Shown one piece after another: positions 1-64,000 of a stretch of 64,000 nucleotides of DNA. Position 1 is the stretch's first letter. Every line of letters begins with the position of its first letter. The DNA is from Candidatus Thalassarchaeaceae archaeon. GTDB taxonomy: Archaea > Thermoplasmatota > Poseidoniia > Poseidoniales > Thalassarchaeaceae. Below the pieces are notes generated by a model. That model saw only the letters and a program-made list of their open reading frames with translations. It was not told where the DNA came from and ran no database searches. The position numbers were made by a program, and so were the translations under genes. The stretch is taken from positions 15,232 to 79,231 of the forward strand of contig JASMKR010000004.1 of assembly GCA_030749075.1 (NCBI GenBank), in the 5' to 3' direction.

Positions 1-1250
1 CCGGACTCCCAGACGTCGAAGGCCTCTTCGGTAGACCAAAGCAGGCTCTTGCCACGAATCCACATTCCCGCCGGAATCGCTCCCCATGCGATCTCCAGCC
101 TCCGCTCCCAGTCATCATCTAGGGGCTGTGGGAAGGACCCCGGGTCCGGGTCGACCTCGTCGGGGGTGAGAACTCGCTTCGGTTGGGTTGAATGCCTATC
201 ATCGCCCCCGATCCTCTCGAGCACTGCTAGGAAGAAACCGCCACCCTCGATGGCATCGTTCCAGATTCGCACGCAGTGGACCAGCTCACTGCGAACGAGT
301 CCATCTAGGGGGGGCATCATGGACTCGGGGATTTCTAACTCGTCGGTGGACTCTCCCTCATCGTCGAGTACAGGCCAATGGGTTAGGCCATGCTCCGAGG
401 GCACGCCATCGAGCAGGCTGTGGCCCGGAACGATCCTAACCCCTCCTCCCTCGAGCGCCCGCGCCACCACCGCCTCGTCCTCCACAGGATCGAGCGAGCA
501 AGTGGCGTAGACTATCCTGCCACCCCGCTTGGTCATTCGAATCGCCCTTGTGAGCAGGTCGGACTGAAGATCATGCAGCGAGCGCCCCGAAGAGGGCAAC
601 CACTTGGCCCAAACGTCAGGATTCTTCCTAGTAGTCCCGGACCCAGTGCACGGGACGTCGACGAGTACCTTGTCGAAACCGTCTTCGGGGACCATCGGCA
701 TGTGACGACCGTCATGTTGGACCACTACTGCGGCCCTAGAGGCATGACGCTGGACGTTAGTGACCAGGGTGTTAACCCGGCCACTCATGACCTCATTGGC
801 AATGACAACGCCGCTATTGCCGAGATGCTCGCAGATCTGAGTCGTCTTTGACCCTGGAGAGGCGCACATATCGAGGACCACATCTCCCGGCCTCGGGTCC
901 AGCGCAATCACCGGCAGCATGGAGACGGCCTCCTGACGCGTCACCCTACCAGTCTCGTGAAGCGCTTTGAGCAGAATGTCCTCCTCGCCCCCGGCCTTGC
1001 CCCTCTCGAAGGGAAGCTGCCACGCGCTGCCTGGACCACTGAACCACGGTATCCTCTTCGCTGATGCCTCGTTCAACCAGTCCTCCACCCATCCCCGGTC
1101 CCTGCGGAGCGGATTGACCCGGACGGTCTCGGGCAGCCTCTCATAGGACCCTTGGAACCAGTCCTCGGAATCCTGCCTCCAGTGAGAAACCGCCTTGAGG
1201 AGGACGCTATCGGCGGCCGAGTCCTCCCAAGTGACCTCGCAATCCGCCAT
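1..1250 (-). CDS. NOL1/NOP2/Sun-family RNA cytosine-C5 methyltransferase (3' end runs off the left edge)
   Basis: My own minus-strand translation; it is absent from the ORF track because the stop lies outside the window. Sequence: MADCEVTWEDS...RLPETVRVNPLR...HETGRVTRQEAVSMLPVIALDPRPGDVVLDMCASPGSKTTQ...VLVDVPCTGSGTTRKNPDVW...GGRIVYATCSLDPVE. It has the SAM-binding DxCAxPGxKT motif and both catalytic Cys motifs (PCTG, TCS) of RsmB/RsmF/aTrm4-type enzymes. Confidence 0.85.
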   Translation of the reverse strand, partial: MADCEVTWEDSAADSVLLKAVSHWRQDSEDWFQGSYERLPETVRVNPLRRDRGWVEDWLNEASAKRIPWFSGPGSAWQLPFERGKAGGEEDILLKALHETGRVTRQEAVSMLPVIALDPRPGDVVLDMCASPGSKTTQICEHLGNSGVVIANEVMSGRVNTLVTNVQRHASRAAVVVQHDGRHMPMVPEDGFDKVLVDVPCTGSGTTRKNPDVWAKWLPSSGRSLHDLQSDLLTRAIRMTKRGGRIVYATCSLDPVEDEAVVARALEGGGVRIVPGHSLLDGVPSEHGLTHWPVLDDEGESTDELEIPESMMPPLDGLVRSELVHCVRIWNDAIEGGGFFLAVLERIGGDDRHSTQPKRVLTPDEVDPDPGSFPQPLDDDWERRLEIAWGAIPAGMWIRGKSLLWSTEEAFDVWES

Positions 1251-1405
1251 GCACCAGCGGTTCTGGCCTCTGCCATCAAGTGCTCGCAGGGATTCGATGG
1301 CAATTTTCGAGGACCCCGATTTTCGCCGTTCGGACCCATGCTACACCAACAACGGTTAAACCTCGTAGGAATCGCTGACGCACTGCGGCATTTGTCGCAG
1401 ATGGG

Positions 1406-1768
1406 ATGCACATGAGTGGTTTGAGACGAAGGATATCCAAGAGCTCGATTGAGCCGACAAAGACTGATGAGATAGGAGCCAAGGTGAAGCTGGGCGATTT
1501 GGTAATGCGCGCGAAGCAGAACGGGTCTAAGCAGGGGCCGTTGGTTCCTATCGAGGCCTTGGTAACCGTGTCGCAGGACGAATGGACTTGGCAGGTCGTC
1601 AATAATGACGTCCTAGATCGCCTGAGCCATAGACTCGTGTTCCAGACATCGGGCGGCTTCCGTCGTGAGATTCTGATGACAAAGGGGCTGGAGACCGCCA
1701 TGGGAGCAGCGTCTTTGATTGTGGAGCTCGATGGCGGTTGTGTGCTGATCGAGACCCTCGAGCCATAG
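1406..1768 (+). CDS. hypothetical protein (120 aa; start uncertain)
   Basis: Only ORF filling the gap between the methyltransferase start and Sec61beta. Codon pattern looks coding. No motif recognised. Confidence 0.4.
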   Translation: MHMSGLRRRISKSSIEPTKTDEIGAKVKLGDLVMRAKQNGSKQGPLVPIEALVTVSQDEWTWQVVNNDVLDRLSHRLVFQTSGGFRREILMTKGLETAMGAASLIVELDGGCVLIETLEP

Positions 1769-1831
1769 CACGCTACGGCATTCTAGAGGTTCTCGTGGAG
1801 TTGAAATAGGGACTCTAGGTGCGGTGTGCCG

Positions 1832-2020
1832 ATGGCCAAGGAGAAGGGCAGCGGCATTCAGCAGGCGGCTGGCCTGATTCGCTACTTCGACGAGGAGTCC
1901 GAGGACGCTATTCAGATTTCCAAGGGAACCATCTACTTCGCCTGCATCTCCTTCAGCGTGGTGGTATACCTCGCCCAGTTTGGCGTTTGGTCGTGGATGC
2001 GACAGACGCTAGGACTCTAG
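1832..2020 (+). CDS. secG: preprotein translocase subunit Sec61beta
   Basis: MAKEKGSGIQQAAGLIRYFDEE...ISKGTIYFACISFSVVVYLAQF: the archaeal Sec61beta signature (AGL-x-RYFDE) followed by one C-terminal TM helix. ATG at 1832 lies two codons inside the GTG 1826 ORF. Confidence 0.8.
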   Translation: MAKEKGSGIQQAAGLIRYFDEESEDAIQISKGTIYFACISFSVVVYLAQFGVWSWMRQTLGL

Positions 2021-2778
2021 TCGCCCTTCAGAACACGGTCGGCGATTCGAACCTCGGTGCTGGGGTCGGCCTGAATGATTGCGTTCGACGCCCTGCTCAG
2101 CGCCCTCTCGACGGCAGGGGCATTCTTGTCGGATAGTGCGGACTGGGCCTCTTCCAGCGCATGTTCGGCTGCGTCTAGCAGATCTGCCGAGTCCTCGCTC
2201 ACCCCCCTCAGACTGCGGACTGTGTCCTGGAGTTGTGTGATCTCCTCAATCATTTCCTCTTTGGCCAGAGCGACCAATCCCTCCCAGCTCGATGTGTGAG
2301 ATGACATGGTGCCCGAGGTCGCCTTCTCGAATGCCCTTACTCGTGACGCCTCCCAAGGGTTCCTGCCTAGGATGGCAACGATATCATGCACGCACCTCGC
2401 ACGCGCAGCCGATGGGCCCTCGATCACAATCTCATTGAGGAAGCACCTTGCCAATAGGCCGAAGCCCCAGTAGTGGCTACTTGAGATTCTCATTACCAGC
2501 TCGTTCGATCGGCAGAGAAGCTCCCAGCGCTGCTCGTCGTACCCCGGCTCCTTGGTGAACCTCGGTGGTTCGTGGGAGCCCATGGACCTGAGCGCCGCCT
2601 GAGCGACATCACCGAGGTAGACCTTCCCGGTAGCGCCCTTGGAACCATCGACTTGTAGGATGCCATCGTCGTCTATCGACATCCTGGGCCTTCCGTCCAA
2701 GACCTGGGCGTAGAGGACGGAGCGTCGCGCATCGAGGCCAATGGGGCCCGATTGCGTCTCACCCCCAAGCTCATTCAC
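2017..2778 (-). CDS. hypothetical protein with helical acidic C-terminus
   Basis: 253-aa ORF with no competing frame. No recognisable domain. An alternative start at MSIDDDG is possible. Confidence 0.5.
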   Translation of the reverse strand: MNELGGETQSGPIGLDARRSVLYAQVLDGRPRMSIDDDGILQVDGSKGATGKVYLGDVAQAALRSMGSHEPPRFTKEPGYDEQRWELLCRSNELVMRISSSHYWGFGLLARCFLNEIVIEGPSAARARCVHDIVAILGRNPWEASRVRAFEKATSGTMSSHTSSWEGLVALAKEEMIEEITQLQDTVRSLRGVSEDSADLLDAAEHALEEAQSALSDKNAPAVERALSRASNAIIQADPSTEVRIADRVLKGD

Positions 2779-2857
2779 GCTCTACTGTCCCAGCCCGTGT
2801 GGTTGAACGTTGCGCGTCGGTGGGAACCCCTAAGTCCCACCTCCCCAACACCCAGAC

Positions 2858-3052
2858 ATGCCTCGGAGGAAGTACGGGCGCCTCCAGAAGGTCGTCGAGA
2901 GGCCGCCCTCTGACAACTGCAGCAGGTGCAGGGCGGGCAAGCACTGCCCGATTCCCGGCCATCCGGGCTACGATGAGGGCGCCAATAGGACTTGGAAGGG
3001 CCCGGAGGCCGTCGACAAGCGGACCAATAAGAAGAACCCGTCACGGAGATGA
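2858..3052 (+). CDS. small basic Cys/His-containing protein (64 aa), hypothetical
   Basis: Exactly fills the gap between two minus-strand genes. By my hand count about 84% of third codon positions are G/C in this frame, whereas the antisense ORFs put that bias on position 2. Contains CSRCRAGKHCPIPGH. Confidence 0.4.
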   Translation: MPRRKYGRLQKVVERPPSDNCSRCRAGKHCPIPGHPGYDEGANRTWKGPEAVDKRTNKKNPSRR

Positions 3053-4069
3053 CTACTCGTTTGAACGGGAAGCAATCTTCGCTTCCTCGACCTGAGTCTC
3101 TGGAGCCTCCTCAACGGTTCCCTCCGTCAGAGGCGGACTTCGTTGAGCCCTGTGGTAAATCTCCCTCAGGGTCTGGTCGGTAATCTCCAGATATATGCGG
3201 GTGGTCGCTATGCTGGCATGTCCCAGCAGACGCTGGATGGTTACTAGATCGGCCCCTCGCTCGAGCAGTCCTGTTGCGAAGGTGTGCCTGAGGGTGTGCG
3301 GACTGAGCCGACTGCGCGGAATGTCGGCGGAATCAGCTAGACGATCCATCATCTTCTGAATCGAACGCGGGTTGATGCGCCTGCCTCTGCTCGACAGGAA
3401 CAGGGCTCTTTGATCCTCATCGTTGCTAATCGACAGCCTAGAAGCCCTGATTGGCCCCCAGGCCTCTATCACCTTAACCGTGGATTGGGTGAACAGCACA
3501 GTGCGATCCTTCTCTCCCTTGCCGCCGATCACGAGGGCCGACAGGTCCTCGGTGTCGATGTCATCGAGGTCTAGCCCGCACAGCTCGGAGACCCTCAGAC
3601 CGGTGTCCAAGAGAAGCGTGGAGATCGGGAGGGCCAGAGGGTCTTCGGAATCGCGAGTGGCCCGCCTGAGGCGCTGGAGCTCCTTTCTGCCAAGCGTCTT
3701 CGGCAGCGAGCGGCTTCTTGAAGGACGCTGAATCCAGTCCGGTACCGTGTGGCCCAGCCACTTGAGGAGATGGGAGACAGCAGCGATCTTGGCGTTGATA
3801 GTGGTGGGCTTCAGATCTCCCAGACCGTTCAGCCAGGCGTCCATTCTCCCATTGTTCGGATCCGATCTCATGTGGAAGGAACTGACCGGGAAGCCCCTAA
3901 CTTCACTCCAGTCGAATGACGGCTCCCTCGGCAGCCGAGTGGTCGAGAATTCACGCGCGGCAACTCCGTACGCCCTGATCGTGTGACTGCTCTTCTTCTC
4001 AGAGCGGAGCTGCTGCATCCAGCAGTCATGCCAGGAGAGTTCCGAAATCCTGTGCAACCTCGATGGCAT
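3053..4069 (-). CDS. xerA: tyrosine recombinase XerA-like (phage integrase family)
   Basis: C-terminal catalytic region ...LSPHTLRHTFATGLLERGADLVTIQRLLGHASIATTRIYLEI (HxxR...GH...Y) and an N-terminal SAM-like core-binding region (SSHTIRAYGVAAREF). The track ORF reaches 4165; I start at MPSRLHRISEL (4069), which is uncertain. Confidence 0.85.
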   Translation of the reverse strand: MPSRLHRISELSWHDCWMQQLRSEKKSSHTIRAYGVAAREFSTTRLPREPSFDWSEVRGFPVSSFHMRSDPNNGRMDAWLNGLGDLKPTTINAKIAAVSHLLKWLGHTVPDWIQRPSRSRSLPKTLGRKELQRLRRATRDSEDPLALPISTLLLDTGLRVSELCGLDLDDIDTEDLSALVIGGKGEKDRTVLFTQSTVKVIEAWGPIRASRLSISNDEDQRALFLSSRGRRINPRSIQKMMDRLADSADIPRSRLSPHTLRHTFATGLLERGADLVTIQRLLGHASIATTRIYLEITDQTLREIYHRAQRSPPLTEGTVEEAPETQVEEAKIASRSNE

Positions 4070-4308
4070 CGAGTTGTGCAGCCCTATCTCGTCAGCGCCG
4101 AACCTACGACCGAGCCTGCCTGTGTCTGCTCCGGCCCCCGGTCCGTCTGCGCTATCCCGCTGCAAAGTAACTCGCCTCCCGCCGCGAACGGCGCGTGCAT
4201 CCCTGTCCTAATGGACGAGGGCAAGGAGGCACCTCGGGACTTGAATGCTTCTCCAACCAAAACGAGAGAGACGACGTTAGCAAGCGTTCCGTTTCGCGCC
4301 GAATAGCC

Positions 4309-5277
4309 TCAGTAAGCGTCGGAGAACTCGCCTGACTCGGTTCCGCGGTCATCGGACTGACCCAGCCCCTGATCTTCTCGAACAATCTCCAATCGAATGT
4401 TCAGATGCTCGGCCACCTTTCCGGCTACGTTGACCCCGGTAGCGCCTTCAATGCCCTCCAGTCCCGGGCTTGAGTTGACCTCCAGAATCAGAGGTCCCCG
4501 CTTGGACTCGAGCATATCCACCCCAGCGAGGTCGAGTCCCAGCGTTTCGGTCGCTTGGACGGCGATTTCCTTCTGCCTCGGGGTTAGCTCGACCTCGTCG
4601 ACCGAGCCACCTAGGTGGAAGTTTGAACGGAACTCGTTGCCGTGAGCCTTGCGACGCATCGAGGCGACGACCTCACGCCCGACCACGAAAGCACGGACGT
4701 CTTGGCCGTGGGACTCCTCGATGTACTCTTGGACCAAGGGCCTCATCCCGCGTTCCAGCATTTGGTAAACCAATTGCCTGGCTTGCTGCTCGGAGCGTAC
4801 TAGGTACACTCCCGATCCATGCGTCCCCTCAGTGGACTTGACTACACAGGGGGTGCCACCGACGCGGCTCACCGCACGGCCGGTGTCCTCCCAAGCGCCG
4901 ACGTGCGCTGTGATGGGGACGGGCACGCGCTTCTCGGCCATCATCTGGCAGGCAACCAGCTTGTCACGACTCCTGACGATGCCGTGGCTGGGATTGAGTA
5001 CGATGGTCCCCATCTGCTCAAACTGGCGCACTATGGCTACTCCTCTGCGGGTGATGGAGTATCCAATCCTAGGAATGATGGCTTCACACTCCACTGGCCA
5101 ACCCCTGTGGAAGATCCTACCTCCCCTCTCATCGACCACGATGGTGAGGGTGAGCGGGTCTATGATCCGAACAGACCACCCAGCCTTCTCAGCCTCGGTG
5201 GCAAGCCTCCTCGTGCTGTAGAGTTCGGGCCCCCGGGACAGCACCACCAGCCGAGGCTCCATGAAATGCGCCGCCAT
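4309..5277 (-). CDS. rimK: RimK-type ATP-grasp alpha-L-glutamate ligase
   Basis: Colinear with E. coli RimK as I recall it: LVVLSRGPELYSTRRL...IIPRIG...SRDKL...VVKSTEGTHGSGV...LVQEYIEES.GQDVRAFVVG...FRSNFHLGG...GVDMLES.RGPLILEVNSSPGLEGIE. Start at ATG 5277 (MAAHF) or 5262 (MEPRL). Confidence 0.85.
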   Translation of the reverse strand: MAAHFMEPRLVVLSRGPELYSTRRLATEAEKAGWSVRIIDPLTLTIVVDERGGRIFHRGWPVECEAIIPRIGYSITRRGVAIVRQFEQMGTIVLNPSHGIVRSRDKLVACQMMAEKRVPVPITAHVGAWEDTGRAVSRVGGTPCVVKSTEGTHGSGVYLVRSEQQARQLVYQMLERGMRPLVQEYIEESHGQDVRAFVVGREVVASMRRKAHGNEFRSNFHLGGSVDEVELTPRQKEIAVQATETLGLDLAGVDMLESKRGPLILEVNSSPGLEGIEGATGVNVAGKVAEHLNIRLEIVREDQGLGQSDDRGTESGEFSDAY

Positions 5278-5394
5278 GGGATTGCCCTTCAACTCTTTGC
5301 CCCGAGAAAACGGGCATTGCTCTCGAGTGCTTGCCTGCGGGTCCGTGACGCCGAAGGGGTTGAAAGCCGCGGCTTGGGACTGCACACCGCTAGC

Positions 5395-7566
5395 ATGGCC
5401 GGAGACGATTCACTCGACCGCGAGACGTTGTCATCGATGACAGTGGCGGAACTGCGAGATGCCTGCAAGGAGAGGTCTCTATTTGTCTCAGGCAATAAAT
5501 CCCAGTTGGTTGACCGGATTTTGGAGGATCTCGGCGGCGAGCCTGAGCCCAGCCAGCCCGAAGCGGTCGACGCCCTGATAATGGACGAAGGCCCCTATGA
5601 AGCCGGCGATTCGAATCCCCCTGAGGTAGAATCCGAGAGGACTGAGCACGCTGAGGCCGCGGAGCAACTGATTGCAAGACTGAGCAAGGAGGACCAAACC
5701 GAGGAGACCGCGGACGAGGGCCCACGGTGGGGGGACGAGTCAGCGGAGGCCGAGGTATTAGAGGCCGAGTTAGTCGAGCCCGAAGCAGAGATCGTAGCCA
5801 AGGCTGCTGAGCCCACATCCCCCAGCGATGCTCCCGAGGAGGACGCAGCCTCCTTGGTCATCACCATCCCGACCATAACCTCTCTGGGCGAGCGGTGGCA
5901 GACTGTCGCTTCCATCGCTATCGTTGTGCTGCTCGTCGGAGCGCTGGCGACCCAAGTCCTGCAACGCAACTCTGGATTCTCTGCAAGGTCCCTCCACTAT
6001 GGAGACCAGATGGACTTCTACGTCAGCGAGTCGACCATTACCATCCAGGGGGATGAGATGCTGGGCCTAGTACGGGACTCCGCAGACAGCATACTCGACG
6101 AGGCCTGTGGGCAATTGACAGCGGTGATGTCCGGAACGGGGCAAGTCGCGATTTCCCAGGGCAGCGAAGACGGTGCTTCCCCCACCTCCGACAGCCTTGG
6201 GAGGGACGGGTTCCTAGCGGTTGAGAAACGACTCTCGATGAATCTGGACATCGACTTCGAGGGCAAGACTTGGAGAAATCCCGGCGATTGCGGCAATGTC
6301 GGTTGGTCGCTGTCCGACAATAAGATGGCCCTGGACTCAACCAGTTGGGTTGAGCTGGAAGACCGGGATTCGAAGCGCTCGGACTCCATCATCTCGTTCA
6401 CGGACATCGACTCCCGCTCCACCAACCTTCGAGCGGTGACCTACGGGTTCGATGGCTTCGGTGGGCTAGGCACCATTCTGCCCACCCTCGCCTTCCCGAT
6501 GACTCCCATAGAACTGCGCGCGTTCTTCGATGACGAGGTGCTGGTGGCCGGCGCCACCTCCTCTGACATTTCCAACTGGAACTCCGAGTGGTCTTGGGAG
6601 GTCAAGCCGGAGATCTCCCACGAGACCCACGGCCTAGTGTACCCAATAGAGATGCATCACGAAGACATAGGCCAGTGCTACGGACACGCCTACCTAAACA
6701 TCCTCGTAAAGCGCGACAGTCCGTGGCCAGTCGAGCAGGTAGCCGACATAGTCTTCGACAAGAACCTGAGGACCAATGACTGCAACTTCCTCGTCAGCTC
6801 GCTGTCGGAGGAACTCCTCCCCGAGGGCAGGATGTCGGTCTCGATGACGATGTCGAAGAGTTCCGGCTTGTCCGGAAGCACGGAGGTCGACTGGGGCAGG
6901 GACTACCTCAAGCCGAAGGCGGGCGAAGACCAGCCGAGCTCCTCCACGGAGCGAAACTGGGTGGATGCGATGTGGGACGAGTCGGAGATCAGGCCCTTCG
7001 ATCTCGAGGATGCCATCGCGTGCCTGAAGGCCAACCACTCGACTAGCGATGCGGCGATGGCTATACTCGATGGCGGCTACTTCTGGCAGGGCCAGTGGTC
7101 TCAGCCCACCGGAGCACCCGAGTGGAATCTGTCTTGGGTTGACGAAGACGACCGATCGGGGTGGCTCGTGCTGCGCTCGACGGACTCTGGAGGTTGCAAT
7201 GCAGTCGAGCAGGGCTCGAATGACGACGGAGAAGTAATTTGGAATCGGGACGCCATCCCGAGTACGCAGACGATGGCACTGCTGGAAGGCAGGATCCTCA
7301 ATCAGGCCCGATACCCGGATTTGCAATCCGAGATTGCCACCGCAGGAATCTGGCATTCCGACGCAACGGTCGGCTACCGGCTCTCGGTATCGGAGGACAC
7401 CCAGCTGTTCAGCTTCCTACCAGGTGACCTCGGTGAAGGGAAGGTTACCATGACTGCCGGCAGGGACTGGAACGAAGGGGGAAGGGATCACTCGATCGAC
7501 CTCGCCATGGACTCGGAGACTGGTGAGATGGTGACTTGGTACCACATCGACCGTCCCGCCGAGTGA
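5395..7566 (+). CDS. SAP-domain single-pass membrane protein with a large extracytoplasmic domain
   Basis: The track ORF begins at 4819, but its first 192 codons are antisense to rimK; ATG 5395 gives MAGDDSLDRETLSSMTVAELRDACKERSLFVSGNKSQLVDRILEDL, a SAP helix-extended-helix motif. An acidic linker of about 130 aa follows, then one TM helix (WQTVASIAIVVLLVGALATQVL) and a Trp/Asp-rich domain of about 520 aa. Confidence 0.7.
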   Translation: MAGDDSLDRETLSSMTVAELRDACKERSLFVSGNKSQLVDRILEDLGGEPEPSQPEAVDALIMDEGPYEAGDSNPPEVESERTEHAEAAEQLIARLSKEDQTEETADEGPRWGDESAEAEVLEAELVEPEAEIVAKAAEPTSPSDAPEEDAASLVITIPTITSLGERWQTVASIAIVVLLVGALATQVLQRNSGFSARSLHYGDQMDFYVSESTITIQGDEMLGLVRDSADSILDEACGQLTAVMSGTGQVAISQGSEDGASPTSDSLGRDGFLAVEKRLSMNLDIDFEGKTWRNPGDCGNVGWSLSDNKMALDSTSWVELEDRDSKRSDSIISFTDIDSRSTNLRAVTYGFDGFGGLGTILPTLAFPMTPIELRAFFDDEVLVAGATSSDISNWNSEWSWEVKPEISHETHGLVYPIEMHHEDIGQCYGHAYLNILVKRDSPWPVEQVADIVFDKNLRTNDCNFLVSSLSEELLPEGRMSVSMTMSKSSGLSGSTEVDWGRDYLKPKAGEDQPSSSTERNWVDAMWDESEIRPFDLEDAIACLKANHSTSDAAMAILDGGYFWQGQWSQPTGAPEWNLSWVDEDDRSGWLVLRSTDSGGCNAVEQGSNDDGEVIWNRDAIPSTQTMALLEGRILNQARYPDLQSEIATAGIWHSDATVGYRLSVSEDTQLFSFLPGDLGEGKVTMTAGRDWNEGGRDHSIDLAMDSETGEMVTWYHIDRPAE

Positions 7567-7636
7567 GACTAAAACCGCCCCGGCTCATCCAGTCCGAGCG
7601 TCATGTTCAACACTGCTCCTAGTGCCGTGCAACCCG

Positions 7637-8590
7637 ATGACATTGTCCGAGGACAGCGGAGAACTTCCTCAGGTTAAGGCCGCTCCACTAGTTCTGGACG
7701 TAGAGTTCACTGAGGTCGAGGACGAGACTCTCGCACCCCCCTTGAATGCCGTCGACGAGATCAGCACAGCCAGAGCACGCCGCCCGATGGAACTGCCAGC
7801 TTCGTTGCCCACGCCATCTGGTAGGGCCCGCGTGGTCACAGTGACCAATCAGAAGGGTGGCGTCGGCAAAACCACCACCGTGATCAACATCGGAGCCCAA
7901 CTCGCTTTGAGGGGCCATAAGGTCCTAGTGGTCGACTCGGATTCGCAGGGAAACTGCGCGACCGGGATGGGCGTGGACAAGAGCAGGGTCAGGGCCACCA
8001 CCAGAGACCTCATCCTGAGTCCCGAGACGGCAGTCGACTCGCGACACGCCACCGCAGTGGACAACCTGCACATAATCGTTGGAGACAGGAGCCTGATCGG
8101 GCTCGAGCAGGAGATGCTGAGGCAGCTCGGCCGCGAGAGGCGCATGAAGGAAGCCCTCGAACCCCTCCTGCCCCACTACGACATCGTCCTGATTGACACG
8201 CCCCCCTCCCTCGGCCTCGTCACAATCAACGCCCTCGTGGCCTCGGACGGGGTCCTCATCCCAGTGCAGACGGAGTACTTCGCACTGGAGGGGCTGGCCC
8301 TCCTTGCCGGAACAATCAGGGAGGTCAGGAGCCTGCTGAACAAGAATCTGGGCGTGGACGGCGTAATGCTGACGATGCACGCCCAGACCCTGCTCAACCA
8401 GCAGGTCGCAGGTGAGTTGCTGGAGACCTTCCCGGACCTAGTGGTCAAGCCGGCCATCAGGAGAAATGTCAGGCTGGCCGAGGCACCCAGTCACGGCGTC
8501 CCAATCCACTTGCACGACCCATCGAGCGCAGGTGGTCAGGACTACCAAGCAATAGCAACTGTTCTAGAGCGCCGATGGGGCCTTGTATAG
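7637..8590 (+). CDS. parA: ParA/Soj-family partition ATPase with an acidic N-terminal extension of about 65 aa
   Basis: Deviant Walker A VTNQKGGVGKTTT, then VLVVDSDSQGN, IVLIDTPPSLG and VLIPVQTEYFALEG. Start is ATG 7637 or the in-frame GTG at 7622. Confidence 0.9.
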   Translation: MTLSEDSGELPQVKAAPLVLDVEFTEVEDETLAPPLNAVDEISTARARRPMELPASLPTPSGRARVVTVTNQKGGVGKTTTVINIGAQLALRGHKVLVVDSDSQGNCATGMGVDKSRVRATTRDLILSPETAVDSRHATAVDNLHIIVGDRSLIGLEQEMLRQLGRERRMKEALEPLLPHYDIVLIDTPPSLGLVTINALVASDGVLIPVQTEYFALEGLALLAGTIREVRSLLNKNLGVDGVMLTMHAQTLLNQQVAGELLETFPDLVVKPAIRRNVRLAEAPSHGVPIHLHDPSSAGGQDYQAIATVLERRWGLV

Positions 8591-8591
8591 G

Positions 8592-9566
8592 ATGGCGGAG
8601 CGGGGGCTCGGCAGGGGCTTGGGCTCCATGGCGGAACTCTCCGAAAACACTCCAGACCTATCTGGTTTCGTGACATCCGAGGACACTCACGCTTTGGGTG
8701 ACACGGGGTCGGCCAAGGCAGCCGTGGTGTGGATGCTCATTGGCAGTGCGGCCTTCGGCGCCATGAACGCCATGGTCAAGTGGACTGACGACTTCGATAT
8801 CGGGGTCCCGACCGTCATCATGGTACGCAGTGCGGTTATTGCCGGTCTGGCCTTCGCGTGGGCATCCGTTAACTCACGTACTCTGAGGATAGTGAGCCGA
8901 AGGAAGATGATGCTGCGCTGCACCACAGGGCTTGTCGCCATGTTCTGCTACTTCTACGCCTTGCAACGCATCCCCATCACGCAGGCCGTATCCCTGCAGT
9001 TCACCGCCCCCCTATTTGTCGCCCTGCTTTCGGGCAGGGTGCTCAAAGAGAGGGTCTCGCCGTGGGTAGTAGTCTGCGTGGCAATCGCCTTCGTCGGCGT
9101 CGCCCTGATCATCTCCCCTAGGTTAGGCGAGATCGAGCCCAACGCGTTATTCGCTCTGGCATCGGGTTTCCTCGCCGCCATGGCCTACATGTACGTCAGG
9201 GACCTCAGGTCGACCGACTCACCCACTGGGGTTGTGTTCTGGTTCGCAGCCTTCTCCACGGTGGTCAGCCTGCCACTTGCGATACGGGAGACCGTAACCC
9301 TGGGAGCAGAGGAGATGCTAATCCTGATTGGCGTGGGTTTGGGTGCGGGGCTGGGACAGGTTGGCATCACCATGGCCTACCAGCAGGCGAAGGCAGCCTG
9401 GATTGCTGCGTTCTCCTACACAACCGTACTGGTGGCCTCCTTCTTCGGCTGGTTATTCTTCGACGAGGTACTGCTGATCGACGATTACATCGGGGCACTG
9501 CTCATCATCGGGACCGGGGTCGCCCTGATTCTTATGACCCCACAGAACGCCAGAACCGAGCCCTAG
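8592..9566 (+). CDS. EamA/DMT-family 10-TM transporter carrying a ParB-like N-terminal peptide
   Basis: ATG lies 1 nt after the parA stop. N-terminus is MAERGLGRGLGSMAELSE (ParB/Spo0J N-terminal LGRGL motif). Ten hydrophobic helices follow in two EamA-like halves. No HTH or ParB-box domain. Confidence 0.8.
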   Translation: MAERGLGRGLGSMAELSENTPDLSGFVTSEDTHALGDTGSAKAAVVWMLIGSAAFGAMNAMVKWTDDFDIGVPTVIMVRSAVIAGLAFAWASVNSRTLRIVSRRKMMLRCTTGLVAMFCYFYALQRIPITQAVSLQFTAPLFVALLSGRVLKERVSPWVVVCVAIAFVGVALIISPRLGEIEPNALFALASGFLAAMAYMYVRDLRSTDSPTGVVFWFAAFSTVVSLPLAIRETVTLGAEEMLILIGVGLGAGLGQVGITMAYQQAKAAWIAAFSYTTVLVASFFGWLFFDEVLLIDDYIGALLIIGTGVALILMTPQNARTEP

Positions 9567-9598
9567 CCATCATTCAAATTTGTCGCATGCCATGCCCT

Positions 9599-10585
9599 TC
9601 AGGACACGCTGCCGAGCGACTGGATAGTGATCGAGCCGCCCATGCTGCCGTGGTTCTGGCAGTAGTAGTACAGCGTGTCGGGCGCATCAAGCGGGACCGT
9701 GAACGTCAGTAGCCCGTCCGAGCCCTGAGTACCTGTGCTGGTGACGCCGCTCGTGTACTGGGTCCCGCCGCCGTGAGTGCCGTCGCTCGTTGTGGAGAGG
9801 CGGAACGGGTGTGGCGAGTTACTGGAGTCCGACTGGTCGAAGGTGTAGGTGAAACCTCGGTAGAGGACGATGTCCCCTTGCTGAATCCCATCGACTAGAA
9901 ACTTCATGCTCGAGACTGTTATCGTCATTTCCATGACAGTGGGCATTGAGCCCTGTGGGCCCTCGGCCCCGTCGGCACCATCCGCCCCGTCGGCCCCGGC
10001 TGCCCCCTCGAGCCCTTGGGACCCAGTCACCCCAGCGACCCCCGGAGGTCCCGAGATGTTTCCGAGGTCGATCCACTCGGAGCCGCTCCACACATGGATG
10101 TGGCTGGTGGATTGGACGAGGAAGCCATCCCCCTTGTCCCCGACGTAGATCTCGCCTAGCTCTGAGGTGTCCTCGACAGATCCGACTATGGTGAACGAGG
10201 TGCCATCGGCCCCCGCTGGCCCTGGGGGCCCTTGCGCCCCCCCAGGTCCCGCTGCCCCATCGGCGCCTGCCGGCCCCTGAGTGCCGTCTGCACCGTCGGC
10301 GCCGGGGGGGCCTGCCGGACCGGTCAGGTCAATCGTCATCCACGCCATTCCCGAGCAGGCCTGAAAGCCCGAATGGGATGCGACGTAGTACAGACGACCG
10401 TCGGTCGTCGAGTCGCAATCCGGCAGGTCCGATGCGCTCTGGACCAGGAACACGCCCCAGTCCTCGAGTTCGTCGGGGGGGTCCGAATCCGAATCGCTCT
10501 CGGATCCAAGGCACCCGGACAGGGCGCAGGCGGTCATCAGCATTGCAAGTAGTAAAGTCAGGGGCATCTGACTAGATTTCTTCAT
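9599..10585 (-). CDS. lipoprotein with two collagen-like Gly-X-Y tracts and a C-terminal cupredoxin-like domain
   Basis: Signal and lipobox: MKKSSQMPLTLLLAMLMTACALSGC. Gly-X-Y runs: GPAGPPGADGADGTQGPAGADGAAGPGGAQGPPGPAGADG and GPPGVAGVTGSQGLEGAAGADGADGADGAEGPQG. The C-terminus has ...SPHPF...LYYYCQNHGSMGGSITI, a C-x2-H-x2-M spacing as in amicyanin-type blue copper sites. Confidence 0.75.
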   Translation of the reverse strand: MKKSSQMPLTLLLAMLMTACALSGCLGSESDSDSDPPDELEDWGVFLVQSASDLPDCDSTTDGRLYYVASHSGFQACSGMAWMTIDLTGPAGPPGADGADGTQGPAGADGAAGPGGAQGPPGPAGADGTSFTIVGSVEDTSELGEIYVGDKGDGFLVQSTSHIHVWSGSEWIDLGNISGPPGVAGVTGSQGLEGAAGADGADGADGAEGPQGSMPTVMEMTITVSSMKFLVDGIQQGDIVLYRGFTYTFDQSDSSNSPHPFRLSTTSDGTHGGGTQYTSGVTSTGTQGSDGLLTFTVPLDAPDTLYYYCQNHGSMGGSITIQSLGSVS

Positions 10586-10613
10586 GCCCTTCCATGCTCA
10601 TCACACTACTTAA

Positions 10614-11303
10614 TCACTCGTGGAACTCGAAGAACTCTGAAACCTCGTCAAGACCTTTGCGCTGGAGGTCGGGCACCTTTGCATCATCCGCAGGATAGCC
10701 CACCGGCATCAGCAGCATGGCGTGCTCATGTTCCCGGCGACCTAGGATATCGCGCAGGAAGCCCATGGGGGAGGGAGTGTGGGTGAGCGTGACTAGGCCC
10801 ATGTTGTGGATGGCGGCGATAAATAGACCAGCAGCGATGCCGCACGACTCCTGAGCGTAGTAGGTAGGTGCCATCTCGCCGTTGGACCTCTCGCGCTTTG
10901 AGTGCCTGAACAGAACTACTATCCAGGGCGCATCGGTGACGTGCTCCTTGACGTGATCGGTTCCCAGTGGCTCGAGGACCTCTGCCCAGGCCTCCGGGAC
11001 CCTCTCCTCGTAGAACCTCATCTCCTCGGCCTCTGCCGCCTCCCTGATGCTCTCCTTGAGCGTTGGGTCGGATATGGCGACGAAGGTCCACGGCTGCAGG
11101 TGCGCCCCCGATGGCGCGGTGCTGGCAGTCCGGATTGCCAGCTCGATCAGATCGCGTGGCACCTCGCGGGCCGAGAAGTGGCGGGTGGTGCGGCGCGCGT
11201 CCAGCAGATCGTGGAACGCAACTGCTCGCTCCCGCATCTCGTCCTCCAGCAGTTCATGGAAGACTAGGGAGACGAATCCTGGCTCGTTATCGCCTTCGCC
11301 CAT
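10614..11303 (-). CDS. nitroreductase-family flavoprotein
   Basis: RRTTRHFSAREVPRDLIELAIRTASTAPSGAHLQPWTFVAISDP is the typical nitroreductase N-terminal FMN-binding signature. Confidence 0.8.
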   Translation of the reverse strand: MGEGDNEPGFVSLVFHELLEDEMRERAVAFHDLLDARRTTRHFSAREVPRDLIELAIRTASTAPSGAHLQPWTFVAISDPTLKESIREAAEAEEMRFYEERVPEAWAEVLEPLGTDHVKEHVTDAPWIVVLFRHSKRERSNGEMAPTYYAQESCGIAAGLFIAAIHNMGLVTLTHTPSPMGFLRDILGRREHEHAMLLMPVGYPADDAKVPDLQRKGLDEVSEFFEFHE

Positions 11304-11311
11304 GAGATGGC

Positions 11312-11863
11312 TCAGTCACGTCGAGACATGAACGCTGCCATCGCCAGCGATGCAGCACCGAGGGTGGCACCGAATCCCGGCAGACCCCCCTCCTCCTCTT
11401 GGCACGGAGCATCGGAACCGCCCCACTGCCCACTGTCCGCATCATACCAGCAGGTCGACCAGACCTTCCAGCCGAAACCGGTCTCCGGCACGGATGAGTC
11501 GTTGCCCTCCGGCCAGTAGAGCTCAATGCGCCAGTTGACGTAGCTGGCCTCCTCGTCTACGGCGATGGAACCGGTCCAGAGCCTGCTGTCGGAGTCCGGA
11601 AAGAGCGCACTCGTCTCCGGCGGGTAGCAGACGCCCGAGTTGATGCAGACTTGGGTGGTCCAGCCCACTTCGGTGCCATTCGATGCGGCGGCGGCATCGA
11701 GCTCGACGGTGATAGCGAAGTCCTCGTTGGCAACAGCAGCATCGGCGGTCACCACCGAGACCAGCGAAGTGCCATCCAGGGCGGGCGACTCGTTGGTACC
11801 GCCCTCCGCCCAGACCGAGGTCATCGCGAGAACGAGGACCGAGAGAACCACTATGGCCCGCAT
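11312..11863 (-). CDS. secreted surface protein with a PGF-CTERM archaeal sorting signal
   Basis: N-terminal signal MRAIVVLSVLVLAMTSVWAEG. C-terminus EEEGGLPGFGATLGAASLAMAAFMSRRD, i.e. a PGF tripeptide, a TM helix and a basic tail. Confidence 0.7.
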   Translation of the reverse strand: MRAIVVLSVLVLAMTSVWAEGGTNESPALDGTSLVSVVTADAAVANEDFAITVELDAAAASNGTEVGWTTQVCINSGVCYPPETSALFPDSDSRLWTGSIAVDEEASYVNWRIELYWPEGNDSSVPETGFGWKVWSTCWYDADSGQWGGSDAPCQEEEGGLPGFGATLGAASLAMAAFMSRRD

Positions 11864-11913
11864 AATCGACCCTCAATGGCGACACTCATCAACTCTAGGG
11901 ATATCTGCGGGGC

Positions 11914-12414
11914 CTAGATCTCGAGCCCCCACAGGTCATCGCCCAACCAGTGAATAGTCCTGATGGCCTTTCCATTGGTCATGCTCATCATCTCCTCTCC
12001 GTCTACAAGCGATATCCCCGTCGCTATCGGTCTGCCCGTTTCCTGATGGCGGATCCACACGAAGTCGCCTTCCGCCAGCGACGGGTCCGCTATGTGAATC
12101 CCGGCACCCATGCAATCGGCGCCGTTCTCGAGGAAGGGTATGGCTCCGTCGTCCACAGCAACCCAAGAGCGCTCGACCTGCCAGGCCTCGATGCCACGAA
12201 GGGTCGGGTACCATGACCACTCGCCACCCACCTCGATCCTCATCGCTAGGGCCACTCGATCGATCAGTATCAGATCAGTGCCCTGGTAGTGGGCCTGCTC
12301 TAGGAAGCCAGAAAGATCGATCTCGCGTCCGACCCAGGAACCTAGGTCTCCGGCGACGTCGCGAATCTGCTTGAGCCTCACAGGGGTCCTTCGACGCAGG
12401 CGCTTGTCCACCAT
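11914..12414 (-). CDS. PUA-domain RNA-binding protein
   Basis: C-terminal ...AVDDGAIPFLENGADCMGAGI...GDFVWIRH.ETGRPIATGISLVDGEEM resembles PUA domains of archaeal pre-PUA/PUA proteins. Confidence 0.6.
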   Translation of the reverse strand: MVDKRLRRRTPVRLKQIRDVAGDLGSWVGREIDLSGFLEQAHYQGTDLILIDRVALAMRIEVGGEWSWYPTLRGIEAWQVERSWVAVDDGAIPFLENGADCMGAGIHIADPSLAEGDFVWIRHQETGRPIATGISLVDGEEMMSMTNGKAIRTIHWLGDDLWGLEI

Positions 12415-12438
12415 GTTGTACGGCAGTCAGGCCCTCGC

Positions 12439-13116
12439 ATGAACATGGCGACGTATCCGTTCGCCGAACAAGTTGAAGTCGCAGGCTCCCAGCGCGCGAC
12501 TATGCTGGCTGTCTGCCTCGATCTTGAGGGCATCCTAGTGCCCGAGATATGGATCAATGTAGCTGAGAGGACCGGAATCGAGGCATTGCGTCGCACAACC
12601 CGGGACGAGCCCGACTACGATAGGCTGATGCGCTATAGGTTGGAAATACTGGACGAGAACGGAATAACCATCGATGACATCACCTCGGCCATCGAGGCGA
12701 TGGAGCCTCTCGAGGGGGCAATCGGTTTCCTTGACTCCCTTGAGCGCAGGTGGCCGACCCTCGTGCTCTCCGACACGTTCTCTCAATTCGCCCGACCGAT
12801 GATGGGCAAGCTGGGAAACCCCACTCTGCTGTGCCACACCTTAGTAATCGAGGATTCTGGACGCATCTCCGACTGGACCATCAGGCTGCAGGACCAGAAG
12901 CGAAGGACTGTGGAGGCCTTGCGCTCGATGAACTACGAGGTCATCGCTGTCGGTGACTCCTACAACGACACGTCGATGCTGGCCTCGGCCAGCGCGGGGG
13001 TTCTGTTTAGGCCACCTGACAACGTGGTTGAGGAGTTCCCCCAGTACCCGGTCACCCGCGACTACGATGGGCTCACGGCCGCCATCGGCGAGGCCGCATC
13101 CACCTTGGGCGAGTGA
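12439..13116 (+). CDS. thrH: ThrH-like HAD phosphoserine phosphatase / phosphotransferase
   Basis: VCLDLEGILVPEIWINVAERTGIEALRRTTRDEPDYDRLMRYRLEIL ... AVGDSYNDTSML matches the Pseudomonas ThrH pattern as I recall it (DLEG nucleophile motif). Confidence 0.7.
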   Translation: MNMATYPFAEQVEVAGSQRATMLAVCLDLEGILVPEIWINVAERTGIEALRRTTRDEPDYDRLMRYRLEILDENGITIDDITSAIEAMEPLEGAIGFLDSLERRWPTLVLSDTFSQFARPMMGKLGNPTLLCHTLVIEDSGRISDWTIRLQDQKRRTVEALRSMNYEVIAVGDSYNDTSMLASASAGVLFRPPDNVVEEFPQYPVTRDYDGLTAAIGEAASTLGE

Positions 13117-13169
13117 TGGCCCACCCCGCTCCAATCGGTTGAAATAAGGGAGGTCGGTGGGCGGGACGC

Positions 13170-13565
13170 ATGGCGAAGTGGCACGGCATCTCGCGTCGCA
13201 AACCGTCCGGTGGACGCCTGAAGCGCCCCAATCGGTACAGGGGCAAGCGCAGGACCGAGGTGGCCAGCGAGAATCAGTTCGCCTACGTGGGCGACGAGGA
13301 CGCCCGGAAGAACTACCGAAAGAGGGCCGGCTCCCAGACCGTCCGCCTCCTCAGCGTCAACCAAGCCAATGTCAGCATCCCTAAGGAGGGCAGGACGGTG
13401 AGGGCCACGGTGACCAACGTGCTTGGCAACGATGCCGACCCGAACTACGTGCGGCGCAACATCGTCACCAAGGGCGCTATTGTCGAGACCGACCTCGGCC
13501 GCGTCCGGGTGACCAGCCGCCCGGGCATGCACGGGGTAGTCAGCGGCGTGCTGATGGAAGAGTGA
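13170..13565 (+). CDS. rps8e: 30S ribosomal protein S8e
   Basis: MAKWHGISRRKPSGGRLKRPNRYRGKRRTE... Preceded by GGAGGT about 15 nt upstream. Confidence 0.9.
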   Translation: MAKWHGISRRKPSGGRLKRPNRYRGKRRTEVASENQFAYVGDEDARKNYRKRAGSQTVRLLSVNQANVSIPKEGRTVRATVTNVLGNDADPNYVRRNIVTKGAIVETDLGRVRVTSRPGMHGVVSGVLMEE

Positions 13566-13614
13566 GCGGCGCGAAGCCCTCAAGTCACCCCGCTCCTGAG
13601 ACTACAGCGATAGC

Positions 13615-14058
13615 ATGGCAGCGAAGCGCGACGAGATGACCCTGTGGACGGGCTACTTCGACTCCCGGATCAGCCGCTCAGACGGACGCCGGGTGCCCAA
13701 GAGCGCGAGCATATCCAAGCCCACCTTGGAGGCCGTCGTGTGGGCTGCCCGTAGCGCGGGAATCCGCAAGATGAGACAGGAGCCGGAGACCAGCCACCCC
13801 TCCAGACCCTACGCCAAGGAGGGCAGGCTGGTCATGCCGCCCAGCCACGCGCTCGAGGTGACGGGCGCGAATAGCAAGGAGGGTGTAATGCAGGCAATCG
13901 GCAAGGTCCTTCGAAACCGATCCAAGGAGGCCAAGGAGCAGGGCAAGGTGTCAGGAAGCGCGCCTGCGAAGGGAGATCGCAGGAAGCGCGCCCAGCGCAA
14001 GTCGTTCAAGCAGAGGGGGTCTAGTAAGCGACGCTCCAAGTTTGGCAAGAAGCGTTGA
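13615..14058 (+). CDS. srp19: signal recognition particle protein SRP19 with a basic C-terminal tail
   Basis: LWTGYFDSRISRSDGRRVPKSASISKPTLEAVVWAARSAG matches the SRP19 core (WP.YFD...SR..GRRV.K). Confidence 0.8.
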   Translation: MAAKRDEMTLWTGYFDSRISRSDGRRVPKSASISKPTLEAVVWAARSAGIRKMRQEPETSHPSRPYAKEGRLVMPPSHALEVTGANSKEGVMQAIGKVLRNRSKEAKEQGKVSGSAPAKGDRRKRAQRKSFKQRGSSKRRSKFGKKR

Positions 14059-14182
14059 GATCAGGCACTGGGAGACACTCGCCCCAATCAGCAGTAAGCA
14101 GCGATCGAATGCAGGGGGACGTGTTGCTGCTGCGATGTTTACAAAGCCCAACCCAAATGAATATGCCCGGGAAAGGCCGATT

Positions 14183-14737
14183 CTACAGGGCACGTTCGAT
14201 TCGTAGCAGCATGTCCCTGATTTCCCTGAGGATTTCCGGGTTTAGGTAGGGTGATGAGACCCCCTTAGTCGGTCCGGATTGAGTGGCCATAATGTCCCTT
14301 TGTCTGAGCACGGTATCCCTGAACTCCAGCGCATCGATGACGGCGATCAGCTTCACGCTGCCCCCTTCCCCCACGCCACTGCCACCGGCGGTCTCGACAT
14401 TGAGGATCAGCATGCCGAACATCCTGAGTACCGGCCCCTCGTTGACCGTGATGTCGGTTATCTGATCGAGCGGTATGTTCTGCTGCACCCGCACCCAGAG
14501 CCCCCGTCGGGTGCTGAGCCCCCTCTCGGTGAGCACGCAACTGAGTTTCTTGTACCTAACAAACCAGTAGACATAGGAGCCGACCATCACTATCAGGACG
14601 ATTGACAGCAGCCCGTTGCCACCATCCAATGACATCACCCCGAGCAGCAGCACCCACCACGTCGAGGCTAGAGTCTGGTAGACCGGCAGCCGGGAATCGA
14701 ACCTAGCCTCCAAGATCAACCCTTCGCCCATCATCAC
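14183..14737 (-). CDS. membrane protein with a bacterial-type PH (YdbS/YdbT-like) domain
   Basis: Two TM helices, then KKLSCVLTERGLSTRRGLWVRVQQNIPLDQITDITVNEGPVLRMFGMLILNVETAG, a bPH_2-like pattern. Confidence 0.6.
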   Translation of the reverse strand: MMMGEGLILEARFDSRLPVYQTLASTWWVLLLGVMSLDGGNGLLSIVLIVMVGSYVYWFVRYKKLSCVLTERGLSTRRGLWVRVQQNIPLDQITDITVNEGPVLRMFGMLILNVETAGGSGVGEGGSVKLIAVIDALEFRDTVLRQRDIMATQSGPTKGVSSPYLNPEILREIRDMLLRIERAL

Positions 14738-14765
14738 GCGCTCGTAGGCACTAGCCGCTTCAAAA

Positions 14766-15866
14766 CTAATCGACTACGACGGTCCATCCGAACTCGTCGG
14801 GGACACGACGTTGCTGTATCGAAGCCAGCGCCTCGTAAATCTCCATAGTGATGGGACCGACCTCGCCCCCGCAGTACTCTACTACCCGCTCACCGTGTTC
14901 GATCGAGCCTATCGATGCGACTACAGCGGCCGTGCCTGCGCAAAAACACTCGTCGGCATCCAGCGCGCGGTCGACGTCGACCCTCTCCTCCCGGCACTCG
15001 TAGCCCCGCGAGGCTGCAATCTCGATGACCGAGGCCCGCGTCACGCCTGGCAGGATAGTTCCGGTCAGCTCCGGGGTCGAAATCACGCCATCCTTGACGC
15101 AGAAGAAGTTGGCAGCACCGACCTCCTCGACGTACTTGTGATGCACCGCGTCCAGATAGATGACCTCGGCATACCCCTCGCTCTTGGCCATCTTGGAAGG
15201 GATCATTCCGGGCGCGTAGTTGCCAATCGCCTTAACTCCCCCAGAACCTCCCGGCGCGGCCCTGTGGAACTCGTCGGAGACCTTGAGGGAGATTGGCTTG
15301 ATCCCGCCCCTGAAGTACGGTCCGACCGGCGAGACGTAGACAAGGAAGGTGTACTCGGGAGCGGGTGCGACGCCTAGGATGGACCCGCTGCCCATCAGCA
15401 GGGGGCGGACGTAGAGGGCTCCCTTGCCCATTGGGGGCACCCATCGAGCGTTCTCGCGCACGGTCGCGTGCACCGCATCGAGGAATATCCGCTCAGGCAC
15501 GGGTGGCATCCCGAGCCTGCGCGCTCCCTCCTGCATTCTGGCCGCGTTCCTCTCTGGTCGAAACAGCACTATGCTGCCGTCGGCGGCGTGCTGGGCCTTC
15601 ATGCCCTCGAACAGGCCCTGACCGTAATTCAGGACGCCAGCTGCCGGCGACATGCTGAGGTCGGCGAAGTCCTGCATCTGGCCCGGCTGCCACTCATTGT
15701 TCTGCCCACAGGTAGCTAAGTACATCCGATCGGTCTTCTTGAAACTGAAGGTCAGAGCGTCCCAGTCAATCGATGGCTCGGCGTCCTCAAGCAACCCATG
15801 CACCTCGGTTGCGTTGCAGGGATGGGACTTGGCTTTCAACGGTTGCCCCGCCTCCCTTCCCGGCAT
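14766..15866 (-). CDS. ilvE: branched-chain amino acid aminotransferase (long, fold-type IV)
   Basis: VLNYGQGLFEGMKA...LFRPERNAARM...LYVRPLLMGSG..LGV...GGVKAIGNYA...EVGAANFF...TGTILPGVTR are colinear with eukaryote/Gram-positive type BCATs. Confidence 0.9.
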   Translation of the reverse strand: MPGREAGQPLKAKSHPCNATEVHGLLEDAEPSIDWDALTFSFKKTDRMYLATCGQNNEWQPGQMQDFADLSMSPAAGVLNYGQGLFEGMKAQHAADGSIVLFRPERNAARMQEGARRLGMPPVPERIFLDAVHATVRENARWVPPMGKGALYVRPLLMGSGSILGVAPAPEYTFLVYVSPVGPYFRGGIKPISLKVSDEFHRAAPGGSGGVKAIGNYAPGMIPSKMAKSEGYAEVIYLDAVHHKYVEEVGAANFFCVKDGVISTPELTGTILPGVTRASVIEIAASRGYECREERVDVDRALDADECFCAGTAAVVASIGSIEHGERVVEYCGGEVGPITMEIYEALASIQQRRVPDEFGWTVVVD

Positions 15867-15933
15867 TGTTATGGCCCCTCACGATGACATACGTTGAAGG
15901 CAATCGGCTACAGTCTGCCAGTGAGGCGTCATC

Positions 15934-18576
15934 GTGCGATGGGAGGAGGACACGTGCATCGTCTCTGGCGACAACCGAGCTTGGCCCGACGAGCCGAGGA
16001 CCGTCATCGAACTGTGGTGCCGCTCTAGGGCCGGCCATTCGACACTCCTCCTAGTCAACGGTCTGAGGCCATACGTGGAGATATCCGACCCCAAGTCCGA
16101 CGGCAGCCCCGAGGACCCCGAGCTCCTGGGCAATGTGTCCTCTGTGAGGGACGTCCAGGCAGACCCCGAGCCCAGCGGGATGAAACTCTCGCAGGACGGC
16201 GTGGTCAGGCCCCACTACCGGGTCTTCGTCAAGGACACAACGAAGGTCAGGAGCGTCAGGAAGGCGCTCTCGGACTCCGGCTGGAGGGTGACTAGCGCGG
16301 ACATACTGTTCGTGCAGAGGCTGCTGCTCGACCTCGACCTCGGCCCCCATATCAGGGCCGGCGGGGAGGTACTGTGGACCGGGGACCGTGCCCCGGAGGG
16401 GGCGAAGACTCCGGAGTCGACCGACCCCGAGGTTGCAGAGGCCCGAATCAAGGAAGCGGGCGGGTCGGGCGTTTACCCAGTCGACATGATACTCTCGTGC
16501 GACCTGAGCGGGCTGGAGAGGGCAGACCCATTCCCAGCCCCCTTCGTCACCATGTCCTTCGACCTTGAGACCAGCATCGCGGACAACACGATCCTGTGCG
16601 CCGCAGCCGTGGTGGACAGGGCTGGGGAGAGGGTCGAGTACCCGATAACGGGCGCGGAGACCGAGATCCTCGAGCGGCTAACCGAGATAGTCCGCTCCGA
16701 GGACCCCGACTTCATCACCGGCTACAACATAGACAACTTCGACCTCCCTAGGATGGAGGAGAGGTCGGAGTACATCGACACGGAGTCGGAGATGTCCAGG
16801 GCCTCGCTCCTGGGGTGGGCTAGGGTTCCGATGAACGACGCCGAGACCAAGCGCGGGTGGAGGAGGCCCGGGCGGATATTCCCCAATAGGGAGCAGAATA
16901 GGGTCTGGACTATCAGGGGGAGGATACCGCTCGACGCATGGTGGCAGGCCCGGCAGACCCTGAGACCGCAGAGGGAGTCGTTGCGCTACGTCTCACGACT
17001 ACTGTGGCCGGACGACGAGGAGATGCAGAAGATGGACATCGACGCGAGCAAGATGGATGAGGAGTGGGCAGAGAGGCCCGACGAGGTACTGGACTACTGC
17101 GTCCGCGACACCGTCCTCCCTCTGAACATACTGGACAAGTTGAAGTCGACTGCGAGGAAGGAGGCCTTGGCCTCCGTCTCTCTGACCACAGTCGACATAG
17201 CCGCGACCAGCACGACGAGCCGCTGGATCGACTCACTTGTGATACGCCTGGCCGACAGGAGGGGGGTTGCGGTGCCCAATACCAACCAAGGCCCCAGGAA
17301 GCGGGACAGGATCGCCGGAGGCTACGTGCACGAGGTAGAGCCCGGGGTAGCGCCGTGGGTGGTAGTGCTGGACTTCAAGTCGATGTACCCCTCGATAATG
17401 ATCTCCAATAACATCTGCTCCACCACCCTTGTCAGGGACGACAGCGAGGACGGCTCCCACAGCGTCTCGCCCACCACCAACACCAGGTACATCTCCAAGG
17501 AGGAGCGCTTTGGCCTAGTCCCCCAGCTCCTAGAGGGCCTGATGGATAGCCGCGACCGACACAAGACAGCGCTCGCGAAGGCCAATGAGGAGGGCGACGA
17601 GGCTGAGGCCTTCCTCCAGGACCAGTTGCAGTATGCCGTTAAGATACTCATGAACTCGTTCTACGGGGTCTTCGCATCGAACTTCTACCGGTTCACGCAC
17701 CCCAGCCTAGGAGCCAGCATAACCGAGTGGGCCCGTCACAACATCCGGGGGATAATCTCCGGGCTGGAGACGGACGGGTACGACGTGGTGTACTCCGACA
17801 CCGACTCGATATTCGTGCGTGCGCCCGTTGAGGGCGAGCCCCCCATGAACAGGCCCGAGGGAGGTGAGGAGATGGACAGCTGGGAGCAGGCTAGAAAGAC
17901 GACGCTGAACTTCGGCGAGTCCCTGGCCGAGAGGTTCTCCAAGGAGGGCGCGGAGCTGGAGTTCGAGACCGCCCTCTCCTCCTTCTTCAGCCACGGGGCC
18001 AAGAAGCGCTACGTCGGTCGCGTGATCTGGCCTAGGGAGGAGATGTTGATCAGAGGCTACGAGGTCAGGCGGACTGACTCCTTCCAGCTCCTATCAGACA
18101 CCATGACGCAGATGTTCGAGATGATCCTCGACGGGGACACCCTAGGCGCCGTGGACATGACCAAGTCGATGATAGACAGGGTCCGCGAGGGCGATGTGGA
18201 CCCCGCGCAACTCGTCATTAGCAGATCGGTCAAAGGAAAGTGGGACTCGAAGAAGAACGAAGGAGACTTCAGCGTGTACGCCAACCCGGACGGACTTCCC
18301 TACGTCAGGGCAGCGAGGCAGAGGATCGCTGCAGGGCTGCAGTTCACCCCCGGCATGAAGGTCGGATACGTCGTCACCGAGCCTGAGGAGGGTGAGAAGA
18401 AGCTAGGAGTGAGCGCATGGCTGGTCGACGAGATCGGCGACGACCCGCCCGACTACGACCGCGAGTACTACGCAGGCAGGCTGGCCAAGTCCCTCGGTCG
18501 AATCACTGAGGCATTCGGTTGGACGGAGCAGGAACTCCTCAGGGGAACCAGACAGAGTTCCATTTTCGACTTCTGA
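15934..18576 (+). CDS. polB: family-B DNA polymerase
   Basis: Exonuclease motifs MSFDLET, GYNIDNFDLP and YCVRDT. Polymerase motifs DFKSMYPSIM, KILMNSFYG and VVYSDTDSIFV. GTG start. No intein. Confidence 0.95.
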   Translation: MRWEEDTCIVSGDNRAWPDEPRTVIELWCRSRAGHSTLLLVNGLRPYVEISDPKSDGSPEDPELLGNVSSVRDVQADPEPSGMKLSQDGVVRPHYRVFVKDTTKVRSVRKALSDSGWRVTSADILFVQRLLLDLDLGPHIRAGGEVLWTGDRAPEGAKTPESTDPEVAEARIKEAGGSGVYPVDMILSCDLSGLERADPFPAPFVTMSFDLETSIADNTILCAAAVVDRAGERVEYPITGAETEILERLTEIVRSEDPDFITGYNIDNFDLPRMEERSEYIDTESEMSRASLLGWARVPMNDAETKRGWRRPGRIFPNREQNRVWTIRGRIPLDAWWQARQTLRPQRESLRYVSRLLWPDDEEMQKMDIDASKMDEEWAERPDEVLDYCVRDTVLPLNILDKLKSTARKEALASVSLTTVDIAATSTTSRWIDSLVIRLADRRGVAVPNTNQGPRKRDRIAGGYVHEVEPGVAPWVVVLDFKSMYPSIMISNNICSTTLVRDDSEDGSHSVSPTTNTRYISKEERFGLVPQLLEGLMDSRDRHKTALAKANEEGDEAEAFLQDQLQYAVKILMNSFYGVFASNFYRFTHPSLGASITEWARHNIRGIISGLETDGYDVVYSDTDSIFVRAPVEGEPPMNRPEGGEEMDSWEQARKTTLNFGESLAERFSKEGAELEFETALSSFFSHGAKKRYVGRVIWPREEMLIRGYEVRRTDSFQLLSDTMTQMFEMILDGDTLGAVDMTKSMIDRVREGDVDPAQLVISRSVKGKWDSKKNEGDFSVYANPDGLPYVRAARQRIAAGLQFTPGMKVGYVVTEPEEGEKKLGVSAWLVDEIGDDPPDYDREYYAGRLAKSLGRITEAFGWTEQELLRGTRQSSIFDF

Positions 18577-18654
18577 CTATGATCACAGCATAGAACAATA
18601 AATGATAATCCCAGAGGCGCAGACTTGATTTTCCCCTTCCTTTGCCATGAGCCG

Positions 18655-19845
18655 ATGACGAGGTCGCGCGGGCTCGCCTGCATGATTGCAATAACGTTCC
18701 TAGCCCCGATGCTAACGGGCTGCGTGGACTTCCTCAATCCCAACAGCCCCCCGACAGCGACGATGTCCGTGAATCCGAGCGGGACGGTGAAGGCGGGGGA
18801 CCTCGTGACATTCAGTGCCGCTGGCTCATCTGACCCCGATGGCGACTCCATGACCTTTGAGTGGACCTTCGGTGATGGCAATACCGGGACCGGGCTGACT
18901 ACCAGCCACACCTACGCCCAACCTGGCGATTACAAGATTAATCTGGCGGTGGGGGACGGCGCCCACGAGGCGACTACCAGCACCACGATCAGTGTGGTCG
19001 ATGCCTCGGCAAGGGAGCCCCACGCTGAGATTACATCCGACAAGGACGACGACTGCGAGGGTGAGGACCCGCCCAATGGTGATTTCGTTATTGTCTGGGT
19101 ATGCGAGGACGACAAGGAAATAGATGACCGCGAAGTCACCGTGTCAACGACCGTGACCCTCGATGCCTCGAGCTCCTGGGCGGGCTGCAATCCCGACAAC
19201 TCCGACTGCTATGCCGAAGAGTACCTCGTCGAGTGGAAGTGGGACCTCGACACATACACTGACTCGGACGGGGATGGGATCACCGATAATGACGTCGATG
19301 CCACCGGTGAGACCTACGCCTGGGATGACAGGCCCGCAGGCGCCTGGGAGGTCCGGCTGACGGTGGTGGACAACAACGGGTTCGAGGACCACGCCGACTC
19401 GATGGTCTACGTGAACTACCGAGGAGTCTGGAATGACTTCGTCATCGACAGGGCCGTTCCTAACCCTGTCATCATGACCTGGGAATATCCGCTGAGCTAC
19501 GACGAGGATAGCAAGGATAGGATTCGCTACATGCGAGTCAAGCTGAGCTACCCCCAGCAGGACGAGGACCAGCCTGGAGGCGGGCTTCCGGCGACGACCA
19601 CTAACAACAAGCTAGACTTGTACATGTACAACAGCACTGATGAGGAGGTTGCCAACACCACTGGAATCGAGAACGACAACAGGGATGCGGGTGATTGCGA
19701 CAGCGACGACTACTGCCTCTGGATGGTTATCGGAGGCTCAACCGTTAGGGGTTTCCTACCAGGCCAATGGACAGTTGACTTGGAGAATGCCGAGACGCAC
19801 AATACCGAAGTCAACAAATTCATCATAGAGTTGCAGTACAGGTAA
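18655..19845 (+). CDS. PKD-domain lipoprotein
   Basis: MTRSRGLACMIAITFLAPMLTGC gives signal and lipobox. PKD repeat: VTFSAAGSSDPDGDSMTFEWTFGDGNTGTGLTTSHTYAQPGDYKINLAVGDG. A second PKD-like unit has a DSDGDGITDNDVD Ca-binding-like loop. Confidence 0.75.
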   Translation: MTRSRGLACMIAITFLAPMLTGCVDFLNPNSPPTATMSVNPSGTVKAGDLVTFSAAGSSDPDGDSMTFEWTFGDGNTGTGLTTSHTYAQPGDYKINLAVGDGAHEATTSTTISVVDASAREPHAEITSDKDDDCEGEDPPNGDFVIVWVCEDDKEIDDREVTVSTTVTLDASSSWAGCNPDNSDCYAEEYLVEWKWDLDTYTDSDGDGITDNDVDATGETYAWDDRPAGAWEVRLTVVDNNGFEDHADSMVYVNYRGVWNDFVIDRAVPNPVIMTWEYPLSYDEDSKDRIRYMRVKLSYPQQDEDQPGGGLPATTTNNKLDLYMYNSTDEEVANTTGIENDNRDAGDCDSDDYCLWMVIGGSTVRGFLPGQWTVDLENAETHNTEVNKFIIELQYR

Positions 19846-19971
19846 GGTTTCAGCCACTGGAACAACGCGACCTCTTCGACGCGCTGCTCGCTTGTGCAGA
19901 CCTTCGGAAACAGTGGGGAACGGTTCATATACGCCTCTTCGGTCGGCGGGCCACCTTAGAAGGTGTACGTA

Positions 19972-21258
19972 ATGAGTTCACAATGGGAAGACAAGAAGAA
20001 GCCGCATCTGAACATCGTTTTCGTCGGTCACGTCGATCACGGCAAGTCAACCACAGTCGGAAGACTGCTCCTTGACAGCGGCCATATCGAAGCGCACGTC
20101 ATCGAGAAGTTCGAGAAGGAAGCATCCGAGCGGGGCAAGGCCGGCTTCGGCTTCGCCTATGTCATGGACGGCTTGAAGGAGGAGCGCGAGCGCGGAATCA
20201 CGATCGACGTCGCCCACAAGGAGTTCTTCACGCCCAACTACTACTTCACCGTCATCGACGCACCGGGCCACCGGGACTTCGTCAAGAACATGATTACCGG
20301 CACCAGCCAAGCCGATGCCGCGGTCCTGTGCGTTGCCGCCAACGACGGTGTCAACGCCCAGACCAAAGAACATGCCTTCCTAGCCCGAGTGCTCGGCGTC
20401 AAGCAATTGATTGTCAACGTCAACAAGATGGATATCAGCGGTGTGGACTGGTCGCAGGACAAGTACAACAGCGTCGTCGGTGAGGTTACGGAACTTCTGA
20501 CGATGGCCGGCTTCAACCCGGCAGATGCCCCTTTCATCCCCTGCAGCGCCTTTGATGGTGACAACGTCTACAACAAGAGCAGCAACACCCCGTGGTACAG
20601 CGGCCCTACTCTCTTCGAGGCCATTGATGCAATCCAGATGCCACCCAAGCCCACCGACAGGCCCCTGCGCCTGCCGATTCAGGACGTCTACAAGATTAGC
20701 GGAATCGGTACCGTTCCAGTCGGAAAGGTCGAGACCGGCGTTCTACACTCCGGCAAGACCGTCGTGTTCAACCCCAGCCAGAAGTCTGCTGAGGTGAAAA
20801 GCATCGAGATGCACCACACAATTCACGAGAAGGCTGAGCCTGGCGACAACGTCGGCTTCAACGTACGCGGCCTAGCCGCTCACGACATCCGCCGAGGAGA
20901 CGTCGCCGGGTACACGGATAACGAGCCTGCTTTCGTTCGCCACGACGAGACCTTCGTCGGGCAGATCCAACTCATGGATATCCCGAAGGCGATTGGCGCT
21001 GGCTACACCCCAGTCTTCCACGCCCACACATCACAGGTCGCTGTCCGGTTCGTTGAACTTCTAGAGAACTCCAAGACCAAGGAGGCCAACCCGCCGTTCC
21101 TCAAGACAGGTGATGCAGCCTTGGTCCGCTTCGCTCCGACCAAGCCCATGGCTATCGAGCAGATGGATGCCTTCCCAGAGCTTTCCCGCTTCGCGATTCG
21201 CGACATGGGCAAGACGGTGGCCGCAGGCGTCTGCATGAAGATCGAGAAGAAGGCTTGA
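19972..21258 (+). CDS. tuf: translation elongation factor EF-1alpha
   Basis: [26 protein letters not shown] and NKMD are present, with full-length EF-1alpha colinearity. GGTG lies 8 nt upstream and a TTCATATA TATA-like box about 40 nt upstream. Confidence 0.97.
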
Positions 21259-21277
21259 ATCGGCGCCGGTGACATCA

Positions 21278-21607
21278 ATGCCGGTTGTCACAACAATCAA
21301 ACTGACCGGAGACAATCACCCGGACGTGGATCTCGTCTGCAAGCAGATCAAGCAAATCTCGGATGAGACCGGCGTGAAACTCAGAGGCCCGATACCCCTC
21401 CCGACTCGCAGAATCGTCGTGCCGTGCAGAAAGAGCCCCGACGGAGAGGGATCCGAGACATGGGACCACTGGGAGATGCGCGTGCACAAGCGCCTTCTCG
21501 AACTGGTCACGAACACAGCGAAGGACGAAAAGTCCCTTAGGAAAGTCCTGAGAATACCTATTCCAGATTCGGTGACAATCGAGTTGTCCCTACGCAATCT
21601 CGGCTGA
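21278..21607 (+). CDS. rps10: 30S ribosomal protein S10
   Basis: KLRGPIPLPTRRIVVPCRKSPDGEGSETWDHWEMRVHKRLLEL. Sits immediately downstream of tuf, the conserved tuf-rps10 pair. Confidence 0.93.
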   Translation: MPVVTTIKLTGDNHPDVDLVCKQIKQISDETGVKLRGPIPLPTRRIVVPCRKSPDGEGSETWDHWEMRVHKRLLELVTNTAKDEKSLRKVLRIPIPDSVTIELSLRNLG

Positions 21608-21610
21608 GGC

Positions 21611-22963
21611 CTAGTACTCGCCCGCCGCCTCCTCTCTCGCGAGCGACCCCATCGGGTCCCAAGCCGGGAGGACGATGGGACTTTCCTCCAATCCCGCTAC
21701 CATCTCATTTGTGAGGCAGTCACGGGGGGCAGCGATCTCGAACATGTATTCGTCGTACCAGTTGTCATTCATCGTAAAGTAGCCCTTGACCCCACTCTCT
21801 TCGGCGCCCCACGAATTCTCGACTCGCCATCGACGAGGCTCACCGTCGACCACATCCACCCCTGTGAACAGCATCGCGTGGGTCATCATGGTCTGCCCGA
21901 AGCGGAGCCGATTGGCCTTGTCCATACCGAAGCCGACCCCATAAAGGCCCTCGAGCTCAAAGAGCTCGGCATCCCATAGACCGCGCTTCCGCTCCATATG
22001 CTTGCCAACGTCGCACCCCATCCACACCGGAGTGCCGCCCTCCAGCAACTTCTGAGTGATCGCCTTCATTTCTTCCGAAGGCACGTTCAGATAGATGACC
22101 GGTGGCCCGCCTGCGACATTCTGCAGGTAGTCGACGGTGTAGGTGCGATAGTACTCGTTCCGCGGGTCGTTGACTATGCATACGTAGTCCTCCCAGTCTA
22201 TTTCGACGAATTCGGCGGCGAACTCCTGAGGGGTCATTGTTCCCTTGCGGTGGAACTCGTCGTCCTTGTCACGCCACTGCCAGTCGAAGGTGCTGGGTGG
22301 CGTGCCCAAGTGGATGCACAGTATCCTCCATATGTCAGCCATGCGACTTTCTTTGTGCGCTCGCGCATCCTTGCCCGAGCCACCACCATCGAGAATCGAT
22401 CTCAGCTCGCTGGCCGAGGATCTCAGAAAGTCCTTCAGAACCGCGTTCATCCAACGCGTGTTGCTGCTGCTGCTGGACTCTGGATAGGCCGATTTTGGTA
22501 CCAGACCGTGCTTCCTGATGAGATTCATCGCCATGTTCCACTGCCCGCCATCTCCAATCGGGTCGCTGAGCAGGAAGTGGATGGTACGGTCGTCGACCGG
22601 GCGGTCCGAGGTCTCTATAATGACCTCTAGAAAGTGGTTGGCACGCTCGAACTTGTCCCAGAAGTGGATGTGTGCCTGACTGAACTCGAAGCTCTTGAGA
22701 TTCATCTTCTTCATGGCGCCCACCCTGAATAGGTTCAATGTCGCGAAGAGCCAGCACCGCCCGCTCCTCATCTGTGCGGTCACTCCCCAATCATCCAGTT
22801 TCGTGCTGAAGGAGAAGTCCATGTTCTGAATCAGATCGCGGCTGAGTGCAAGACTGGGCAACTCGCTGTTGCTGACCGCGTTCTGAGCGACCCGCGCTGC
22901 GGGGTCGGCGTTGAACGCCTTCCTATAACGTGCGACTTGCGTCTTGGTTACTACCTTGCCCAA
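21611..22963 (-). CDS. pepC: aminopeptidase C / bleomycin-hydrolase-like cysteine peptidase (C1B)
   Basis: Active-site QMRSGRCWLFATLN and C-terminal ...THAMLFTGVD...WRVENSWG, typical of PepC. Confidence 0.85.
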   Translation of the reverse strand: MGKVVTKTQVARYRKAFNADPAARVAQNAVSNSELPSLALSRDLIQNMDFSFSTKLDDWGVTAQMRSGRCWLFATLNLFRVGAMKKMNLKSFEFSQAHIHFWDKFERANHFLEVIIETSDRPVDDRTIHFLLSDPIGDGGQWNMAMNLIRKHGLVPKSAYPESSSSSNTRWMNAVLKDFLRSSASELRSILDGGGSGKDARAHKESRMADIWRILCIHLGTPPSTFDWQWRDKDDEFHRKGTMTPQEFAAEFVEIDWEDYVCIVNDPRNEYYRTYTVDYLQNVAGGPPVIYLNVPSEEMKAITQKLLEGGTPVWMGCDVGKHMERKRGLWDAELFELEGLYGVGFGMDKANRLRFGQTMMTHAMLFTGVDVVDGEPRRWRVENSWGAEESGVKGYFTMNDNWYDEYMFEIAAPRDCLTNEMVAGLEESPIVLPAWDPMGSLAREEAAGEY

Positions 22964-23015
22964 TCAATCACCTCGTAGACCGTTGTGGAAGCGGCGCGCG
23001 TTAGAACTTGTCCTC

Positions 23016-23891
23016 TCAGATGGGTGCCGGCTCAGCGAGACCTGCTGCGATGAGGGTCTCTGCAGTGAGCGAGGGGCACGATTCGATGTCGCCCTCTGTC
23101 AGGACCATCTCGGTGCCATCAGCGGTAATTATTGGGTCTGAGACATCCTTCAGAATCCTAATTCTGAGGAGGCTCTTGCCGGCTGTCTCCGGAATGTCTG
23201 AGACGCTCTTCGACTCGGCCTCGGAGGACGCGTGCTCGGGAAAGGAATCCAACTCTCTGATTCTATCCTCCTCGTCATACTCTGGCTCGTCCCAAGGCTC
23301 GTCCTTCCGAATCGGCTCTCGCCTTGGCAGTTCGGAATCCTCTGCCGATGCTTCCTTGGAGAACTCGGAGAGCGGCTTGTGCCCTACTGGCGGGGGGCGG
23401 TCCAGCCGGACCTGCTCGGTAGAACCGAGGAGGGCGCTCCACGAGACCTCGTGCTTGTACTTCTCTACCAAGTGGCCGATTCCAGCGTGAAATGCTCGCT
23501 CTGAGGGGTCGTGCCTATCCCATTCCAGCCTGGTGGAAGCCAAAGAAGGCATCGCATCTCCCTCGGGGGACCTCATGAGATTGGAGAGGATGGCATGCTG
23601 GGTGAAGGCGTTCAGACGCAGTCTGGTCAGGTCGCTCACGCAGGTCCTGACGACCCCCAGTCTGCGCGACTGCAGTTGCGCCTTGGCAGTCATCCCCTCT
23701 TCGCGAACGGTCTCTGCCAACTCGACCTCTAGGTGCTGGAGGAGCTGACCGGCGCAGGTCCAGAAGTTGGACAACGGCAGTTCGACTGGAATCGTCTGGC
23801 CCTTCTGCTTCCTAGTCAGTTCGAACAGGGATTTCTCGACTGTAATCAACTGGCTCTTGGAAAGCCTAGGAGTATTCGAAGCACCATCCAT
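23016..23891 (-). CDS. GINS51-like replication complex subunit with a long acidic insertion (tentative)
   Basis: The A-domain-like helix DLTRLRLNAFTQHAI and the C-terminal LLRIRILKDVSDPIITADGTEMVLTEGDIESCPSLTAETLIAAGLAEP resemble archaeal Gins51 A and B domains as I remember them. A Glu/Asp/Ser-rich linker of about 90 aa lies between. Confidence 0.5.
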   Translation of the reverse strand: MDGASNTPRLSKSQLITVEKSLFELTRKQKGQTIPVELPLSNFWTCAGQLLQHLEVELAETVREEGMTAKAQLQSRRLGVVRTCVSDLTRLRLNAFTQHAILSNLMRSPEGDAMPSLASTRLEWDRHDPSERAFHAGIGHLVEKYKHEVSWSALLGSTEQVRLDRPPPVGHKPLSEFSKEASAEDSELPRREPIRKDEPWDEPEYDEEDRIRELDSFPEHASSEAESKSVSDIPETAGKSLLRIRILKDVSDPIITADGTEMVLTEGDIESCPSLTAETLIAAGLAEPAPI

Positions 23892-23999
23892 GGAAGCGAC
23901 CTGTCGCGCATACCGCGTAGGCGATACATCAACAATTCCTCATGGATGCTTGGGATGGGCGTGCGCGAGTATCAAGAGCGCGGCTCCTCTCGCTGTGCT

Positions 24000-24084
24000 G
24001 CAGGTGTACCCGAGTGGTCAAAGGGGTCGGGCTCAAGATCCGATGCATAGTGCTTCGCAGGTTCGAATCCTGCCACCTGCACCA
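24000..24084 (+). tRNA. tRNA-Leu (anticodon CAA), class II long variable arm, CCA encoded
   Basis: Acceptor GCAGGTG/CACCTGC. D-arm CCCGAGTGGTCAAAGGGG. Anticodon stem-loop TCGGG-CTCAAGA-TCCGA. Long variable arm. T-arm GCAGG-TTCGAAT-CCTGC. Discriminator A followed by CCA. Confidence 0.85.
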
Positions 24085-24094
24085 AATATGCGGC

Positions 24095-24820
24095 TCAGGT
24101 TCGCTCTAGCAGGGCCTTCAATAGCTCTATCGCGCCTTCCTTGCCATTGGAATCTGTAACTCGATCTGCTGCCTCGACGACGCTCGGGTAACCGTCATTG
24201 ACGGCGACAGAGAACCCAACCAGATTGAACATCGCAATGTCGTTTGGGGCATCACCGCAGGCAATGACGCGCTCTGGGTCAACCCCACGTTGCTCCAGCG
24301 CCAGCCGCAACCCGCCAGCCTTGTCCAACCCGGACTTTGCGATGTGGACGGCGAATCCGGTGGTAATCACCTCTAGGTCTCCCCACTCGCTGTCGGCCAT
24401 GAGATTCCGAATCTGCTCGTGGGAATCGGTCTCCTTCAGGCACCACTCTGTCTCGCGCCAGCGGTTCGACTCGATACCTTGCGAATCCAACCCCTCGATC
24501 TGCGTTGCAAGCCACTCTGCCGCTTCCCGGCAGCGAGAGCCGTCTGCTAGCGCCACTATTTCATGGCCCTCGTCGCCGTCCCACACCATCCCGCCGTTCT
24601 CAGCCACGATGAAGCCAGAGATGCCCAAGGACTGCTTGATGGGCGTGACGTTGGGAAGCGTCCGTCCCGATGCGAGGGAAACGGTCATCACCTCGGAGTC
24701 GACCTTTCGAATTAGGGAAACCAGTTCGGGGTGGTAGCCCTCGATGTCGAGCAGCGTACCATCGACGTCGAATACTATCATGTCCCAATCGACCTTCTCA
24801 GGCAGCTCGACCATGGGCAA
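24095..24820 (-). CDS. HAD-IIB (Cof-type) phosphatase, phosphoglycolate-phosphatase-like
   Basis: MIVFDVDGTLLD (DxDGT nucleophile motif) ...SLASGR... ACGDAPNDIAMF... Confidence 0.8.
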   Translation of the reverse strand: MPMVELPEKVDWDMIVFDVDGTLLDIEGYHPELVSLIRKVDSEVMTVSLASGRTLPNVTPIKQSLGISGFIVAENGGMVWDGDEGHEIVALADGSRCREAAEWLATQIEGLDSQGIESNRWRETEWCLKETDSHEQIRNLMADSEWGDLEVITTGFAVHIAKSGLDKAGGLRLALEQRGVDPERVIACGDAPNDIAMFNLVGFSVAVNDGYPSVVEAADRVTDSNGKEGAIELLKALLERT

Positions 24821-24896
24821 ACGGAGGGTCTTGGGCTGATGATTCCACCGGCCTCTCTATCATCATGTTCAAGCGGGACCTGACGATGGGGGCTTG

Positions 24897-27623
24897 ATGT
24901 CGGAGGATTCTGAGGAGTATCTAATCGTCGGCGACGATGAGCTAGATTCCACCCCCGATGAGGAGCAGCACCCTCTCAATATCTCCTCATTGCCTAAGCT
25001 CTCATCCCTCAGGCTGCCTCGGAGGCCTCGTTCGAAATCGGGGACCACGAGCGACCAACCCGCAGATGAGCCGCTGCCCGAGGAAACTTCGGAGATCTCG
25101 GACATCGGGCTGTCGCTGGACGGCGTGCACCGGTTCGACTGGACGATTCAGGGGATGGACTGCCCGGACTGCGCGATGAAGGCCACCCGGGCTGTGAACC
25201 GGCTTCCTGGAGTCGAGTCGTGCAGGATCTCAGTGGCAGACGGAACCGTGGAAATCTCCCAGGATATCGCCAGAGGCAGAGTGTCCAGGGCCTCGACAGT
25301 CTTGGGGAGCCTGGGGCACACTCCAAATGTGGGCTGGCTCCATGTCGTCGGGACCGACCCAGAGCGACTGGCCGCTGAGCAGGGTATCAGCAAAAAAATC
25401 CTCAAGGAGCAGATATTGGATGTCCCCAGCGTCCTGAACGTGCGGCTCAATCGAGGAATCGTGGAGGTCCAGAGCCTGTGGCTACGGGACGCTGATCTCA
25501 GGGAGGCTTCTGAGCAGAAGCTTGCAGGGATCCTCGGCCCCGGATTCAAGACGGCCCCATCTCGCAGAGATAGGTTCCGCAAAGACCAGAAACAGCTTCT
25601 CTCGGCTGCGCTGACAATCCCACTCATCATCATCGTGGCAGCAATGGAGGCGGCCCACAGCATCCCCGGGGCAGTCGCGGCGATAGTGGCACTTGTCGGA
25701 ATATTCCTCACCGGTCAGACGATGTACAAAGAGGCCCTAGCCAGCCTGCAGAACCGCATAGTCGGGTTCCAAGTCCTGACCACGCTCGCTGTGATAGGGG
25801 CCGTGGCATTGGGCGAATGGGTCGAGGCCCTGATGGTGGTCACTCTCGTTGCATTCGCCTCTCACTTGGAGAACAGGGCGCTTGTCCGGGCTAGGGATTC
25901 AATGCAAGGGGGTCTGGACCGACTTCCACGAACCGCCCGCATCCACACTCCAGAATCACCCGCAGAAGGGGGCGAGCGCGTCCTGAAGGTGATTCAGACG
26001 GGTTCCTCACTGACGCTGGCGAATTGCCACAGCAGTGACCTCGTCCCTGTCGAGGCACTGGAGGTCGGCGAACTCGTCGAGGTCCGCTCGGGGGAGACGG
26101 TTCCCGTCGATGGAACCATCGTCGAGGGCGTTGGCGCCATCGACCGCGCCCCTCTCACTGGGGAACCCATCCCCATATCGGTGAAGGAGGGAGACTCGGT
26201 GGAGGCGGGCCTGGTCTTGGTACGAGGTCCCTTGGTTATCAAGTCGGAAGCGAGCGGGGACGGCACCCGCCTTTCTAGCCTGATCGACCTGGTCAGGCTG
26301 TACAAGGACCAGCCAACCAGGACCCAGAGCGTCATCGAGAGATTCACGATGTTCTGGACCCCTCTCGTAGTATTCGCCGCCCCGATTATCGCCTTCTTGT
26401 TCACGGACTCGACCGAACAGGCGATCCTGACAACCCTGCTTCTATGGGTCGTCTCCTGCCCCTGCTCCCTGCTTCTCGCCTCCCCGGTTCCCCACGCAGC
26501 CGCCCTCACCTCCGCATCGTCCTTCGGCCTCATCGCCAGAGGAGGGGGCATATTGGAGGCGGCCGCCGAGATTAATCTGGCGATGCTGGATAAGACGGGT
26601 ACGCTGACCAGCGGGCAGCCCAGCCTCTCGGGAATAACTCCAGCCAGCGGAGAGAACGAGGATCGCGCCCTGCGAATAGCCGCGGGGCTTGAAATCCGCT
26701 CGAACCACCCCTATGCCAGAACAATCCTCCAGGCCGCCGACCAGCGCACGCTGAAGCCGATGAGCGTGTCCGGCATCGCCGACGGCGATGCTGGGGTATC
26801 GGGCCGATTGAGGGGCAAGCCGGTGATGCTGGGGCGTGCCGACTGGCTGCGGTCAGGGGGCGTCGAGATGCCAACCGATATCGAGGCCGCCCTCGCCTCG
26901 TCCCGAGAGGCCGGGCGCGGAGCGAGCGTCCTAGCAGTCGATGGAAAAGCCATCGCGGCCTTCGGCTTCTCTCACGATGACGCTAGGGAGGGAGTCCTGG
27001 AGGCCGTGGAGGCACTCAAGTCACAGGGCGTGAAGGTCGAGATCCTCAGTGGCGACGAGCAGGCCAGTGTCGAGGCCTTCGCGAAACTCATAGGGATTGA
27101 CCCAGCGATCTGCAGGGGTGGAGTGGACCCAGAAGGCAAGGCCGAGTATGTCTTAGAGAGGTCCTTGAGCGACCGCACCCTGATGGCCGGTGACGGCTTC
27201 AACGATGCGGGAGCTCTGGCGGCAGCGGACATCGGTGTTGCCGTTGGCAGCGGGGAGCAGGTCAACCTCGACGCCGCCGACGTGCTGATTCCCGGACGGG
27301 ATCCGCGAACCCTGCCCCGCTTGGTCACACTGGCCAAGCGGACTCGGCGCGTCGTTTATGCGAACATCGCAATCTCGGTCCTCGTCACCACCGCGCTGGT
27401 CTCCGCTGTTCTACTGGGCTTCGAGATGAAACTCGCCGCCGGCATCGCGCTCCACGAGACCAGTGCCATCCTGATTATTCTCAATGGGATGTGGGTATCC
27501 GGCTCGGGCGCGCAGAGGCTGTCCTCGCTGACCGAACTCGGTCGTGAACTAGTATCTGACCTTGCCGAGATAGTGGCCCTGCTGATGGGCAAGGGGCCGG
27601 GCGACACATCGTCGACCGCTTGA
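24897..27623 (+). CDS. heavy-metal-translocating P1B-type ATPase
   Basis: N-terminal HMA domain GMDCPDCAMKATRAVNRLPGV, TM CPC motif VVSCPCSLLLASP, DKTGTLT and GDGFNDAGALAAADIGVAVG. Metal specificity is not assignable by eye. Confidence 0.92.
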   Translation: MSEDSEEYLIVGDDELDSTPDEEQHPLNISSLPKLSSLRLPRRPRSKSGTTSDQPADEPLPEETSEISDIGLSLDGVHRFDWTIQGMDCPDCAMKATRAVNRLPGVESCRISVADGTVEISQDIARGRVSRASTVLGSLGHTPNVGWLHVVGTDPERLAAEQGISKKILKEQILDVPSVLNVRLNRGIVEVQSLWLRDADLREASEQKLAGILGPGFKTAPSRRDRFRKDQKQLLSAALTIPLIIIVAAMEAAHSIPGAVAAIVALVGIFLTGQTMYKEALASLQNRIVGFQVLTTLAVIGAVALGEWVEALMVVTLVAFASHLENRALVRARDSMQGGLDRLPRTARIHTPESPAEGGERVLKVIQTGSSLTLANCHSSDLVPVEALEVGELVEVRSGETVPVDGTIVEGVGAIDRAPLTGEPIPISVKEGDSVEAGLVLVRGPLVIKSEASGDGTRLSSLIDLVRLYKDQPTRTQSVIERFTMFWTPLVVFAAPIIAFLFTDSTEQAILTTLLLWVVSCPCSLLLASPVPHAAALTSASSFGLIARGGGILEAAAEINLAMLDKTGTLTSGQPSLSGITPASGENEDRALRIAAGLEIRSNHPYARTILQAADQRTLKPMSVSGIADGDAGVSGRLRGKPVMLGRADWLRSGGVEMPTDIEAALASSREAGRGASVLAVDGKAIAAFGFSHDDAREGVLEAVEALKSQGVKVEILSGDEQASVEAFAKLIGIDPAICRGGVDPEGKAEYVLERSLSDRTLMAGDGFNDAGALAAADIGVAVGSGEQVNLDAADVLIPGRDPRTLPRLVTLAKRTRRVVYANIAISVLVTTALVSAVLLGFEMKLAAGIALHETSAILIILNGMWVSGSGAQRLSSLTELGRELVSDLAEIVALLMGKGPGDTSSTA

Positions 27624-27627
27624 TTAA

Positions 27628-28041
27628 GTGGATGCAGTTGGGCCCGATGTGGCATCACCGCCCGAAGTCGAGTCCAAGCACGCCCCCCCATTGGTGGAAT
27701 GCCCCAATTGCGACCACATGCTGCCCCAAGGTATGGGAGAGGTGGAATGCGATATCTGCGGGGCCGTCTGCAGAGTGAGCCACGAGCCGACGATGGAGAC
27801 GCTCAAGGGCGAGTCGGTCCAGTGCCCACACTGCGCCACCGTGGTCGTGGCCGGCACCGAGAAGAGGCCGGTGGAGCTGACCTGCGCCTCGTGCTCGGGG
27901 ATTTTCGTCATCACGAGAAAGATAGTCAAGGTCGAGATAGGGTGCCCGGGCTGCCAGAGCCAGCTCAGGATTCGCCCGCGTCCGGGCAAGCGCGAGCTGA
28001 GATGCCCCTCCTGCTCCAATTCCTTCAACGTCACATTCTGA
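27628..28041 (+). CDS. triple zinc-ribbon protein (six CxxC pairs)
   Basis: GTG start 4 nt after the ATPase stop. Three ribbons: CPNC...CDIC, CPHC...CASC and CPGC...CPSC. Confidence 0.65.
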   Translation: MDAVGPDVASPPEVESKHAPPLVECPNCDHMLPQGMGEVECDICGAVCRVSHEPTMETLKGESVQCPHCATVVVAGTEKRPVELTCASCSGIFVITRKIVKVEIGCPGCQSQLRIRPRPGKRELRCPSCSNSFNVTF

Positions 28042-28092
28042 CGCTAGAAGGTCCGAACCCGGTGGTATCGGGGATTCTAGGGGTGGCCCCAG

Positions 28093-28752
28093 TCATCGCT
28101 CAGGCAGTCCCTGCCGTTCCATCCTGGCAAGGGGGCCTGTGGGTCGGAGAATGGTCTTGGCCGTGCAGTCCTTGGACTCGTGGCCTATCCTCTTGCATCT
28201 CGCGCAGATGACGTTCTTGAGCATTAGATGCCTGGTGTTCCTCCTCTTGGCATCCTCTGCAGTCATCTCCCTTTCGGGCTTGATTACCGTCTTCGAGCCG
28301 TCTGGGTGGACTTTGATTACCGTACCGTCCTTCTTCTTGGTGCGGCCCACGACCTTCTTCCCCTTCGACCTCCTCTTGGGCTTGGGCTTCGGTCGATAGA
28401 CCCACGACTTCTTGGTGATGGTGACCCCATCGACGGTGGTCTTGTTGCGGCAGCTGGTACGGATATGGCCCGGCCTTCCGCACCTGCCGCAGGTTACTTT
28501 CCTCTTCGTCTGGATGTATGGCCCCCCTCGCACCTTGCTGGCGCCATGCTTCTTGATCATGCGCTCAGCGATTTTCTTCTCATCGGATTTCTTCACGTTA
28601 CTGAGGTAACTGACGACCCGCTTCGGCTTGTGCTTTTTCGTCCACTTGGCCTCCTTGCCCAAGACGTGCTGCTTCAGCCTCCTCTCGCCGTCGGCAGTCC
28701 TCCCGACGTAGTAGTTGCCGCCCTCACATTCGAGAACGTATACGTCCACCAT
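28093..28752 (-). CDS. GIY-YIG nuclease-domain protein with two CCHC zinc knuckles and Lys-rich linkers
   Basis: VYVLECEGGNYYVGRTADGERRLKQH...KW is a GIY-YIG N-terminal motif. CGRCGRPGHIRTSC and CARCKRIGHESKDC both fit C-x2-C-x4-H-x4-C. The track ORF extends to 28794; I prefer ATG 28752 (MVDVYVLE). Confidence 0.7.
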   Translation of the reverse strand: MVDVYVLECEGGNYYVGRTADGERRLKQHVLGKEAKWTKKHKPKRVVSYLSNVKKSDEKKIAERMIKKHGASKVRGGPYIQTKRKVTCGRCGRPGHIRTSCRNKTTVDGVTITKKSWVYRPKPKPKRRSKGKKVVGRTKKKDGTVIKVHPDGSKTVIKPEREMTAEDAKRRNTRHLMLKNVICARCKRIGHESKDCTAKTILRPTGPLARMERQGLPER

Positions 28753-28869
28753 GGTATTCCGAGGGAAGCCACTCCGGATTATATTGACCCTCATCGGTAA
28801 GCAATGGGATTGTAGGACTGAGGTCAGATGAGGGGCTCCGCTTCTTGATCTGTCTGAAATTACTCTCAG

Positions 28870-30084
28870 ATGAGGCCGAACTCACGCTGGTTCGCCACTT
28901 CAATAGTCCTTCGAAACCGTGTTTATCGCCCGATTTGGACCCTCCGCTCTCAAATACCCCGAAACGCGCGTAGACTTGGGGATGGGCACTTGAGTGAGAG
29001 CAAGTCACCGGATGCGGACAATGCCGAGGGCATCGACGAACTCGATGCGATTAGGGCCCAGCACGCACGCTCCTCCTCTGGGACGCCTCACTCTTCGAGG
29101 GCACGGGAGCGTTTGGATGAGGAGTCGAACCTGCGATCTGGGATACGAAGGGAGCGCAGGATGCGTATCGCGAAGATGACCGAACGGGTCTCGGGGATGC
29201 ACGGTGCGATGAGGAAGGCCAACGAGATACTCTTCGAGGAGCAGCTCCAGCAGATCGAGGCCGATCTCAGGGACGAGCTCGAGGAGGAGCTCGAGAGGCT
29301 GGAGACGGAGGCGCTGGAGCGCGAGGAGCGTCTGCTGCGCGAGGAGATGCTGCACAGGCTGCGCCGCGAGGAGAACAGGCTAAGGGAACAGCTCGACTTG
29401 GAGAGGGACCGCAGGGTGGAGGCTCATTCCACCAAGGTGCGCGACCGGCTCCGAGAGGAGATGGAGGTCGAGTTCTCTAGGAGGAGGGCCTTCCTCGAGG
29501 AGCGCTTGGAGCTCGAAGCCTCACAGAGCATCGAGCGCATGGAGCGAAGGGTCCAGATGGACCTGCGCGAGGCGATGGAGTCCCAGGTTCACAGGAAGTT
29601 GGATGCCCATCGCCTGGACCAGGAGATCCAGATGCGCAACAGAATCGCCAAGAAGCGAAGGAAGCACGAGTCGAAGTTAGAGAAGCAGCTCGAGAGCGAG
29701 CGCGAATCGCTGGAGAAGGAGATGACCTCAGACATCGATGAGAGGACCAAGGCGCTGGAGGAGGAGGCCGAGCGGGCAGCGCTGGGCGAACTCGATCGCA
29801 GGTTCCGTACCGAGCGCGAGACCATGGAAGCGGCTCTGGCGCTACGACGACAGGAACTCGCCCTGGAGCGCGAGGTCGAGATGGAGCAACGAGTAGCCGA
29901 CTTTGTCAAGCAGCGGGAGTCAGAGATGATGTCCAACCTCGAGAAGCAGCTCTCTAAGCGCTCCGACCTGTCGAAGAAGGAGGTCGGGGAGATGCTCAAG
30001 GCCATGGAGTCCGAGATCAGGGTCAAGATGGAGGCAGCCCTGCTGGACGCCCGACAGAGCGTTATGGAGAAATCCAACTCATAG
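28870..30084 (+). CDS. Glu/Arg-rich coiled-coil protein (start uncertain)
   Basis: About 300 aa of uninterrupted charged heptad-like sequence, e.g. EELERLETEALEREERLLREEMLHRLRREENRLREQLDLERDRR. No TM helix and no enzymatic motif. Later in-frame starts (TTG about 28992, ATG about 29161) are possible. Confidence 0.6.
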   Translation: MRPNSRWFATSIVLRNRVYRPIWTLRSQIPRNARRLGDGHLSESKSPDADNAEGIDELDAIRAQHARSSSGTPHSSRARERLDEESNLRSGIRRERRMRIAKMTERVSGMHGAMRKANEILFEEQLQQIEADLRDELEEELERLETEALEREERLLREEMLHRLRREENRLREQLDLERDRRVEAHSTKVRDRLREEMEVEFSRRRAFLEERLELEASQSIERMERRVQMDLREAMESQVHRKLDAHRLDQEIQMRNRIAKKRRKHESKLEKQLESERESLEKEMTSDIDERTKALEEEAERAALGELDRRFRTERETMEAALALRRQELALEREVEMEQRVADFVKQRESEMMSNLEKQLSKRSDLSKKEVGEMLKAMESEIRVKMEAALLDARQSVMEKSNS

Positions 30085-30144
30085 GCTAATGCCGTTCCAA
30101 TCGCTTACCGATTCGTTCAAAGGTAAGACTCAGTGCGACGGACG

Positions 30145-30198
30145 CCCCGGAGAAACCGGGGGAAGAGGTCCTCCGGGGACCGGGTTTTGTTGTTATTT
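30145..30198 (+). terminator. two GC hairpins followed by a T-rich tract between convergent genes
   Basis: ccccgg-agaaa-ccgggg (30145-30161) and ggtcc-tccgg-ggacc (30167-30181), followed by gggttttgttgttatttcc. Lies between the coiled-coil gene stop (30084) and the stop of the minus-strand parA-like gene (30241). Confidence 0.35.
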
Positions 30199-30240
30199 CC
30201 CGGCCCAGGCCCTTCTCCCACATAGAGAGCAGTCGCCAGC

Positions 30241-31143
30241 CTATGCTTCGTCAATCGCTCTTATCCTAGCATCTGCCTCCTTGGCGAAATCCCAGTATGC
30301 CATACTCGCGGGGTTGGATTTGGTCGGCTTCTGCGCGATTACGATAGGAGCTCCCTCCAAGGGCGACTCTGCGATTGCCACCGAGCGCGGTATCTGCGTC
30401 TCGAAAACCCTGTCACCGAAGTGCTTGCGCGCCTGCTCGGTCACTGCCTCACACAACTTGCTCCTCGACTGCACCATTGTAAGCAGGATTCCGAATAGCC
30501 CGAGGTCCGGGTTCACCGACCTCTGGACCTCCTTGATGGCGTTCATCAGTTGCCCCATGCCCTCCAAGGCGTAGAACTCGGCTTGGATCGGTATCAGGAC
30601 CCACTCGGCTGCGGCTAGGGCATTGATGGTCAGCAGCCCCAGTGACGCTGGTGTGTCGATGATGATTACATCGAAGGTCCCCAAGGCCTCCCGCAGGGCG
30701 AGCCTGAGTCGATTCTCCCTGCCCACCCTCGTGGCTAGGTCGACCTCTATGCCGGACAGGTCGAGGTCGGCGGGCAGGACCCAGAGGTTACGTATGGCGA
30801 TGTGCTTCGGGGGGCCGCGCTTTCTGTCCGGGTTGTGGCTCTTCCATGCCGCGTACATCGACCTCGTGAGGATCTCGGGCCCCAGAATGCAGTCGTCCAG
30901 CGCGAGCGAGTCGTCATCCAACCCCTTGGAGAAAAGCTCGTCCATGGTGGGCCCCACGTTTCGCTTGTCCACCCCGAAGGTAGTGGCTACGTTCCCCTTC
31001 GGGTCCATGTCGACCAGTAGCACCCTCCTGCGGCGGATTCCGTATTCGGTGCTTCCCATCGCGAGGGCGGAGGCGAGGTTGACCGCGGTAGTGGTACGCG
31101 AGCAGCCGCCCTTGTGGTTGACGCAGGCGATGACTATGGCCAC
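30241..31143 (-). CDS. ParA/Soj-like protein with a non-canonical Walker A (KGGCSRTT)
   Basis: GTG start. (M)AIVIACVNHKGGCSRTTTAVNLASALA, VLLVDMDPKGN, VIIIDTPASLG and VLIPIQAEFYALEG are colinear with the ParA at 7637. I checked the nucleotides: tgc tcg cgt acc sits where ggc aag acc is expected. Confidence 0.85.
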   Translation of the reverse strand: MAIVIACVNHKGGCSRTTTAVNLASALAMGSTEYGIRRRRVLLVDMDPKGNVATTFGVDKRNVGPTMDELFSKGLDDDSLALDDCILGPEILTRSMYAAWKSHNPDRKRGPPKHIAIRNLWVLPADLDLSGIEVDLATRVGRENRLRLALREALGTFDVIIIDTPASLGLLTINALAAAEWVLIPIQAEFYALEGMGQLMNAIKEVQRSVNPDLGLFGILLTMVQSRSKLCEAVTEQARKHFGDRVFETQIPRSVAIAESPLEGAPIVIAQKPTKSNPASMAYWDFAKEADARIRAIDEA

Positions 31144-31183
31144 GCCACGGAGTCCGCGATGCGGTTAATTGGGGTTGTCCAGG

Positions 31184-32170
31184 CTACTGGATCACCGGGA
31201 CGACTACTTCACCGAGGATCTTGTTCACGATGCGCTTCCCCGTGACGCCCCTGATCTTGGACTCGGGCTTGAGCACTATCCTGTGGCTGATGACGTCTAG
31301 GGACACGCCCTTGACGTCGTCGGGAATCACGTAGTCGCGCCCGTCGATCGCCGCCGAGGCCCTGGCCGCCTTGAACAGAGACTGGCTGGCTCGGGGTGAG
31401 GCCCCCGCCTCGATGCGCGGATCTGCGCGGGTGCGCTGCACGAGCTCGACGATGTAGCCCATAATCGCGGGATCGACGTGAACGGTCTCGAGCGCCCGCT
31501 GCATCGCGACCACCTTCCGTGGGCCGACCACCTGCTCGACGTCGTAGTCGTCCTTGCCTCGGAGCTTCCTGCGCTGGAGGATTGCCTTCTCCTCCTCTCT
31601 GGTGGGGTAGCCCATGCTCATCTTCATCAGGAACCGATCCATCTGAGCCTCGGGAAGCGGGTAGGTGCCCTCCTGCTCTATCGGGTTCTGGGTCGCCATG
31701 GTGCAGAATGGGGCGGGCAGTTTGTGCGTGATGCCCTCGATGGTGACCTGCTTCTCCTCCATGGCCTCCAGAAGGGCTGCTTGAGTCTTGGGCGGTGCCC
31801 GGTTGATTTCATCGGCCAGCAGGACGTTGGTGAAAAGGGGCCCGAAACGGGGCTTGAACTCGCCGGTCTTCTGGTCGAACATATAGGTCCCGATGATATC
31901 GGCGGGAAGCAGGTCGGGGGTGAACTGGACTCGCTTGAACTTGCATCCGAGCGCTCTGGCGAAGGTGTTTGCCATCAGCGTCTTGGCTAGGCCGGGGTTG
32001 TCCTCGATGAGGATGTTCCCGTTGGACAGGACTCCAATGGTGACCTTGCGAATGTTCTCCGGCTTCCCTATGATGACCTTGGCCACCTCGCTCATGAGGT
32101 TGTTCGAGTGACCGGAGACTGACCTGATGAGATCCTTGGAGCTAACTGTGCCGCCTTGAGCGATTGTCAT
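31184..32170 (-). CDS. moxR: MoxR-family AAA+ ATPase
   Basis: GNILIEDNPGLAKTLMANTFARALGCKFKRVQFTPDLLPADIIGT...LLADEINRAPPKTQAALLEAMEE is the canonical MoxR pattern. Confidence 0.9.
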   Translation of the reverse strand: MTIAQGGTVSSKDLIRSVSGHSNNLMSEVAKVIIGKPENIRKVTIGVLSNGNILIEDNPGLAKTLMANTFARALGCKFKRVQFTPDLLPADIIGTYMFDQKTGEFKPRFGPLFTNVLLADEINRAPPKTQAALLEAMEEKQVTIEGITHKLPAPFCTMATQNPIEQEGTYPLPEAQMDRFLMKMSMGYPTREEEKAILQRRKLRGKDDYDVEQVVGPRKVVAMQRALETVHVDPAIMGYIVELVQRTRADPRIEAGASPRASQSLFKAARASAAIDGRDYVIPDDVKGVSLDVISHRIVLKPESKIRGVTGKRIVNKILGEVVVPVIQ

Positions 32171-32250
32171 GAAGAGTCCTCGAACGTCCCGAGGCCGTTT
32201 CGATGACTACTTGAGTGTTCGGGACCTGTGAACACCGGTTGTCTCAGATA

Positions 32251-34038
32251 TCAGCGACCCCAGAAATGCTCCTCCTTTCTGTGCAGGGCCAGCAAATCCT
32301 CGAAGACCTCGCGCTCGGCCGCAGTCATCTCCATCTTCCTCAGCTTCCTAGCATGCGACTCGGGGATGTCCACCAGCAGGACGTCCCCCTCGTCAATCTG
32401 CCTGCCGACGGTGACGCCTTCTACAGCAATGGCCACCTCAGCCCCCTGTATCGCCTCCTTCATGCTCTCTTGGCCCGATCGAATCGACTTGATCTGACCC
32501 AATCGCCTGCCCTCCTTCAGCAGCCTCTGCCCCACGTGGATTCGGCCTGCGAGCACCCTGACTCCCACCACTGCGGGTTTCGACACCCTGAACGTATGGT
32601 CCGGCAGGAGCATAACCCTGCCCGGGTAGATAACCTTCTCACGTCTCTCCTCCTCCAATTCCAGACTTCTCTGCTGGACCCATTCCTCGTGCTCCTCGAG
32701 GATGCGGTAGATGATGTCGGAGCCGATGTGCCGAACGCCAGCTTCCGAGTCCTCGATCTCGACCTCGGCCTCTGCGAGGATGTCGGTGCTGAATGCCATG
32801 ATGACTCTGTGCAATGGGTCTGAGGAGGCCTCGGCGCTTCGCACGTCACGACGGCTGACCTTGCCTATCGAGGCCTCCCTAATCGGGATCTCCTTGCCCC
32901 CGAGCTCCTTGGCGAGCGCCTCGAGGCCACCGACGGTGTCTGACTTGATGCACACTCCCTCCTCATCGAGCTCTACGGAGAGTTTGGCCTCCTCGTTGGC
33001 CGCGGCCATCGCCCCCGCCCTCTCTTCGTCGGAGTTGACCACGCGCAGGGTGGTGCCCACGAGGACCTCCTCCAGCGAAGGGGCGCTGATCTTTACCCCA
33101 GCCGCCGCATAGGCGACCTCGGAATCGTCCCAGCGGTTGCCAGCATCCCTCATCTCGCTCATGCCCCTCGGGCAGAAAAGCCCCTTCACGTGGGTGCTAA
33201 CTCCCCCTTGGCCGGTCACTAGAACGACCTCGTCCCCCTTGCGGATGGATCCGCGGTGGAGGATCAAATCGAGCGTCTTGCCGAGGCCGCGCTCCTCTTT
33301 CATCTCTAGGATGGTGCCCTCCCCCGAGCCCTCGATGTCGGTGAGCTGCTCTGCGAGGAATCGCTCGGCGAGCCCTATTACCACGGCCAGCAGGTCTTGG
33401 ACCCCCTCTCCCTCCCTGGCTGAGATTGGGACTAGGGCGATGTCCTTCGTGAAGTCCTGCACCCTGTCGTAGCGCTCTATATTGAATCCATCCTCGGCGA
33501 ATTGCCCGACTAGGTCCCAGTAGCGCTGCTCGAACAGCCCAATCGCCTCCTTCGACTGGTCGCGCATCGCATGGGCCATCGCGCGGCCCCGCTCTGCGTG
33601 CCAGCCGTGTATCCGGTCGACTTTGTTGGCAGCAATCACGAACGGCGTCTTGGACTGCTTGAGGACGCGAACCGACTCCCTCGTCTGTGGCTTGCACCCC
33701 TCCATCACGTCCACGATCAGGATCGCTATGTCGGCAAGCGAGCCGCCTCTGGTTCGCAGCGTGGAGAAAGAGTGGTGTCCGGGTGTGTCGATGAAGAGCA
33801 GGCCGGGCGAGTCGAAGGCCTTCCCCCCCAGCAGTGGCGAGCACAATTCGTTGAGGACGTCCGCCGGGACCTCCGTTGCGCCGATATGCTGGGTTATGCC
33901 ACCAGCCTCGCGATCCATCACCGAGGCGCGACCGTGCTCGCCCAGGGAGCGCACGTGGTCGAGCAGGGAGGTCTTGCCGTGGTCAACGTGCCCTAGCACG
34001 GCGACGATGGGTTGCCTGCGTTCTGCCATTTGACCCAC
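32251..34038 (-). CDS. infB: translation initiation factor aIF5B (IF2 family GTPase)
   Basis: PIVAVLGHVDHGKTSLLD, IDTPGHHSF and ANKVD are present, with full-length colinearity. No intein. Confidence 0.95.
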   Translation of the reverse strand: MGQMAERRQPIVAVLGHVDHGKTSLLDHVRSLGEHGRASVMDREAGGITQHIGATEVPADVLNELCSPLLGGKAFDSPGLLFIDTPGHHSFSTLRTRGGSLADIAILIVDVMEGCKPQTRESVRVLKQSKTPFVIAANKVDRIHGWHAERGRAMAHAMRDQSKEAIGLFEQRYWDLVGQFAEDGFNIERYDRVQDFTKDIALVPISAREGEGVQDLLAVVIGLAERFLAEQLTDIEGSGEGTILEMKEERGLGKTLDLILHRGSIRKGDEVVLVTGQGGVSTHVKGLFCPRGMSEMRDAGNRWDDSEVAYAAAGVKISAPSLEEVLVGTTLRVVNSDEERAGAMAAANEEAKLSVELDEEGVCIKSDTVGGLEALAKELGGKEIPIREASIGKVSRRDVRSAEASSDPLHRVIMAFSTDILAEAEVEIEDSEAGVRHIGSDIIYRILEEHEEWVQQRSLELEEERREKVIYPGRVMLLPDHTFRVSKPAVVGVRVLAGRIHVGQRLLKEGRRLGQIKSIRSGQESMKEAIQGAEVAIAVEGVTVGRQIDEGDVLLVDIPESHARKLRKMEMTAAEREVFEDLLALHRKEEHFWGR

Positions 34039-34057
34039 CTCATGCTACTCACTCTTT

Positions 34058-34480
34058 TCAGTCCTCGAGACCATTGGGGAACCAGAGCCCCAATTCGAAT
34101 GCCGCTGTGTCCTCACCGTCCGATCCGTGGATGACGTTGTGGTCGATGCTCCGGGCGAAGTCCGCGCGGATCGTCCCCGGCTCGGCATCCTCCCAGTTGG
34201 TGGCACCGATCAGCCTGCGCGAGGCTGCGATTGCGTCCTCGCCGTGCCAGGCCATGGCCACAACTGGCCCAGAGGTGATGAAATCGATTAGATCGGGGTA
34301 GAAGGGGCGCTCTTTGTGCACAGAGTAGTGCGCTTCTGCGAGTTCCAGGGGGGGCGTCATGTCGCGCCTGCCCAGCATCCGCAGCCCGATGCCCTCGAAG
34401 CGTCCGATTATCTCGTCAGCAAGGCCCCGCTCGACACCGTCGGGCTTGACCATGATGAATGTGGTTTGAGTCTCTGCCAT
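34058..34480 (-). CDS. ndk: nucleoside diphosphate kinase
   Basis: [18 protein letters not shown]...[13 protein letters not shown]...R.LIGATN...NVIHGSD. Confidence 0.93.
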
Positions 34481-34561
34481 GGAGCGGGCGACCCACCACC
34501 CCTATTTCAACGCAAAGCACGCAGGCAAATGCTTGATGAGCCAGCGGGCGCACGTGCGGAC

Positions 34562-35032
34562 ATGAGGGCATTGTCGGCGCTCCTGCTGTCCGCCTGCCTG
34601 CTACTGCCCGGCTGCATGGACAGGGTCGGCGACACCGTCAACCCCGAGCAGGAACTGTTCGACGACAACACCTTCGTCAACGAGGACGAGCACATTAAGC
34701 TGACTTGGACCATCGACTCGGCTGCGATCATCAGGATTGCCTTCGAGAAGCAGGAGGGCCCCAAAGTGGACCTCTACACTATGACCGAGGTCAACTACGA
34801 GAAGTACAAGCAATGTGCTGAGGGCGAGCAGGAGAGCTTCGTCTACCTGGCCGATCTGAGTGACCCGAACACCGCGGCGGCCAATCTAGAGGCGACCGTA
34901 GACTCGGGCACCTATGTAACCGTAATCGACAACACGGACTGCGGCGAGGCCCAGCCTCCCGATCAGGGAGGGCTTCTGACTAGCGACGAGAACGACAGGG
35001 CAAGGGTGGACTACAGGATTACCGCTCAGTGA
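34562..35032 (+). CDS. lipoprotein, hypothetical
   Basis: MRALSALLLSACLLLPGC gives signal and lipobox. The 5' part of the track ORF (34316-34561) is antisense to ndk, so it was trimmed. Confidence 0.55.
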   Translation: MRALSALLLSACLLLPGCMDRVGDTVNPEQELFDDNTFVNEDEHIKLTWTIDSAAIIRIAFEKQEGPKVDLYTMTEVNYEKYKQCAEGEQESFVYLADLSDPNTAAANLEATVDSGTYVTVIDNTDCGEAQPPDQGGLLTSDENDRARVDYRITAQ

Positions 35033-35082
35033 AAACCCTATGACTGGCCAATCTTGAAGCGTTTACTTCAGCACCGAACCCC

Positions 35083-35382
35083 GTGAGTACCGGGGATATC
35101 GGCTGTGACCTGGTAATTATGGGGGTCATCGGAATCTTTTGGCTACTGGACCAATTTTTCTACGAAGGCAAGCTCTTCAAATCCATCCATCCCGATGAGC
35201 CCGTCATACCGAAATCGGAGAAATCAGTACAACAACAGCTTCGGACATGCCATTTCGAAGGATGCTACTCACTGTCCTTCAGGTCAACGGAGTACTGCTG
35301 GAAGCATCAGGACGGACAGCCTCACCAGACTGACAGGTTCTCCAAGCCGAACTGGTGGGAGGAGGGCGGAGGCGCCCCCTGA
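35083..35382 (+). CDS. small hypothetical protein with a C-x4-C...C-x2-H cluster
   Basis: GTG start (alternative ATG 35119). A short hydrophobic N-terminus is followed by CHFEGCYSLSFRSTEYCWKH. Visibly lower GC than its neighbours. Confidence 0.4.
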   Translation: MSTGDIGCDLVIMGVIGIFWLLDQFFYEGKLFKSIHPDEPVIPKSEKSVQQQLRTCHFEGCYSLSFRSTEYCWKHQDGQPHQTDRFSKPNWWEEGGGAP

Positions 35383-35383
35383 A

Positions 35384-35575
35384 TCACTTGATGCCGCCCT
35401 TCTCGTAGCGACGAGTCCACTTGAGCCTCCTCGCGTTGCGCTTGAGCTTGAGCATGTTCTTGCGCGCCTTGCTGTCTTTGAACCAGAACACGCTGCCATC
35501 GCGCTTGACGAACATCATGCCGGTGCCCGGCTCGATCTCCTCGTGCGTGAAGCTGCAGATTCTCTGCTCCGGCAT
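35384..35575 (-). CDS. rpl24e: 50S ribosomal protein L24e
   Basis: MPEQRICSFTHEEIEPGTGMMFVKRDGSVFWFKDSKARKN. Confidence 0.9.
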   Translation of the reverse strand: MPEQRICSFTHEEIEPGTGMMFVKRDGSVFWFKDSKARKNMLKLKRNARRLKWTRRYEKGGIK

Positions 35576-35584
35576 CCGATCGCC

Positions 35585-35821
35585 TCATCGCGAACCGAGC
35601 CGGCGTGCCTCGCGACCGGTGTCCCTGAGCATCAGGATGTCACCCGCCCTCCCGTCTTTTGGCTCTCTTACGGGCCCGAGGACGTTCCTCGTGATAATCC
35701 GCCCTATGTCCCGGGGGTTGTTGGAGTCCATGACCCGGACCTTGACCTGGGTGGCCTCCCCAGTCAGGCCGGTGCGCCCGACGACCTCCACGACTTGAGC
35801 GGGCCATGATTCAGTCGACAT
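35585..35821 (-). CDS. rps28e: 30S ribosomal protein S28e
   Basis: [21 protein letters not shown]...[13 protein letters not shown]...[16 protein letters not shown]. Confidence 0.88.
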
Positions 35822-35847
35822 CTTGACTCCTCACTTTTTCGAATCAT

Positions 35848-36228
35848 TCAGGAGGACAGAGCCTCGAAGTGACCCTTGACTTCGTTGAAGCGATCCATCC
35901 CGTCCTTCTCCACCTGCATGACGGCGATGGCCGCCGTGCGCGTTCCCATGCTCATGCCAGCGGCCTCTGCTAGGTACGACTGGTCCTCGACGTAGATGAA
36001 CGGGATTCCCTTTTCGCGGCAGATCATCGGAATGTGGGCCAGTAACTCGCCCGGGTTCACGTTCTCGGCCATGACGACCATCTGGGCAGTGCCGCGCTCC
36101 GCTGACTTGGTCACCTCGTTGGCTCCCTTCTTTAGCCGCCCGCGACCGTCCTTGCCGAGGCTCTTGACCATCTCGTAGACTTGCTCTTGGACATCTTGGG
36201 GTGTCTCGAACGCTATGTGTACACTCAT
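35848..36228 (-). CDS. rpl7ae: 50S ribosomal protein L7Ae (K-turn binding)
   Basis: MSVHIAFETPQDVQEQVYEMVKSL...LKKGANEVTKSAERGTAQMVVMAENVNPGELLAHIPMICREKGIPFIYV. The track ORF (to 36510) over-extends into prs antisense. Confidence 0.9.
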   Translation of the reverse strand: MSVHIAFETPQDVQEQVYEMVKSLGKDGRGRLKKGANEVTKSAERGTAQMVVMAENVNPGELLAHIPMICREKGIPFIYVEDQSYLAEAAGMSMGTRTAAIAVMQVEKDGMDRFNEVKGHFEALSS

Positions 36229-36319
36229 TGGATCGACTCCTCGTGTTTGGTAAGCCGCCGCACGGCATGGCCGATATAAACGCAGCGTATCTGCTTCTAA
36301 TCGCCTTGCAACGGGACTC

Positions 36320-37249
36320 TCATCCGATGAGCTTCCCAACGCCTCTTGCGAGGGCGGGAGCGGCGGATACGTTGGCCCTCGGATTGGGCAGGGAATCGGT
36401 GGTATGGACGCCATCGACATGGCTGGCCAGGCGTGAGAGGGCACCACCAGTGAACAGCCCGTGCGTGCAAGCAGCGTGAACCTCCTTGGCACCCTGTCTG
36501 CGAAGCGCATCGCTGGCCCGGCAGATTGTGCCGCCGGTGCTAATCATGTCATCCACTATGGCAACCACCTTGCCGGAAACATCGAGGTCCTTCGGTGCAT
36601 GCTCGATGGTGTGGGCGTCTATCCTGGTCTTCTCGAGGTAGGAGAACTCGCACCCAATCAGTCCGGCCACCTCCGAGGCTCTGGAAATTGCACCCTTGTC
36701 GGGGCTTAGGATGAAATCCGGGGAGACGTCCTCGCCCAGCCTGTCGGCAATCTCTGACATCGAGCTCACAAACTCGACTGGCAGACTCATTCCATCTAGG
36801 ACCTCTGGAGCGTGGAGATCGAGGATGACGATGCCGTCGCAACACTCGGCGAGGACTTCAGCGATTACCCTGGCAGATACTGACTCTCCAGGGGAGAAGC
36901 GCTTGTCCTGTCGGGCGTAGCCATAGTACGGAACCGCTAGGATTACTCCTGGGCCGACGTCATCCATCCGCTGCTCTCCCTCTCCCTTGAGGTTAGCGAG
37001 GTCCCCTCGACGGACGTCGTTTATCGCACCCAGAAGCAGAACTGTCTGCATGATGCCCGAGTCGGGATAGGTGTTCGAGACCAGGACCACAGTTTCCGAT
37101 CTGAGCGATTCGATGGCCTCTAAGGGCACCTTCACGTACGCCTCCCCGTCCGGGAACCTCCTGCTTTCCAACCGGATGTGACTCATCCCGAGGATTGTCG
37201 CTAGCGACTCGGCAATGTTCCCGCCTGAGGCCCCGCTCAGAACCGGCAT
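36320..37249 (-). CDS. prs: ribose-phosphate pyrophosphokinase
   Basis: AVPYYGYARQDKRF and the PRPP loop VVAIVDDMISTGGT. Start chosen at MPVLSGASGGNIAESLA (37249); the ORF could extend to 37306. Confidence 0.88.
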   Translation of the reverse strand: MPVLSGASGGNIAESLATILGMSHIRLESRRFPDGEAYVKVPLEAIESLRSETVVLVSNTYPDSGIMQTVLLLGAINDVRRGDLANLKGEGEQRMDDVGPGVILAVPYYGYARQDKRFSPGESVSARVIAEVLAECCDGIVILDLHAPEVLDGMSLPVEFVSSMSEIADRLGEDVSPDFILSPDKGAISRASEVAGLIGCEFSYLEKTRIDAHTIEHAPKDLDVSGKVVAIVDDMISTGGTICRASDALRRQGAKEVHAACTHGLFTGGALSRLASHVDGVHTTDSLPNPRANVSAAPALARGVGKLIG

Positions 37250-37322
37250 TTGAAGCGAGGGGGACCGCGACCCCTTCATGATGCTTCTTATCGATGCCAG
37301 AGGCACGATTCGGCGAGTGAGT

Positions 37323-37400
37323 TGGTGGGCATGACAGGATTTGAACCTGCGACCTCCCGGTTATCAGCCGGGTGCTCCAGCCAAACTAAGCTACACGCCC
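37323..37400 (-). tRNA. tRNA-Ile (anticodon GAU), CCA encoded
   Basis: The reverse complement reads GGGCGTGTAGCTTAGTTTGGCTGGAGCACCCGGCTGATAACCGGGAGGTCGCAGGTTCAAATCCTGTCATGCCCACCA. Acceptor GGGCGTG/CATGCCC has one G-T pair. Anticodon loop CTGATAA. T-loop TTCAAAT. Confidence 0.88.
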
Positions 37401-37441
37401 TTGAGCAGCAATGCCACGTTGGTCGATGATTTGAAGCCTAC

Positions 37442-38038
37442 TCAAGCCACGGTACGGTCGTCTTGGTGATGCTCGTTCAACTTCAGGTAACTAGGCAGGG
37501 TCATCAGCCTCGAGAATGTGCACTTGAGGATGACCTCGTCCAACCTGGCAGTGGTTCTGGCAAGCTGGCCGCAAGGAACCACAATGAACTCTGGCAGATT
37601 GTGTCTGGATCTGACCATGAAGTGCGGCTTGACCAGCAACCCCTTGTACGTGCGCTTGATCTTGATGAGGTCGACCACGTTGCCTATGTCCATGCCATCG
37701 TTGTCGAGCACGGCCCGGTCCAACAGTTCGTCTGTGGCATAGAGTTGGTCCTCTATCCTCACCGTGTTCCTCCAGCGCCGCTGAAGCTCCCTCATGGACT
37801 TTGACAGCTTCACACAGCCATCTGACCGGATGCTGTGAACCAGTTCCTTGGCCAACGGCGCGCACTCGGCCGCCTTGCGCATGTACTCGCTGGCAACGCC
37901 TTCGTCCACCTGGATCCTCATGGATCTGACGAACTCGTCCCTCGGATGGAACCTCTCGCCGACGATCACGCCCACGAGCTTCTCTCCAACGTACACATCT
38001 CTCTGTATCAATTCCTGAATTTCGTAGTCCTCTACCAT
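37442..38038 (-). CDS. PRC-barrel-like domain protein, hypothetical
   Basis: LLDRAVLDNDGMDIGNVVDLIKI resembles the PRC-barrel core. Start at 38038 (MVEDYEIQ) or 38065. Confidence 0.5.
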   Translation of the reverse strand: MVEDYEIQELIQRDVYVGEKLVGVIVGERFHPRDEFVRSMRIQVDEGVASEYMRKAAECAPLAKELVHSIRSDGCVKLSKSMRELQRRWRNTVRIEDQLYATDELLDRAVLDNDGMDIGNVVDLIKIKRTYKGLLVKPHFMVRSRHNLPEFIVVPCGQLARTTARLDEVILKCTFSRLMTLPSYLKLNEHHQDDRTVA

Positions 38039-38070
38039 TCTCTCCCTCCCGGGAGTAGAGTGCACCCCCC

Positions 38071-38105
38071 GTGCTTCTCCGGGGGTAGAGGGAGTGGAGA
38101 AGCAC
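38071..38105. repeat. 10-bp perfect inverted repeat (hairpin) bordering the AT-rich island
   Basis: gtgcttctcc (38071-38080) and ggagaagcac (38096-38105) are separated by a 15-nt G-rich loop. Confidence 0.7.
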
Positions 38106-38228
38106 TTATAATATTCGATAATAAATTCCGATAATTCAATTGAAATTTTTTATTCTAATCAAATTTTTCAATTGGAAAATTAATTTTAATTTAATTATTT
38201 GATACATTATCAGAATTCAGATTATTCC
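38106..38228. promoter_or_regulatory. extreme AT-rich island (about 16% G+C by hand count) in a divergent intergenic region
   Basis: ttataatattcgataataaattccgataattcaattgaaattttttattctaatcaaatttttcaattggaaaattaattttaatttaattatttg... It contains several TATA-like runs, the direct repeat (a)ttc(c)gataat twice, and caattg palindromes flanked by a/t runs. Confidence 0.6.
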
Positions 38229-38309
38229 CCTTTCCGAGCTGTTTCGATGCCCCTATCCCAGAACCTGCTCCTGAGAACGTTGATGTGAGGACTCGACACC
38301 GCTGGTGAC

Positions 38310-39671
38310 ATGGGGTTGGGGGCCGACCTTGTCCATTCCACTTTGAGTCGTCACATGCTTGCCGACGGCTACGAGTTCGTGATCGATTTGGATAAGTCGT
38401 CTGGCTGCTACTTCCATGATTCCAAGAGCGGACGCGACATTCTCGATTTGTTCTCATGCTTCGCCTCGCTTCCGCTCGGATGGAACCATCCCGATTTGGT
38501 TGCAGCCAAGGGCGAACTCGCTCGGGCTTCGGTGAACAAGGTGGCCAATTCAGATCTCTACACGGAGGCCATGGCGGAGGCTGTGGATGCCTTCGGCACC
38601 ATCGCCGCGCCTTCGTACCTGCCTCAGCACTTCTTTGTCTCGGGAGGCGCGCTCGCCATCGAGAACACGATGAAGGCAGCGATGGACTGGAAATCTCACC
38701 AACGCGAGGCAAAGGGGATCGACTCGCCAGGGGATTTCGATTGGGCGGATGACCACAAGAAGTCATCACAACTAACGATTGGTCACCTAAGGGAGGCTTT
38801 TCACGGTCGCTCTGGTTACACTCTCTCAGTCACCAATACCGATCCGACGAAGACCGCACGCTATGCAAAATTCGATTGGCCGCGCTTCGATAACCCGAAG
38901 GTCAACTTTCCATTGAACGATTCTGAGAACGCTCGATTGGACACTTGTGAGGCTTCTACTTTGGACTCGATCAGGTCCCATGCGGAATCCAACCCCGACA
39001 CGATGTCTGCGATTATCATGGAACCCATTCAGGGCGAGGGAGGTGACAACCACTTCCGCGACTCCTTCCTGCGCGACATGAGATCAGTTTGCGACGAGGT
39101 CGATGCCCTGCTCATTTTCGATGAGGTGCAGACCGGTATGGGTTCAACTGGAAGGATGTGGGCCCATCAGCACGCCGATGTCGAGCCCGACATGATTGCC
39201 TTTGGGAAGAAATCTCAGGTTTGCGGGCTAATGGCCAGCACCCGCCTCAAGGAGTTCGATGACAACGTCTTCGAGGTCTCGAGCAGGATAAACTCGACTT
39301 TCGGGGGTAACCTCACCGACTACGTTCGTGCCCGCCTGATTCTTGAGACCATTCAGCGAGACGAACTCGTTAGGAACGCTGAGCTAGTCGGCGCTGAGTT
39401 GATGACGGGTTTGGAGGAGTTTGGCGAAACTCACGAGATTGTCAGCAACGTCAGGGGTCGCGGCCTCTTCGCCGCCTTCACTCTGCCGAACACCGAGATT
39501 CGTAACAAGTTCAACTCCGTCTGCTTGGACTCTGGCATGCACGTGCTTAACTCGGGAATGCAGAGCATCAGGCTGCGCCCGAGCCTGACTTTCTCCTCCG
39601 ACGATGTCAACGAGGCCCTCAACATCCTCGAAGGCGTGGCAAACAGTATTGAGTCAGCGGTCGTAGCCTAG
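38310..39671 (+). CDS. lat: L-lysine 6-aminotransferase-like class III PLP aminotransferase
   Basis: Long colinear matches to actinobacterial LAT as I recall it: DL..S.G.Y..D...GR..LD.F..FAS..LG.NHP; GGALA.EN..KAA.DWK; AFHGRSGYTLS.TNT.PT.TAR..KFDWPR; EPIQGEGGD.HFR; DALLIFDEVQTG; AFGKK.QVCG; S.GGNLTD.VRA. Confidence 0.85.
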   Translation: MGLGADLVHSTLSRHMLADGYEFVIDLDKSSGCYFHDSKSGRDILDLFSCFASLPLGWNHPDLVAAKGELARASVNKVANSDLYTEAMAEAVDAFGTIAAPSYLPQHFFVSGGALAIENTMKAAMDWKSHQREAKGIDSPGDFDWADDHKKSSQLTIGHLREAFHGRSGYTLSVTNTDPTKTARYAKFDWPRFDNPKVNFPLNDSENARLDTCEASTLDSIRSHAESNPDTMSAIIMEPIQGEGGDNHFRDSFLRDMRSVCDEVDALLIFDEVQTGMGSTGRMWAHQHADVEPDMIAFGKKSQVCGLMASTRLKEFDDNVFEVSSRINSTFGGNLTDYVRARLILETIQRDELVRNAELVGAELMTGLEEFGETHEIVSNVRGRGLFAAFTLPNTEIRNKFNSVCLDSGMHVLNSGMQSIRLRPSLTFSSDDVNEALNILEGVANSIESAVVA

Positions 39672-39679
39672 TTGGTAGA

Positions 39680-40357
39680 ATGCCCAGGGTCGTCTACATC
39701 GACGGAGTCGATGACGGGTTCCGAGCGGCCCTTGTAGATCGTCTGCGGCGTGCAGGAGCCAACCTAGCGGAGGACAAGGAGGCGGAATTCAGAGTAGGCT
39801 TGGGAGATGGTGCGAGCGGGGACATCGTCATCATACCAAGTAATGCGTCTCATGGGAATGCCAGACTGGTAGTGCGCGTCCACGACATGATCCTCCCTTC
39901 AGGTGGCGGAGGATGGGGGACGGGAATACTCAGAGATTGGGTCGAGGGAGTCAAGGGGGGGGAGATCAAACACCATCCCAGTGCTACCAAAGCGAGTTAT
40001 TGGGTCCACGTCAGGGACGTCGTCGACGCCATGACTATCCTGATAATGGCAGAAGGGGAGATTATTGCCAACGGCACCATCGATATGTGCGGAAGGAGGG
40101 CATGGGCGGATAAGGACGTGATCGACGAGATCGAGCTTCTGTGGCATCGCTACCTCAATGCCATCCACCACTCTCACACCGTGGAGTCGCTCTCTGGCGT
40201 TCCTAGCCCAGTAAGAGGAGACTCCCCAAACCCCACCCCCAGGCCAGACCTGGGTCCATTGCACGAGGCGCTCATCGAAGCGGGGGGCGACGGTTGGCAC
40301 CCAATAGTCCCGATGCGAACAGCCCTGATGGAGCTGATTGCGCTAAGCAGTGGATGA
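39680..40357 (+). CDS. hypothetical protein, degenerate NAD-epimerase-like fold (tentative)
   Basis: 225-aa ORF 8 nt after lat. Contains YWVHVRDVVDAMTILI, like the epimerase/dehydratase YxxxK-region context, but has no GxxGxxG. Confidence 0.45.
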   Translation: MPRVVYIDGVDDGFRAALVDRLRRAGANLAEDKEAEFRVGLGDGASGDIVIIPSNASHGNARLVVRVHDMILPSGGGGWGTGILRDWVEGVKGGEIKHHPSATKASYWVHVRDVVDAMTILIMAEGEIIANGTIDMCGRRAWADKDVIDEIELLWHRYLNAIHHSHTVESLSGVPSPVRGDSPNPTPRPDLGPLHEALIEAGGDGWHPIVPMRTALMELIALSSG

Positions 40358-40362
40358 TTCAA

Positions 40363-40545
40363 TCAGCGGCTGTTCTTGTCGCCCTGGACTCGGACGCGGA
40401 CATCTTGGGCCGCTCCCTTGGCCGCCTGCATCACCTTTCTTACACGTGTTCCGGCGGCGCTGTTGCCGCCATCGTGCTTCTCGGCATCGCCGAGGGCATC
40501 CGTTAGCTCGTTAATCATGTTCTGTACCATGTCCTTCACTGACAT
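40363..40545 (-). CDS. Hc1-like (histone H1-like) small basic protein (tentative)
   Basis: MSVKDMVQNMINELTDALGDAEKHDGGNSAAGTRVRKVMQAAKGAAQDVRVRV resembles the chlamydial/bacterial Hc1 pattern (...EKGNKAAAxRVRK...K.AK..R) as I recall it. Trimmed from the 40602 ORF start to avoid overlap with dys. Confidence 0.45.
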   Translation of the reverse strand: MSVKDMVQNMINELTDALGDAEKHDGGNSAAGTRVRKVMQAAKGAAQDVRVRVQGDKNSR

Positions 40546-40598
40546 GAGCCCGCCGAGATGAGGTCCATTATTAGCCGTTACGCCGGAATTATGCCTGT

Positions 40599-41588
40599 TC
40601 AACTAGCATGGTTGAACAAATCCGCGCCCAGTAGGGGTAGGAGGATGCTGGCCTCCCCTTCGACCACGACCTGCGGTGCTTGGGGACGGATTTTCCCCCA
40701 CGAGACCGCCTCGCGAAGGCGTGCCCCTGACAGGGAGCCGTCGTGTTCGGGAGCAGTGGTAATCGAGACCGCCGAATCCATCCCCCCCCTGAACTGGTTC
40801 CACCAGATCACGTGATGCTTCGAGATCCCGCCCCCAACCATTAGTCCATGACTCTCTTCAGCAGTCCACGTTAGGTCGGAAAGCACCTGCTCGTCGGCTA
40901 GCAAGTCAATCATGAAACCAGGACTCCTCTGCCGATGCATGAACAGCTGGGACCCTATCGATCCGTCGGTCAGGCCTGGGACGACCATAGGGATTCGATG
41001 CTTGGCGACCCAGTGGAGCAGCGATGACTCGTCCTCGATGCGATCTCCCATGGCCCAGCACAACTCGACCGAGCCGAAGCCCAGCCAAGGGTTCGCACCA
41101 GATGCAGACAAGCGCTCTGACTCAATCTCTCCTAGCCAGGGGAGCACGGTCTGCTCTATGATCTCGCCGTAGCAGTCGTTGGGGATTACTACGTTTCCTA
41201 GTCGGTTGAGGCCCTCTTCTCCCAGAGCGACGTCATCGAGGCTGAAATCGCCATGGAAGTAGTCACGGTAAGTACGGGCGATGTCGTGGTCGAGAGTGCC
41301 GCAGGTTGTGATGACTACGTTAAACGCCTTGCGCTTGAGTGCCTCGATGAAGAAGCCGCGCGTGCCGGTGGCGCACAGGCAGGCTGGGAATGATACCCAG
41401 TTGAGAACCCGTTCCTTGCCGACCTTGGCGATGGCTTCTCGAAGGATGTCTCGAGCACGAGCTAGTTTGGTCGCCGTGAATCCGCCAGCGCGACCCATCT
41501 GGTCGATCAGAGATCCCACGTCACCAGCGGCCGAGAAGTCGTAATCCTCGACAGGAAGGTCGAAGTCATCCCGCGAGTATCCGGCCAT
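40599..41588 (-). CDS. dys: deoxyhypusine synthase
   Basis: GGFTATKLARA.DIL... TGTRGFFIEALKRKAFNVVITTCGTLDHD... VPGLTDGSIG ... GGGISKHHVI. Confidence 0.92.
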   Translation of the reverse strand: MAGYSRDDFDLPVEDYDFSAAGDVGSLIDQMGRAGGFTATKLARARDILREAIAKVGKERVLNWVSFPACLCATGTRGFFIEALKRKAFNVVITTCGTLDHDIARTYRDYFHGDFSLDDVALGEEGLNRLGNVVIPNDCYGEIIEQTVLPWLGEIESERLSASGANPWLGFGSVELCWAMGDRIEDESSLLHWVAKHRIPMVVPGLTDGSIGSQLFMHRQRSPGFMIDLLADEQVLSDLTWTAEESHGLMVGGGISKHHVIWWNQFRGGMDSAVSITTAPEHDGSLSGARLREAVSWGKIRPQAPQVVVEGEASILLPLLGADLFNHAS

Positions 41589-41613
41589 GGCTCCTCGCGG
41601 TGCTCATTTGCCT

Positions 41614-43890
41614 TCAATTGGTCGCATTCTGCAGTTTGAAAATCCTGTCACGCAGACTAGCCGCTCGCTCAAAGTCCAATCTGGCAGCGGCTTGTCGCAT
41701 CTCCCTCTCAAGACGGGAGATGAGCTCGGTAGGATCCTCCCCTTCCACCCTCTCAAGCGCCTCGTGGGCCGCCTCGACCCATTCGGGCTGGCTCACGTTG
41801 TCTAGCACGGAGTCCGACGTGTTCCAATTGCCGGCTCCGAGCCTGAACTTCTGGGCGAGACCCTCCAGACCCTTCCTGCCCCGGGGCTTGGCAACCATGC
41901 GACGACCTCCTCCCCTGCCCGTTCCCGCGACACCGGAGAGTAGGTCCTCGACCTCGGCCCCCATCACCGGAAGGGCCTTCTCTATCGTCTTGGGGATGAT
42001 TCCGTTCTCCTCGTTGTAGGTGTTCTGCATCCTCCTGCGCGCGATGGTCTGGCTGATGGAAGCCTCCATCGCCGGCGAGATTGTGTCGCCATACAGGATG
42101 ACCGACCCGTTCGAGTTCCTAGAAGCCCGGCCTATGGTCTGCAGCAGCGAGCGCTCGTTGCGCAGGAAGCCCTGCTTGTCGGCATCGAAGATCGCCACTA
42201 GGGAGACCTCGGGGATGTCTAGGCCCTCGCGCAGCAGGTTGATTCCCACGATGACGTCAATGTGCCCCAATCGAAGCGCCTTGATAATCTCCGTACGCTC
42301 GAGCGTGTCAATCTCACTGTGGAGGTAGTGCGCCTTGACGCCAACCCGCTCTAGGTATTCCGCGACCTCCTCTGCGAACTTGATCGTCATTACCGTCACG
42401 AGCACGCGCTCTTTGCGCTCGACGCGCTCTTTGATCTCGCTGAGCAGATCCTGCACCTGTCCCTCGGTCGGCCTGACCTCAATGCTCGGATCTAGCAGGC
42501 CCGTGGGGCGGATCTCCATCTTGGCTACCCCTTGTACCTCTTTCAGGACCGCCTCCATGCTGACCCTCTCTCGGGGCCTGTCCTGCTCCGCGGCTCTCGC
42601 GCCGCCACCCCCTTGGATGTGCAATAGCCCCCCGGGGACCTCTTGCCCTGAAATCTCGGCCAAGTGCCGCAACTCGCGCTCTCCGGGGGTCGCGCTGACA
42701 TAGATCATCCGAGGGACCAGATTCTGGAACTCGTCGATGCGAAGCGGGCGGTTATCGTAGGCAGAGGGCAGTCGGAAGCCGTGGTCGACGAGGTTCTTCT
42801 TACGTGAGAAGTCACCACCGTGCATGCCTCCGACCTGAGGCAGGGTGACGTGGGATTCGTCCATGATGACGAGGTAGCTCTCGGCGCCTCCGTGGAACTG
42901 CTCTGCATTGCTCGCGAAGAAGTCCAGTAGGCAGTATGATCGCTCGCCGCGGCTGCGCCCGTCGAAGTGCATCGAGTAGTTCTCGACTCCCTTGCACGAC
43001 CCGACCTCGTTGAGCATCTCGAGGTCGAACTTGGTGCGTTGGGCCAGTCGATGCGACTCGATGGCATTGTCCTTGGACTCAAACCAATCGATGCGGGCTT
43101 CGAGCTCGGCCTCGATGTCGTCGAGGGCCCGTTTGAAGTGCTCCTCGCTGGTCATGTAGAACTCCCGTGGATGTATCCAGGCCTCCTCAAAGTCGTCCAG
43201 CGGCTCCCAGGACACGGCCTCGCACACCTGGATGCGCTCTACGCCCTCCCACCCGAAGCGGATGCGCAACGGGTCGTCCCTGCTGGGCATCCAAATGTCC
43301 AGCACCTCGCCACGCAGGCGGATGTCCCCGCGTGCGATCTCCTCAGTGGTGCGGCGGTACTGCAGGCTGACCAGTTCGCGAACGACCTCCTGCGGGTCGG
43401 CCTGCTGGCCGACATGTAGACGGAGGTGATTCTGCTGGAATACATCTGGGGGGTTGAGTCCGTAGATGACCGAGACCGTGCCGATGGTTATTACGTCAGG
43501 GCGCGAGACGAGTGATGCTACCGTGGAGAAACGCTCCTGCTCGATGCGCTCGTTCATCTGTAGTTCCTTGTCGATGTATAGGTCACGTCCGGGAATGTAG
43601 GCCTCTGGTTGGTAGTAGTCGTAGTAGCTGACGAAGTACTCCACCGCATTCTCGGGGAATAGCCCCGACATCTCCTGCCAGATTTGACGCGCCAGCGTCT
43701 TGTTGTGAGACAGTATGAGGGTAGGTATCTGCAATCTCTCGATGACCTTGGCCATAGCAAAGGTCTTCCCTGAGCCAGTTACACCTAGCAGTACGCAACG
43801 CTCCTGACCCGCCTCGAGCTGCTCGACCAATTGGTCGATGGCTTGCTGCTGGTCCCCGGCGGTGTCGTATTCCGCGTGTAGTCTAAACAT
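41614..43890 (-). CDS. uvrB: excinuclease ABC subunit B
   Basis: FRLHAEYDTAGDQQQAIDQLV, GVTGSGKTF, DESH, helicase motifs and the C-terminal UVR motif LEREMRQAAARLDFERAASLRDRI. An extra Gly/Arg-rich segment of about 70 aa precedes the UVR domain. Confidence 0.95.
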   Translation of the reverse strand: MFRLHAEYDTAGDQQQAIDQLVEQLEAGQERCVLLGVTGSGKTFAMAKVIERLQIPTLILSHNKTLARQIWQEMSGLFPENAVEYFVSYYDYYQPEAYIPGRDLYIDKELQMNERIEQERFSTVASLVSRPDVITIGTVSVIYGLNPPDVFQQNHLRLHVGQQADPQEVVRELVSLQYRRTTEEIARGDIRLRGEVLDIWMPSRDDPLRIRFGWEGVERIQVCEAVSWEPLDDFEEAWIHPREFYMTSEEHFKRALDDIEAELEARIDWFESKDNAIESHRLAQRTKFDLEMLNEVGSCKGVENYSMHFDGRSRGERSYCLLDFFASNAEQFHGGAESYLVIMDESHVTLPQVGGMHGGDFSRKKNLVDHGFRLPSAYDNRPLRIDEFQNLVPRMIYVSATPGERELRHLAEISGQEVPGGLLHIQGGGGARAAEQDRPRERVSMEAVLKEVQGVAKMEIRPTGLLDPSIEVRPTEGQVQDLLSEIKERVERKERVLVTVMTIKFAEEVAEYLERVGVKAHYLHSEIDTLERTEIIKALRLGHIDVIVGINLLREGLDIPEVSLVAIFDADKQGFLRNERSLLQTIGRASRNSNGSVILYGDTISPAMEASISQTIARRRMQNTYNEENGIIPKTIEKALPVMGAEVEDLLSGVAGTGRGGGRRMVAKPRGRKGLEGLAQKFRLGAGNWNTSDSVLDNVSQPEWVEAAHEALERVEGEDPTELISRLEREMRQAAARLDFERAASLRDRIFKLQNATN

Positions 43891-43899
43891 CGTTTGGCC

Positions 43900-44856
43900 T
43901 CAATCCGACATTCCATCGTTGTAGTGCTCCACGATCATGAGACTAGATAACAAAACCCATCCAGTGAGCATGGAAGCCCGGAAGAGTGCCTTCTGATAGC
44001 CCCCCATCTCCTCGTCCGACTCCGTAGCAGACTGCGCCCCTTTTGTCATTACGAAGATGTTGACCAGCGCCATCAGAACCACAGATGGGACCCAGAGCGT
44101 GGAGCGGAAGCTACGCGTGCCCGTGAAGTCATGCAGCCCAGTCAGCAAGAAGCAAGCCAACCAGCCTATGGTCAGAGCCACACTCAGCCTCATGGTCGCC
44201 ACATGTCCGTGAATCGCCGGGAAGGAGCGAATCCCCTGCTCGCGATCAACATCTTCGTCCATCAGGGCGTAATTGATGTCAAACGCGGCAATCCAAAGCG
44301 CTACTCCCAACGAGATGAAGAATACCTCCGGAAACCACAGGAAGGCGGTCTGCCCATCCAGCATTCCGGTAATGGAAGCCCAACCATGGGTGTCCGCGGC
44401 TATGGCGACCCACGCCCCTGCTGGCGCGAGTGCTAGGCACATCCCTATCCAGAAGTGGCAGATCCAAGACACCCTCTTGGTGTACGGGTAGATTACGAAG
44501 GCCAGAACCGGTAGCCAAGCCATCTTCAGTGCGACCTCGTTCAATCTCCATGCAGCGAACAGAAGCACCCCCAGAAAGGCACCAGCGAGAATCCAAGCGG
44601 TCTGCACCGACATGGTACCGGATGGCAGGTGCCTCGCAGCAGTGCGCGGATTCTCTGCATCTATGTCTCGATCGACGATTCTGTTGAGAGCCATCGCAAG
44701 GCCCCTAGCACCAATAGCTGCGACGATAATCCAGACTAGGTCCATGCTCTCTGTTCCGAACTCATTGTCAGCCAGCACGTAGCCAATCAGCACGAAGGGA
44801 AGCGAGAACAGGGTGTGCTCCACCCTCACGAACTCCAGGATATCCTCGATCCCCAT
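43900..44856 (-). CDS. ubiA: UbiA-family aromatic prenyltransferase
   Basis: MGIEDILEFVRVEHTLFSLPF...GARGLAMALNRIVDRDIDAENPRTAARHLPSG (NxxxDxxxD motif). ATG 44856 overlaps the ubiD stop (TGATG). The track ORF start at 45054 is an over-extension. Confidence 0.85.
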   Translation of the reverse strand: MGIEDILEFVRVEHTLFSLPFVLIGYVLADNEFGTESMDLVWIIVAAIGARGLAMALNRIVDRDIDAENPRTAARHLPSGTMSVQTAWILAGAFLGVLLFAAWRLNEVALKMAWLPVLAFVIYPYTKRVSWICHFWIGMCLALAPAGAWVAIAADTHGWASITGMLDGQTAFLWFPEVFFISLGVALWIAAFDINYALMDEDVDREQGIRSFPAIHGHVATMRLSVALTIGWLACFLLTGLHDFTGTRSFRSTLWVPSVVLMALVNIFVMTKGAQSATESDEEMGGYQKALFRASMLTGWVLLSSLMIVEHYNDGMSD

Positions 44857-46748
44857 CAGCAGCCCACCTCGGCCAACCAGCGATCGATTCTCAGTACCAG
44901 TTCGGGATCGTGCAGGGTGACCGCGGGCCAGCGTCGTACTGGAAGCGGGCCGTCGTTGGAGGGGATTGGCGCAGTCGCATCCCAAGCAACCCTCCCGCCG
45001 ACCTCGTCGAAGTGCAGGTCCCGTCCGGCGTCGAAGCGACAGAAGAGCTGCCAAAGCAGGCGCCTGCGCCAGTTCTCGCTATCCAGATTGGCATCAGCGT
45101 CGGTGATGAATAGCCAGCGCAGCCCCCTCGCCCCTTCGAGGCCCCAGATGACGTCGCATATCGAGGAAATCCGTTGGCGCTGCTGGGTAGCGAGGAACTC
45201 GTCCGGCTCCTCCATGCTCTCCTCGGGCTTCGGCCCACCTTGGATGCTGGTCGTCACCACCATCATCGACGGCCGCAGCATCCTGGCTTGCTCGATTCCG
45301 TCTATGGCCGATGCCGAGATAGCTAGCGAGTCGCTGGCCTCGATACGCTTCACCTCACCTTGCGGGTCGCCGGAGGCGGGGGTCGTGGCGTCGATGATCA
45401 ACTTCGTGTGAACATTCTCCCAGGGGGCCGCGTGCGCAAGCGTGTCGGCGACCATGCCCTCGAGAAAGACCAAGCCATCGGGTATCCTGACCTTGGTGTC
45501 CAAGGCGTCCAGAAGCGCCTCGAGATCCCTGACGGGGTGATTTTCGTCGACTGCCACGATGACCTTCTGGAACATCATCTGTCCCGCGCCTAGGAGCCCT
45601 AGGGCAGTCTTGCGCGCCTGTCGCGGGTAACGCTGCTTGGAGGCGAGTATTGCTAGGTTGTGGAAACCGGTCTCGAGCGGTAGGAAGAGGTCTGCGACGT
45701 CCCTATGCTGGAATCTGAGGACGGGAAGGAGGGCCTCGCTGATCGCCTCACCGATGAACCCATCCTCCATGGGGGGGACGCCCACTATTGTCATCGGGAT
45801 GCTGGGGTCCTTCCTGTGCGTTATCGCGGTGACGTGCATGACTGGGTACTGCCCCTCCAATGAGTAGTGACCGAAGTGGTCCCCGAAGGGCCCCTCCAGA
45901 CGAGTCTCACTGGGTATGGTGTAGCCTTCAATGACGAAGTCGCACTCGGCGGGGACCCAGAGTTCGTTGGTCAAGCACTTCGCAATCCTGAGCCTACTGC
46001 GAGACAGCAGCCCAGCGAACTCGTACTCCGTCAGGTTGTCAGGCAGTGGCGAGATTGCGCTGAACATGACCTCTGGAGGCCCACCTAAGCAGATGGAGAC
46101 CGGCATCCTGCCGTCCGAGGCATCCGCGTGGTCGGCTCCGTGCTTGTGGGTCTGCCAGTGCAGGCCGACCTCGGTGGGACCGTAGACCTGGCTGCGATAG
46201 ACCCCCATGTTGTGTTCGCCGGTTTTGGGGTCGGAGGTCACCACGAGGGGGAGGGTCATGAACGGCCCGCCGTCCAGCGGCCAAGTCGTCGGAATCGGAA
46301 GGCGGGTGACGTCCGGGTCTTCGATCCTGACTTGCTGGCACGCCCCTTTCGAGACCTTCTTCGGAGCCATCGATATGGCCTCCCTAAGAAGCCTGAGCCC
46401 CCTCCATGGGTACGTCACTAGACTCCCTATATCCGGTTTCATCAGCTCGACCATGCGTTCGCCAATCTCGCTGGGGCTCTCGACCCCGAGGGCCATGTTG
46501 GTGCGCCCCCTGGTTCCGTAGAGATTCATCGCCAGGGGGAACCTGCTGATACTGCCGTCCTCGAGGCGGGGTTGGTCGAACACTACTGCCGGTCCACCGC
46601 GCTTCACGAGGCGGTCGGCGATGCACCCCGCCTCGAACCTGACATCGACGGGATGACTGACCCTCAGCAACTCGCCCCTGTCCTCGAGCGCCCTGATGTA
46701 CTGGGAGAGCCTCCTCCATGCCACACCATGCGGGGGCCCTACCTTCAT
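44856..46748 (-). CDS. ubiD: UbiD-family (prenyl-FMN dependent) decarboxylase with a C-terminal extension
   Basis: LSQYIRALEDRGELLRVSHPVDVRFEAGCIADRLVKRGGPAVVFD...GVYR.QV...HWQ.HKHGA. Start at MKVGPPHG (46748); upstream codons of the track ORF run antisense into the next gene. Confidence 0.88.
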   Translation of the reverse strand: MKVGPPHGVAWRRLSQYIRALEDRGELLRVSHPVDVRFEAGCIADRLVKRGGPAVVFDQPRLEDGSISRFPLAMNLYGTRGRTNMALGVESPSEIGERMVELMKPDIGSLVTYPWRGLRLLREAISMAPKKVSKGACQQVRIEDPDVTRLPIPTTWPLDGGPFMTLPLVVTSDPKTGEHNMGVYRSQVYGPTEVGLHWQTHKHGADHADASDGRMPVSICLGGPPEVMFSAISPLPDNLTEYEFAGLLSRSRLRIAKCLTNELWVPAECDFVIEGYTIPSETRLEGPFGDHFGHYSLEGQYPVMHVTAITHRKDPSIPMTIVGVPPMEDGFIGEAISEALLPVLRFQHRDVADLFLPLETGFHNLAILASKQRYPRQARKTALGLLGAGQMMFQKVIVAVDENHPVRDLEALLDALDTKVRIPDGLVFLEGMVADTLAHAAPWENVHTKLIIDATTPASGDPQGEVKRIEASDSLAISASAIDGIEQARMLRPSMMVVTTSIQGGPKPEESMEEPDEFLATQQRQRISSICDVIWGLEGARGLRWLFITDADANLDSENWRRRLLWQLFCRFDAGRDLHFDEVGGRVAWDATAPIPSNDGPLPVRRWPAVTLHDPELVLRIDRWLAEVGC

Positions 46749-46818
46749 GAGAAGGTTCGCTCGCCACCGTAGGTGGCGCAACCGAGGGTTTCTTTGATGT
46801 CGTCGTGACCCGCTTACT

Positions 46819-48063
46819 GTGGTAGGGGGAGTTACGGTGTGCGACGTGCTGGTCGTCGGAGCGGGACCGGGCGGCGGCAATGCCGCTTTGCAGTGTGCCC
46901 GTCGGGGGCTCCACACGATACTGATAGAGGACCACTCGGAGATCGGCACGCCCGTGCACTGCGGTGAGTGCATCTCGGAGATCGCCTGCGACAACCTAGG
47001 TCTCGACCTGCCCGACCACGTCATCAGCAAGAGGGTCCATGGAATCCGCGTCATCTTCCCTGACGGCATCGAGAAGCGACTTACCGAGGAAGGATATGTC
47101 CTAGAGAAGCACCTGTTCGAGCGATGGATCGCTGATGAGGCAGTAGCAGCGGGGGCCAGCGTCCATCTCAGTCACAAACTGTCCTCGATGAAGCGGACGG
47201 GGAACGGGAGATTTTCCGGCTGGATGTGCGATGGAAAGGGTGAGCAGTTCCCGATCCAGGCCAAGGTAGTGATTGATGCCTCCGGCGTCGCCGCAGTGTG
47301 CTCGAAGACGGTAGAAATCGAACAGGGAGTCCCACTGAACACCATGGGCAAGGTCGTGGCTGGGATGCAGTACGAGATGCTCGAGGTCCCGACCGATGGC
47401 TACCTGGACTTCTACATCTGGCCGAAGTACGCCGAGAAGGGGTATCTGTGGATGATTCCCAAATGCGACGGCAGAGCCAATGTCGGGCTGGTTACAGAGG
47501 ACCGACCTCGTGCCAAGAAGGCTCTAGACGAGTTCATCGAGATCACTCACTTCAAGGGGCTCGAGCAAGTCCCTCCACCTTGGAAGGAAAAGGGCAATCC
47601 GGCATTCGGTGGCACGATTCCGATCTCTGGCCCATTCGAGAATACCCACCATGATGGGCTGATGCTGGTCGGTGATGCAGCTGGCTTCACGTCGCCTCTC
47701 TTCGAGGGCGGCTCGCACCTAGCGCTGAAGTCAGCGGTCTATGCAGCCGAGACCGCCGCTGCTGCCATAGCGGAGGGCGACCTCAGTGCAGAGCGACTTG
47801 CCATTTATCCCAAGCGCTGGAAGGAAGAGTTCCCCCCCTACGCCAAGATCCTGCGAGGCAAGAACGCGCTGTTCGACTTGACTGATGAGGAGATGTCGCT
47901 TATGGCCCGATGCTTCCCAGACGAGATGTCAGACATGGGCGTCTCAGGCAAGGCGATGGTTGGCTTGAGGTTGCTCGTCAGGAGACCTGGCCTCTACTTC
48001 AAGCGGATCGTCCCGGCAATGCTGGCGTTCGGATACAGTCGGGCGAAGTACTACGGATGGTGA
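46819..48063 (+). CDS. geranylgeranyl reductase-family flavoprotein
   Basis: CDVLVVGAGPGGGNAALQCARRG (FAD GxGxxG) ...LMLVGDAAGFTSPLFEGG... GTG start. Confidence 0.85.
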   Translation: MVGGVTVCDVLVVGAGPGGGNAALQCARRGLHTILIEDHSEIGTPVHCGECISEIACDNLGLDLPDHVISKRVHGIRVIFPDGIEKRLTEEGYVLEKHLFERWIADEAVAAGASVHLSHKLSSMKRTGNGRFSGWMCDGKGEQFPIQAKVVIDASGVAAVCSKTVEIEQGVPLNTMGKVVAGMQYEMLEVPTDGYLDFYIWPKYAEKGYLWMIPKCDGRANVGLVTEDRPRAKKALDEFIEITHFKGLEQVPPPWKEKGNPAFGGTIPISGPFENTHHDGLMLVGDAAGFTSPLFEGGSHLALKSAVYAAETAAAAIAEGDLSAERLAIYPKRWKEEFPPYAKILRGKNALFDLTDEEMSLMARCFPDEMSDMGVSGKAMVGLRLLVRRPGLYFKRIVPAMLAFGYSRAKYYGW

Positions 48064-48067
48064 CCCC

Positions 48068-50437
48068 TTGCTCTCGTTGCTTGGGAAGGCCTTGCTATCC
48101 CTTGCGGTCCTGACGAGCCTGCATCAGATCCTGAGGCAAAACAGGGGAGGCGACCCGATGGTCCGACATGTCACCATGGCCTCCCAGATAGCTCCATTCG
48201 TGCTGCTAGTCGCGGCCTTCCTCGTAGAGGCCACGACGCTGGACCTTGTTTCGAGGTACAGCGGGGATGACCTCCCTCTACTCTACCGCATCTCAGCGGT
48301 CTGGGGCAGCAGGTCAGGGCCCCTGCTGATGTGGGCTGCCATCCTGGCGGTGGTGACCTGGTTCATGGCAGCTGATTCCGATCCGATTCCACTAGAGGTC
48401 CGCCTAATGCACGGCTGGACCGCGCTACTCCTCGCCCTGTCCCTGCTTCTCGGGCCCTTCGCTAGCTCCGAGAGCGCAGCGCGCGGCGAGCTCAACCCGC
48501 TGCTGCAGACGGACCTGATGGTCATTCACCCCCCTGTCGTCTTCACCTACTACGCGCTCTGCCTCGCGACAGCCAGCGTCGCGCTTGCCGGGGTATTGAG
48601 ACGTGATAGGTCTAGGGACATCCACGCTGCCCAACTGCACTGGGCGCGCGCTGCCTTCCTGGTCGGGGCTCTTGGCATCGGACTGGGCGGGCTGTGGGCC
48701 TACACGGTGCTGGACTGGGGCGGCTACTGGGCATGGGACCCCGTCGAGACCGGATCCCTGCTCCCGTGGCTCGCCCTGCTGGTCATCGTCCACGGACGTG
48801 CCAAGCCGGATTCCGAGAGCGCCTTCTCGGCATCCCCAGCAATGGGATTGATCGCTGGCGCTCTCGCCATGCACGCCACGCTTGTCACCAGGGCGAATGG
48901 CGTTTGGGCGTCAGTGCACGCCTTCGTCGCCGATGGCGAGGGCGCGCTGCCGCAGGACCCCTACCTCAGGGTGCTCCAGATTGCCGACCTCAGTCCCGTG
49001 GGAATCGAGATTTCGACCTACCTGATTGCCCTGCTCGCTCTCGGTGGCTTCGCCGTGCTGCACCTCCACAGGGAGCAGTCACTCAGCCTCGCAGAGCGTG
49101 GAAGGGCCTCGCTGGCCGAGGCGAACCAGGGCATGGCAATCGCCCTCTTGGTCGCCTATGCCGCCGTCGGCCTGTGGATTGGATCGACAGCGGTCCTCGC
49201 AGTTGGCTTGGCGCTAATGCTGCTTCTGGTATCCGGTGATGCTGAGAATCCCCCCACGCACTGGGTGGCTGGTGGGGTGATGCTGATGCTGTTCGCCAGC
49301 TGGGGCTGGGTGGCCGAGATCCAGCAGGCGATCGCTGGGATGGCGCCCTTCCTAGCAGTCTGGCTGGTCTCCGACGACGATGACGACCTTTCCCCCTTCA
49401 CTCTCCCGTTCACCGACGAGTCGGCACGAGCCAGGCTGGCCAGGGCCGTGCCGTGGTACGGCGGAGCGGCCTACCTACTGCTCACCTGGCTCCTCCTCAC
49501 CGTCGAGATTGACGGCACCAACCTAGCCGCCCACGAGTTCTACGGCGCCCCCCTGATCGGGCTCCTAGCCATCGGCCTCACCACATACGCATGGGGCAGG
49601 AGCCTCCCGGCCAGGCGCGGATCGATGCTCGTGGCAGCCGCGTTGGCGGCTTCCATAGCGCTCGCCGCGCTCTCCGAGTCATTCGGCCTGCCAGGGGACC
49701 CCAACCTCGACGTGACCCCCGGCATCACCAGGGGTGCACTCGCCCTGTTCCTGCTGTCGTGGCTGGCATTCGCCCTGCCCCCGACCGCCCAGCAGCTCTG
49801 GAGCACTGCCAACAGGACCCTGCCCAGGCTCAGGAGAGACGGGCTCGGGGCGCCGAGCAACGCCGCGCGCGCGAGGCTGCTCGGCTCGCACCTCGCGCAC
49901 CTCGGCATCCTCCTGCTGCTCATCGGGCACGTCATGACCACCACTCTGGTGGACCGCTCGGACCCCTCGCACCTGGTCACCCTAGTGAGGGACCAGCCGG
50001 TCGAGCACCGCGGCTACGAGTTCGTGTTCACCGACGTCGAGGTCATCCCGGCGGAGGATGACGCGTACCCCTACTCGATAGGGGATGGGTATCTGGGGGT
50101 CGCAATCGAGGTCAGGAAGGATGGCGATGGGGTCGCTGAATTGATGCCCGGCATGCTCAGGTTCGACTCCCCCAGCGGCTCGGTCTCGGCGCGCTCGGAG
50201 GTCGACAGGATGGTCGGACTGACCGGCGATACGATAGTGATACTCGACGTGTTCCAGTCCAACGACCTCCTGAGCTCGATGATTATGGGGCAGACCGGCG
50301 ATGTCGATAGCGTCCGCGTCACCGTCCACCACCTGCCCGGCAGCCACCTCGTCTGGGCGGGGTGGGTCCTCGTCATGCTGGGTGGCCTGCTGGCTCTGGT
50401 CTCCAGCTGCGCGGTGGGCTCCGATGACGAGGAATGA
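48068..50437 (+). CDS. ccmF: cytochrome c-type biogenesis protein CcmF-like (heme lyase/heme-handling family)
   Basis: Polytopic membrane protein with the Trp-rich heme-handling motif WGGYWAWDPVETGSLLPWL. TTG start 4 nt after the preceding stop. Confidence 0.8.
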   Translation: MLSLLGKALLSLAVLTSLHQILRQNRGGDPMVRHVTMASQIAPFVLLVAAFLVEATTLDLVSRYSGDDLPLLYRISAVWGSRSGPLLMWAAILAVVTWFMAADSDPIPLEVRLMHGWTALLLALSLLLGPFASSESAARGELNPLLQTDLMVIHPPVVFTYYALCLATASVALAGVLRRDRSRDIHAAQLHWARAAFLVGALGIGLGGLWAYTVLDWGGYWAWDPVETGSLLPWLALLVIVHGRAKPDSESAFSASPAMGLIAGALAMHATLVTRANGVWASVHAFVADGEGALPQDPYLRVLQIADLSPVGIEISTYLIALLALGGFAVLHLHREQSLSLAERGRASLAEANQGMAIALLVAYAAVGLWIGSTAVLAVGLALMLLLVSGDAENPPTHWVAGGVMLMLFASWGWVAEIQQAIAGMAPFLAVWLVSDDDDDLSPFTLPFTDESARARLARAVPWYGGAAYLLLTWLLLTVEIDGTNLAAHEFYGAPLIGLLAIGLTTYAWGRSLPARRGSMLVAAALAASIALAALSESFGLPGDPNLDVTPGITRGALALFLLSWLAFALPPTAQQLWSTANRTLPRLRRDGLGAPSNAARARLLGSHLAHLGILLLLIGHVMTTTLVDRSDPSHLVTLVRDQPVEHRGYEFVFTDVEVIPAEDDAYPYSIGDGYLGVAIEVRKDGDGVAELMPGMLRFDSPSGSVSARSEVDRMVGLTGDTIVILDVFQSNDLLSSMIMGQTGDVDSVRVTVHHLPGSHLVWAGWVLVMLGGLLALVSSCAVGSDDEE

Positions 50438-50594
50438 CCCTGAACTGGGCGTCCCAGTATTCGGATCGGTTCTGGCAGTAGCAGCACTGCCCCTAGTCCC
50501 CATTGTCGGACCCAGAAGGGAGAGGCCCTGAGGGCAACCGCACCGTTTGTATGAAAAAGGGAGAGTAGGTCGCGAGGCCGCTTGAGGTGGTCAA

Positions 50595-51290
50595 TTGGAT
50601 AGCGGCTCAATAGTTCACATAGACTACGACCTGTTCAATGCGGGTACCGAGAAGCTCATCGAGACCACTAGGGAGGATTCTGCCAAGGAGCACGACCTCC
50701 ACGAAGAGAGCAGGACCTACTCGCCGATGATCACCGTCGTGGGCGGCGGCCTGCTCATCCCCGGCTTCGAGGCTCACCTGTCAGAGGCCGAAGCCGACAA
50801 GGAGTACGATTTTGAGATTGAGCCCGAGCAGGCCTACGGCGAGCGTGACGCCAATAAAATAGAGACCATTTCTCAGAACGTGCTGCTTCGGAGCGTCCGC
50901 GACCCCAACACCCTGGCAATCGGCGCGCCCGTCGAGATTGGGGGTCGCACTGGCATCCTGCAGTTCACAAGCGCAGGTAGGGCGCGAATCGACTACAACC
51001 ACCCTCTAGCGGGGGTGACCCTTCGCTACGTCTACCGGATAGTCAAGCTCGTCGAGGATCGCGAGGAGAAGGTCCAGACCCTGATGAGGATGAACACCGG
51101 CAGGGATGACTTCGAACTGGAGTTCGACGGCGACGATCTGACCATGACGCTGCCCGAGGAGATGGCCTACGATCAGAACTGGGCCTACGTTAAGTTCTCC
51201 CTAGTGACAACCCTGAGGGAGCATGTGGGAGTGGGCAAGGTAGTGTTCCGCGAGGTCCACGAACCTCGAAGGATCGACGAGGAAGAGTGA
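50595..51290 (+). CDS. FKBP-type peptidyl-prolyl isomerase (archaeal long type with IF insert)
   Basis: GSIVHIDYDLF......LIPGFEAHL...EPEQAYGERD...ARIDYNHPLAGVTLRYVYRIVKL. TTG start. Confidence 0.85.
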   Translation: MDSGSIVHIDYDLFNAGTEKLIETTREDSAKEHDLHEESRTYSPMITVVGGGLLIPGFEAHLSEAEADKEYDFEIEPEQAYGERDANKIETISQNVLLRSVRDPNTLAIGAPVEIGGRTGILQFTSAGRARIDYNHPLAGVTLRYVYRIVKLVEDREEKVQTLMRMNTGRDDFELEFDGDDLTMTLPEEMAYDQNWAYVKFSLVTTLREHVGVGKVVFREVHEPRRIDEEE

Positions 51291-52829
51291 CTACAGGATT
51301 CTCGGGATGATTACCGGGATTGCTAGAACGAAGAGGATGAAGAAGCTGCTCATGCTGCTTATCCGATTGGCAATCGCCTCAATGCGCATTGGATGCATGC
51401 TCCTTCCTATCCGAGCAAGGATCGAATGCGTCGCATCCCTGACTAAATGACCACCATCGAACGGAATCATCGGAATGAGATTGGCGAAGCCGAGCAGGAA
51501 GTTGATCCAAACCAGCCAGAACAGGAAGTCGAATAGCATCAGCATGCCGTCTGTGCCAATTGCTGACGCTATCAGGCCCTCCCCGGATTCAAGCATGGCA
51601 CGTTCCTCCAGCACCATGGTCTGACCATCTAGAGCGATTGGGGTTTGTAGCATGATAAGTGGCTCGATCAAGGCTACTACGGCGGTGACCCCGAACGAGT
51701 ATTCCCCACTGACAATGTATGAGTAACCATAGACGCCGGCCGTGCCTGAACGAACATTGCTGATGCCTAGGAACGCATCGCCAGGCTCGGCACCCCCACT
51801 CCGCTCGATGCACACGCCGTCCCCTTCACACAGCGCGGACAAGTGCTCGTAGCGATCACCTAGGGTGATTTCGATAGATCTAGACTCTCGGGCTCCCTGC
51901 TCTGTAGGGCTGGAAAGAACCGTGAACATGGCAACGTCCTCAGCAGAGAGCGTGGCCATCCTCTCGCTGAAGCCTTCGTAGTCGCTGAAACCAAACCCAT
52001 CGATGTGGGTGATTGTCTCGTAGGGCATCAGTCCTGCGCTCTCAGCAGCACTTCCCTCCACTATACCCCTCGCATGTACTCCATCGTGCTCTGCAACCAT
52101 TCCGTTAGCAACTGCCGAAAGGAGAATCAGTGCCGCGTAAGTTGCGAATATGTTGATTGAAGGGCCAGCAGCGAAAAGCCTCATCCTATCGCGTCTGGGA
52201 GCTCTGGCCATCTCTGCCTCCTCGGGCTCTGCGAAAGCCCCAATCGGAACCGGGCCCACCAATAGAAGCCCGAAACTCCTCAGCCTCATTCCATGGGCCC
52301 TCGCTTGGATTCCGTGACTGTACTCGTGGATGACCAAGGCGACGATCAGTGCTAGGGCGGGCCACCAGAAAGGAACGAAGCTGGTGACACCGGGAATCAG
52401 TAGCAGGTCACTGGCAGGAAGATACTCTTCGGGTGGTCGCAGGGTGGCCTCGATGGCACTGAAGAAGAGGAGTAGGATGACTCCGGTCATCACGAGGAAG
52501 CACAGCCAGATCGATATCTCTCCGTAGGCTCTCCAGAACATCCTATTTCTGGAGATCCTCTCAAGAACCCTCATTCCTCGGCCTGTTCTGAGCATAAGGA
52601 TGATTCCGAGCAGCCTTGTGGCATCCATGCGATCCAGCGAACCCATCGACTCCAAGGTAACCAATGCGACATACCAAGCACCGATTAGCACCAATAGGAA
52701 AAGAGGCGCTCCAAGGAGGTACAGGGTGTACAACAGGAGCATTGGCAGCAGGAAGCTGACCCTCCCTCGTTCCCCCTGCCTCATGCTTTTGGACGCCCAC
52801 TCACCACACTTCAACCTGCGTCTCAGCAT
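51291..52829 (-). CDS. site-2 protease family (M50) membrane metalloprotease with a PDZ-like insert
   Basis: Contains HEYSHGIQARAHG (HExxH) within a TM region, plus the C-terminal NLIPMIPFDGGH motif. Confidence 0.85.
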   Translation of the reverse strand: MLRRRLKCGEWASKSMRQGERGRVSFLLPMLLLYTLYLLGAPLFLLVLIGAWYVALVTLESMGSLDRMDATRLLGIILMLRTGRGMRVLERISRNRMFWRAYGEISIWLCFLVMTGVILLLFFSAIEATLRPPEEYLPASDLLLIPGVTSFVPFWWPALALIVALVIHEYSHGIQARAHGMRLRSFGLLLVGPVPIGAFAEPEEAEMARAPRRDRMRLFAAGPSINIFATYAALILLSAVANGMVAEHDGVHARGIVEGSAAESAGLMPYETITHIDGFGFSDYEGFSERMATLSAEDVAMFTVLSSPTEQGARESRSIEITLGDRYEHLSALCEGDGVCIERSGGAEPGDAFLGISNVRSGTAGVYGYSYIVSGEYSFGVTAVVALIEPLIMLQTPIALDGQTMVLEERAMLESGEGLIASAIGTDGMLMLFDFLFWLVWINFLLGFANLIPMIPFDGGHLVRDATHSILARIGRSMHPMRIEAIANRISSMSSFFILFVLAIPVIIPRIL

Positions 52830-52910
52830 CGGAAGGGAGAATACGCCACACCCAGTCAGACGTTCGTGACCGGTCGTAGACTATCGGACAACAGGAGCCT
52901 CAACCGACGC

Positions 52911-53048
52911 ATGGACTCTCTTGCAAGGGAGCGTGAGAGCGTCTGCAGACTGCTCGACCAAGCCGACCTCTCGACCATCAGGGAGGGGCTCGAGTCCCTC
53001 AAGTCCAGACTCGATTTGATTGAGGAGAGACTCTCCGGGCAATAGCGA
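52911..53048 (+). CDS. possible 45-aa helical micro-protein
   Basis: Not in the track (under 60 aa). MDSLARERESVCRLLDQADLSTIREGLESLKSRLDLIEERLSGQ. GC3 is about 75% in this frame against about 59% for the competing 62-aa minus ORF (hand count). Confidence 0.3.
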
Positions 53049-53049
53049 C

Positions 53050-53625
53050 CTAGCCAGAGGCAGGCTCACTAATTGAGAGACCCGACCCTGAGCCAGACAT
53101 GCCTTTCGCGCCTTCCGACTTGCACACGAGCGCTAGGAATCGGTGCATTGGCATCCCCTCGTGCCAGTTCAGATGAGGCACTCCCCGACTGGTCAGGGGC
53201 AAGGGGGGAATGCTCCTAGAAAGATGCCTCAGTTTCCCGGTCAGGCCATCTACATCAACCCTCATTACCCTCCAACTATCCCCTCTAACGCCCTTCAGCC
53301 TGAAGGCATACAACGGAAGCAGACCGCACCTCTCACCAGTGGATTTCAGCGCCTTGTACTGATCCATTGTTCTGCCAGAGAGGTAGATCCTGTCTCTCTT
53401 CGATGACTTGACCTCTATCGGGAAGCACATGTCGCCCCGTAGCACGAGGAGGTCCCCCGTTCCCTCAGAGCCACTACCTGGCGCCCTGACAACCAGAAAC
53501 GGCCTCTGGATGACGCGCATCGCCCTAGCCCGCTCAACTTCGGTGCAGGATCTGGTAATCGCTCTGACGCCCTTCAACTCGCCTGCGAGCACGGCTCGCA
53601 ACTCTCGCTCGTACGCGGTCCCCAC
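53050..53625 (-). CDS. hjc: Hjc-like Holliday junction resolvase (PD-(D/E)xK) with insert and C-terminal extension
   Basis: GTAYERELRAVL...GDLLVLRGDMCFPIEVKSSK...IYL is the E...D...ExK arrangement of archaeal Hjc. At 191 aa it is longer than the usual 120-145 aa or so. Confidence 0.6.
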   Translation of the reverse strand: MGTAYERELRAVLAGELKGVRAITRSCTEVERARAMRVIQRPFLVVRAPGSGSEGTGDLLVLRGDMCFPIEVKSSKRDRIYLSGRTMDQYKALKSTGERCGLLPLYAFRLKGVRGDSWRVMRVDVDGLTGKLRHLSRSIPPLPLTSRGVPHLNWHEGMPMHRFLALVCKSEGAKGMSGSGSGLSISEPASG

Positions 53626-53669
53626 GGTTGCATCCCGTTCTCGGGGTTATTGAGCACATTGGTGAAGGC

Positions 53670-54395
53670 TCACTGAATCTTGCCCTTTCGGTATTCCCTA
53701 GTTCGATCGACCCCGGGAAACTGGTCCTCGCTTTCCCTGTAGATGGTCTTCATATTATTGAGGAAATTGTCCTCGTGAGTTACGATTAGCACCATCCTGA
53801 CTCCTGGGTCATCCTCGCCGTCCATCCAATCGAGGACGATCTCCATGGTCATCCTCGCACCCTCCCTGTGGGGATAGGCGAAGACATCCATGCCTAGTGG
53901 GGGCAGAACGAGGGTCTCCCTAGGATCGAGTCCCTCGACCTCTTCGAAAAGGGCCCCATACGAGTTCCTCAATAGCTCCCTGCGGAAGTTGTCCTGAGTG
54001 GGCCTCCGGCAATCAGGACCAACCACGTGCACGAGGTGGGAGGCTGGTAGGTCGAAGGAAGGTGTTGAGACGGCCTCTCCCACGCCGCATGGCTGTAGGT
54101 TGAATGCTCTCTTCTCCCTAGCAATACCTGCACAGTGTTCCCTCAGGCTCGGACCGGCTGCTTGCTGCATACGCTCGTCGAGACCCTCTCTGCCGGCGAG
54201 CCTATTGTTAGCTGGGATGACCATAACATCCCCCTCGACTCTGACAATATCACCGTATAGGACGCGAACCTGACCATGACGACACTCTCTAACGATTACC
54301 ACATCGGCCATAGGACCCCAAGGGTAGGCCATCCGATATGTATTCATCGTAGGTGACATTAAACGCGAACCGGGGGAGATTTCATTCCCCTGCAC
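53670..54395 (-). CDS. macro-domain protein (ADP-ribose binding/hydrolase)
   Basis: YGDIVRVEGDVMVIPANNRLAGREGLDERMQQAAGPSL...GEAVSTPSFDLPASHLVHVVGP. Start uncertain. Confidence 0.8.
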   Translation of the reverse strand: MQGNEISPGSRLMSPTMNTYRMAYPWGPMADVVIVRECRHGQVRVLYGDIVRVEGDVMVIPANNRLAGREGLDERMQQAAGPSLREHCAGIAREKRAFNLQPCGVGEAVSTPSFDLPASHLVHVVGPDCRRPTQDNFRRELLRNSYGALFEEVEGLDPRETLVLPPLGMDVFAYPHREGARMTMEIVLDWMDGEDDPGVRMVLIVTHEDNFLNNMKTIYRESEDQFPGVDRTREYRKGKIQ

Positions 54396-54410
54396 CCCTC
54401 GCGTCCAAGC

Positions 54411-54644
54411 ATGTCCGCGGGTTATGTTCTAGTTGACGTCGAGCCCGGCACCGAGTACAGCGTATTTGAGAAGGCATCAGCCCTAACATTCGTCTCTGAT
54501 GCCCAAATTCTCTTTGGCGACCACGATATGATTCTCAAGATCGAGGCTGAGAGCATGGGTGAGATAGCCCGCTTGGTTGTGGAGTCTGTACGCCCCATCG
54601 AGGGCATAACCAATACCAAGACACTCGCGTGCGCAGAACTATAG
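54411..54644 (+). CDS. stand-alone Lrp/AsnC ligand-binding (RAM) domain protein
   Basis: YVLVDVEPGTEYSVFEKASALTFVSDAQILFGDHDMILKIEAESMGEIARLVVESVRPIEGITNTKTL. Confidence 0.65.
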   Translation: MSAGYVLVDVEPGTEYSVFEKASALTFVSDAQILFGDHDMILKIEAESMGEIARLVVESVRPIEGITNTKTLACAEL

Positions 54645-54755
54645 AATGCATCCAACGGCCATTTGAAAACCATCAATCATAGACGCAGTATTACGATTAT
54701 CCCCCCTCAAGTTTAATACCTGCCAAGTTTCGCCTGCCCTCGGAGACAGACCAAT

Positions 54756-55019
54756 ATGGGAGACAAGAAATACTTCGTGTTGATGAAGAACGGAAAGGAC
54801 ACTGCGCAGGTGTTCCACAGCAGGCAGCCAAGGGGCGCAGCCCTCAAGGCGGCATCTCGTGGTGAGACGGACATCCATCTCAGAGAGAGGGGAACCAACC
54901 GCGTTCACGTGTTCAAGGGCTGGAAGAAGATGGTAGCGAAGGGTGCCAACGCCCCTGCCTGGCTACCCGACATGATCAACAAGGCCAACGTAAGCAAGGT
55001 CCGAATAGACCGAAACTGA
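54756..55019 (+). CDS. archaeal chromatin protein MC1
   Basis: KKYFVLMKNGKDTAQVFHSRQPRGAALKAASRG...IHLRERGTNRVHVFKGWKKMV...NAPAWLPDMINKANVSKVRI is colinear with Methanosarcina MC1 as I recall it (FTGKQPRQAALKAANRG...RLRERGTKKVHVFKAWK...RPAWMP). Confidence 0.85.
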   Translation: MGDKKYFVLMKNGKDTAQVFHSRQPRGAALKAASRGETDIHLRERGTNRVHVFKGWKKMVAKGANAPAWLPDMINKANVSKVRIDRN

Positions 55020-55091
55020 GCCTTGTAGCGAGTCATACAGCTGCACGAACCCGAGGATAGTCGGGCATCGAAGGGCCGAGTGCGGGAGCCT

Positions 55092-56006
55092 TCATCTCTT
55101 GCCGCGCACTCTTTCGACCCGCGCCCTTTCCTGTTTACGTGCCTCTTCGGCCCTGGACCTCTCCTTTCTCAGAGCCTTCTCCGCCACTTTCACATTCGCG
55201 TCACCGAAATGCAACCGTGGACTCGGCTCGGGTAACTTCTCCTTGATGCCAAGCATTCTCGCCATTATCGCCAGCGGGTCGTAGAATTCGGTCACAACCC
55301 GCTCCTTGAGGGGAATGATTGCATTATCCGTGATCTTGATCCCCGCTGGGCATACCTCGGTGCAGCACTTGGTAATGTTGCAGTATCCTATCCCGAAGTC
55401 GTCCTTGATGTGGGGAATCCTATTTCCTGTGTCCAGAGGGTGCATCTCGAGGCCGGCGAGACGGACGAAGAAGCGAGGGCCAGCGAACTCGTCGAACATC
55501 TGGTGCTCTCGAAGCACGTGACAGGTGTTGACGCAGAGCATGCACTCGATGCAGGAGCGGAACTCTTGCAGCCTATCGGCCTCCTCCTGATAGAATTCCC
55601 AGTCAGGTTCCTCGGGCCCATTAATGGGGACGATTCGTCTATCGGTCTCGTAGGCCCAGGAAGTGTCAGTGACCAAGTCCTTAGTCAGCGGGAATGCCTG
55701 CATGGGCCTGACTAGAATCGGCTCGCCATCAGGATTCTCTGCCACGATGTCCTCCATCCGTGTCATGCACATCAGCCTGGGCTTGCCGTTAACCTCGGCA
55801 CTGCAAGAGCCGCACTTTCCGGCCTTGCAGTTCCAGCGGCATGACAGATCAGGGGCGTGCTCGGCCTGAATCCTGTGGATGACGTCTAGTACCACCATGC
55901 CCTCATCTAAATCGACGGTGTAGTCGACCATCTGGCCGAACGGGTCCCCGTCGGCATCCGGCTGGCCCCTGAAAACCCTGAAAGTCACCTGATCGTTCAT
56001 GCTCAT
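55092..56006 (-). CDS. sdhB: succinate dehydrogenase/fumarate reductase iron-sulfur subunit with a basic C-terminal tail
   Basis: The three Fe-S Cys clusters are CRWNCKAGKCGSC, CIECMLCVNTC and CNITKCCTEVCP. Overlaps sdhA by 4 nt. Confidence 0.92.
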   Translation of the reverse strand: MSMNDQVTFRVFRGQPDADGDPFGQMVDYTVDLDEGMVVLDVIHRIQAEHAPDLSCRWNCKAGKCGSCSAEVNGKPRLMCMTRMEDIVAENPDGEPILVRPMQAFPLTKDLVTDTSWAYETDRRIVPINGPEEPDWEFYQEEADRLQEFRSCIECMLCVNTCHVLREHQMFDEFAGPRFFVRLAGLEMHPLDTGNRIPHIKDDFGIGYCNITKCCTEVCPAGIKITDNAIIPLKERVVTEFYDPLAIMARMLGIKEKLPEPSPRLHFGDANVKVAEKALRKERSRAEEARKQERARVERVRGKR

Positions 56007-57829
56007 CCCTCATGCAGGTCTTCCACGTCTAGGAGCGATCTGAGCTCCTCGGGCATCTCAGGGTAGGAGGCGAACCCTATGTCCATGGAACGACCTTCCC
56101 CCATCGAGATCACGCTGGTTACCTTTCCCCAGTGAGAGTGATCCGTTTCGGGGAAGTCGTCGCGCGTGTGCGCACCCCGACTCTCCTCGCGCCTGTGAGC
56201 GGCCAGCGCACACATCCTGCTCACATCGATCATGGCGCTGAGTTCTAGTGCCTGATGCCAGCCGGGATTGTACGTCCTGCCCCCTCCCGGTGATGTGGTA
56301 GCGGCACGCCTCCCCAACTCATCGAGGTTGTCGATGGCCTCCAGTAGCAGGTCACCCGTTCTGATAATGCCGGCCTTGTTCTGCATCATCTCCCGGAGGT
56401 CGTTTACAACCTTGGCAGGATTCTCCCCTCCTTCGCGCATCAATGGGGCGAGGGTTTCAGTCACGACCTCGTCTATCTCGGACTGGGCAATGGTGGAGAA
56501 GTTACCAGCCTCCTTTGCGGCCTCGGCTGCCCGACTCCCAGCAATCTTGCCGAATACAATAAGGTCCGACAATGAGTTGCCGCCCAACCTATTGGCGCCG
56601 TGCAGGCCAGTTGCGACCTCCCCTGCGGCGTAGAGGCCCGGAACCGAAGTCTCCTGGGTGTAGGGGTTGACCTTAACGCCCCCCATCACGTAGTGGGCCG
56701 TCGGCCCTACTTCCATCGGATCCTTGGTGATGTCAACCGCCGCGAGTTCCTTGAACTGGTGGTACATCCCCGGTAGCTTCTTCTTCACTTCCTCTGGGTT
56801 ACGCCAAGAGATGTCGAGGTAGGCCCCTCCATGCTCGGAAGCACGACCGGCGGCGCGCTCGCTGTTGATTGCTTTGGCGACCACGTCACGGGTTAGCAGC
56901 TCGGGGGGCCTCCGTTTGGTGGCGAGCTTTCCAGAGACGACCTCGTCCACCCAGGCTAGCGCCTCCTCCTCTGTGTCTGCGAACTCGTCTGCGTACATCT
57001 CTGGCACGTAGTCGAACATGAACCGCTTTCCTTCCGCGTTGCTAAGCACCCCACCCTCGCCACGGACTCCCTCGGTAACGAGGATGCCCTTGACCGAGGG
57101 CGGCCAAATCATCCCGGTGGGGTGGAACTGAACGAACTCCATGTCCCCCATTTCAGCACCTGCCCAGTAGGCCAGCGCATGCCCCTCTCCGGTGTACTCC
57201 CACGAACCCGAGCAGACCTCCCAGCAGCGGGTGACACCCCCAGTCGCGAGGACGATCGTCTTGGCCTTGAAGACGTGTAGCGAACCGTCGTTGCGATCGT
57301 ACGCGAAGCAGCCGGAGACGCGTCCGCTGGTCTTGAACAGCCGGCGAACCGTGAACTCCATGAAGACGTCCATTCCCATGTGAATTCCCTTCTGCTGCAG
57401 AGTACGAATCAGCTCGAGTCCAGTAGCGTCGCCGATATGCGCGAGTCTCGGATAGGTATGGCCGCCGAAGTTTCGCTGACTGGTCATGCCCTCGGGGGTC
57501 CGATCGAAGACCGCACCCCACTGCTCGAGCTCGCGGATTCTATCCGGCGACTGCTGCGCATGGATCTGAGCCATGCGCCAATCACCGAGGTACTTACCTC
57601 CCTTCATAGTGTCGCGGAAGTGGGTCTGCCAGGAGTCGCGCGGGTCCTTGTTGGCGAGTGCCGCAGCAGCGCCTCCCTCGGCCATCACGGTGTGCGCCTT
57701 GCCGAGCATCGACTTGCAGATCATAGCCACGCTGATACCGGCAGTACTAGCTTCGATGGCAGCGCGAAGACCAGCGCCTCCCGCGCCGATGACGACCACG
57801 TCATGTTCGTGGGTTACAATCTCGCTCAT
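56003..57829 (-). CDS. sdhA: succinate dehydrogenase/fumarate reductase flavoprotein subunit
   Basis: HDVVVIGAGGAGLRAA, HTVMAEGG (FAD-linking His), HPTG, and GLYAAGEV...HGANRLGGNSL. Confidence 0.95.
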   Translation of the reverse strand: MSEIVTHEHDVVVIGAGGAGLRAAIEASTAGISVAMICKSMLGKAHTVMAEGGAAAALANKDPRDSWQTHFRDTMKGGKYLGDWRMAQIHAQQSPDRIRELEQWGAVFDRTPEGMTSQRNFGGHTYPRLAHIGDATGLELIRTLQQKGIHMGMDVFMEFTVRRLFKTSGRVSGCFAYDRNDGSLHVFKAKTIVLATGGVTRCWEVCSGSWEYTGEGHALAYWAGAEMGDMEFVQFHPTGMIWPPSVKGILVTEGVRGEGGVLSNAEGKRFMFDYVPEMYADEFADTEEEALAWVDEVVSGKLATKRRPPELLTRDVVAKAINSERAAGRASEHGGAYLDISWRNPEEVKKKLPGMYHQFKELAAVDITKDPMEVGPTAHYVMGGVKVNPYTQETSVPGLYAAGEVATGLHGANRLGGNSLSDLIVFGKIAGSRAAEAAKEAGNFSTIAQSEIDEVVTETLAPLMREGGENPAKVVNDLREMMQNKAGIIRTGDLLLEAIDNLDELGRRAATTSPGGGRTYNPGWHQALELSAMIDVSRMCALAAHRREESRGAHTRDDFPETDHSHWGKVTSVISMGEGRSMDIGFASYPEMPEELRSLLDVEDLHEG

Positions 57830-58683
57830 CAGAGGCCACCCCAGAGGATCACGTCGGACCAGCCGAGCACCGGATCGGTGCAGGCGTAGATGTAGAAATC
57901 GGCGAACATCACAAAGAACAGGCTGTATAGGGCCCAGTCCCTATGATTTTCGTTGAACAAGGTCGAGAACCTCCACAGTCTGTACTTGAGGCGGCTCATC
58001 GGGGCGGCAGTCCACTCCTTGGCCCCACCTCCAACGACGTGGCGGAAAGCGTGGCAGCCGAAGGTGTAGCCAGTGAGAAGGATGAGGTTGACTAGAAGCA
58101 CGAGCGAACCGATGCTTACGCCGTAGGAATGTACGCCTCCGTCGCTGTGGAAGTTGACTGACATCCAGACATCATAGGACAGCATTGGCAGATATATCAG
58201 GGCGACGTACATGAAGTAGCGATGCAGGTTCTGAACCAGCAGCAGCCCGGTCTCACCGCTATACTCGTTCCACGGCTTCGAGACCGCGCATCCAGTCGGC
58301 TGCTGCATGAATGCCCGGTAGTACGCCTTGCGGTAGTAGTAGCATGTCGCCCTGAAACCTATTGGGAAGATGAGGATGAACATCGCCGGTGACATCCAAG
58401 CCAGTTCAAGTGGCACCATTGAGCCCAGGCCATCTCCGCCGGGGATGACCAAAGGTGAGAACAGCGGGCTCAGAACGTGACTCCCCTTACTTTCGATGGC
58501 CATCGTCTGGTGCCCTGCGCTCATGCCGAATTCCGAGAATATCCAGAAGTCGGCCTCCATCATGCCGCGCCAGGCGGAGTAGGCGATCATGATCCCGAGG
58601 TAGCCGGACATTGCAGCCGGACCCTTCCACCAGTCATCCGTGCGATCAGTCTTGCCGAAGCCCCTTTTCATCGGGAGCTTCAT
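57829..58683 (-). CDS. sdhC: succinate dehydrogenase membrane cytochrome b subunit (single large anchor type)
   Basis: Five-TM protein with His-bearing helices, immediately upstream of and overlapping sdhA. Start at 58683 (MKLPMKRGF), or 58671 or 58749. Confidence 0.6.
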   Translation of the reverse strand: MKLPMKRGFGKTDRTDDWWKGPAAMSGYLGIMIAYSAWRGMMEADFWIFSEFGMSAGHQTMAIESKGSHVLSPLFSPLVIPGGDGLGSMVPLELAWMSPAMFILIFPIGFRATCYYYRKAYYRAFMQQPTGCAVSKPWNEYSGETGLLLVQNLHRYFMYVALIYLPMLSYDVWMSVNFHSDGGVHSYGVSIGSLVLLVNLILLTGYTFGCHAFRHVVGGGAKEWTAAPMSRLKYRLWRFSTLFNENHRDWALYSLFFVMFADFYIYACTDPVLGWSDVILWGGL

Positions 58684-58810
58684 GCTCTGGCTCAATTGAA
58701 TGCACCCCGTGCCCTTTGGGCACGCCCAAGGCCCCATAAGGGATTGCATCGTCCAACTACACTATGCTGCAGTGCAAGATTAAAGGCACTTAGCCGCAAC
58801 TTTGGACTGC

Positions 58811-58918
58811 ATGGTAGGAGGTGACATTGAGACTTCGGTTTGCCCAAACTGCGGTCACTTGCCCGGAGCATGGCTTCCGGGGCTGCCTTGTCCTGAGTGC
58901 GGAGAGCCCATGCTCTAA
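58811..58918 (+). CDS. possible 35-aa zinc-ribbon micro-protein
   Basis: Not in the track (under 60 aa). MVGGDIETSVCPNCGHLPGAWLPGLPCPECGEPML has two CPxCG knuckles. Its 3' end overlaps the convergent aldehyde dehydrogenase stop by 4 nt. Confidence 0.4.
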   Translation: MVGGDIETSVCPNCGHLPGAWLPGLPCPECGEPML

Positions 58919-60510
58919 GTGAGAGCTGAATAATCGGCATCAGCTTCCTCGATGTGGATTTCGTCGACGTCCATCTGTGCTAGCTGGAGTTTGCCAGAGA
59001 GCTCATCGTTGACCGCGTGCCAGTAGGAATATGACTCGATGACCCATATTCCGGACTCGCGGGCTCCGTTGCCGCTGCCCTTGACACCACCGAACGGCAG
59101 ATGGGCCTCGGCGCCAGTGGTGGAATTGTTGATACCAGTCATGCCGGCCTTGATGCCAGTCTTGAATCGGTACGCTTCGAGCCTGTCATTGGTATAGCAG
59201 GCACTCGAAAGGCCGTATGGAGAGGCGTTGGCTAGGTGCAGAGCGTGGTCGAAGTCGCTCGCCCTGACAACTGTCACCACGGGTCCGAAGATCTCCTCAT
59301 GGAAGCACATCATGTCCTCGGTTACCTCAGCGTACACATGAGGCCACATGTAGATGCCCTCGGAGGCATCACCTAGGAAGTTGGCCGGCTTGTTGTCCTC
59401 AGTGATTATCCCCTCGCCCCAGAGCTTGGTCGCGCCGTCCGTCTCGCAAATTCCTAGTGTGGTTACGAAGTCATTCGCGTATTTCTCCGAGAGCATCGGG
59501 CCATAGAGCACATCATCATGGCGCATTGAATCGCCGATTCTGGTAGACTCCACTTTCGACATGAACTTCGACATGAACTCGTCGTAGATTTCCTCGTGGA
59601 GTATCAGGTTGCCGAGGCTCGTGCAGCGCTGACCCGCAGTGCCGAAGCCTGCCCAGTAAGCTCCTTCGACGGCGTTGTCGAGGTTGGCTGAGGGCATAAC
59701 CACGAGCGGATTCTTGCCTCCCAGCTCGAGTGAGCACGATACGAGGTTGCGACCGCAGGTTTCTCCGATCATCTTGCCCACTGCGGTTGAGCCAGTGAAG
59801 CTGATCTTGTTGACAAGGCCATCATCAACTGCGTCAACGAGGTATTGCCCAGCACCTCTACCATGCCCGTGGATGAGGTTAATCACGCCGTTCGGCAGAC
59901 CAGCCTCATGCATAATGCGTGTGAGCATGAACGAGAGCAGCGGAGCGTCCTGTGGGCTCTTCCAGACGCAAGTATTTCCGCACATTATTGCGGGTATCAT
60001 CTTCCAGAATGGTACTGCGGCAGGGAAGTTGCAGGCGTTGATAATCCCACAGACACCCAGTGGGCGGCGGTATGTGAACAGCTCCTTTTCTGGTAACTCG
60101 GAGTTCACTGTCTGCCCATACAGCCTTCGTCCCTCCGACTGGAAGAACAGACAGGTGTCTATCGCCTCCTGCACCGAACCGGCGCTCTCCTTGAGAGTCT
60201 TCCCTATCTCACGCGTCTCCACACGCACGATGTCGTCCTTGTGCTTCATCAGCAGCCTACCCATGTTGCCGATTATCTGGCCCCGAGTGGGGGCTGGCGT
60301 GGCAGCCCAGCCCGGAAAGGCCTCGCGAGCAGCGTGCAGCGCGTCGTGAACATCCTGCTTGGTTGACTGTGGAAACTCTCCGAGGCAATCGTCAAGCCAC
60401 GCTGGGTTCCTACTCTCGAAGGTGCCACCGTCGCTAGCCTGCCTCAATTCGCCGTTGACGATGTTGTAGCCCCTGATGGTCGGGCTGCCGTTCGGATTCT
60501 CGCTGCTCAT
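58915..60510 (-). CDS. NAD(P)-dependent aldehyde dehydrogenase
   Basis: Contains FTGSTAVGK, the catalytic ELGGKNP and GQRCTS, plus EEIFGPV. Start at MSSENPNG (60510) gives 531 aa. The track ORF (to 61197) runs antisense into cdc48. Confidence 0.9.
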   Translation of the reverse strand: MSSENPNGSPTIRGYNIVNGELRQASDGGTFESRNPAWLDDCLGEFPQSTKQDVHDALHAAREAFPGWAATPAPTRGQIIGNMGRLLMKHKDDIVRVETREIGKTLKESAGSVQEAIDTCLFFQSEGRRLYGQTVNSELPEKELFTYRRPLGVCGIINACNFPAAVPFWKMIPAIMCGNTCVWKSPQDAPLLSFMLTRIMHEAGLPNGVINLIHGHGRGAGQYLVDAVDDGLVNKISFTGSTAVGKMIGETCGRNLVSCSLELGGKNPLVVMPSANLDNAVEGAYWAGFGTAGQRCTSLGNLILHEEIYDEFMSKFMSKVESTRIGDSMRHDDVLYGPMLSEKYANDFVTTLGICETDGATKLWGEGIITEDNKPANFLGDASEGIYMWPHVYAEVTEDMMCFHEEIFGPVVTVVRASDFDHALHLANASPYGLSSACYTNDRLEAYRFKTGIKAGMTGINNSTTGAEAHLPFGGVKGSGNGARESGIWVIESYSYWHAVNDELSGKLQLAQMDVDEIHIEEADADYSALT

Positions 60511-60682
60511 TGCCTCGAACCCTGCCTCTAGTACGTGGGTCATGCCTCCGCGAATGCCGCCTGTGACATGAATCATGCGCATCGAACCTCCCTGTTCCGA
60601 TAACCATTTTACCTTGAGTGACACTCTCGTGTTGGTGGGTTTAAACACCCCCGAATACCGACAACTCTGCGCTGGGAGTGAT

Positions 60683-62911
60683 ATGGTGGCTGAAGATTCG
60701 TCTGATTCGCTTACTCTGAGGGTGGCCAAGGCCATCCCCAGCGATGTCGGCCATGGCCGTGCCAGAGTCCCTTTTGACAACGACCTGAACCTTAAGCCGG
60801 GCGACATCATAGAGATCGAGGGAGAGAGGAAGACCGCTGCTATTGTCTGGCGCTGCAGGCCCGAGGACGCAAACTTGGGGGTGATTAGGGTTGACGGCAT
60901 CATCCGCAAGAACGCAGGGGTGAGCTTGGGCGACCGTGCCGGAATACGGAAGGTCGAGGTCCAGCCCTGCCAGAAGCTCGTGCTGAGCCCAGTGATGGCC
61001 AAGCAGCAGAAGGTCAGGTTCGGTCCCGGCATCGAGGGATTCGCCCGCAGGGGGCTCAACAAGCGTCCGGTGGTAGCTGGTGACCGAATCTTCATCCCGG
61101 GCATGACGCTGTTCGCAGAGGCCCTACCCTTCGCCATCGTGCAGACCAACCCCAAGGGCATCGTCCAGGTTCTCCCTGACTCCGAGATCATCATCAAGGA
61201 GGACGCCGTTGACCAGGAGGAGCAGGACCTGGTCCAGACGATTTCCTACGAGGATATCGGGGGGATAGGCGACCAACTCCAGAAAGTTAGGGAGATGATA
61301 GAACTCCCGCTCAAGCACCCCATCCTGTTCCGCCGCCTCGGCATCGATCCACCACGGGGCGTTCTTCTGCACGGCCCCCCGGGTACCGGGAAGACGCTCA
61401 TCGCCAAGGCCGTGGCCTCGGAGACTAAAGCCCACTTCACCTCCATCAATGGACCCGAGATTATCTCGAAATACTACGGGGAGAGCGAAAAGCAACTGCG
61501 TGAGATATTTGACGAAGCTGCCGCTAATGCCCCTGCCATCATCTTCATCGACGAGTTGGACAGCATCGCCCCCAAGAGGGAGGACGTTACTGGCGAGGTA
61601 GAGAGGCGCGTCGTCGCTCAGCTACTGACCCTACTCGATGGGATGGGCGGACGCGACAACGTCGTCGTCATCGGTGCGACGAACCGACGCGACGCCATAG
61701 ACCAGGCTCTGCGCAGGCCAGGGCGCTTCGACCGCGAGTTGGAGATAGGCGTCCCAGACAAAATAGGAAGGGGCGAGATACTGGAAATCCACACTCGGGA
61801 CATGCCCATCAGTGATGACTACGATTCCGAATGGCTGCTCGAGAACACCTATGGCTTCGTCGGAGCCGACATCTCCGCCCTAGTGCGCGAGTCAGCCATG
61901 AAGGCCCTGAGGAGATACCTCCCAGAGATCGATTTGGACGAGGAGCAGATATCTCCTGAGGTCATAGAGAAGATGGAGGTCAGGATGTCAGATTTCAAGG
62001 AGGCTGTCAAGGAGATTGAACCCAGCGCACTAAGGGAGATCTACATTGAGGTGCCAGAGGTCACTTGGGACGAGGTCGGCGGCCTAGAGGACATCAAAGA
62101 GCGCCTCAAGGAGAGCATCGAATGGCCACTGACGATGCCTGAAAAGTTCGATCACTTTGGAATCAAACCCCCTCGCGGCATCATGCTCTTCGGAGCACCC
62201 GGAACCGGCAAGACGCTAATCGCCAAGGCCATAGCAAATGAGGCAAAGGCGAACTTCATTACTATCAAGGGACCAGAACTAATCTCCAAGTGGGTCGGCG
62301 AATCCGAGAAGGCCGTCCGAGAGGTCTTCAAGAAGGCCAAGCAATCCAGCCCCTCTATCGTCTTCCTCGATGAGTTCGAGAGCATCGCCGGAATGCGCAG
62401 GAGCAACTCGGGGGATGGATCCGATGTAATGAACCGGGTTGTCAACCAACTCCTCAGCAGCATGGACGGAGTTGAGGGCATGGAGGGCGTGATCGTGGTC
62501 GCGGCCACGAACCGCCCGGAGATGATCGATCCCGCGCTGCTGCGCAGCGGGAGATTTGAGCGGGTGCTACACATCCCGCCCCCCGACCGGGACTCGCTGA
62601 AGGCCATATTGAGTATTCACTCCAAGGACATGCCTCTTGGGAGGTTCAAGTTGGAAGATCTAGCCTCCAAGATGGACAATTACACCGGTGCAGACATCGA
62701 GGCGGTTTGCCGAGAGGCGGCCCTTATTGCCATGCGCGACGAGAAGAAGACCGTCTCGAAGAAGCACTTCGTGCAGGCAATCGATCGTGTGAGGCCTACT
62801 GTGAACGAAGACATGATGCAGTATTACGGTCGCATGGAGTCGATGCTGACCAGCGGTCTCGAGTCCGTTCGCAGGAGCTCTGGAGGGCTACCTGGCATTG
62901 AATCGATTTGA
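60683..62911 (+). CDS. cdc48: CDC48/VCP-type AAA+ ATPase (two AAA domains)
   Basis: N-domain [19 protein letters not shown]1 [15 protein letters not shown]...IIFIDELD and D2 [15 protein letters not shown]...IVFLDEFE. Start at ATG 60683 (MVAEDSS). Confidence 0.95.
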
Positions 62912-62919
62912 GGGAGAAG

Positions 62920-63162
62920 ATGCGAACGACCTTCGGCCAGGAGATTCTGACCAGGAAGGTGGTGGACGCTGCGGGTGACCTGCTCGGTCACCTCGCTGAC
63001 TACAGCATCGACGTCGACACAGGCAACATTGTAGCTATACTAGTCGTTACCGAATCCGGAATAGACCCCAACGAGTTGCCTTGGCCCACCTCTGAGGGCC
63101 TGCTCACCGTGCCCGTGGAGGAAGTTGCCAACGTCGGCACGGTCGTTGAACTCTCCCGTTGA
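62920..63162 (+). CDS. PRC-barrel domain protein
   Basis: GQEILTRKVVDAAGDLLGHLADYSIDVDTGNIVAILV is the PRC-barrel core. Sits directly after cdc48 (the TTG at 62908 overlaps its stop; ATG at 62920). Confidence 0.6.
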   Translation: MRTTFGQEILTRKVVDAAGDLLGHLADYSIDVDTGNIVAILVVTESGIDPNELPWPTSEGLLTVPVEEVANVGTVVELSR

Positions 63163-63253
63163 GGCGATGCACCACCCGTTCATGGTCGCATAACGGTCTT
63201 AAGACCAACTTCAGGCTCGACGCGACGTAGTACGTTAGGGAGGGACGGAAACG

Positions 63254-64000
63254 ATGAACTGGAAGCAATTGTCCCGTAAATTGACATCGAGGAGGGGTAG
63301 AAGGACGGCGCTGGTCCTCTCCTTCTGGTCTTTGCTGGTCATCCTAGTCCTGTCAATCGCGATGACCTACGTGGTTCCCGGCCAGACCCAGCAGTCGGCC
63401 TACGGGGACGAGTGGAATGACCTCGGAGCCTTCCGAGCAGAGTTGAACGATTTGGGCATCGAGACTACCGCACTAGTCTCCAGCCCGCTCCTTCTGAGCG
63501 ATATCGACCATCCCGAACAGACCGTCTTCATCGTCTCCGGAGTCGAGAGGGACACCATCTCCCTCCCTAGGTTCACCGGGGACGATAATGTGATTCAGTT
63601 CTCCGAGGGCGACGGCTACACCTCCTCTGAGATCGTGGCCATCCAGGACTTCGTCAATAGAGGTGGAACCGTCATGCTGATGGACGACTTCGGCTACTCG
63701 AGCAACCTCGCAGCCGAGTTCGGTCTCGAATACACGAATCACAGGCTCTATGCCGATCACAGCTATGACACCACCCTCGGCTCCGACTTCGTTTGGGTCA
63801 ACACCACCTCTGCGTTCAACTTCACCTCCGCCCCGGGCACCCAGACCCAAGTAAATCCCTGCTTAAGGGACCTCGACGAGGACGGAGTTGTCGATGTGTT
63901 AGACAACGATCCGGACGATCCTGAGGTGGGTGCAAACTTGGTCAACTCGAGGACCTCAGGGCTTTGCGCCCACAGGTTCCTTGGAATTGACGAGTTCACA
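63254..64000 (+). CDS. N-terminally membrane-anchored extracytoplasmic protein (3' end runs off the right edge)
   Basis: My own translation (not in the track). MNWKQLSRKLTSRRGRRTALVLSFWSLLVILVLSIAMTYVV is followed by ...VFIVSGVERD...FVNRGGTVMLMDDFGYSSN (GldG/DUF4350-like, tentative) and DLDEDGVVDVLDNDPDDPE (Ca-binding-like). The frame is open to position 64000. Confidence 0.6.
   Translation, partial: MNWKQLSRKLTSRRGRRTALVLSFWSLLVILVLSIAMTYVVPGQTQQSAYGDEWNDLGAFRAELNDLGIETTALVSSPLLLSDIDHPEQTVFIVSGVERDTISLPRFTGDDNVIQFSEGDGYTSSEIVAIQDFVNRGGTVMLMDDFGYSSNLAAEFGLEYTNHRLYADHSYDTTLGSDFVWVNTTSAFNFTSAPGTQTQVNPCLRDLDEDGVVDVLDNDPDDPEVGANLVNSRTSGLCAHRFLGIDEFT

Follow-up and report, generated by a model that had tools for sequence, protein, structure and literature searches.

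Gene content of the ParA locus

The window, i.e. the whole 64-kb stretch of DNA that was analysed, contains three co-directional genes that are bounded on both sides by genes of opposite orientation. The following genes were found by ORF and Pfam analysis or are referred to below as neighbours:

3053-4165, minus strand: XerA-like recombinase gene, on the upstream side
4309-5385, minus strand: rimK, likely true start at 5277
5395-7566, plus strand: g1, SAP-domain single-pass membrane protein, 723 aa (ORF and Pfam)
5890-5967, plus strand: transmembrane (TM) helix of g1, approximately residues 166-191
7637-8590, plus strand: g2, Soj-type ParA ATPase, 317 aa (ORF and Pfam)
8592-9566, plus strand: g3, EamA/DMT permease with 10 TM helices, 324 aa (ORF and Pfam)
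9599-10585, minus strand: collagen-repeat lipoprotein gene, downstream flank
30241-31143: second ParA-like gene in the same window

The gap between g1 and g2 is 70 nt long (55 nt when counted from an alternative g2 GTG at 7622), and g3 starts 1 nt past the ParA stop. The g1 reading frame is open from position 4819, but that extension overlaps rimK, and relatives begin at the SAP-proximal ATG. The protein consists of a SAP domain (Pfam, residues 12-46, positions 5428-5532, E=2e-11, above the gathering score), an acidic low-complexity linker, the TM helix and a beta-rich C-terminal domain of about 540 aa. The SAP residues and six Cys residues of the C-terminal domain are invariant in the alignment of this protein family, which comprises 63 clusters, all of them full-length or fragments of the g1 architecture; the source names given for these clusters are all Poseidoniales or Thermoplasmatota. 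The AF2 model of g1 (pLDDT 67.5) has a helix at residues 168-191, and no structural relatives were found by Foldseek against the PDB at E<=1e-3.

The g2 product matched Pfam AAA_31 (E=3e-54), as well as CbiA and MipZ. About 62 aa extend it at the N-terminus, nothing follows the Soj core at the C-terminus, and the deviant Walker A motif (NQKGGVGKTT) is intact. Its best PDB matches were ParA 8ray (5e-57), Thermus thermophilus Soj 1wcv (2.5e-49) and Helicobacter pylori Soj 6iub, far above MinD (only 2e-16). The protein is about 50% identical to bacterial ParAs, and in a search of 1.84 billion representatives it forms an isolated clade. The position equivalent to R189 of Bacillus subtilis Soj, one canonical DNA-binding Arg, is Gln in these ParAs and Arg in all three bacterial structures aligned, so nucleoid binding by this ParA is not assured.

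For g3, two EamA domains were identified (Pfam, E=7e-25) and ten helices were modelled by AF2. The permease body shows 74% mean column identity in an alignment of 26 permease sequences. It is preceded by a flexible tail of about 40 residues, of which residues 1-39 have a pLDDT below 50; K/R-rich loops alternate along the protein, and by the positive-inside rule the tail should be cytoplasmic.

The original prediction had described three genes with these coordinates and gaps, flanked by rimK and the lipoprotein gene in opposite orientation, and had named a SAP motif ahead of the TM helix in g1 and a Soj-type ParA as g2. The ORF check of the window, the Pfam matches and the PDB ranking bear out each of these points.

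The ParB-like tail

The N-terminus of g3 carries two short motifs:

8592-8630, plus strand: ParB-like, putatively ParA-activating tail MAERGLGRGLGSM, N-terminus of g3
8604-8621, plus strand: GLGRGL within the tail
8652-8669, plus strand: second tail motif PDLSGF (consensus GPDLSSFV), 10 residues after GLGRGL

Of the first 86 loci, 54 have GLGRGL and four have GLGRSL. No variation occurs at L6, G7, R8 and L10, and hardly any at G5 and G9, in the 26-sequence permease alignment, which reaches down to 51% identity; in the second motif P21 is invariant and D22, L23 and S24 nearly invariant. All four Gly, six Leu and six Arg codons occur at the GLGRGL positions, and therefore the constraint acts on the tail peptide and not on the DNA. 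In a six-frame translation of the window GLGRGL occurs once, against 0.065 occurrences expected.

When PDB sequences were searched with the tail profile, residues 3-14 of H. pylori ParB ranked second among 177,635 sequences with E=0.5; because the motif is very short, this similarity alone is not statistically significant. The tail aligns with MAKNKVLGRG of HpParB, and the matching ParB peptide was co-crystallised with H. pylori ParA (PMC11229316). In that system Leu7 and Arg9 of HpParB, both conserved among ParBs, contact ParA, and R10 of TtSpo0J and K3/K7 of BsSpo0J are required for ATPase stimulation (PMC11229316). The earlier claim that a ParB-type peptide is carried by a 10-TM protein is supported, as the tail matches the HpParB peptide, is under purifying selection at the peptide level and is predicted to be cytoplasmic.

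One lineage (loci L087/88, L091/92 and L093/94) has no EamA gene at this position. There, a soluble protein of 153-162 aa, unrelated to the permease and without a TM helix, is encoded directly after ParA and bears a KGLGRGLG tail. The counterpart of the second motif is DLPFL, and HDTDLPFL is invariant in the alignment of this lineage. The permease body is therefore dispensable, and a ParB-tagged transporter represents one host of the tail and not the core of the module. These sequences show a modular tail, apparently carried by whichever protein is encoded right after parA.

In 21 loci, which fall into three clades of the ParA tree, the tail is missing, with a minimum of three losses. Only conservative changes are seen in ParA in these clades, and both ParA and the SAP gene are intact. 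Either the tail can thus be dispensed with in some lineages, or a substitute is present elsewhere.

Conservation of the triad and promoter-like motifs

Synteny of the triad in relatives had been named beforehand as a check. Over 64 kb of this genome and 8-17 kb per relative, the order SAP gene, ParA, next gene was found in every sufficiently long locus among 94 Poseidoniales loci, i.e. across the whole order, including loci whose genes on both sides differ. Within the block, conservation is highest for ParA (72-93% identity, 86 loci). At all 90 loci measured, the start of the gene after ParA falls between -20 and +3 nt relative to the ParA stop, which is also where parB begins in bacterial parAB. 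The combination of ParA and an activator peptide is a real module, apparently undescribed in the literature, and probably a relic of parAB.

The SAP gene always adjoins ParA, even where an extra gene parts it from rimK, and its family appears to be confined to the order. The wider block (XerA-like, rimK, nitroreductase, PUA, S8e, SRP19, PolB) is likewise syntenic throughout Poseidoniales, and the position of the SAP gene beside ParA is thus by itself weak evidence that it takes part. For the same reason the proximity of XerA, put forward originally as a sign of a chromosome-maintenance neighbourhood, adds little. The SAP protein is the likeliest third component of the module.

Two conserved promoter-like motifs were found:

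5350-5368, plus strand: candidate BRE/TATA element GCCGAAGGGGTTGAAAGCC, about 30 nt upstream of the SAP-gene ATG
7598-7613, plus strand: candidate separate promoter GCGTCATGTTCAACAC for the pair of ParA and tail gene, about 25-30 nt upstream of the ParA ATG

The first, a candidate promoter by virtue of its position, lies in the 117-nt divergent intergenic region between rimK and the SAP gene. It is kept in all 23 of the 24 selected loci for which this region was compared, among them L087 and L091, whose upstream gene differs; its core GGTTGAAAG is not enriched elsewhere in the window. The second has a unique exact match in the window and, among the 24 loci, is kept in all those of the EamA type and different in the small-protein lineage. 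A conserved promoter-like motif between the SAP gene and ParA makes two transcription units likelier than one operon, and the SAP gene may thus be transcribed separately from the ParA/tail gene pair. The DNA near the locus showed no parS-like sequence or centromere-like repeats, and no ParB/ParBc domain was detected in the ORFs of 200 aa or more that were scanned over most of the window.

Possible function and relation to known systems

We consider it an even chance that the locus encodes an order-wide ParA positioning module of Soj/ParAB ancestry, in which the ParB body was lost and its N-terminal activating peptide was grafted onto the protein encoded after parA. Judging from the sequences, the graft host would be a functional 10-TM DMT permease in most lineages and the small soluble protein in one. 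Partners of ParA/MinD ATPases generally work via their N-terminal region (PMC11407121). Here, ATP-bound ParA dimers, probably nucleoid-borne, would be engaged by the flexible cytoplasmic tail through K/R-x-GLGRGL and the second DL..F motif, and its conserved Arg would stimulate ATP hydrolysis and ParA release, as with the tail of ParB. An activator embedded in the membrane would confine the ParA cycle to the nucleoid-membrane interface, and the nucleoid could thereby be transiently coupled to the envelope or distributed relative to it. The SAP protein would contribute a cytoplasmic DNA-binding head, a membrane tether and a large extracytoplasmic domain.

The original prediction had gone further, suggesting that the two functions of ParB may be divided between two membrane proteins (DNA binding by SAP, ATPase stimulation by the tail) that would tether the chromosome to the membrane. 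This reading is only partly supported: synteny, the Soj-type ParA and the selected, predicted cytoplasmic ParB-like tail agree with it, but the permease is dispensable, the tail is lost in at least three clades and a promoter-like motif separates SAP and ParA. If the tether reading is true, the chromosome of Marine Group II may be linked to the cell membrane. The locus keeps a bacterial-type ParA, and of ParB apparently only the ParA-activating tail remains, now on a membrane transporter next to the SAP membrane protein.

Positioning of a protein cargo is a possible but unlikely alternative, in which nucleoid-bound ParA spaces or partitions the tail-bearing permease or its complexes, like PpfA with TlpT clusters or McdA/McdB with carboxysomes, and SAP is a mere neighbour. 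The tail indeed sits on a cargo-like protein with no DNA-binding domain attached, the strong conservation of the permease body indicates that it functions as a transporter and does more than anchor the tail, the SAP gene has a promoter-like motif of its own, and many protein cargos are positioned by ParA/MinD ATPases via an N-terminal peptide of the partner (PMC11407121). However, a single-copy permease is an odd cargo, and not an essential one, since one lineage has a small soluble protein with this tail in its place; it also persists without the tail in three clades, and the SAP-ParA adjacency outlasts rearrangements on both sides.

We regard as rather improbable a conventional segregation system with its true centromere-binding adaptor at another place in the genome or so far unrecognised, with the tail as an accessory or redundant leftover of a lost parB and SAP unrelated. 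The high conservation of ParA in the tail-less clades would fit, the second ParA-like gene indicates that ParA-family functions extend beyond this locus, and the regions inspected were limited in length. Against this stand the ParB/ParBc scan and the tail itself: a redundant relic should not hold invariant residues with all synonymous codons order-wide, nor recur on a second protein body at the same genomic position. A coincidental likeness to ParB, the tail being kept for membrane targeting, transporter regulation or translational coupling, is very improbable. The motif is just 6-10 residues long, its ParB match is not significant by E-value, and nucleotide-level constraints are conceivable because the start region and the ParA stop codon overlap or adjoin. 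Yet the codon usage rules out a DNA/RNA constraint, the tail on a soluble protein rules out a membrane-insertion role, the motif exceeds its expected frequency in the window, and the tail always follows a Soj-type parA, where the tail of ParB is encoded.

Membrane-DNA tethers are known among the LEM/HeH proteins of the eukaryotic inner nuclear membrane and as Noc/RacA in B. subtilis. The g1 protein is analogous in its predicted cytoplasmic SAP (helix-extended-helix) head, linker and membrane anchor, but homology is limited to the SAP fold and the large Cys-rich extracytoplasmic domain has no structural match. SegAB and pNOB8 ParA-AspA-ParB also combine a ParA-family ATPase with non-canonical partners, with a proposed role in archaeal genome segregation. 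However, the ParA studied here is far nearer to bacterial Soj than to SegA (8ray 5e-57, 7dut 2.5e-12), and the Pfam scan found no SegB, AspA or ParB homologue in the locus.

With bacterial ParABS (Soj/Spo0J) the module shares the Soj-type ParA, the gene order with tight stop/start coupling as in parAB, and a post-parA gene that opens with (K/R)xGLGRGL, a peptide whose ParB version contacts and stimulates ParA (PMC11229316). It differs in its archaeal host, the Gln at the R189 equivalent and the placement of the tail on a 10-TM DMT permease or small protein. No parS-like repeats were found, and a ParB/Srx CTP-binding domain, an HTH and a dimerisation domain are all missing from g3 and were not detected in the scanned parts of the window either. 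As in PpfA-TlpT, McdA-McdB and ParC-ParP, a ParA-family ATPase is adjacent to a non-ParB partner whose N-terminal region is the presumed ATPase-interacting element (PMC11407121). In contrast to those systems, with their family-specific basic stretches, the peptide here is close to the ParB consensus, the partner is a transporter integral to the membrane, and a third conserved gene encodes a SAP-TM protein.

HpaAB of Haloferax volcanii is a further archaeal hybrid, with a bacterial-origin ParA and an overlapping downstream gene for a non-ParB partner (bioRxiv 10.1101/2025.11.19.689047). HpaB, a soluble centromere-binding protein of the RHH type, forms foci on a secondary chromosome, and its N-terminal ~12 residues are needed for ParA-dependent positioning (bioRxiv 10.1101/2025.11.19.689047). 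In Poseidoniales, by contrast, the partner is a permease without a DNA-binding domain, ParA is Soj-like and not MipZ-like, and the module is chromosomal and order-wide.

Organisation and conservation of the locus

ORF and Pfam analysis confirmed the coordinates and domains of the original prediction, which had placed three co-directional genes between rimK and a collagen-like lipoprotein gene. Intergenic gaps of 70 nt (SAP-ParA) and 1 nt (ParA-permease) separate them, and the neighbouring genes encode RimK, a XerA-like recombinase and the collagen-repeat lipoprotein. A PGF-CTERM protein is also encoded nearby; this and the naming of homologues assign the window to Marine Group II archaea (Poseidoniales, probably Thalassarchaeaceae).

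Features of the three-gene locus
5395-7566, + strand: gene of a SAP-domain membrane protein (723 aa; Pfam SAP at residues 12-46, E=2e-11)
7637-8590, + strand: gene of a ParA-family ATPase (Pfam AAA_31, E=3e-54)
8592-9566, + strand: gene of a permease (two EamA repeats; N-terminus starting MAERGLGRGLGSM)
N-terminus of the permease: candidate ParA-activating peptide MAERGLGRGLGSMAELSENTPDLSGFV, including L6 and R8

For the comparison with relatives, 80 loci were taken from a scan with one genome per GTDB species and 14 were added via contig look-ups. The titles of the 80 scanned loci were nearly all Poseidoniales, MGII or other archaeal MAGs. Wherever contigs were long enough, the gene order was integrase (-), rimK (-), SAP (+), ParA (+) and next gene (+). 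The succession SAP-ParA-next gene was kept across the order and was unbroken even in a rearranged lineage that lacks the permease and has an additional gene between rimK and SAP. ParA was the best conserved protein (72-93% identity to the window protein), followed by the permease (50-90%) and the SAP protein (37-86%). Since nitroreductase, PUA, S8e, SRP19 and PolB genes of the wider neighbourhood are likewise syntenic across the order, adjacency alone is little evidence. In all 90 loci measured, the downstream gene starts between -20 and +3 nt from the ParA stop; both this position and the coupling are those of parB in bacterial parAB.

What follows the permease gene, ahead of nitroreductase, differs among loci. 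The window has the collagen-repeat lipoprotein gene (9599-10585, -) there, the relatives' loci L001-L003 encode an unrelated protein of 410-424 aa, and L004-L006 have no gene; this variability places the collagen-like gene outside the conserved module. Both ORFs that flank the divergent intergenic region are called with starts too far upstream: the SAP ORF is open from 4819, with one database entry (P0121, 766 aa) beginning 43 codons early, and the rimK ORF extends to 5385. The starts indicated by relatives are 5395 for the SAP gene and about 5277 (MAAHFME) for rimK.

The ParA ATPase and the tail peptide

Besides AAA_31, the ParA protein matched Pfam CbiA (2e-20). Its Walker A motif NQKGGVGKTTT was invariant in 86 ParAs, and the core motifs (deviant Walker A, Walker A', Walker B) were conserved. 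The closest PDB structures were bacterial ParA 8ray (5e-57), T. thermophilus Soj (2.5e-49) and H. pylori Soj (1.6e-40), with weaker matches to MinD (2e-16), McdA (2e-14) and the 'SOJ protein' entry 7dut (2.5e-12), which we take to be archaeal SegA. By these similarities the protein is a bacterial Soj-type ParA, nearer to Soj/ParA than to MinD, SegA or McdA, and the Pfam matches, PDB ranking and invariant Walker A bear out its earlier assignment to this type. The equivalent of B. subtilis Soj R189, which is Arg in 8ray, 1wcv and B. subtilis Soj, is Gln in the Poseidoniales ParA, while the equivalents of R215 and R218 are kept (IRRNVRL). In the work of Hester and Lutkenhaus of 2007, non-specific DNA binding is said to involve the basic residues R189 and R218. 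Only about 10 residues follow the point where the alignment with B. subtilis Soj stops, so that the protein carries no MinD-like C-terminal amphipathic membrane-targeting helix; as judged from the alignment, it is not a MinD. Compared with bacterial Soj, the protein is extended at its N-terminus by about 60 residues (1-62, window 7637-7822), with conserved patches ..APLVLDVEF.. and ..PxxLP...

For the permease, Pfam detected EamA only, in two stretches (E=7e-25), and NCBIfam returned DMT models only, with weak matches to 2A78 and YddG that were both below cut-offs. The AlphaFold (AF2) model (pTM 0.76) has a low-confidence flexible tail at residues 1-39 followed by ten TM helices. The two EamA repeats and ten predicted TM helices assign the protein to the DMT/EamA type. 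Compared with ParB/Spo0J, it has the tail peptide and lacks the defining domains: Pfam and NCBIfam revealed no ParB/Srx domain with the GxxRxxA CTP-binding motif, no HTH parS-binding domain and no C-terminal dimerisation domain. As EamA matches and ten TM helices are all that follows the tail, the permease is not a ParB.

The tail, MAERGLGRGLGSM in the window, is placed in the cytoplasm by the positive-inside rule, and its consensus MxKxGLGRGL fits the ParB-type peptide K/R..LG[R/K]G[L/I]. Among 26 permeases with identity down to 51%, L6, G7, R8 and L10 did not vary and G5 and G9 hardly varied, and a second conserved motif, GPDLSSFV, was located ten residues downstream of the first. GLGRGL was present in 54 of the first 86 loci and GLGRSL in 4, with near variants in a few. 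The tail aligns with residues 3-14 of H. pylori ParB, KNKVLGRGLADI. A structure of H. pylori ParA with DNA and ParB(1-10) shows the peptide MAKNKVLGRG making contacts via Leu7 and Arg9, which are conserved among ParBs, and ATPase stimulation requires R10 of T. thermophilus Spo0J and K3/K7 of B. subtilis Spo0J (PMC11229316).

The same tail was found on a second, unrelated protein body. In the lineage of loci L087/88, L091/92 and L093/94, whose ParA is about 65% identical to that of the window, a soluble protein replaces the permease after ParA.

Genes of the small tail protein (153-162 aa)
L087, 7938-8426
L091, 6969-7436
L093, 4617-5078

No match to this protein was found in Pfam, NCBIfam or PDB, and its N-terminal region contains the invariant KGLGRGLG.LL..HDTDLPFL. 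The occurrence of the tail on two unrelated hosts, each time directly after ParA, argues against a transporter-specific role and indicates that the permease hosts the tail and is not the core of the system. The notion of a ParB-tagged transporter therefore holds for the ParB-type tail on a 10-TM protein, but not for the permease as the heart of the system. The small protein also has a conserved C-terminal stretch, LPxVPSDL..PG...G.L.DDRS.A.V.IIQWGI..RRL..RL.EH, and its lineage encodes a 376-468-aa TM protein between rimK and the SAP gene as well as a peptidase C1 after nitroreductase.

In 21 loci, belonging to three clades of the ParA tree, the tail is missing and short N-termini such as MSDLGERGSPYVAP are present instead, which look like internal deletions. 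Decay of ParA following tail loss was considered and rejected, as the ParAs of these clades had only nine site differences, all conservative and none convergent across the three clades. ParA being so little changed, its function is not strictly dependent on the permease-borne tail.

When 1.84 billion cluster representatives were searched, the ParAs of Poseidoniales formed an isolated group, beyond which scores dropped sharply to generic bacterial ParAs of at most 50% identity. As the simplest history we infer that a bacterial parAB was acquired, its ParB body lost and the tail retained via fusion; no parA-parB-EamA intermediate or outgroup was present among the ParA relatives in this search, so the origin as a parB relic stays inferential.

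The SAP-domain protein and the upstream DNA

The first gene had been read as encoding a SAP motif ahead of a TM helix, and this was confirmed. The SAP match (PF02037, residues 12-46) scored 43.6 bits against a gathering cut-off of 23.9, helices were modelled at residues 17-26 and 35-46 (AF2), and V17, L20, L29, S32, G33, K35 and R41 were invariant in the family alignment. The protein is classed on this basis as a SAP domain protein with the helix-extended-helix motif of about 35 residues and putative DNA binding. The linker is followed by one TM helix and a large C-terminal domain, in which six Cys are invariant and Trp is frequent. The start does not resemble a signal peptide and the Cys lie beyond the TM helix, which suggests a cytoplasmic SAP head and an external large domain. 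The C-terminal domain was modelled as beta-rich (AF2, moderate model, pLDDT 67.5). The model had no Foldseek match in PDB at E<=1e-3, the top hits being beta-barrels with a TM-score of at most 0.17 by query length, and a sequence search of PDB matched SAP domains only.

The SAP protein family comprises 63 clusters only, all full-length forms or fragments of one architecture; wherever a source is named, it is Poseidoniales or Thermoplasmatota. Its exclusive adjacency to ParA, which withstood rearrangement, makes the SAP protein a plausible partner. The acidic linker (5533-5890), which is otherwise variable, includes the conserved motifs ALI(L/M)(D/E)(D/E) and (V/I)EAE(V/L)VEAE(L/V)V; together with the patches in the ParA extension these are candidate docking sites between the two proteins.

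Conserved motifs were located upstream of both the SAP gene and ParA.

Candidate promoter motifs
5350-5368: SAP gene; differs from the ParA motif, conserved, at equal distance from the SAP ATG
7598-7613: ParA; GCGTCATGTTCAACAC, 16 nt, downstream of the SAP gene at about -30 from the ParA ATG, conserved order-wide

Both look like separate archaeal promoters, and the SAP gene is therefore probably outside the ParA transcript. Neither motif was enriched elsewhere in the window, so that they are not established as a generic promoter consensus and the promoter role is a putative one, judged from position. Many lineages (L004, L010, L011, L019, L024 at about 6020-6043, L062, L082, L089 and L090) have the perfect palindrome GAGCGCC-N3-GGCGCTC downstream of the promoter-like motif and just ahead of the ParA ATG, a possible operator or 5' hairpin. 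At this site (7614-7633) the clade of the window has the non-palindromic ctagtgccgtgcaacccg.

Possible function and a second ParA-like gene

The locus represents a real, conserved and apparently undescribed form of ParA partner system, in an order of archaea that is abundant and uncultivated. Its likeness to generic ParA/MinD partner-peptide systems lies in a partner gene beside the ATPase, with a conserved and modular N-terminal region of putative action. Judged from sequence, the module would work like such known systems (PMC11407121), and it resembles the hybrid archaeal HpaAB pair at the same level. In SegAB, by contrast, a SegA-type ATPase is accompanied by an adjacent SegB. The ParA here matches 7dut only weakly, and Pfam detected no SegB-like or other DNA-binding domain apart from SAP in its neighbours; by these comparisons the locus is not SegAB. 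In literature searches neither a DMT permease with a ParB-type tail nor a pairing of SAP protein and ParA was found described, and nothing relevant came up on ParA in Poseidoniales/MGII.

The likeliest reading, which we hold at about even odds, is that the locus encodes a working ParA-activator pair, in which the membrane-anchored, ParB-derived tail would stimulate the Soj-type ParA; the SAP membrane protein would then be the probable link between DNA and membrane. That the tail motif is instead coincidental is much less likely. With a 30-column archaeal tail profile, H. pylori ParB residues 3-14 ranked second among all PDB sequences at an E-value of 0.5, which the shortness of the motif keeps from being significant. 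Six-frame translation of the window gave a single GLGRGL versus 0.065 expected, and the use of all synonymous Gly, Leu and Arg codons at the motif positions (56 distinct loci) indicates that selection acts on the peptide, as opposed to a signal in the RNA or DNA where parA ends. A conventional adaptor encoded elsewhere is a further, improbable explanation, and one that agrees with a ParA little changed where the tail is missing; no ParB domain was found in ORFs of at least 200 aa over most of the window or in the genes around the locus. Less probably than the activator pair with a DNA-membrane link, the system could position a protein cargo and not be a DNA device. A repeat search of 2500-10800 gave the collagen-repeat coding array and chance pairs but no centromere-like repeats, and a replication-origin check found no Orc1/Cdc6 domain among the window ORFs scanned.

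The original prediction went further than the activator pair and proposed a split ParB acting as a chromosome-membrane tether, with DNA binding and ATPase activation shared out between two membrane proteins. The conserved triad and the ParB-like peptide favour it, but it is limited by the tail loss, the separate promoter-like motifs and the lack of centromere-like repeats. That a ParB-less membrane ParA machine segregates or anchors the chromosome, the SAP protein tying DNA to the envelope and the permease tail cycling nucleoid-bound ParA, is in our estimation improbable. If the split-ParB reading were true, the segregation architecture would be one not described in any domain, and the joint action of membrane-anchored activator and SAP-type DNA tether would couple nucleoid and envelope in a new way.

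Among the planktonic archaea of the surface ocean, Poseidoniales are the most abundant. To our knowledge they have never been cultivated, and we know of no chromosome segregation mechanism for most archaea. The locus offers a defined ParA, a peptide of 10-30 residues and a SAP head, with which in vitro work is possible without culture. The ParA-activating tail of ParB appears to be a portable module, which seems to have persisted after the other parts of ParB were lost and to have moved onto unrelated proteins, an integral membrane transporter among them. Searches for the partners of 'orphan' ParA ATPases, bacterial as well as archaeal, can be widened accordingly.

A second ParA-like gene is located in the window at 30241-31143 (-), encoding 300 aa with 36% identity to the ParA of the locus and likewise with Soj/ParA as best PDB matches. 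Its Walker A, HKGGCSRTT, has the catalytic Lys replaced by Arg, and a long insertion follows the P-loop. No tail-bearing partner gene was found beside it. It adjoins a MoxR AAA ATPase gene (31184-32170, -) and is convergent with a Glu/Arg-rich, coiled-coil-like ORF of 404 aa (28870-30084, +). Beside this ORF and the second ParA-like gene is a gene (28093-28794, -) for a very basic 233-aa protein, in which a GIY-YIG nuclease domain is followed by CCHC zinc-knuckle-like motifs.

Follow-up and report, generated by a model that had tools for sequence, protein, structure and literature searches.

ParA/MinD ATPases are general positioning engines of prokaryotes, and their specificity comes from short N-terminal peptides carried by their partner proteins. 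To our knowledge, all well-described partners are either DNA-binding or soluble cargo proteins. The chromosomal ParA/Soj proteins are the ParAs that pair with ParBs bearing an LG(R/K)GL peptide. Noc, a ParB paralogue that recruits DNA to the membrane, keeps the DNA-binding body of ParB and gains an N-terminal amphipathic membrane helix. Elsewhere in the superfamily, ArsA docks on ArsB, and the BY-kinase CapB is switched on by a peptide from the cytoplasmic part of CapA, a membrane protein. The Poseidoniales (MGII) are among the most abundant archaea of the surface ocean and are still uncultured.

The partners of ParA/MinD ATPases act via a disordered, positively charged N-terminal region (PMC10241942, PMC11407121, bioRxiv 10.1101/2025.11.19.689047). 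Mutagenesis of Myxococcus xanthus ParB has shown that L11, R13, L15 and L18 are needed for ParA binding and ATPase activation, and the pocket of M. xanthus ParA that takes up the ParB peptide has been defined experimentally as V116, L150, L152, L155, L187 and L192 (PMC12462528).

Here we describe an MGII locus in which a peptide of this kind stands at the start of a membrane transporter encoded directly behind parA. The reading that we favour, with moderate confidence, is that a ParB-derived 'luggage tag' makes this permease a membrane-anchored partner of the adjacent ParA, with both binding and ATPase stimulation being inferred. We found no literature on ParA or ParB in Poseidoniales and, in the searchable literature, no described case of a ParB motif on an EamA or other polytopic membrane transporter. 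All coordinates refer to the window, the whole 64,000-nucleotide stretch that was analysed, and features lie on its forward strand unless stated otherwise.

The permease gene and the adjoining parA

The permease gene (8592..9566) encodes an EamA/DMT protein of 324 residues, for which 557 homologues were found. EamA is its sole Pfam domain (E 7e-25, in two stretches). The AF2 model, built with 74 homologues, has a mean pLDDT of 85: residues 1-38 (8592..8705) fall below 50 and are followed by ten transmembrane helices in two EamA halves (residues 41-315, pLDDT above 90; 8712..9536). Foldseek matched the model to the DMT transporters SLC35B1, Vrg4, YddG (5I20) and LicB. Two EamA repeats and ten transmembrane helices with both termini inside satisfy the criterion for EamA/DMT membership, and the ten helices in two halves that the sequence-only reading had recognized are borne out. 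The predicted loops carry 15 Lys/Arg residues on the inner side versus 2 on the outer side, and this positive-inside count puts the N-terminus in the cytoplasm. On these predictions, the tag is placed in a disordered, cytoplasmic head of the permease made up of the tag and a polar, acidic linker.

Profile searches of the N-terminus (its first 60 residues) and of the whole ORF, which the sequence-only reading had proposed, recovered nothing of the ParB body. Pfam detected no ParBc, HTH or other additional domain in the permease ORF and had no match of any kind to residues 1-63; an NCBIfam scan of the whole ORF and of residues 1-63 likewise yielded no ParBc and nothing meaningful in residues 1-63. 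Similarly, phmmer with Spo0J and Caulobacter ParB, both queries being approximate, gave no match to the permease. The hallmarks of ParB/Srx membership, namely the domain with the GERRxR CTP-binding box, the central HTH and the C-terminal dimerisation domain, are thus absent from the permease; the lack of the first two had been noted from the letters alone. Nor was a ParB found nearby: the same approximate phmmer queries detected none in the six-frame translation of the window or in 80 related loci, and Pfam detected no ParBc in 37 ORFs of the window (the two genes described here and 35 more, almost all of them 200 aa or longer). Within these searches, the earlier statement that the 64 kb hold no other ParB-like ORF stands.

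The gene directly upstream, parA (7637..8590), encodes a ParA ATPase of 317 residues (Pfam AAA_31, E 3e-54). The mechanically called ORF begins at GTG 7622; comparison with about 120 orthologues makes ATG 7637 the most likely start, and the GTG is not retained. The protein opens with an acidic, MGII-specific extension of about 50 aa (7637..7786) whose motif LPEV..APL(I/V)(I/L)DVEF recurs in about 120 orthologues, in tagged and tagless lineages alike. Its nearest solved relatives are M. xanthus ParA (8RAY, E 3e-57), Thermus thermophilus Soj and Helicobacter pylori Soj (HpSoj), whereas archaeal SegA (7DUT) matches at only E 1e-12; judged by these alignments, MGII ParA is of the bacterial chromosomal (Soj) type. 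The Walker A motif KGGVGKTT, K73, K78 and the catalytic Asp D102, the counterpart of D60, are invariant in 74 MGII sequences. Of the reference positions for nonspecific DNA binding (Mx R238 / HpSoj K227, K230, K247 and K199), the two in alpha9 are kept (RRNVR in the window; Arg or Lys at the equivalent of Mx R238 / HpSoj K230), from which DNA binding may be inferred; the equivalent of HpSoj K247 is Ser, and that of K199 is seemingly non-basic in the window ParA, as read from a pairwise alignment. ParA is 78-95% identical across MGII. MGII ParAs saturated a protein search, in which the 120 matches listed are all at least 77% identical, with neither a bacterial donor lineage nor an intermediate parA-parB-eamA arrangement found among them. 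The window also holds a second ParA-like gene on the reverse strand (30241..31143), which the sequence-only reading did not mention; its protein also occurs in GCA_035092285.1.

The two genes meet as had been described: the parA stop TAG (8588-8590) is separated by a single base, G 8591, from the permease ATG at 8592, forming a putative termination-reinitiation junction (8588..8594). In a comparative set of 80 species-level Poseidoniales genomes, taken with 6 kb on either side of each locus, parA lies directly 5' of the permease gene in 79 loci, and the 80th has no upstream DNA. The gap ranges from -4 to +3 nt and is -4, -1, 0, +1 or +3 in 53 loci with a clean tag. Stop-codon readthrough joining ParA to the tag was considered and rejected, since the relative frames of the two genes differ among species in just this way. 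The nearest non-MGII EamA gene has no parA neighbour.

This apparent translational coupling could also be read as a sign that ParA controls or powers the transporter, much as ArsA does ArsB, the tag being a dock for control of export by nucleotide or nucleoid state, without any role in positioning or segregation. The action of ArsA on ArsB and of CapA on CapB are known precedents in the superfamily, CapA1/CapB1 (4JLV) is among the distant PDB matches of MGII ParA, and the permease core is highly conserved, as expected of a working transporter. On the other hand, the ParA is a canonical chromosomal Soj type that keeps its putative DNA-binding Arg/Lys, it has no ArsA-like duplication, and it scores well below the NCBIfam cut-offs for transport-energizing ATPases. 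Furthermore, the tagless clades described below keep both genes, so a coupling of ParA to the transporter cannot depend on the tag. We regard this explanation as distinctly unlikely.

Conservation and loss of the ParB-type tag

The permease begins MAERGLGRGLGSMAELSE, and its tag-bearing start is MAERGLGRGLGSM. Residues 4-14, R-G-L-G-R-G-L-G-S-M-A (8601..8633), form a ParB-type motif of the pattern L6-x-R8-x-L10-x-x-M13, for which there are no binding data. In six-frame translation, the window contains GLG[RK]GL a single time, compared with 0.07 occurrences expected from composition. The pattern L-x-R-x-L-x-x-Φ agrees residue by residue with L11/R13/L15/L18 of M. xanthus ParB, and the position +7 after the first Leu is I, V, M or L in 54/54 loci. 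In its N-terminal, disordered LG(R/K)GL..(L/I) motif, the permease head meets that part of the description of ParB; with Lys/Arg at positions -1 to -2 of the motif in addition to the central Arg, it also shows one mark of the class of ATPase partner proteins, adjacency to the ATPase gene together with an N-terminal disordered basic peptide. The other mark, binding to the ATP-bound dimer and stimulation of hydrolysis, is inferred, and its only support is the indirect one that pocket residues of ParA change on tagless branches alone (see below).

A tblastn search of 7.3 Gb of plasmid records with the consensus tag had a sole match, the N-terminus of a Latilactobacillus Spo0J whose gene comes straight after soj; the similarity extends over 16 residues (GLGRGLDAVFSAFEGP in Spo0J, GLGRGLDEIYSKTEGP in the tag). 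Against PDB sequences, the consensus peptide had no matches and a 31-sequence tag profile had chance matches only (E at least 0.09, no ParB chain). Most crystallised ParB constructs lack the N-terminal tail, and with so short a query these PDB searches are uninformative. The tag looks ParB-derived. The linker holds a second motif, P-D-L-S-G-F-V (8652..8672; family consensus (E/D)GPDLSS(F/Y)(V/I)), in which P21 and L23 never vary and conservation of D22 and S24 reaches at least 90%. This second motif has no counterpart in ParB.

Across the 80 MGII species, a clean tag, [GA]LG[RK][GSN][LIV] at residues 5-10, is present in 56, a decayed form (GLGMGL, GLGISL or VLGRNL) in 4, and none in 20, which fall into three clades. 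Among the permease homologues listed, (G)LGRGL is invariant in 120/120, and it is found in 0/148 of the nearest EamA representatives outside MGII. The sequence-only reading had asked whether tag and parA adjacency co-occur in orthologues, which they do in the numbers given above for both. It had also named two observations that would count against it. One, absence of the tag from orthologues, holds for about a quarter of the species, which keep parA without it, and fails for the 56 with a clean tag; the other, a tag unique to this assembly, is contradicted by more than 50 MAGs, single-cell genomes and long-read assemblies, obtained independently in different studies, in which the tagged architecture recurs.

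The same recurrence disposes of an assembly or annotation artefact, in which an apparent fusion would owe its existence to chimeric joining, a frameshift or a misplaced start codon. Apart from the origin of the window sequence in a metagenome, we found no support for an artefact; an ATG lies exactly four codons ahead of the motif in 50/54 loci, and hundreds of metagenomic protein clusters share the tagged-permease architecture. The comparative data already refute this explanation, to which we give next to no weight.

Each position of the tag holds an invariant residue written with four to six synonymous codons, while the permease cores of tagged lineages are only about 50% identical and the linker residues around the tag vary freely. 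This codon pattern indicates that the tag is under purifying selection at the level of the protein. It bears directly on the possibility, raised by the sequence-only reading, of a relic: a parB 5' end fused to a transporter by recombination and now idle. The 16-residue likeness to the Spo0J N-terminus, at the place where parB would be expected to start behind a bacterial-type parA, is what such a relic would leave, and three losses together with decay in four species might be its fading. However, a neutral relic would have decayed throughout, and here six residues remain invariant through synonymous change and through divergence of the cores, flanked by linker residues free to vary; moreover, the pocket residues of ParA are altered only where the tag is absent (see below). 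The part of the proposal that concerns origin thus survives, as the tag does appear to come from ParB, while the supposed idleness does not: the codon analysis largely refutes a functionless relic, which we consider very improbable.

The tagless species retain the permease, the SAP-domain gene discussed below and a highly conserved ParA, and the second linker motif disappears along with the tag. A search of ORFs of at least 60 aa at all loci for [GA]LG[RK][GSN][LIV] near the start revealed no relocation of the tag to another gene in tagless lineages. From this distribution, the tag is dispensable in some lineages, and as ParA is conserved there it must either act independently of the tag or be activated by something else.

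The putative ParB pocket of MGII ParA

Alignment to 8RAY places residues L192-G193-L194-V195-T196-I197 of the window ParA (8210..8227) at L150, G151, L152 and L155 of the M. xanthus pocket. MGII ParA keeps L150, G151, L152, L155 (as Ile) and, elsewhere, L192 in M. xanthus numbering. Two of the six defined pocket residues differ, V116 being Q and L187 being E; the latter state is also found in T. thermophilus Soj. The site that receives the ParB Arg in M. xanthus consists of Y81, E82, D110 and E117, with the 'invariant' Tyr81 contacting ParB R13. In MGII ParA, E117 is kept and E82 is Asp, while Y81 is Arg and D110 is Ser/Thr.

A neighbour-joining tree shows three independent losses of the tag, and these three events are the basis of the co-variation analysis. 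ParA shows no general acceleration on tagless branches, which carry 18.6% of its substitutions and 17% of the tree length. Of 267 ParA columns, only 3 stay unchanged on tagged branches and changed two or more times on tagless branches. The pocket residues L152 and L155 account for two of them: the L192-I197 segment is invariant in 54 tagged lineages, and on tagless branches only, L194 changed to Ile three independent times and I197 to Val twice; one tagless clade reads LGIVSV. A hypergeometric estimate gives a probability of about 1e-3 that two of three coupled columns fall among the six defined pocket residues. A further tagless lineage (L081) has the same Leu to Ile change at the L152 position. 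The third column, D294 (8516..8518), is invariant wherever the tag is present and was replaced five independent times after tag loss; its counterpart in HpSoj is D245, which precedes the DNA-contact residue K247 by two residues, and it lies on the DNA-binding face, outside the pocket. Both kinds of pocket substitution, Leu to Ile and Ile to Val, are conservative. As far as alignments can tell, loss of the tag goes together with substitutions in the putative ParB pocket.

These observations can be set against the possibility that the tag is functional without having to do with ParA. The head, GLGRGL together with GPDLSSF, would then bind some other partner or act on the transporter itself, for instance on its gating, membrane insertion or turnover, and its likeness to ParB would be convergent or exapted. 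In keeping with this, the three tagless clades hold ParA at 78-95% identity, GPDLSSF is lost along with the tag and is foreign to ParB, MGII ParA lacks the Tyr that touches the ParB Arg in bacteria, and the tag profile recovers no ParB from PDB sequences. What speaks for ParA as the target is the residue-level agreement with a mutationally defined ParA-binding motif, including the +7 aliphatic residue, the permease gene's constant abutment on a Soj-type parA, and the two ParB-pocket residues among the loss-linked changes; in addition, all non-MGII relatives lack the tag and, where checked, the parA neighbour as well. We therefore hold a ParA-unrelated function to be unlikely. Conservation, the match to the ParB motif and pocket co-variation together support the proposal of the sequence-only reading that a transporter carries a ParA-stimulating tag, in which binding and stimulation are still inferences.

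Possible roles and comparison with known systems

With a tagged permease gene directly behind a bacterial-type parA, MGII ParA probably works against the cell membrane and not against a ParB-DNA complex. In the favoured reading, the first 14 or so residues of the permease would be a ParB-derived ParA-interaction peptide on a flexible cytoplasmic tether, about 25 residues long, that precedes the first transmembrane helix. ATP-bound ParA dimers would sit on the nucleoid, as the retained Walker A motif and putative DNA-binding Arg/Lys would allow; the tag would fold into a short helix, and its R8 would promote ATP hydrolysis like R13 of bacterial ParB. With an integral membrane protein as the activator, every contact would briefly tie nucleoid-bound ParA to the membrane and then free it. 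The output may be that the permease, with any fellow cargo, is distributed or positioned over the nucleoid, or that the nucleoid is held or patterned against the membrane. As to origin, an ancestor of the Poseidoniales may have gained a bacterial parAB operon in which a transporter gene replaced the body of parB. It is inferred that tag and ParA bind each other physically, that the ATPase is stimulated and that ParA binds the nucleoid, and the outcome for the cell is inferred as well. Against this reading, ParB peptides in free, monomeric form are much weaker stimulators of ParA than the dimeric ParB clamps. We know of no DMT transporter that acts as a dimer.

The conserved cluster begins with a further membrane protein gene (5395..7566), whose product has a SAP domain (Pfam PF02037, E 2e-11, 43.6 bits) and a single predicted transmembrane pass. 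The N-terminal SAP DNA-binding motif (domain residues 1-50) is followed by an acidic disordered linker and a transmembrane segment spanning roughly residues 168-190; a motif close to the membrane, SLVITIPTLSSLGxRWK, is conserved. The beta-rich ectodomain measures some 530 aa, and its AF2 model reached a pLDDT of 68 and had no PDB match at E 1e-3 or below. A homologue lies directly 5' of parA on the same strand in 76/80 MGII loci. Of the 63 database matches to this family, all with a named source are MGII/Thermoplasmatota, and nearly all carry the SAP domain. The SAP protein is thus a candidate component of the ParA-permease system. Co-loss with the tag was considered for the SAP gene and for the N-terminal extension of ParA and rejected, as both are kept in tagless clades. 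The intergenic regions between rimK and the SAP gene and between the SAP gene and parA were searched for centromere-like repeats and contain only short repeats at chance level.

A bolder proposal, which we put forward as speculation and consider rather unlikely, is that Poseidoniales lack ParB-parS and rely for chromosome segregation or positioning on a ParA machine of three parts that is anchored in the membrane and encoded in this one conserved cluster. The SAP protein would tether DNA to the membrane, ParA would coat the nucleoid, and the ParB peptide of the DMT permease would turn ParA over. If so, the work of ParB would be divided between two membrane proteins, one to hold DNA and one to activate ParA, and the membrane-attachment (replicon) model of segregation would return in modern form.

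What is new here is a canonical chromosomal ParB peptide on a polytopic membrane transporter across most of an order-level archaeal lineage. If the favoured reading is correct, the ParB 'luggage tag' can be transferred as a module and has come, in evolution, to sit on a wholly different carrier, nucleoid-bound ParA can be wired to the membrane, and MGII use a bacterial-derived ParA unlike either bacteria or the archaea with SegAB/HpaAB. The clades that lost the tag offer a natural comparison of ParA with and without its activator, and the idea is testable without cultivation of MGII.

Among known systems, chromosomal ParB/Spo0J is the source of the closest likeness. The tag pattern is shared at the extreme N-terminus, in a disordered segment and at three of four hydrophobic positions, and the gene likewise comes straight after a Soj-type parA with stop and start abutting or overlapping. 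The fourth hydrophobic position (I19 in ParB) is variable in the tag (Y, A, S or T), and the peptide sits on a ten-helix permease in an archaeon. Without the ParB/Srx CTPase, HTH and dimerisation domains, the permease cannot be expected to bind parS, form a clamp or slide.

McdB, PomX, TlpT/ParP, MinE and archaeal SegB/HpaB similarly link cargo to an ATPase through a short, disordered, basic N-terminal peptide and are encoded immediately 3' of the ATPase gene. They are soluble or DNA-binding proteins with lineage-specific peptides of their own, whereas the MGII permease has the canonical chromosomal ParB motif on a polytopic membrane transporter. In SegAB/HpaAB, moreover, ParA is followed by a small RHH/HTH site-specific DNA-binding protein and not by a ten-helix permease, and MGII ParA is much closer to bacterial ParA (E 3e-57) than to SegA (E 1e-12).

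ArsA-ArsB and CapA-CapB resemble the locus in that a P-loop ATPase of the superfamily is engaged by a cytoplasmic segment of a membrane protein from an adjacent gene; they differ in belonging to other subfamilies, in having no ParB-type motif and no nucleoid-binding ATPase, and in serving transport or polysaccharide export instead of positioning. The EamA/DMT transporters (YddG, RhtA and the SLC35 family) share the ten-helix fold with its two EamA repeats, whereas none of the 148 nearest representatives outside MGII has the N-terminal head. Noc, finally, likewise derives from ParB and links the nucleoid with the cell membrane, and in its construction it is the inverse of the MGII permease, which lacks the ParB body and presents the putative ParA-binding peptide on an integral membrane protein.

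A ParB-like peptide at the N-terminus of an EamA/DMT permease

The parA gene (7637-8590, + strand) ends in a TAG at 8588-8590 and is separated by a single base from the ATG at 8592 of a 324-codon permease gene (8592-9566, +), whose product begins MAERGLGRGLGSMAELSE and carries a GLGRGL-type tag. Re-reading of the window returned this junction and the tagged N-terminus at the same coordinates as the sequence-only reading, and orthologue comparison adds that ATG 7637 is the most likely parA start. In a Pfam scan, EamA is the sole domain of the permease (E 7e-25, in two stretches), with no ParBc or HTH domain and no match of any kind in residues 1-63; NCBIfam yields weak DMT-family matches and nothing else. 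An AlphaFold2 model based on 74 homologues (mean pLDDT 85) places ten confident transmembrane helices in residues 41-315, and its core groups in Foldseek with the DMT transporters SLC35B1, Vrg4, YddG and LicB. These results bear out the earlier description of ten helices in two EamA halves without an HTH or ParB/Srx box. The permease belongs to the EamA/DMT family. It does not belong to the ParB family: tests for the ParB/Srx and HTH domains that define that family show both to be absent. Residues 1-38, the head comprising tag and linker, have pLDDT below 50. The predicted loops carry 15 Lys/Arg on the inner side versus 2 on the outer by positive-inside counting, which argues that the head is cytoplasmic.

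Six-frame translation of the window contains a single GLG[RK]GL, where 0.07 would be expected. In Myxococcus xanthus ParB, the ParA-binding motif is L11-G-R13-G-L15-x-x-L18-I19, with each of the four hydrophobic residues required for ParA binding and R13 for ATPase stimulation, and a 20-residue peptide suffices when DNA is present (PMC12462528). The tag of Marine Group II (MGII, Poseidoniales) shares with this motif the Leu, the Arg, the second Leu and the aliphatic residue at +7, whereas its +8 position is variable. In 7.3 Gb of plasmid records, tblastn with the consensus tag finds one match, at the N-terminal end of a Latilactobacillus Spo0J, the gene for which overlaps the end of soj (MATRNGKGLGRGLDAVFSAFEGPNKN versus the MGII consensus MAKRGLGRGLDEIYSKTEGPDLSS). 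The E-value of 3 is not significant alone, yet the match falls on the right protein, at the right end and in the right gene order. The tag was also searched against PDB sequences, with uninformative results.

Conservation of the tag and its gene neighbourhood

Each of the 120 homologues listed, out of 557 permease homologues in the protein database, opens with M-x-x-x-(G/A)LGR(G/S)L, at identities down to 51%. Sampling one genome per GTDB species gave an unbiased set of 80 loci from Poseidoniales MAGs, single-cell genomes and long-read assemblies, except for one contig binned as Acidiferrobacter. The tag is clean ([GA]LG[RK][GSN][LIV] at residues 5-10) in 56, decayed in 4 (VLGRNL, GLGMGL or GLGISL) and absent from 20. 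When 1.8 billion cluster representatives were searched exhaustively with HMMER, 12,083 EamA relatives emerged; among the best 149 outside the query's own cluster, the motif has one carrier, itself an MGII fragment, and the head is on this evidence a feature that MGII added to an otherwise ordinary transporter.

In 54 loci the six residues G-L-G-R-G-L show little or no amino acid variation, yet four to six synonymous codons are used at each position, so that selection acts on the peptide and not on a nucleic-acid signal in the gene junction. Position 7 after the first Leu of the tag is always Ile, Val, Met or Leu, and adjoining linker positions vary freely. A second motif, (E/D)GPDLSS(F/Y)(V/I) (8652-8672, +), lies in the cytoplasmic linker 10-12 residues downstream of the tag and is conserved almost equally; it disappears with the tag, stays where only the tag Arg is mutated, and has no known counterpart. 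Several single species (loci L054, L061, L037, L040 and L043) have decaying tags (GLGMGL, GLGISL, VLGRNL, GLGRNL) in which the key Arg or Gly is substituted, and retain an intact GPDLSSF motif and ParA pocket. These tags are possibly snapshots of ongoing loss, or possibly MAG consensus errors.

In 79 of the 80 loci the permease is directly preceded on its own strand by a Soj-type parA, the remaining locus lacking upstream DNA, and in the 53 measurable clean-tag loci the parA stop and permease start are -4, -1, 0, +1 or +3 nt apart. The tag and the parA adjacency do co-occur in orthologues, a question raised by the sequence-only reading, with the tag lost in about a quarter of species. Outside MGII, the closest EamA relative whose neighbourhood could be consulted lacks an adjacent parA. 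ParA is 78-95% identical across MGII loci, versus 50-66% for the permease, and the gene order is unchanged in a more divergent tagless lineage, sampled in a TARA metagenome, whose ParA is 65% identical. Directly upstream of parA, a gene (5395-7566, +) present in 76 of the 80 loci encodes a protein with an N-terminal SAP domain (Pfam E 2e-11), an acidic disordered linker, one transmembrane helix and a beta-rich ectodomain of about 530 residues without a significant PDB fold match; its family was found only in MGII/Thermoplasmatota records. The frequencies of parA and the SAP gene define a conserved unit of SAP membrane protein, ParA and (tagged) permease.

The SAP protein also bears a conserved juxtamembrane motif, SLVITIPTLSSLGxRWK. 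Just upstream of the cluster lie a tyrosine recombinase of the Phage_integrase family (3053-4165, -) and a RimK-type ATP-grasp ligase (4309-5385, -), the latter adjoining it in 67 of 80 loci. The gene immediately 3' of the permease (9599-10585, -) runs the other way and encodes a protein that looks secreted or lipoprotein-like and has collagen-type G-x-y repeats (Pfam Collagen, E 1e-9); only 23 of 80 loci have it. A small secreted protein bearing the archaeal PGF-CTERM sorting signal (11312-11863, -) is conserved near the cluster in 57 of 80.

The adjacent ParA and its co-variation with the tag

The closest solved relatives of the MGII ParA are M. xanthus ParA (E 3e-57, 42% identity), Thermus thermophilus Soj (46% identity) and Helicobacter pylori Soj, with archaeal SegA at only 1e-12. 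The deviant Walker A motif and the catalytic Asp are present, as are the alpha9 Arg/Lys with which Soj binds DNA. Four of the six ParB-pocket residues known from M. xanthus persist (L150, L152, L192 and, as Ile, L155), whereas V116 is Gln and L187 is Glu, the latter as in Thermus Soj. Of the four residues around ParB R13, two persist (E117, and E82 as Asp) and two do not: the 'invariant' Tyr81 is replaced by Arg and D110 by Ser or Thr. Judged from these residues alone, the ParB pocket appears mostly intact and the Arg site only partly so. An acidic, MGII-specific N-terminal extension of about 50 residues (7637-7786, +), with the motif LPEV..APL(I/V)(I/L)DVEF, is present in tagged and tagless lineages alike.

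On a neighbour-joining tree of ParA and the permease core, every deep branch bears the tag, and parsimony infers three losses. ParA shows no general relaxation on tagless branches, because these account for 18.6% of all its substitutions and for 17% of tree length. Only 3 of 267 ParA columns are fixed on tagged branches and changed at least twice on tagless ones: L194 (M. xanthus L152; Leu to Ile, three times), I197 (L155; Ile to Val, twice) and D294 (D253; 8516-8518), which is invariant in 54 tag-bearing lineages and was independently replaced five times (by Glu, Gln, Lys or Asn) after tag loss. Two of the three fall among the six experimentally defined pocket residues (chance about 1e-3), and the additional tagless TARA lineage likewise has Ile at the L194 position. 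The coupling of D294 remains unexplained, because it maps to the face opposite the pocket, two residues ahead of a DNA-contact lysine of H. pylori Soj. This evidence is modest, resting on three losses, conservative substitutions and a distance tree, but it is specific and its direction is right. A quarter of species lack the whole head and still retain ParA, permease and SAP gene, so the tag can be dispensed with, and some other role or activator must exist for ParA.

The window also holds a second, degenerate ParA-like gene not in the earlier description (30241-31143, -; Pfam AAA_31, E 9e-42), downstream of a MoxR AAA+ gene and without an obvious partner gene. Its Walker A reads KGGCSRTT versus KGGVGKTT, the segment matching the pocket (PASLGLLTINALA) resembles bacterial sequences more closely than does that of the tag-adjacent ParA, and an identical protein exists in assembly GCA_035092285.1. 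Nearby are a 404-residue Glu/Arg-rich, coiled-coil-looking protein without a Pfam match (28870-30084, +) and a basic GIY-YIG protein with CCHC zinc knuckles (28093-28794, -).

Proposed origin and partnership of the tagged permease

The most economical reading is that a Poseidoniales ancestor gained a bacterial parAB operon, that a DMT permease gene took the place of the parB body or was fused to it, and that continued engagement of ParA preserved the ParA-binding peptide. The permease would then be a membrane-anchored, ATPase-activating partner of ParA, the activation being inferred. On balance we lean towards the tag binding and regulating the adjacent ParA, an inference drawn without a complex model or biochemistry. 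The outcome could be permease positioning, nucleoid-membrane tethering or a role in a segregation apparatus that includes the SAP membrane protein. Several points weaken the proposed partnership: the head is missing from a quarter of species, the Tyr that contacts the ParB Arg is not conserved in MGII ParA, and monomeric peptides activate weakly in bacteria. As first read, no ParB is encoded in the 64-kb window, nor is one found in about 0.8 Mb of flanks, the rest of the MGII genomes not being covered. A split-ParB, membrane-anchored segregation model seems unlikely, although it is not excluded.

We found no literature on ParA/ParB in Poseidoniales, nor on a ParB motif joined to EamA or another membrane transporter. 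The known archaeal ParA partners SegB, HpaB and AspA-ParB are all small DNA-binding proteins. In concept, the tagged permease resembles the 'luggage tag' partners of other ParA/MinD ATPases (PMC10241942, PMC11407121) and archaeal HpaB; it differs from them in that its peptide is the canonical ParB one and its carrier is polytopic.

What the first reader, a model, noticed from the sequence alone, without database searches (positions are those of the whole stretch)
28093..28794. GIY-YIG nuclease domain fused to two retroviral/eukaryotic-type CCHC zinc knuckles
Seen in sequence: the N-terminus VYVLECEGGNYYVGRTADGERRLKQH..KW fits the GIY-x(9-11)-YxG...R...H start of GIY-YIG domains. Downstream, CGRCGRPGHIRTSC and CARCKRIGHESKDC both fit C-x2-C-x4-H-x4-C exactly. 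They are separated by Lys/Arg-rich linkers (KPKPKRRSKGKK). Established knowledge: zf-CCHC knuckles are single-strand nucleic-acid-binding modules typical of retroelement Gag and eukaryotic RNA-binding proteins, and I believe they are uncommon in archaea. GIY-YIG domains occur in homing endonucleases, UvrC, SLX1 and restriction or defence nucleases. Inference: a small nucleic-acid-targeting nuclease, possibly of viral or mobile origin or a stand-alone defence or repair factor. It sits alone between oppositely oriented genes.
Basis: partly seen in the sequence, partly recalled or inferred. Interest (0 to 1): 0.65.

Follow-up and report, generated by a model that had tools for sequence, protein, structure and literature searches.

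The report
Zinc-knuckle GIY-YIG nuclease gene cassette
A marine archaeon carries a small, very basic DNA-cutting enzyme (GIY-YIG type) fused to two zinc knuckles; it was inserted as a single-gene cassette and belongs to a large, unstudied family otherwise found in giant viruses and protists.

Summary
The minus-strand ORF 28093-28794 (probable true start 28752, 219 aa, net charge +41) encodes a GIY-YIG domain (Pfam 4.8e-10). Its best structural relatives are the UPF0213/Slx1-type proteins 1zg2 and 1ywl. Two exact C-x2-C-x4-H-x4-C knuckles follow. Tyr5, Tyr15, Arg25, His29 and Glu58 are all present, and the knuckle spacing is invariant in homologues. The host is a Marine Group II (Poseidoniales/Thalassarchaeaceae) archaeon. 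The family is large: 10,423 clusters, usually a GIY-YIG domain plus 1-10 knuckles. It occurs mainly in giant viruses and protists, with a separate archaeal branch in which a tentatively HNH-like domain can replace GIY-YIG. At this locus the gene is a ~0.87 kb single-gene insertion. Nineteen related metagenomic loci have the empty site, with the Zn-ribbon gene directly followed by the coiled-coil gene. The insertion predates the split from the SP208 lineage (dS 0.34, as for the neighbours) and is under purifying selection (dN/dS 0.13). Codon usage matches the host. Most likely it is a resident free-standing, selfish-type nuclease that is tethered to DNA by the knuckles. A repair role like that of Slx1 is the main rival. 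No defence-system signature and no expression data were found. It is a new variant of a known kind, of moderate interest.

The parts
28093..28752 (-). Probable true coding sequence: 219 aa plus stop, a GIY-YIG domain followed by two CCHC knuckles; 36 Lys, 25 Arg, net charge about +41
   Evidence: ORF. Start inferred from the homologues' N-termini. Composition. dN/dS 0.129 against L001.
28753..28794 (-). In-frame upstream extension of the ORF (14 codons), probably untranslated 5' region
   Evidence: Most homologues shown start at MVD/MGQ or have Val there, suggesting GTG. The AATATAAT element at 28778-28785 is not conserved in L001, so the promoter call is weak.
28507..28752 (-). GIY-YIG nuclease domain (residues 1-82) with Tyr5, Tyr15, Arg25, His29, Glu58 and the invariant V74-R75-G76 motif
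   Evidence: Pfam 4.8e-10. PDB hits 1zg2 at 4.8e-11 to 7.8e-12 and 1ywl at 5.4e-10. Invariant columns. AF2 gives beta-beta-alpha-alpha-beta-alpha. BFVD fold hits down to 2e-10.
28390..28491 (-). Zinc knuckle 1 (C88-x2-C91-x4-H96-x4-C101) with its conserved extension RNKTTVDGVTITKKSWVYRP; the most constrained part of the protein
   Evidence: Invariant C88, C91, G92, R93, G95, H96, C101, D108, G109, W117, P121. dN/dS 0.03. Extension motif shared by archaeal, giant-virus and unlabelled members.
28207..28389 (-). Lys/Arg-rich linker including a small beta-meander insert (KKKDGTVIKVHPDGSKTVIK, about 28279-28356) and a helix
   Evidence: Weak Tcp10_C / CPAP G-box matches. AF2 strands 136-139, 145-148 and 154-157. 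The insert occurs only in the closest relatives P0001-P0004.
28165..28206 (-). Zinc knuckle 2 (C183-x2-C186-x4-H191-x4-C196)
   Evidence: Pfam zf-CCHC best stretch at residues 196-211 of the 233-aa ORF. Conserved in the archaeal homologues that carry this module.
28096..28164 (-). C-terminal tail TAKTILRPTGPLARMERQGLPER. The archaeal-clade motif GPLAxMxRxGLPKR is predicted to be a short helix.
   Evidence: Shared by GIY-YIG and HNH-like archaeal proteins and absent from giant-virus copies. AF2 helix 207-214.
28042..28908 (.). The ~0.87 kb single-gene insert, defined relative to the ancestral Zn-ribbon / coiled-coil intergenic spacer
   Evidence: 19 metagenomic loci have the empty site. Homology ends at the Zn-ribbon stop codon and resumes at CTTCGAAACCG, 28909. 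Contigs of ~87-90% relatives stop matching at 28039, and one joins 28039 to 28909.
28040..28059 (.). Left arm of an imperfect inverted repeat at the insert's edge (significance uncertain). It overlaps a hairpin-like repeat (28044-28056 / 28068-28080) between the convergent genes.
   Evidence: the repeat finder I1 (14 of 20 complementary) and I7. Poorly conserved in L094 and L001.
28889..28908 (.). Right arm of the same imperfect inverted repeat, ending at the right edge of the insert
   Evidence: 21 comparable pairs occur in this 1 kb, so chance is not excluded.
27628..28041 (+). Flanking Zn-ribbon protein gene (137 aa), the left border of the insertion site
   Evidence: Pfam Zn_ribbon_4 at 2.4e-10. 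Conserved next to the P-type ATPase gene in 32 loci.
28948..30084 (+). Flanking coiled-coil protein gene with its conserved upstream motif TCTCAAATACCCCGAAA (28948-28964); probable start TTG at 28990. This is the right border of the insertion site.
   Evidence: Alignment of empty and filled sites. No Pfam hit.

Best explanation
SHOWN. This is a real, selection-maintained gene of a Marine Group II (Poseidoniales/Thalassarchaeaceae) archaeon. It encodes a 219-aa, extremely basic protein. The N-terminus is a minimal GIY-YIG nuclease domain of the UPF0213/Slx1 type with a complete catalytic set (Tyr5, Tyr15, Arg25, His29, Glu58). Two CCHC zinc knuckles follow, joined by Lys/Arg-rich linkers. The protein belongs to a large, experimentally unstudied family (a GIY-YIG domain plus 1-10 knuckles) that is abundant in giant viruses and protists and has a distinct archaeal branch. 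At this locus the gene and its short flanks form a ~0.87 kb single-gene insertion into an otherwise conserved intergenic spacer. The insertion predates the split of the window and SP208 lineages and has since been inherited vertically under purifying selection.

INFERRED. The knuckles and polybasic linkers tether the protein to DNA with little sequence specificity, probably favouring single-stranded or distorted DNA. The GIY-YIG domain then nicks or cleaves nearby with one metal ion. Biologically it is a free-standing, selfish-type nuclease gene with a lifestyle like that of a homing endonuclease gene. It entered as a cassette and is now a long-term resident.
For: Domains and catalytic residues. 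In one search Arg25 and His29 align with I-TevI Arg27 and His31 and with the RRxxxH motif of UPF0213/SLX1. Fold.

Host.

Family size and architecture: 10,423 clusters at E<=1e-3, and among the best 146 nearly all have the first knuckle at about residue 103. Relatives occur in 68 viral loci, mostly giant-virus MAGs, some with tandem copies; in eukaryotic contigs; and in named giant-virus proteins.

Insertion: 19 empty-site loci against 1 filled locus plus the window, with sharp borders at 28041 and 28909.

Selfish-type behaviour of the archaeal family: the same knuckle module is fused to either a GIY-YIG or a tentatively HNH-like domain, with variable C-terminal Zn modules. Paralogues sit next to resolvase, HNH and DUF4379 genes. 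One copy is N-truncated (P0042). Some lineages carry substitutions at catalytic positions, R25G and E58V. Positions differ between genomes.

Resident status: dS 0.34 equals that of the neighbours, dN/dS is 0.129, GC3 and codon choice match the host, and depth is contiguous in the window's own population.
Against: The catalytic domain is of the UPF0213/Slx1 type, not the I-TevI/Seg homing type. No sequence-specific dsDNA-binding module (NUMOD or HTH) is present, so a classical homing mechanism is unproven. The gene is fixed in its own population, and no presence/absence polymorphism was seen at 95-100% identity. Purifying selection on both domains fits a host-beneficial function equally well. 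The archaeal knuckles lack the aromatic residues that retroviral knuckles use to bind unpaired bases, so a preference for ssDNA is an assumption. No nuclease activity, zinc binding or expression has been shown (searches were uninformative). The inverted repeat at the insert ends is weak.
Confidence: 0.5

Rival explanations
1. Host-beneficial DNA repair or recombination nuclease. After horizontal acquisition the protein works like Slx1 or bacterial UPF0213 proteins, as a structure-selective endonuclease for flaps, stalled forks or junctions. The knuckles would play the part of Slx1's C-terminal zinc domain or recruit the enzyme to ssDNA.
For: The best sequence matches are UPF0213 proteins (1zg2 at 7.8e-12, 1ywl at 5.4e-10), then SLX1 (7wme at 0.024). 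The shared G-A/S-x-W-T-K-K-x-K-P motif is also seen in the SLX1 homologue. A zinc module directly follows the nuclease domain at a fixed distance in hundreds of members. dN/dS is 0.13, and dS and codon usage match the host. The gene is single-copy in the window.
Against: The gene is absent from the same site in about a dozen related lineages, and related copies lie at varied places. The sister population has Gly at the catalytic Arg position. The nuclease domain is less constrained than the knuckles (dN/dS 0.20 against 0.03-0.08). Domain swapping with a tentatively HNH-like domain is unusual for a housekeeping repair enzyme. There is no SLX4-like partner and no RING finger.
Confidence: 0.27
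2. Defence or anti-mobile-element nuclease. A stand-alone effector attacks foreign (viral) DNA or replication intermediates and is placed in flexible genome regions.
For: Paralogues lie in island-like regions with an SLFN-like helicase, HNH nucleases, DUF4379/DUF723 proteins and a resolvase. The gene sits at a rearrangement hot spot next to a variable surface-protein island in L001. The family is expanded in giant viruses.
Against: There are no PADLOC hits for this protein, for relatives or for its neighbours. No partner sensor or immunity gene is present: the window neighbours are a Zn-ribbon protein, a coiled-coil protein, ParA and MoxR, all of them conserved in genomes that lack the gene. 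Nothing suggests self/non-self discrimination.
Confidence: 0.1
3. Mainly non-catalytic nucleic-acid-binding protein. It would act as a chromatin-like protein or a nucleic-acid chaperone, with the GIY-YIG domain serving as a binding or scaffold module.
For: Net charge is +41 and 28% of residues are Lys or Arg. The knuckle modules are more constrained than the nuclease domain. R25G is found in the abundant sister cluster and E58V in two variants. Some relatives replace the knuckles with long Ser/Thr/Lys/Arg tails (P0031, P0038).
Against: The window protein keeps every catalytic residue. Tyr5, Tyr15, His29 and Glu58 are invariant, and Arg25 is nearly invariant (90% or more), across 54 diverse members. 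Purifying selection still acts on the nuclease domain (dN/dS 0.20).
Confidence: 0.08
4. Spurious ORF, or a chance match in a GC-rich genome.
For: GC-rich archaeal DNA has many long overlapping ORFs.
Against: Three Pfam domains score above their cut-offs. There are 46 close homologues and thousands of distant ones. dN/dS is 0.13. The CCHC pattern is about 40-fold over expectation.
Confidence: 0.01

Closest known systems
UPF0213 / YhbQ-type stand-alone GIY-YIG proteins (BH0048, PDB 1zg2; EF2693, PDB 1ywl), placed in the Slx1 cluster by Dunin-Horkawicz et al. 2006 (PMC1564403)
   Same: These are the closest sequence relatives of the nuclease domain (E 7.8e-12 and 5.4e-10). They share the minimal ~85-residue domain, the Y..YxG..RRxxxH..G.GA.xT motif string, and the G-G-P-Y segment after the last helix.
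   Different: The bacterial proteins have no zinc knuckles or basic tails. Their biochemical function is also essentially unknown. The window family has its own invariant V-R-G-G motif.
Eukaryotic SLX1 (the structure-specific endonuclease subunit, GIY-YIG plus a C-terminal RING/PHD zinc domain, which works with SLX4)
   Same: The N-terminal GIY-YIG domain is of the same lineage and is followed by a zinc-binding module. There are weak but specific profile matches (7wme 0.024, 6seh 0.11, 7cq2 0.17, 4xlg 0.37), and the motif after the catalytic His is shared.
   Different: The zinc module here is a pair of CCHC knuckles, not a RING finger. No SLX4-like partner is evident. The protein is much smaller. 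It is not an orthologue.
Giant-virus 'GIY-YIG nuclease' / 'CCHC-type domain-containing' proteins, e.g. Klosneuvirus A0A1V0SKB8, Orpheovirus A0A2I2L4G4 ('GIY-YIG nuclease with Zinc finger domain'), and Terrestrivirus and Yasminevirus paralogues
   Same: The architecture is the same: a GIY-YIG domain with the first knuckle at about residue 103, and the knuckle extension C-Y-A-K-T-x-V/I-D/N-G-x2-I/L. Fold matches reach E 2e-10 to 1e-7 at 22-32% identity.
   Different: The viral and eukaryotic copies have aromatic residues at knuckle positions 2 and 10, often more knuckles and C2H2-like fingers, an Asn in N-V-R-G-G, and occur as multi-copy or tandem genes. The archaeal copies form their own cluster with a specific linker and C-terminal tail. 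None has been characterised experimentally, as far as the searched literature shows.
Free-standing GIY-YIG/HNH homing endonuclease genes of phages (I-TevI, the Seg and Mob proteins of T4-like phages)
   Same: They are single-gene cassettes inserted between conserved genes, present or absent among relatives, and modular (a nuclease domain plus linker plus a DNA-binding module, with GIY-YIG and HNH used interchangeably). The same catalytic residues are present.
   Different: The catalytic domain here is nearer to UPF0213/Slx1 than to I-TevI (E 0.05). There are no NUMOD or helix-turn-helix modules. Target-specific cleavage and homing have not been shown. This copy has been stable over dS ~0.34.
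Retroviral/retroelement nucleocapsid zinc knuckles (HIV-1 NCp7, Copia and Ty3 Gag; Pfam zf-CCHC and zf-CCHC_5)
   Same: The C-x2-C-x4-H-x4-C spacing is exact, with Gly after the second Cys and before His and basic flanks.
   Different: The archaeal knuckles have Gly/Ala and Asn/Glu/Ile where nucleocapsid proteins have the aromatic residues that stack on unpaired bases. They also carry a family-specific C-terminal extension.
Plant EFFECTOR OF TRANSCRIPTION factors (GIY-YIG domain plus zinc- and DNA-binding ET repeats; PMC6585611)
   Same: A GIY-YIG nicking domain is combined with repeated small zinc-binding DNA-binding modules (abstract seen).
   Different: The zinc repeats are of a different type (ET repeats). 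The domain order and GIY-YIG lineage of ET factors were not checked here. They are plant-specific regulators.

Membership tests
GIY-YIG nuclease superfamily (Pfam PF01541) | Profile match above the curated threshold | tested here: met
   40 bits against a cut-off of 22.6, E 4.8e-10, residues 18-86 of the 233-aa ORF.
GIY-YIG nuclease superfamily (Pfam PF01541) | The two motif tyrosines (GIY ... YIG) on the N-terminal beta-hairpin | tested here: met
   V-Y5-V and Y-Y15-V-G17. Y5, Y15 and G17 are invariant in 14, 40 and 54 sequences.
GIY-YIG nuclease superfamily (Pfam PF01541) | Catalytic Arg about 10 residues after YIG, with His at +4 | tested here: met
   R25 and H29 align with I-TevI R27 and H31 and with the RRxxxH motif of 1zg2 and 7wme. 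R25 is replaced by Gly in the sister cluster P0003/P0193.
GIY-YIG nuclease superfamily (Pfam PF01541) | Metal-binding Glu on the helix after beta-3 | tested here: met
   E58 is the only invariant acidic residue. It lies at the start of helix 55-69 in the model and aligns with a Glu of 1ywl. Its spatial position in the active site was not checked.
GIY-YIG nuclease superfamily (Pfam PF01541) | Three-stranded sheet flanked by helices (the GIY-YIG fold) | tested here: met
   AF2 gives beta-beta-alpha-alpha-beta-alpha with pLDDT 77. Top PDB fold hits are 1zg2, 1ywl, UvrC and I-TevI but are weak (E 0.013 or worse). BFVD hits to viral GIY-YIG proteins reach E 2e-10.
GIY-YIG nuclease superfamily (Pfam PF01541) | Metal-dependent DNA cleavage | not testable with these tools
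   Needs a biochemical assay.
Slx1 / UPF0213 lineage of GIY-YIG (as defined in PMC1564403) | Closer to Slx1/UPF0213 than to the UvrC, I-TevI or restriction-enzyme lineages | tested here: met
   Profile against PDB: 1zg2 7.8e-12, 1ywl 5.4e-10, SLX1 0.024-0.44, I-TevI 0.05, UvrC 0.5.
Slx1 / UPF0213 lineage of GIY-YIG (as defined in PMC1564403) | No conserved C-terminal Asn | tested here: inconclusive
   The window protein has Lys73 (K-V-R-G-G). However, the family consensus is N-V-R-G-G, with the Asn 15 residues after E58. That spacing equals I-TevI E75/N90 as I recall it, so the family may retain the Asn.
SLX1 proper (eukaryotic SLX1-SLX4 nuclease) | C-terminal RING/PHD zinc finger and an SLX4 partner | tested here: not met
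   There is no RING match; the PHD match has E 0.21, below its cut-off. The zinc modules are CCHC knuckles. No partner gene is present at the locus.
zf-CCHC zinc knuckle (Pfam PF00098 / PF14787) | C-x2-C-x4-H-x4-C spacing and a profile match above threshold | tested here: met
   There are two exact matches. PF00098 scores 24.1 against 20.8 and PF14787 scores 27.5 against 27.
zf-CCHC zinc knuckle (Pfam PF00098 / PF14787) | Ligand spacing conserved in homologues | tested here: met
   C88, C91, H96 and C101 are invariant in 14 sequences. 588 knuckles in relatives share the spacing and the extension.
zf-CCHC zinc knuckle (Pfam PF00098 / PF14787) | Aromatic residues at knuckle positions 2 and 10 that bind unpaired bases, as in HIV-1 NC (from established knowledge) | tested here: not met
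   The window knuckles have Gly/Ile and Ala/Glu. Archaeal copies have position 2 as G45/A23 and position 10 as N34/E24 (percent). Giant-virus copies have Y/F at 64% and F/Y at 79%.
zf-CCHC zinc knuckle (Pfam PF00098 / PF14787) | Zinc binding and nucleic-acid binding | not testable with these tools
   Needs metal analysis and binding assays.
Free-standing homing endonuclease genes | Single-gene cassette between conserved genes, present or absent among related genomes | tested here: met
   19 empty sites against 2 filled ones, with sharp borders.
Free-standing homing endonuclease genes | Sequence-tolerant but specific dsDNA-binding module (NUMOD or HTH) and an I-TevI-type catalytic domain | tested here: not met
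   No such Pfam or NCBIfam match was found. TIGR01453 scored E 0.32 at 11 bits. No PHROG GIY-YIG homing family was hit.
Free-standing homing endonuclease genes | Cleavage of the cognate empty allele and gene conversion | not testable with these tools
   Needs an in vitro cleavage assay on the empty-site sequence and a genetic test.
Known anti-phage defence systems (PADLOC-DB 2.0) | Match to a defence-system protein model | tested here: not met
   No hits for the protein, for two relatives or for both neighbours at E<=0.01.

The most novel reading that the evidence does not exclude
These proteins would be a previously unrecognised class of mobile, free-standing nuclease genes. A GIY-YIG or HNH head would sit on an 'extended zinc-knuckle' targeting module, and the genes would circulate among marine protists, their giant viruses and Marine Group II archaea. 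They would insert as sub-kilobase single-gene elements, possibly bounded by short inverted repeats. Their nuclease would be guided by the knuckles to single-stranded or structured DNA rather than to a long recognition sequence. That would be a new mode of nuclease-gene mobility and a concrete case of gene flow between domains of life.
Probability: 0.15. Interest if true: 0.75.

Novelty: new variant of a known kind. Interest (0 to 1): 0.45.

Why it matters
GIY-YIG nucleases and CCHC knuckles are each well known, but I found no study of the fusion, although it forms a family of thousands of clusters. The searched literature contains no paper on it. This window gives a clean natural experiment: a dated single-gene insertion with many empty sites, so target preference can be tested directly. 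It also shows a module typical of eukaryotes and giant viruses fixed in an abundant marine archaeal lineage. That bears on gene flow between plankton, their viruses and Marine Group II archaea. If the knuckles confer structure- or ssDNA-directed cutting, the small size (219 aa) could also make the enzyme useful as a tool.

Tried and rejected
1. Expression. No RNA run holds the sequence, and four metatranscriptomes from the same studies laid nothing on 27000-31200, flanking genes included. The result is uninformative.

2. Defence role. PADLOC gave no hits.

3. Phage homing families. PHROGs gave no GIY-YIG family for the protein.

4. Promoter. An AATATAAT element lies 30 nt upstream of ATG 28752, but it is not conserved in L001/L084, so I do not rely on it.

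5. Whole-protein fold search against PDB. It was dominated by noise because the model is multi-domain and of low confidence. The domain-only model gave the right families but weak E-values.

6. Terminal inverted repeat. The 14/20 repeat sits exactly at the insert ends, but 21 comparable pairs occur in 1 kb and it is poorly conserved in L094 and L001. I left it as unexplained.

7. HNH assignment of the alternative N-domain (P0040 group). Support is limited to PHROG HNH hits at E ~1e-3, a Pfam HNH hit at 0.03 in 1 of 7 members, and the C..C / W-H-H / N / C..H-H pattern. PDB gave nothing. I treat the assignment as tentative.

8. Linking the rearranged loci L095-L103 to the surface-protein island of L001. 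No similarity was found.

9. Looking for resolvase, DUF4379, HNH or SLFN relatives in the window. None was found.

10. Direction of transfer. The neighbour-joining tree on 82 columns has very short internal branches, and most sequences carry no taxon label. It shows only that the archaeal copies cluster together.

11. A 10-nt inverted match (CTGAGAGTAA) between the L107 spacer and the window insert was judged compatible with chance.
Full report
1. THE OBSERVATION

Pfam places a GIY-YIG domain at residues 18-86 of the ORF (E 4.8e-10, 40 bits against a cut-off of 22.6). It also finds two CCHC knuckles: zf-CCHC_5 at 27.5 bits against 27, and zf-CCHC at 24.1 bits against 20.8. The pattern C-x2-C-x4-H-x4-C occurs three times in the six-frame translation of the whole window, against 0.08 expected from composition, and two of the three are in this ORF.

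Most homologues shown begin at the internal Met (MVDVYVLE...) or have Val at that position, which suggests a GTG start. The real product is therefore most likely 219 aa, encoded by 28093-28752. I use that numbering below. The protein has 36 Lys, 25 Arg and a net charge of about +41.

2. THE DOMAINS

GIY-YIG domain. The best relatives with solved structures are the UPF0213 proteins BH0048 (1zg2, E 4.8e-11 for the single sequence and 7.8e-12 for a 54-sequence domain profile) and EF2693 (1ywl, 5.4e-10). SLX1 homologues follow (7wme 0.024; 6seh, 7cq2 and 4xlg at 0.1-0.4), then I-TevI (0.05), T4 endonuclease II (0.1) and UvrC (0.5). Dunin-Horkawicz et al. 2006 (PMC1564403) place 1zg2 and 1ywl in the Slx1 cluster.

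Those alignments put Arg25 and His29 on I-TevI Arg27 and His31 and on the RRxxxH motif of UPF0213/SLX1. Across 54 diverse family members Tyr5, Tyr15, Gly17, His29, Thr38, Glu58 and Val74-Arg75-Gly76 are invariant, and Arg25 is nearly so.

An AlphaFold model of residues 1-125 (pLDDT 77) has the order beta-beta-alpha-alpha-beta-alpha. Its fold matches in the PDB are the right families but weak (1zg2 at E 0.013). Matches to predicted giant-virus GIY-YIG proteins are strong (2e-10).

One caveat on the lineage. The Slx1 cluster is said to lack the C-terminal Asn of the UvrC/I-TevI lineage. The window protein has Lys73, but the family consensus is N-V-R-G-G, with the Asn 15 residues after Glu58. I therefore score that criterion as inconclusive.

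Knuckles. Cys88, Cys91, His96 and Cys101 are invariant in the 14 closest full-length homologues. All 588 knuckles collected from relatives share the spacing. The second refutation test is passed as well.

The knuckles are nevertheless a special variant. In archaeal, giant-virus and unlabelled members alike, the last Cys is followed by Y-A-K-T-x-V/I-D/N-G-x2-I/L. The archaeal copies have Gly/Ala and Asn/Glu/Ile at knuckle positions 2 and 10. Giant-virus copies have aromatic residues there (64% and 79%), as do retroviral nucleocapsids according to established knowledge. So 'retroviral-type' holds for the metal ligands but not for the base-stacking residues.

3. HOST AND NEIGHBOURHOOD

The closest genomic match is a 'Methanobacteriota archaeon' MAG, SP208 (L001, 83% protein identity). 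Other hits are Candidatus Poseidoniales and 'Euryarchaeota UBA' MAGs. Cluster members are named Candidatus Thalassarchaeaceae archaeon in NCBI and annotated as 'hypothetical protein' or 'GIY-YIG nuclease family protein'. The sequence is present in many seawater metagenomes.

The neighbours are a P-type ATPase gene and a Zn-ribbon protein gene on one side. On the other side are genes for a coiled-coil protein, ParA, MoxR, a 595-aa ORF whose syntenic counterparts in L082 and L084 carry IF-2 domains, and a 140-aa ORF that probably encodes NDK. GC3 (0.795) and synonymous codon choice equal those of the neighbours. The lower overall GC comes from the Lys-rich first codon position.

4. THE GENE IS AN OLD SINGLE-GENE INSERTION

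I scanned metagenome contigs with the flanking Zn-ribbon protein and obtained 33 loci.

- One locus (L094, 92% Zn-ribbon identity) has the gene in the same place as the window.
- Nineteen loci, about a dozen distinct lineages with 61-85% Zn-ribbon identity, have the Zn-ribbon stop codon followed after about 100 nt by the coiled-coil gene.
- Several close relatives (L097-L100, L102, L103) have other genes after the Zn-ribbon gene.

Alignment of filled and empty sites shows that homology ends at the Zn-ribbon stop (28041) and resumes at CTTCGAAACCG (28909). That point is just upstream of a motif conserved in all lineages, TCTCAAATACCCCGAAA (28948-28964), which I read as the promoter of the coiled-coil gene. 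Independently, contigs from populations that are 87-90% identical stop matching the window exactly at 28039 in four sequencing runs, and one contig joins 28039 to 28909.

In the window's own population the region is contiguous at even depth (30.9x in X1, 17.7x in X8). SP208 (L001) and a Tara contig (L084) carry the gene next to the same coiled-coil, ParA, MoxR and IF-2 block, but with a 1,500-aa surface protein on the other side. Synteny with the window breaks about 10 nt inside the left edge of the insert.

Between the window and L001 the gene has dS 0.34, the same as its four neighbours (0.33-0.38), and dN/dS 0.129 (neighbours 0.07-0.11). By domain, dN/dS is 0.20 for GIY-YIG, 0.03 for knuckle 1 plus its extension, and 0.08 for knuckle 2 plus the tail (a single pair, so indicative only).

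The conclusion is that a cassette of about 0.87 kb entered the intergenic spacer before these lineages split. It has been kept by selection since then.

5. THE FAMILY

A profile search of 1.84 billion cluster representatives found 10,423 proteins at E<=1e-3 and 406 at E<=1e-30. Among the best 146 non-query representatives, nearly all have an N-terminal GIY-YIG domain followed by 1-10 CCHC knuckles, with the first at about residue 103.

- Sixty-eight IMG/VR loci, mostly giant-virus MAGs, encode relatives (24-42% identity), some in tandem copies (four in L026).
- Two top representatives lie on eukaryotic contigs, next to kinesin, SNAP, CAP-Gly, formin and ZW10 genes.
- UniProt already names giant-virus members 'GIY-YIG nuclease', 'GIY-YIG nuclease with Zinc finger domain' or 'CCHC-type domain-containing protein', with several paralogues per virus.

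The archaeal proteins cluster together in a rough neighbour-joining tree with no giant-virus sequence among them. The deep branches are very short, and I draw no conclusion about the direction of transfer.

The archaeal branch has its own features: the linker D-G-x2-I-T-x-K-S-W-x-Y-R-P and the C-terminal tail G-P-L-A-x-M-x-R-x-G-L-P-K-R. It is also combinatorial. The same knuckle module follows either of two GIY-YIG subtypes or a different N-domain with a C..C / W-H-H / N / C..H-H pattern. That alternative domain is tentatively HNH: PHROG hits at E ~1e-3, a Pfam HNH hit at 0.03 in one of seven members, and nothing in PDB. The second knuckle can be replaced by other Cys/His modules.

Archaeal paralogues lie in quite different places:
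- after NDK in L082, whose Zn-ribbon / coiled-coil site is empty;
- beside a serine recombinase, DUF4379/DUF723 zinc-ribbon proteins and HNH nucleases in L085 and L091-L093;
- beside an SLFN-like helicase in L078.

None of those genes is in the window. One copy is N-truncated (P0042). The abundant sister cluster (P0003/P0193, seen on about 100 contigs) has Gly at the catalytic Arg position, and two variants have Val at Glu58.

6. WHAT IT MOST LIKELY IS AND DOES

Shown: the domain composition; the intact catalytic set in this copy; purifying selection; cassette-like insertion; family-level modularity; varied genomic placement; and multi-copy status in giant viruses.

Inferred: the knuckles and polybasic linkers tether the enzyme to DNA with low sequence specificity, and the GIY-YIG domain nicks or cuts nearby. 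The gene's history is that of a free-standing, selfish-type nuclease gene that became a long-term resident (confidence about 0.5).

The main rival is that it now serves the host as an Slx1-like, structure-selective repair or recombination nuclease (about 0.27). This fits the lineage of the domain, the fixed zinc module behind it, and the purifying selection. It fits less well with the patchy and variable distribution, the tentative HNH swap, and the R25G lineage. The two readings are not mutually exclusive over evolutionary time.

A defence role has only circumstantial support and no PADLOC match (about 0.1). A mainly non-catalytic DNA- or RNA-binding role is suggested by the charge, by the stronger constraint on the knuckles and by R25G. 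It is countered by the invariance of the catalytic residues across the family (about 0.08).

7. COMPARISON WITH WHAT IS KNOWN, AND NOVELTY

The protein works most like a modular GIY-YIG nuclease, that is, a catalytic head plus a zinc-containing targeting part, as in I-TevI, SLX1 or the plant ET factors.

- It is a member of the GIY-YIG superfamily and, by sequence, of the UPF0213/Slx1 lineage.
- It is not an SLX1 orthologue, because it has no RING finger and no partner.
- It is not a classical I-TevI-type homing endonuclease, because it has no NUMOD or HTH module.

The architecture is already catalogued by automatic annotation in giant viruses. I found no paper that describes or tests it, in archaea or elsewhere. 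I rate it a new variant of a known kind.

The points of interest are the distribution across domains of life, the clean insertion with many empty sites, and the testable question of what an 'extended knuckle' without aromatic residues recognises.

8. LIMITS

- There is no expression evidence.
- There is no biochemical evidence.
- The phylogeny is rough and largely unlabelled.
- dN/dS comes from one genome pair.
- The inverted repeat at the insert ends (28040-28059 / 28889-28908, 14 of 20) may be chance.

Noticed in passing
L091 2239-5177; L092 104-3042; L093 1036-3974; L085 7741-12673: A recurrent cassette in Marine Group II contigs consists of a serine recombinase (Resolvase, 268 aa), a type-2 GIY-YIG-knuckle gene and a DUF4379 zinc-ribbon repeat protein, with HNH nuclease genes nearby. 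In L085 the order and orientation differ and the GIY-YIG gene is N-truncated. The resolvases are 88% identical. It looks like an undescribed mobile or invertible element.
   Followed up: partly
window 28948-29004: The motif TCTCAAATACCCCGAAA is conserved upstream of the coiled-coil gene in all lineages examined, followed by GGGGATGGGCAC and TTG AGT GAG AGC AAG. The coiled-coil protein probably starts at TTG 28990 (LSESKSPD...), not at the ORF's ATG 28870. The motif is probably its archaeal promoter.
   Followed up: partly
window 28507 (between residues 82 and 83 of the 219-aa protein): The window protein and P0001 lack an 18-residue helix (EMTQAEMRALKKKAGAKA in L001; consensus KMTxxElRaLEKKvG). 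The other archaeal homologues examined, of both types, have it between the GIY-YIG domain and knuckle 1. This is an in-frame deletion.
   Followed up: partly
window 28279-28356 (residues 133-158): A small repeat, DGTVIKVHP / DGSKTVIKP, is predicted as a three-stranded beta-meander. It gives weak matches to Tcp10_C and the CPAP G-box (4ld1, rmsd 0.6 A over 23 residues). It is present only in the closest relatives (P0001-P0004).
   Followed up: no
P0003/P0193 cluster (L001 8001-8714, L084 10001-10714); P0210, P0211: The widely sampled sister population has Gly at the catalytic Arg25 position (ERGLKQH) and GG in place of ER at residues 63-64. Two variants of the P0005 cluster have Val at Glu58. 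Either nuclease activity is being lost in some lineages, or Arg24 compensates.
   Followed up: partly
L001 8835-13337 (-): A 1,500-aa secreted or surface protein, very rich in Asp/Gly/Trp, carries many D-x-D-G-D-G-x-x-D repeats of the thrombospondin type 3 / calcium-binding kind. It abuts the 3' end of the GIY-YIG gene where the window has the Zn-ribbon and ATPase genes. This is a rearrangement or island boundary.
   Followed up: no
L098 5207-6307 (+), and L095-L103 generally: In the lineages closest to the window by Zn-ribbon identity (85-92%), the ATPase / Zn-ribbon pair is followed by unrelated genes, including an ORF with a FEN1/XPG-like N-terminus, instead of the coiled-coil / ParA block. 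The region just downstream of the Zn-ribbon gene is a hot spot for rearrangement.
   Followed up: partly
L008 7722-8402 (Marinicaulis sp. MAG, 168 kb contig); L005 1635-2279 ('Bacteroidetes' MAG, 3.6 kb contig, coverage 0.09): Giant-virus-like GIY-YIG-knuckle genes occur in contigs binned as bacteria. L005 clusters with giant-virus copies and is probably a binning error. L008 lies on a long alphaproteobacterial contig and could be a real transfer.
   Followed up: no
L088 6014-7840 (P0047); L087 10001-13104 (P0050 and neighbours): Eukaryotic contigs carry very long members (608 aa with 10 knuckles; 566 aa with two GIY-YIG domains and 5 knuckles) and adjacent paralogues. The family is therefore expanded in some protist genomes too.
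   Followed up: no
L082 3401-4072: In a genome whose Zn-ribbon / coiled-coil site is empty, a type-2 paralogue (37% identical) lies only about 6 kb away in the same syntenic block, between the NDK and aminotransferase genes. This may be coincidence or a regional preference for insertion.
   Followed up: no
window 20543 (-), frame 0: The third CCHC-pattern match in the window, [14 protein letters not shown], lies in a Cys/Arg-rich out-of-frame translation overlapped by the long plus-strand ORF 19963-21258. I regard it as chance.
   Followed up: no
window 24000-24084 (+) and 37323-37400 (-): The window contains tRNA-Leu(CAA) and tRNA-Ile(GAT) genes. Neither is adjacent to the insert, so there is no sign of integration at a tRNA gene.
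   Followed up: no
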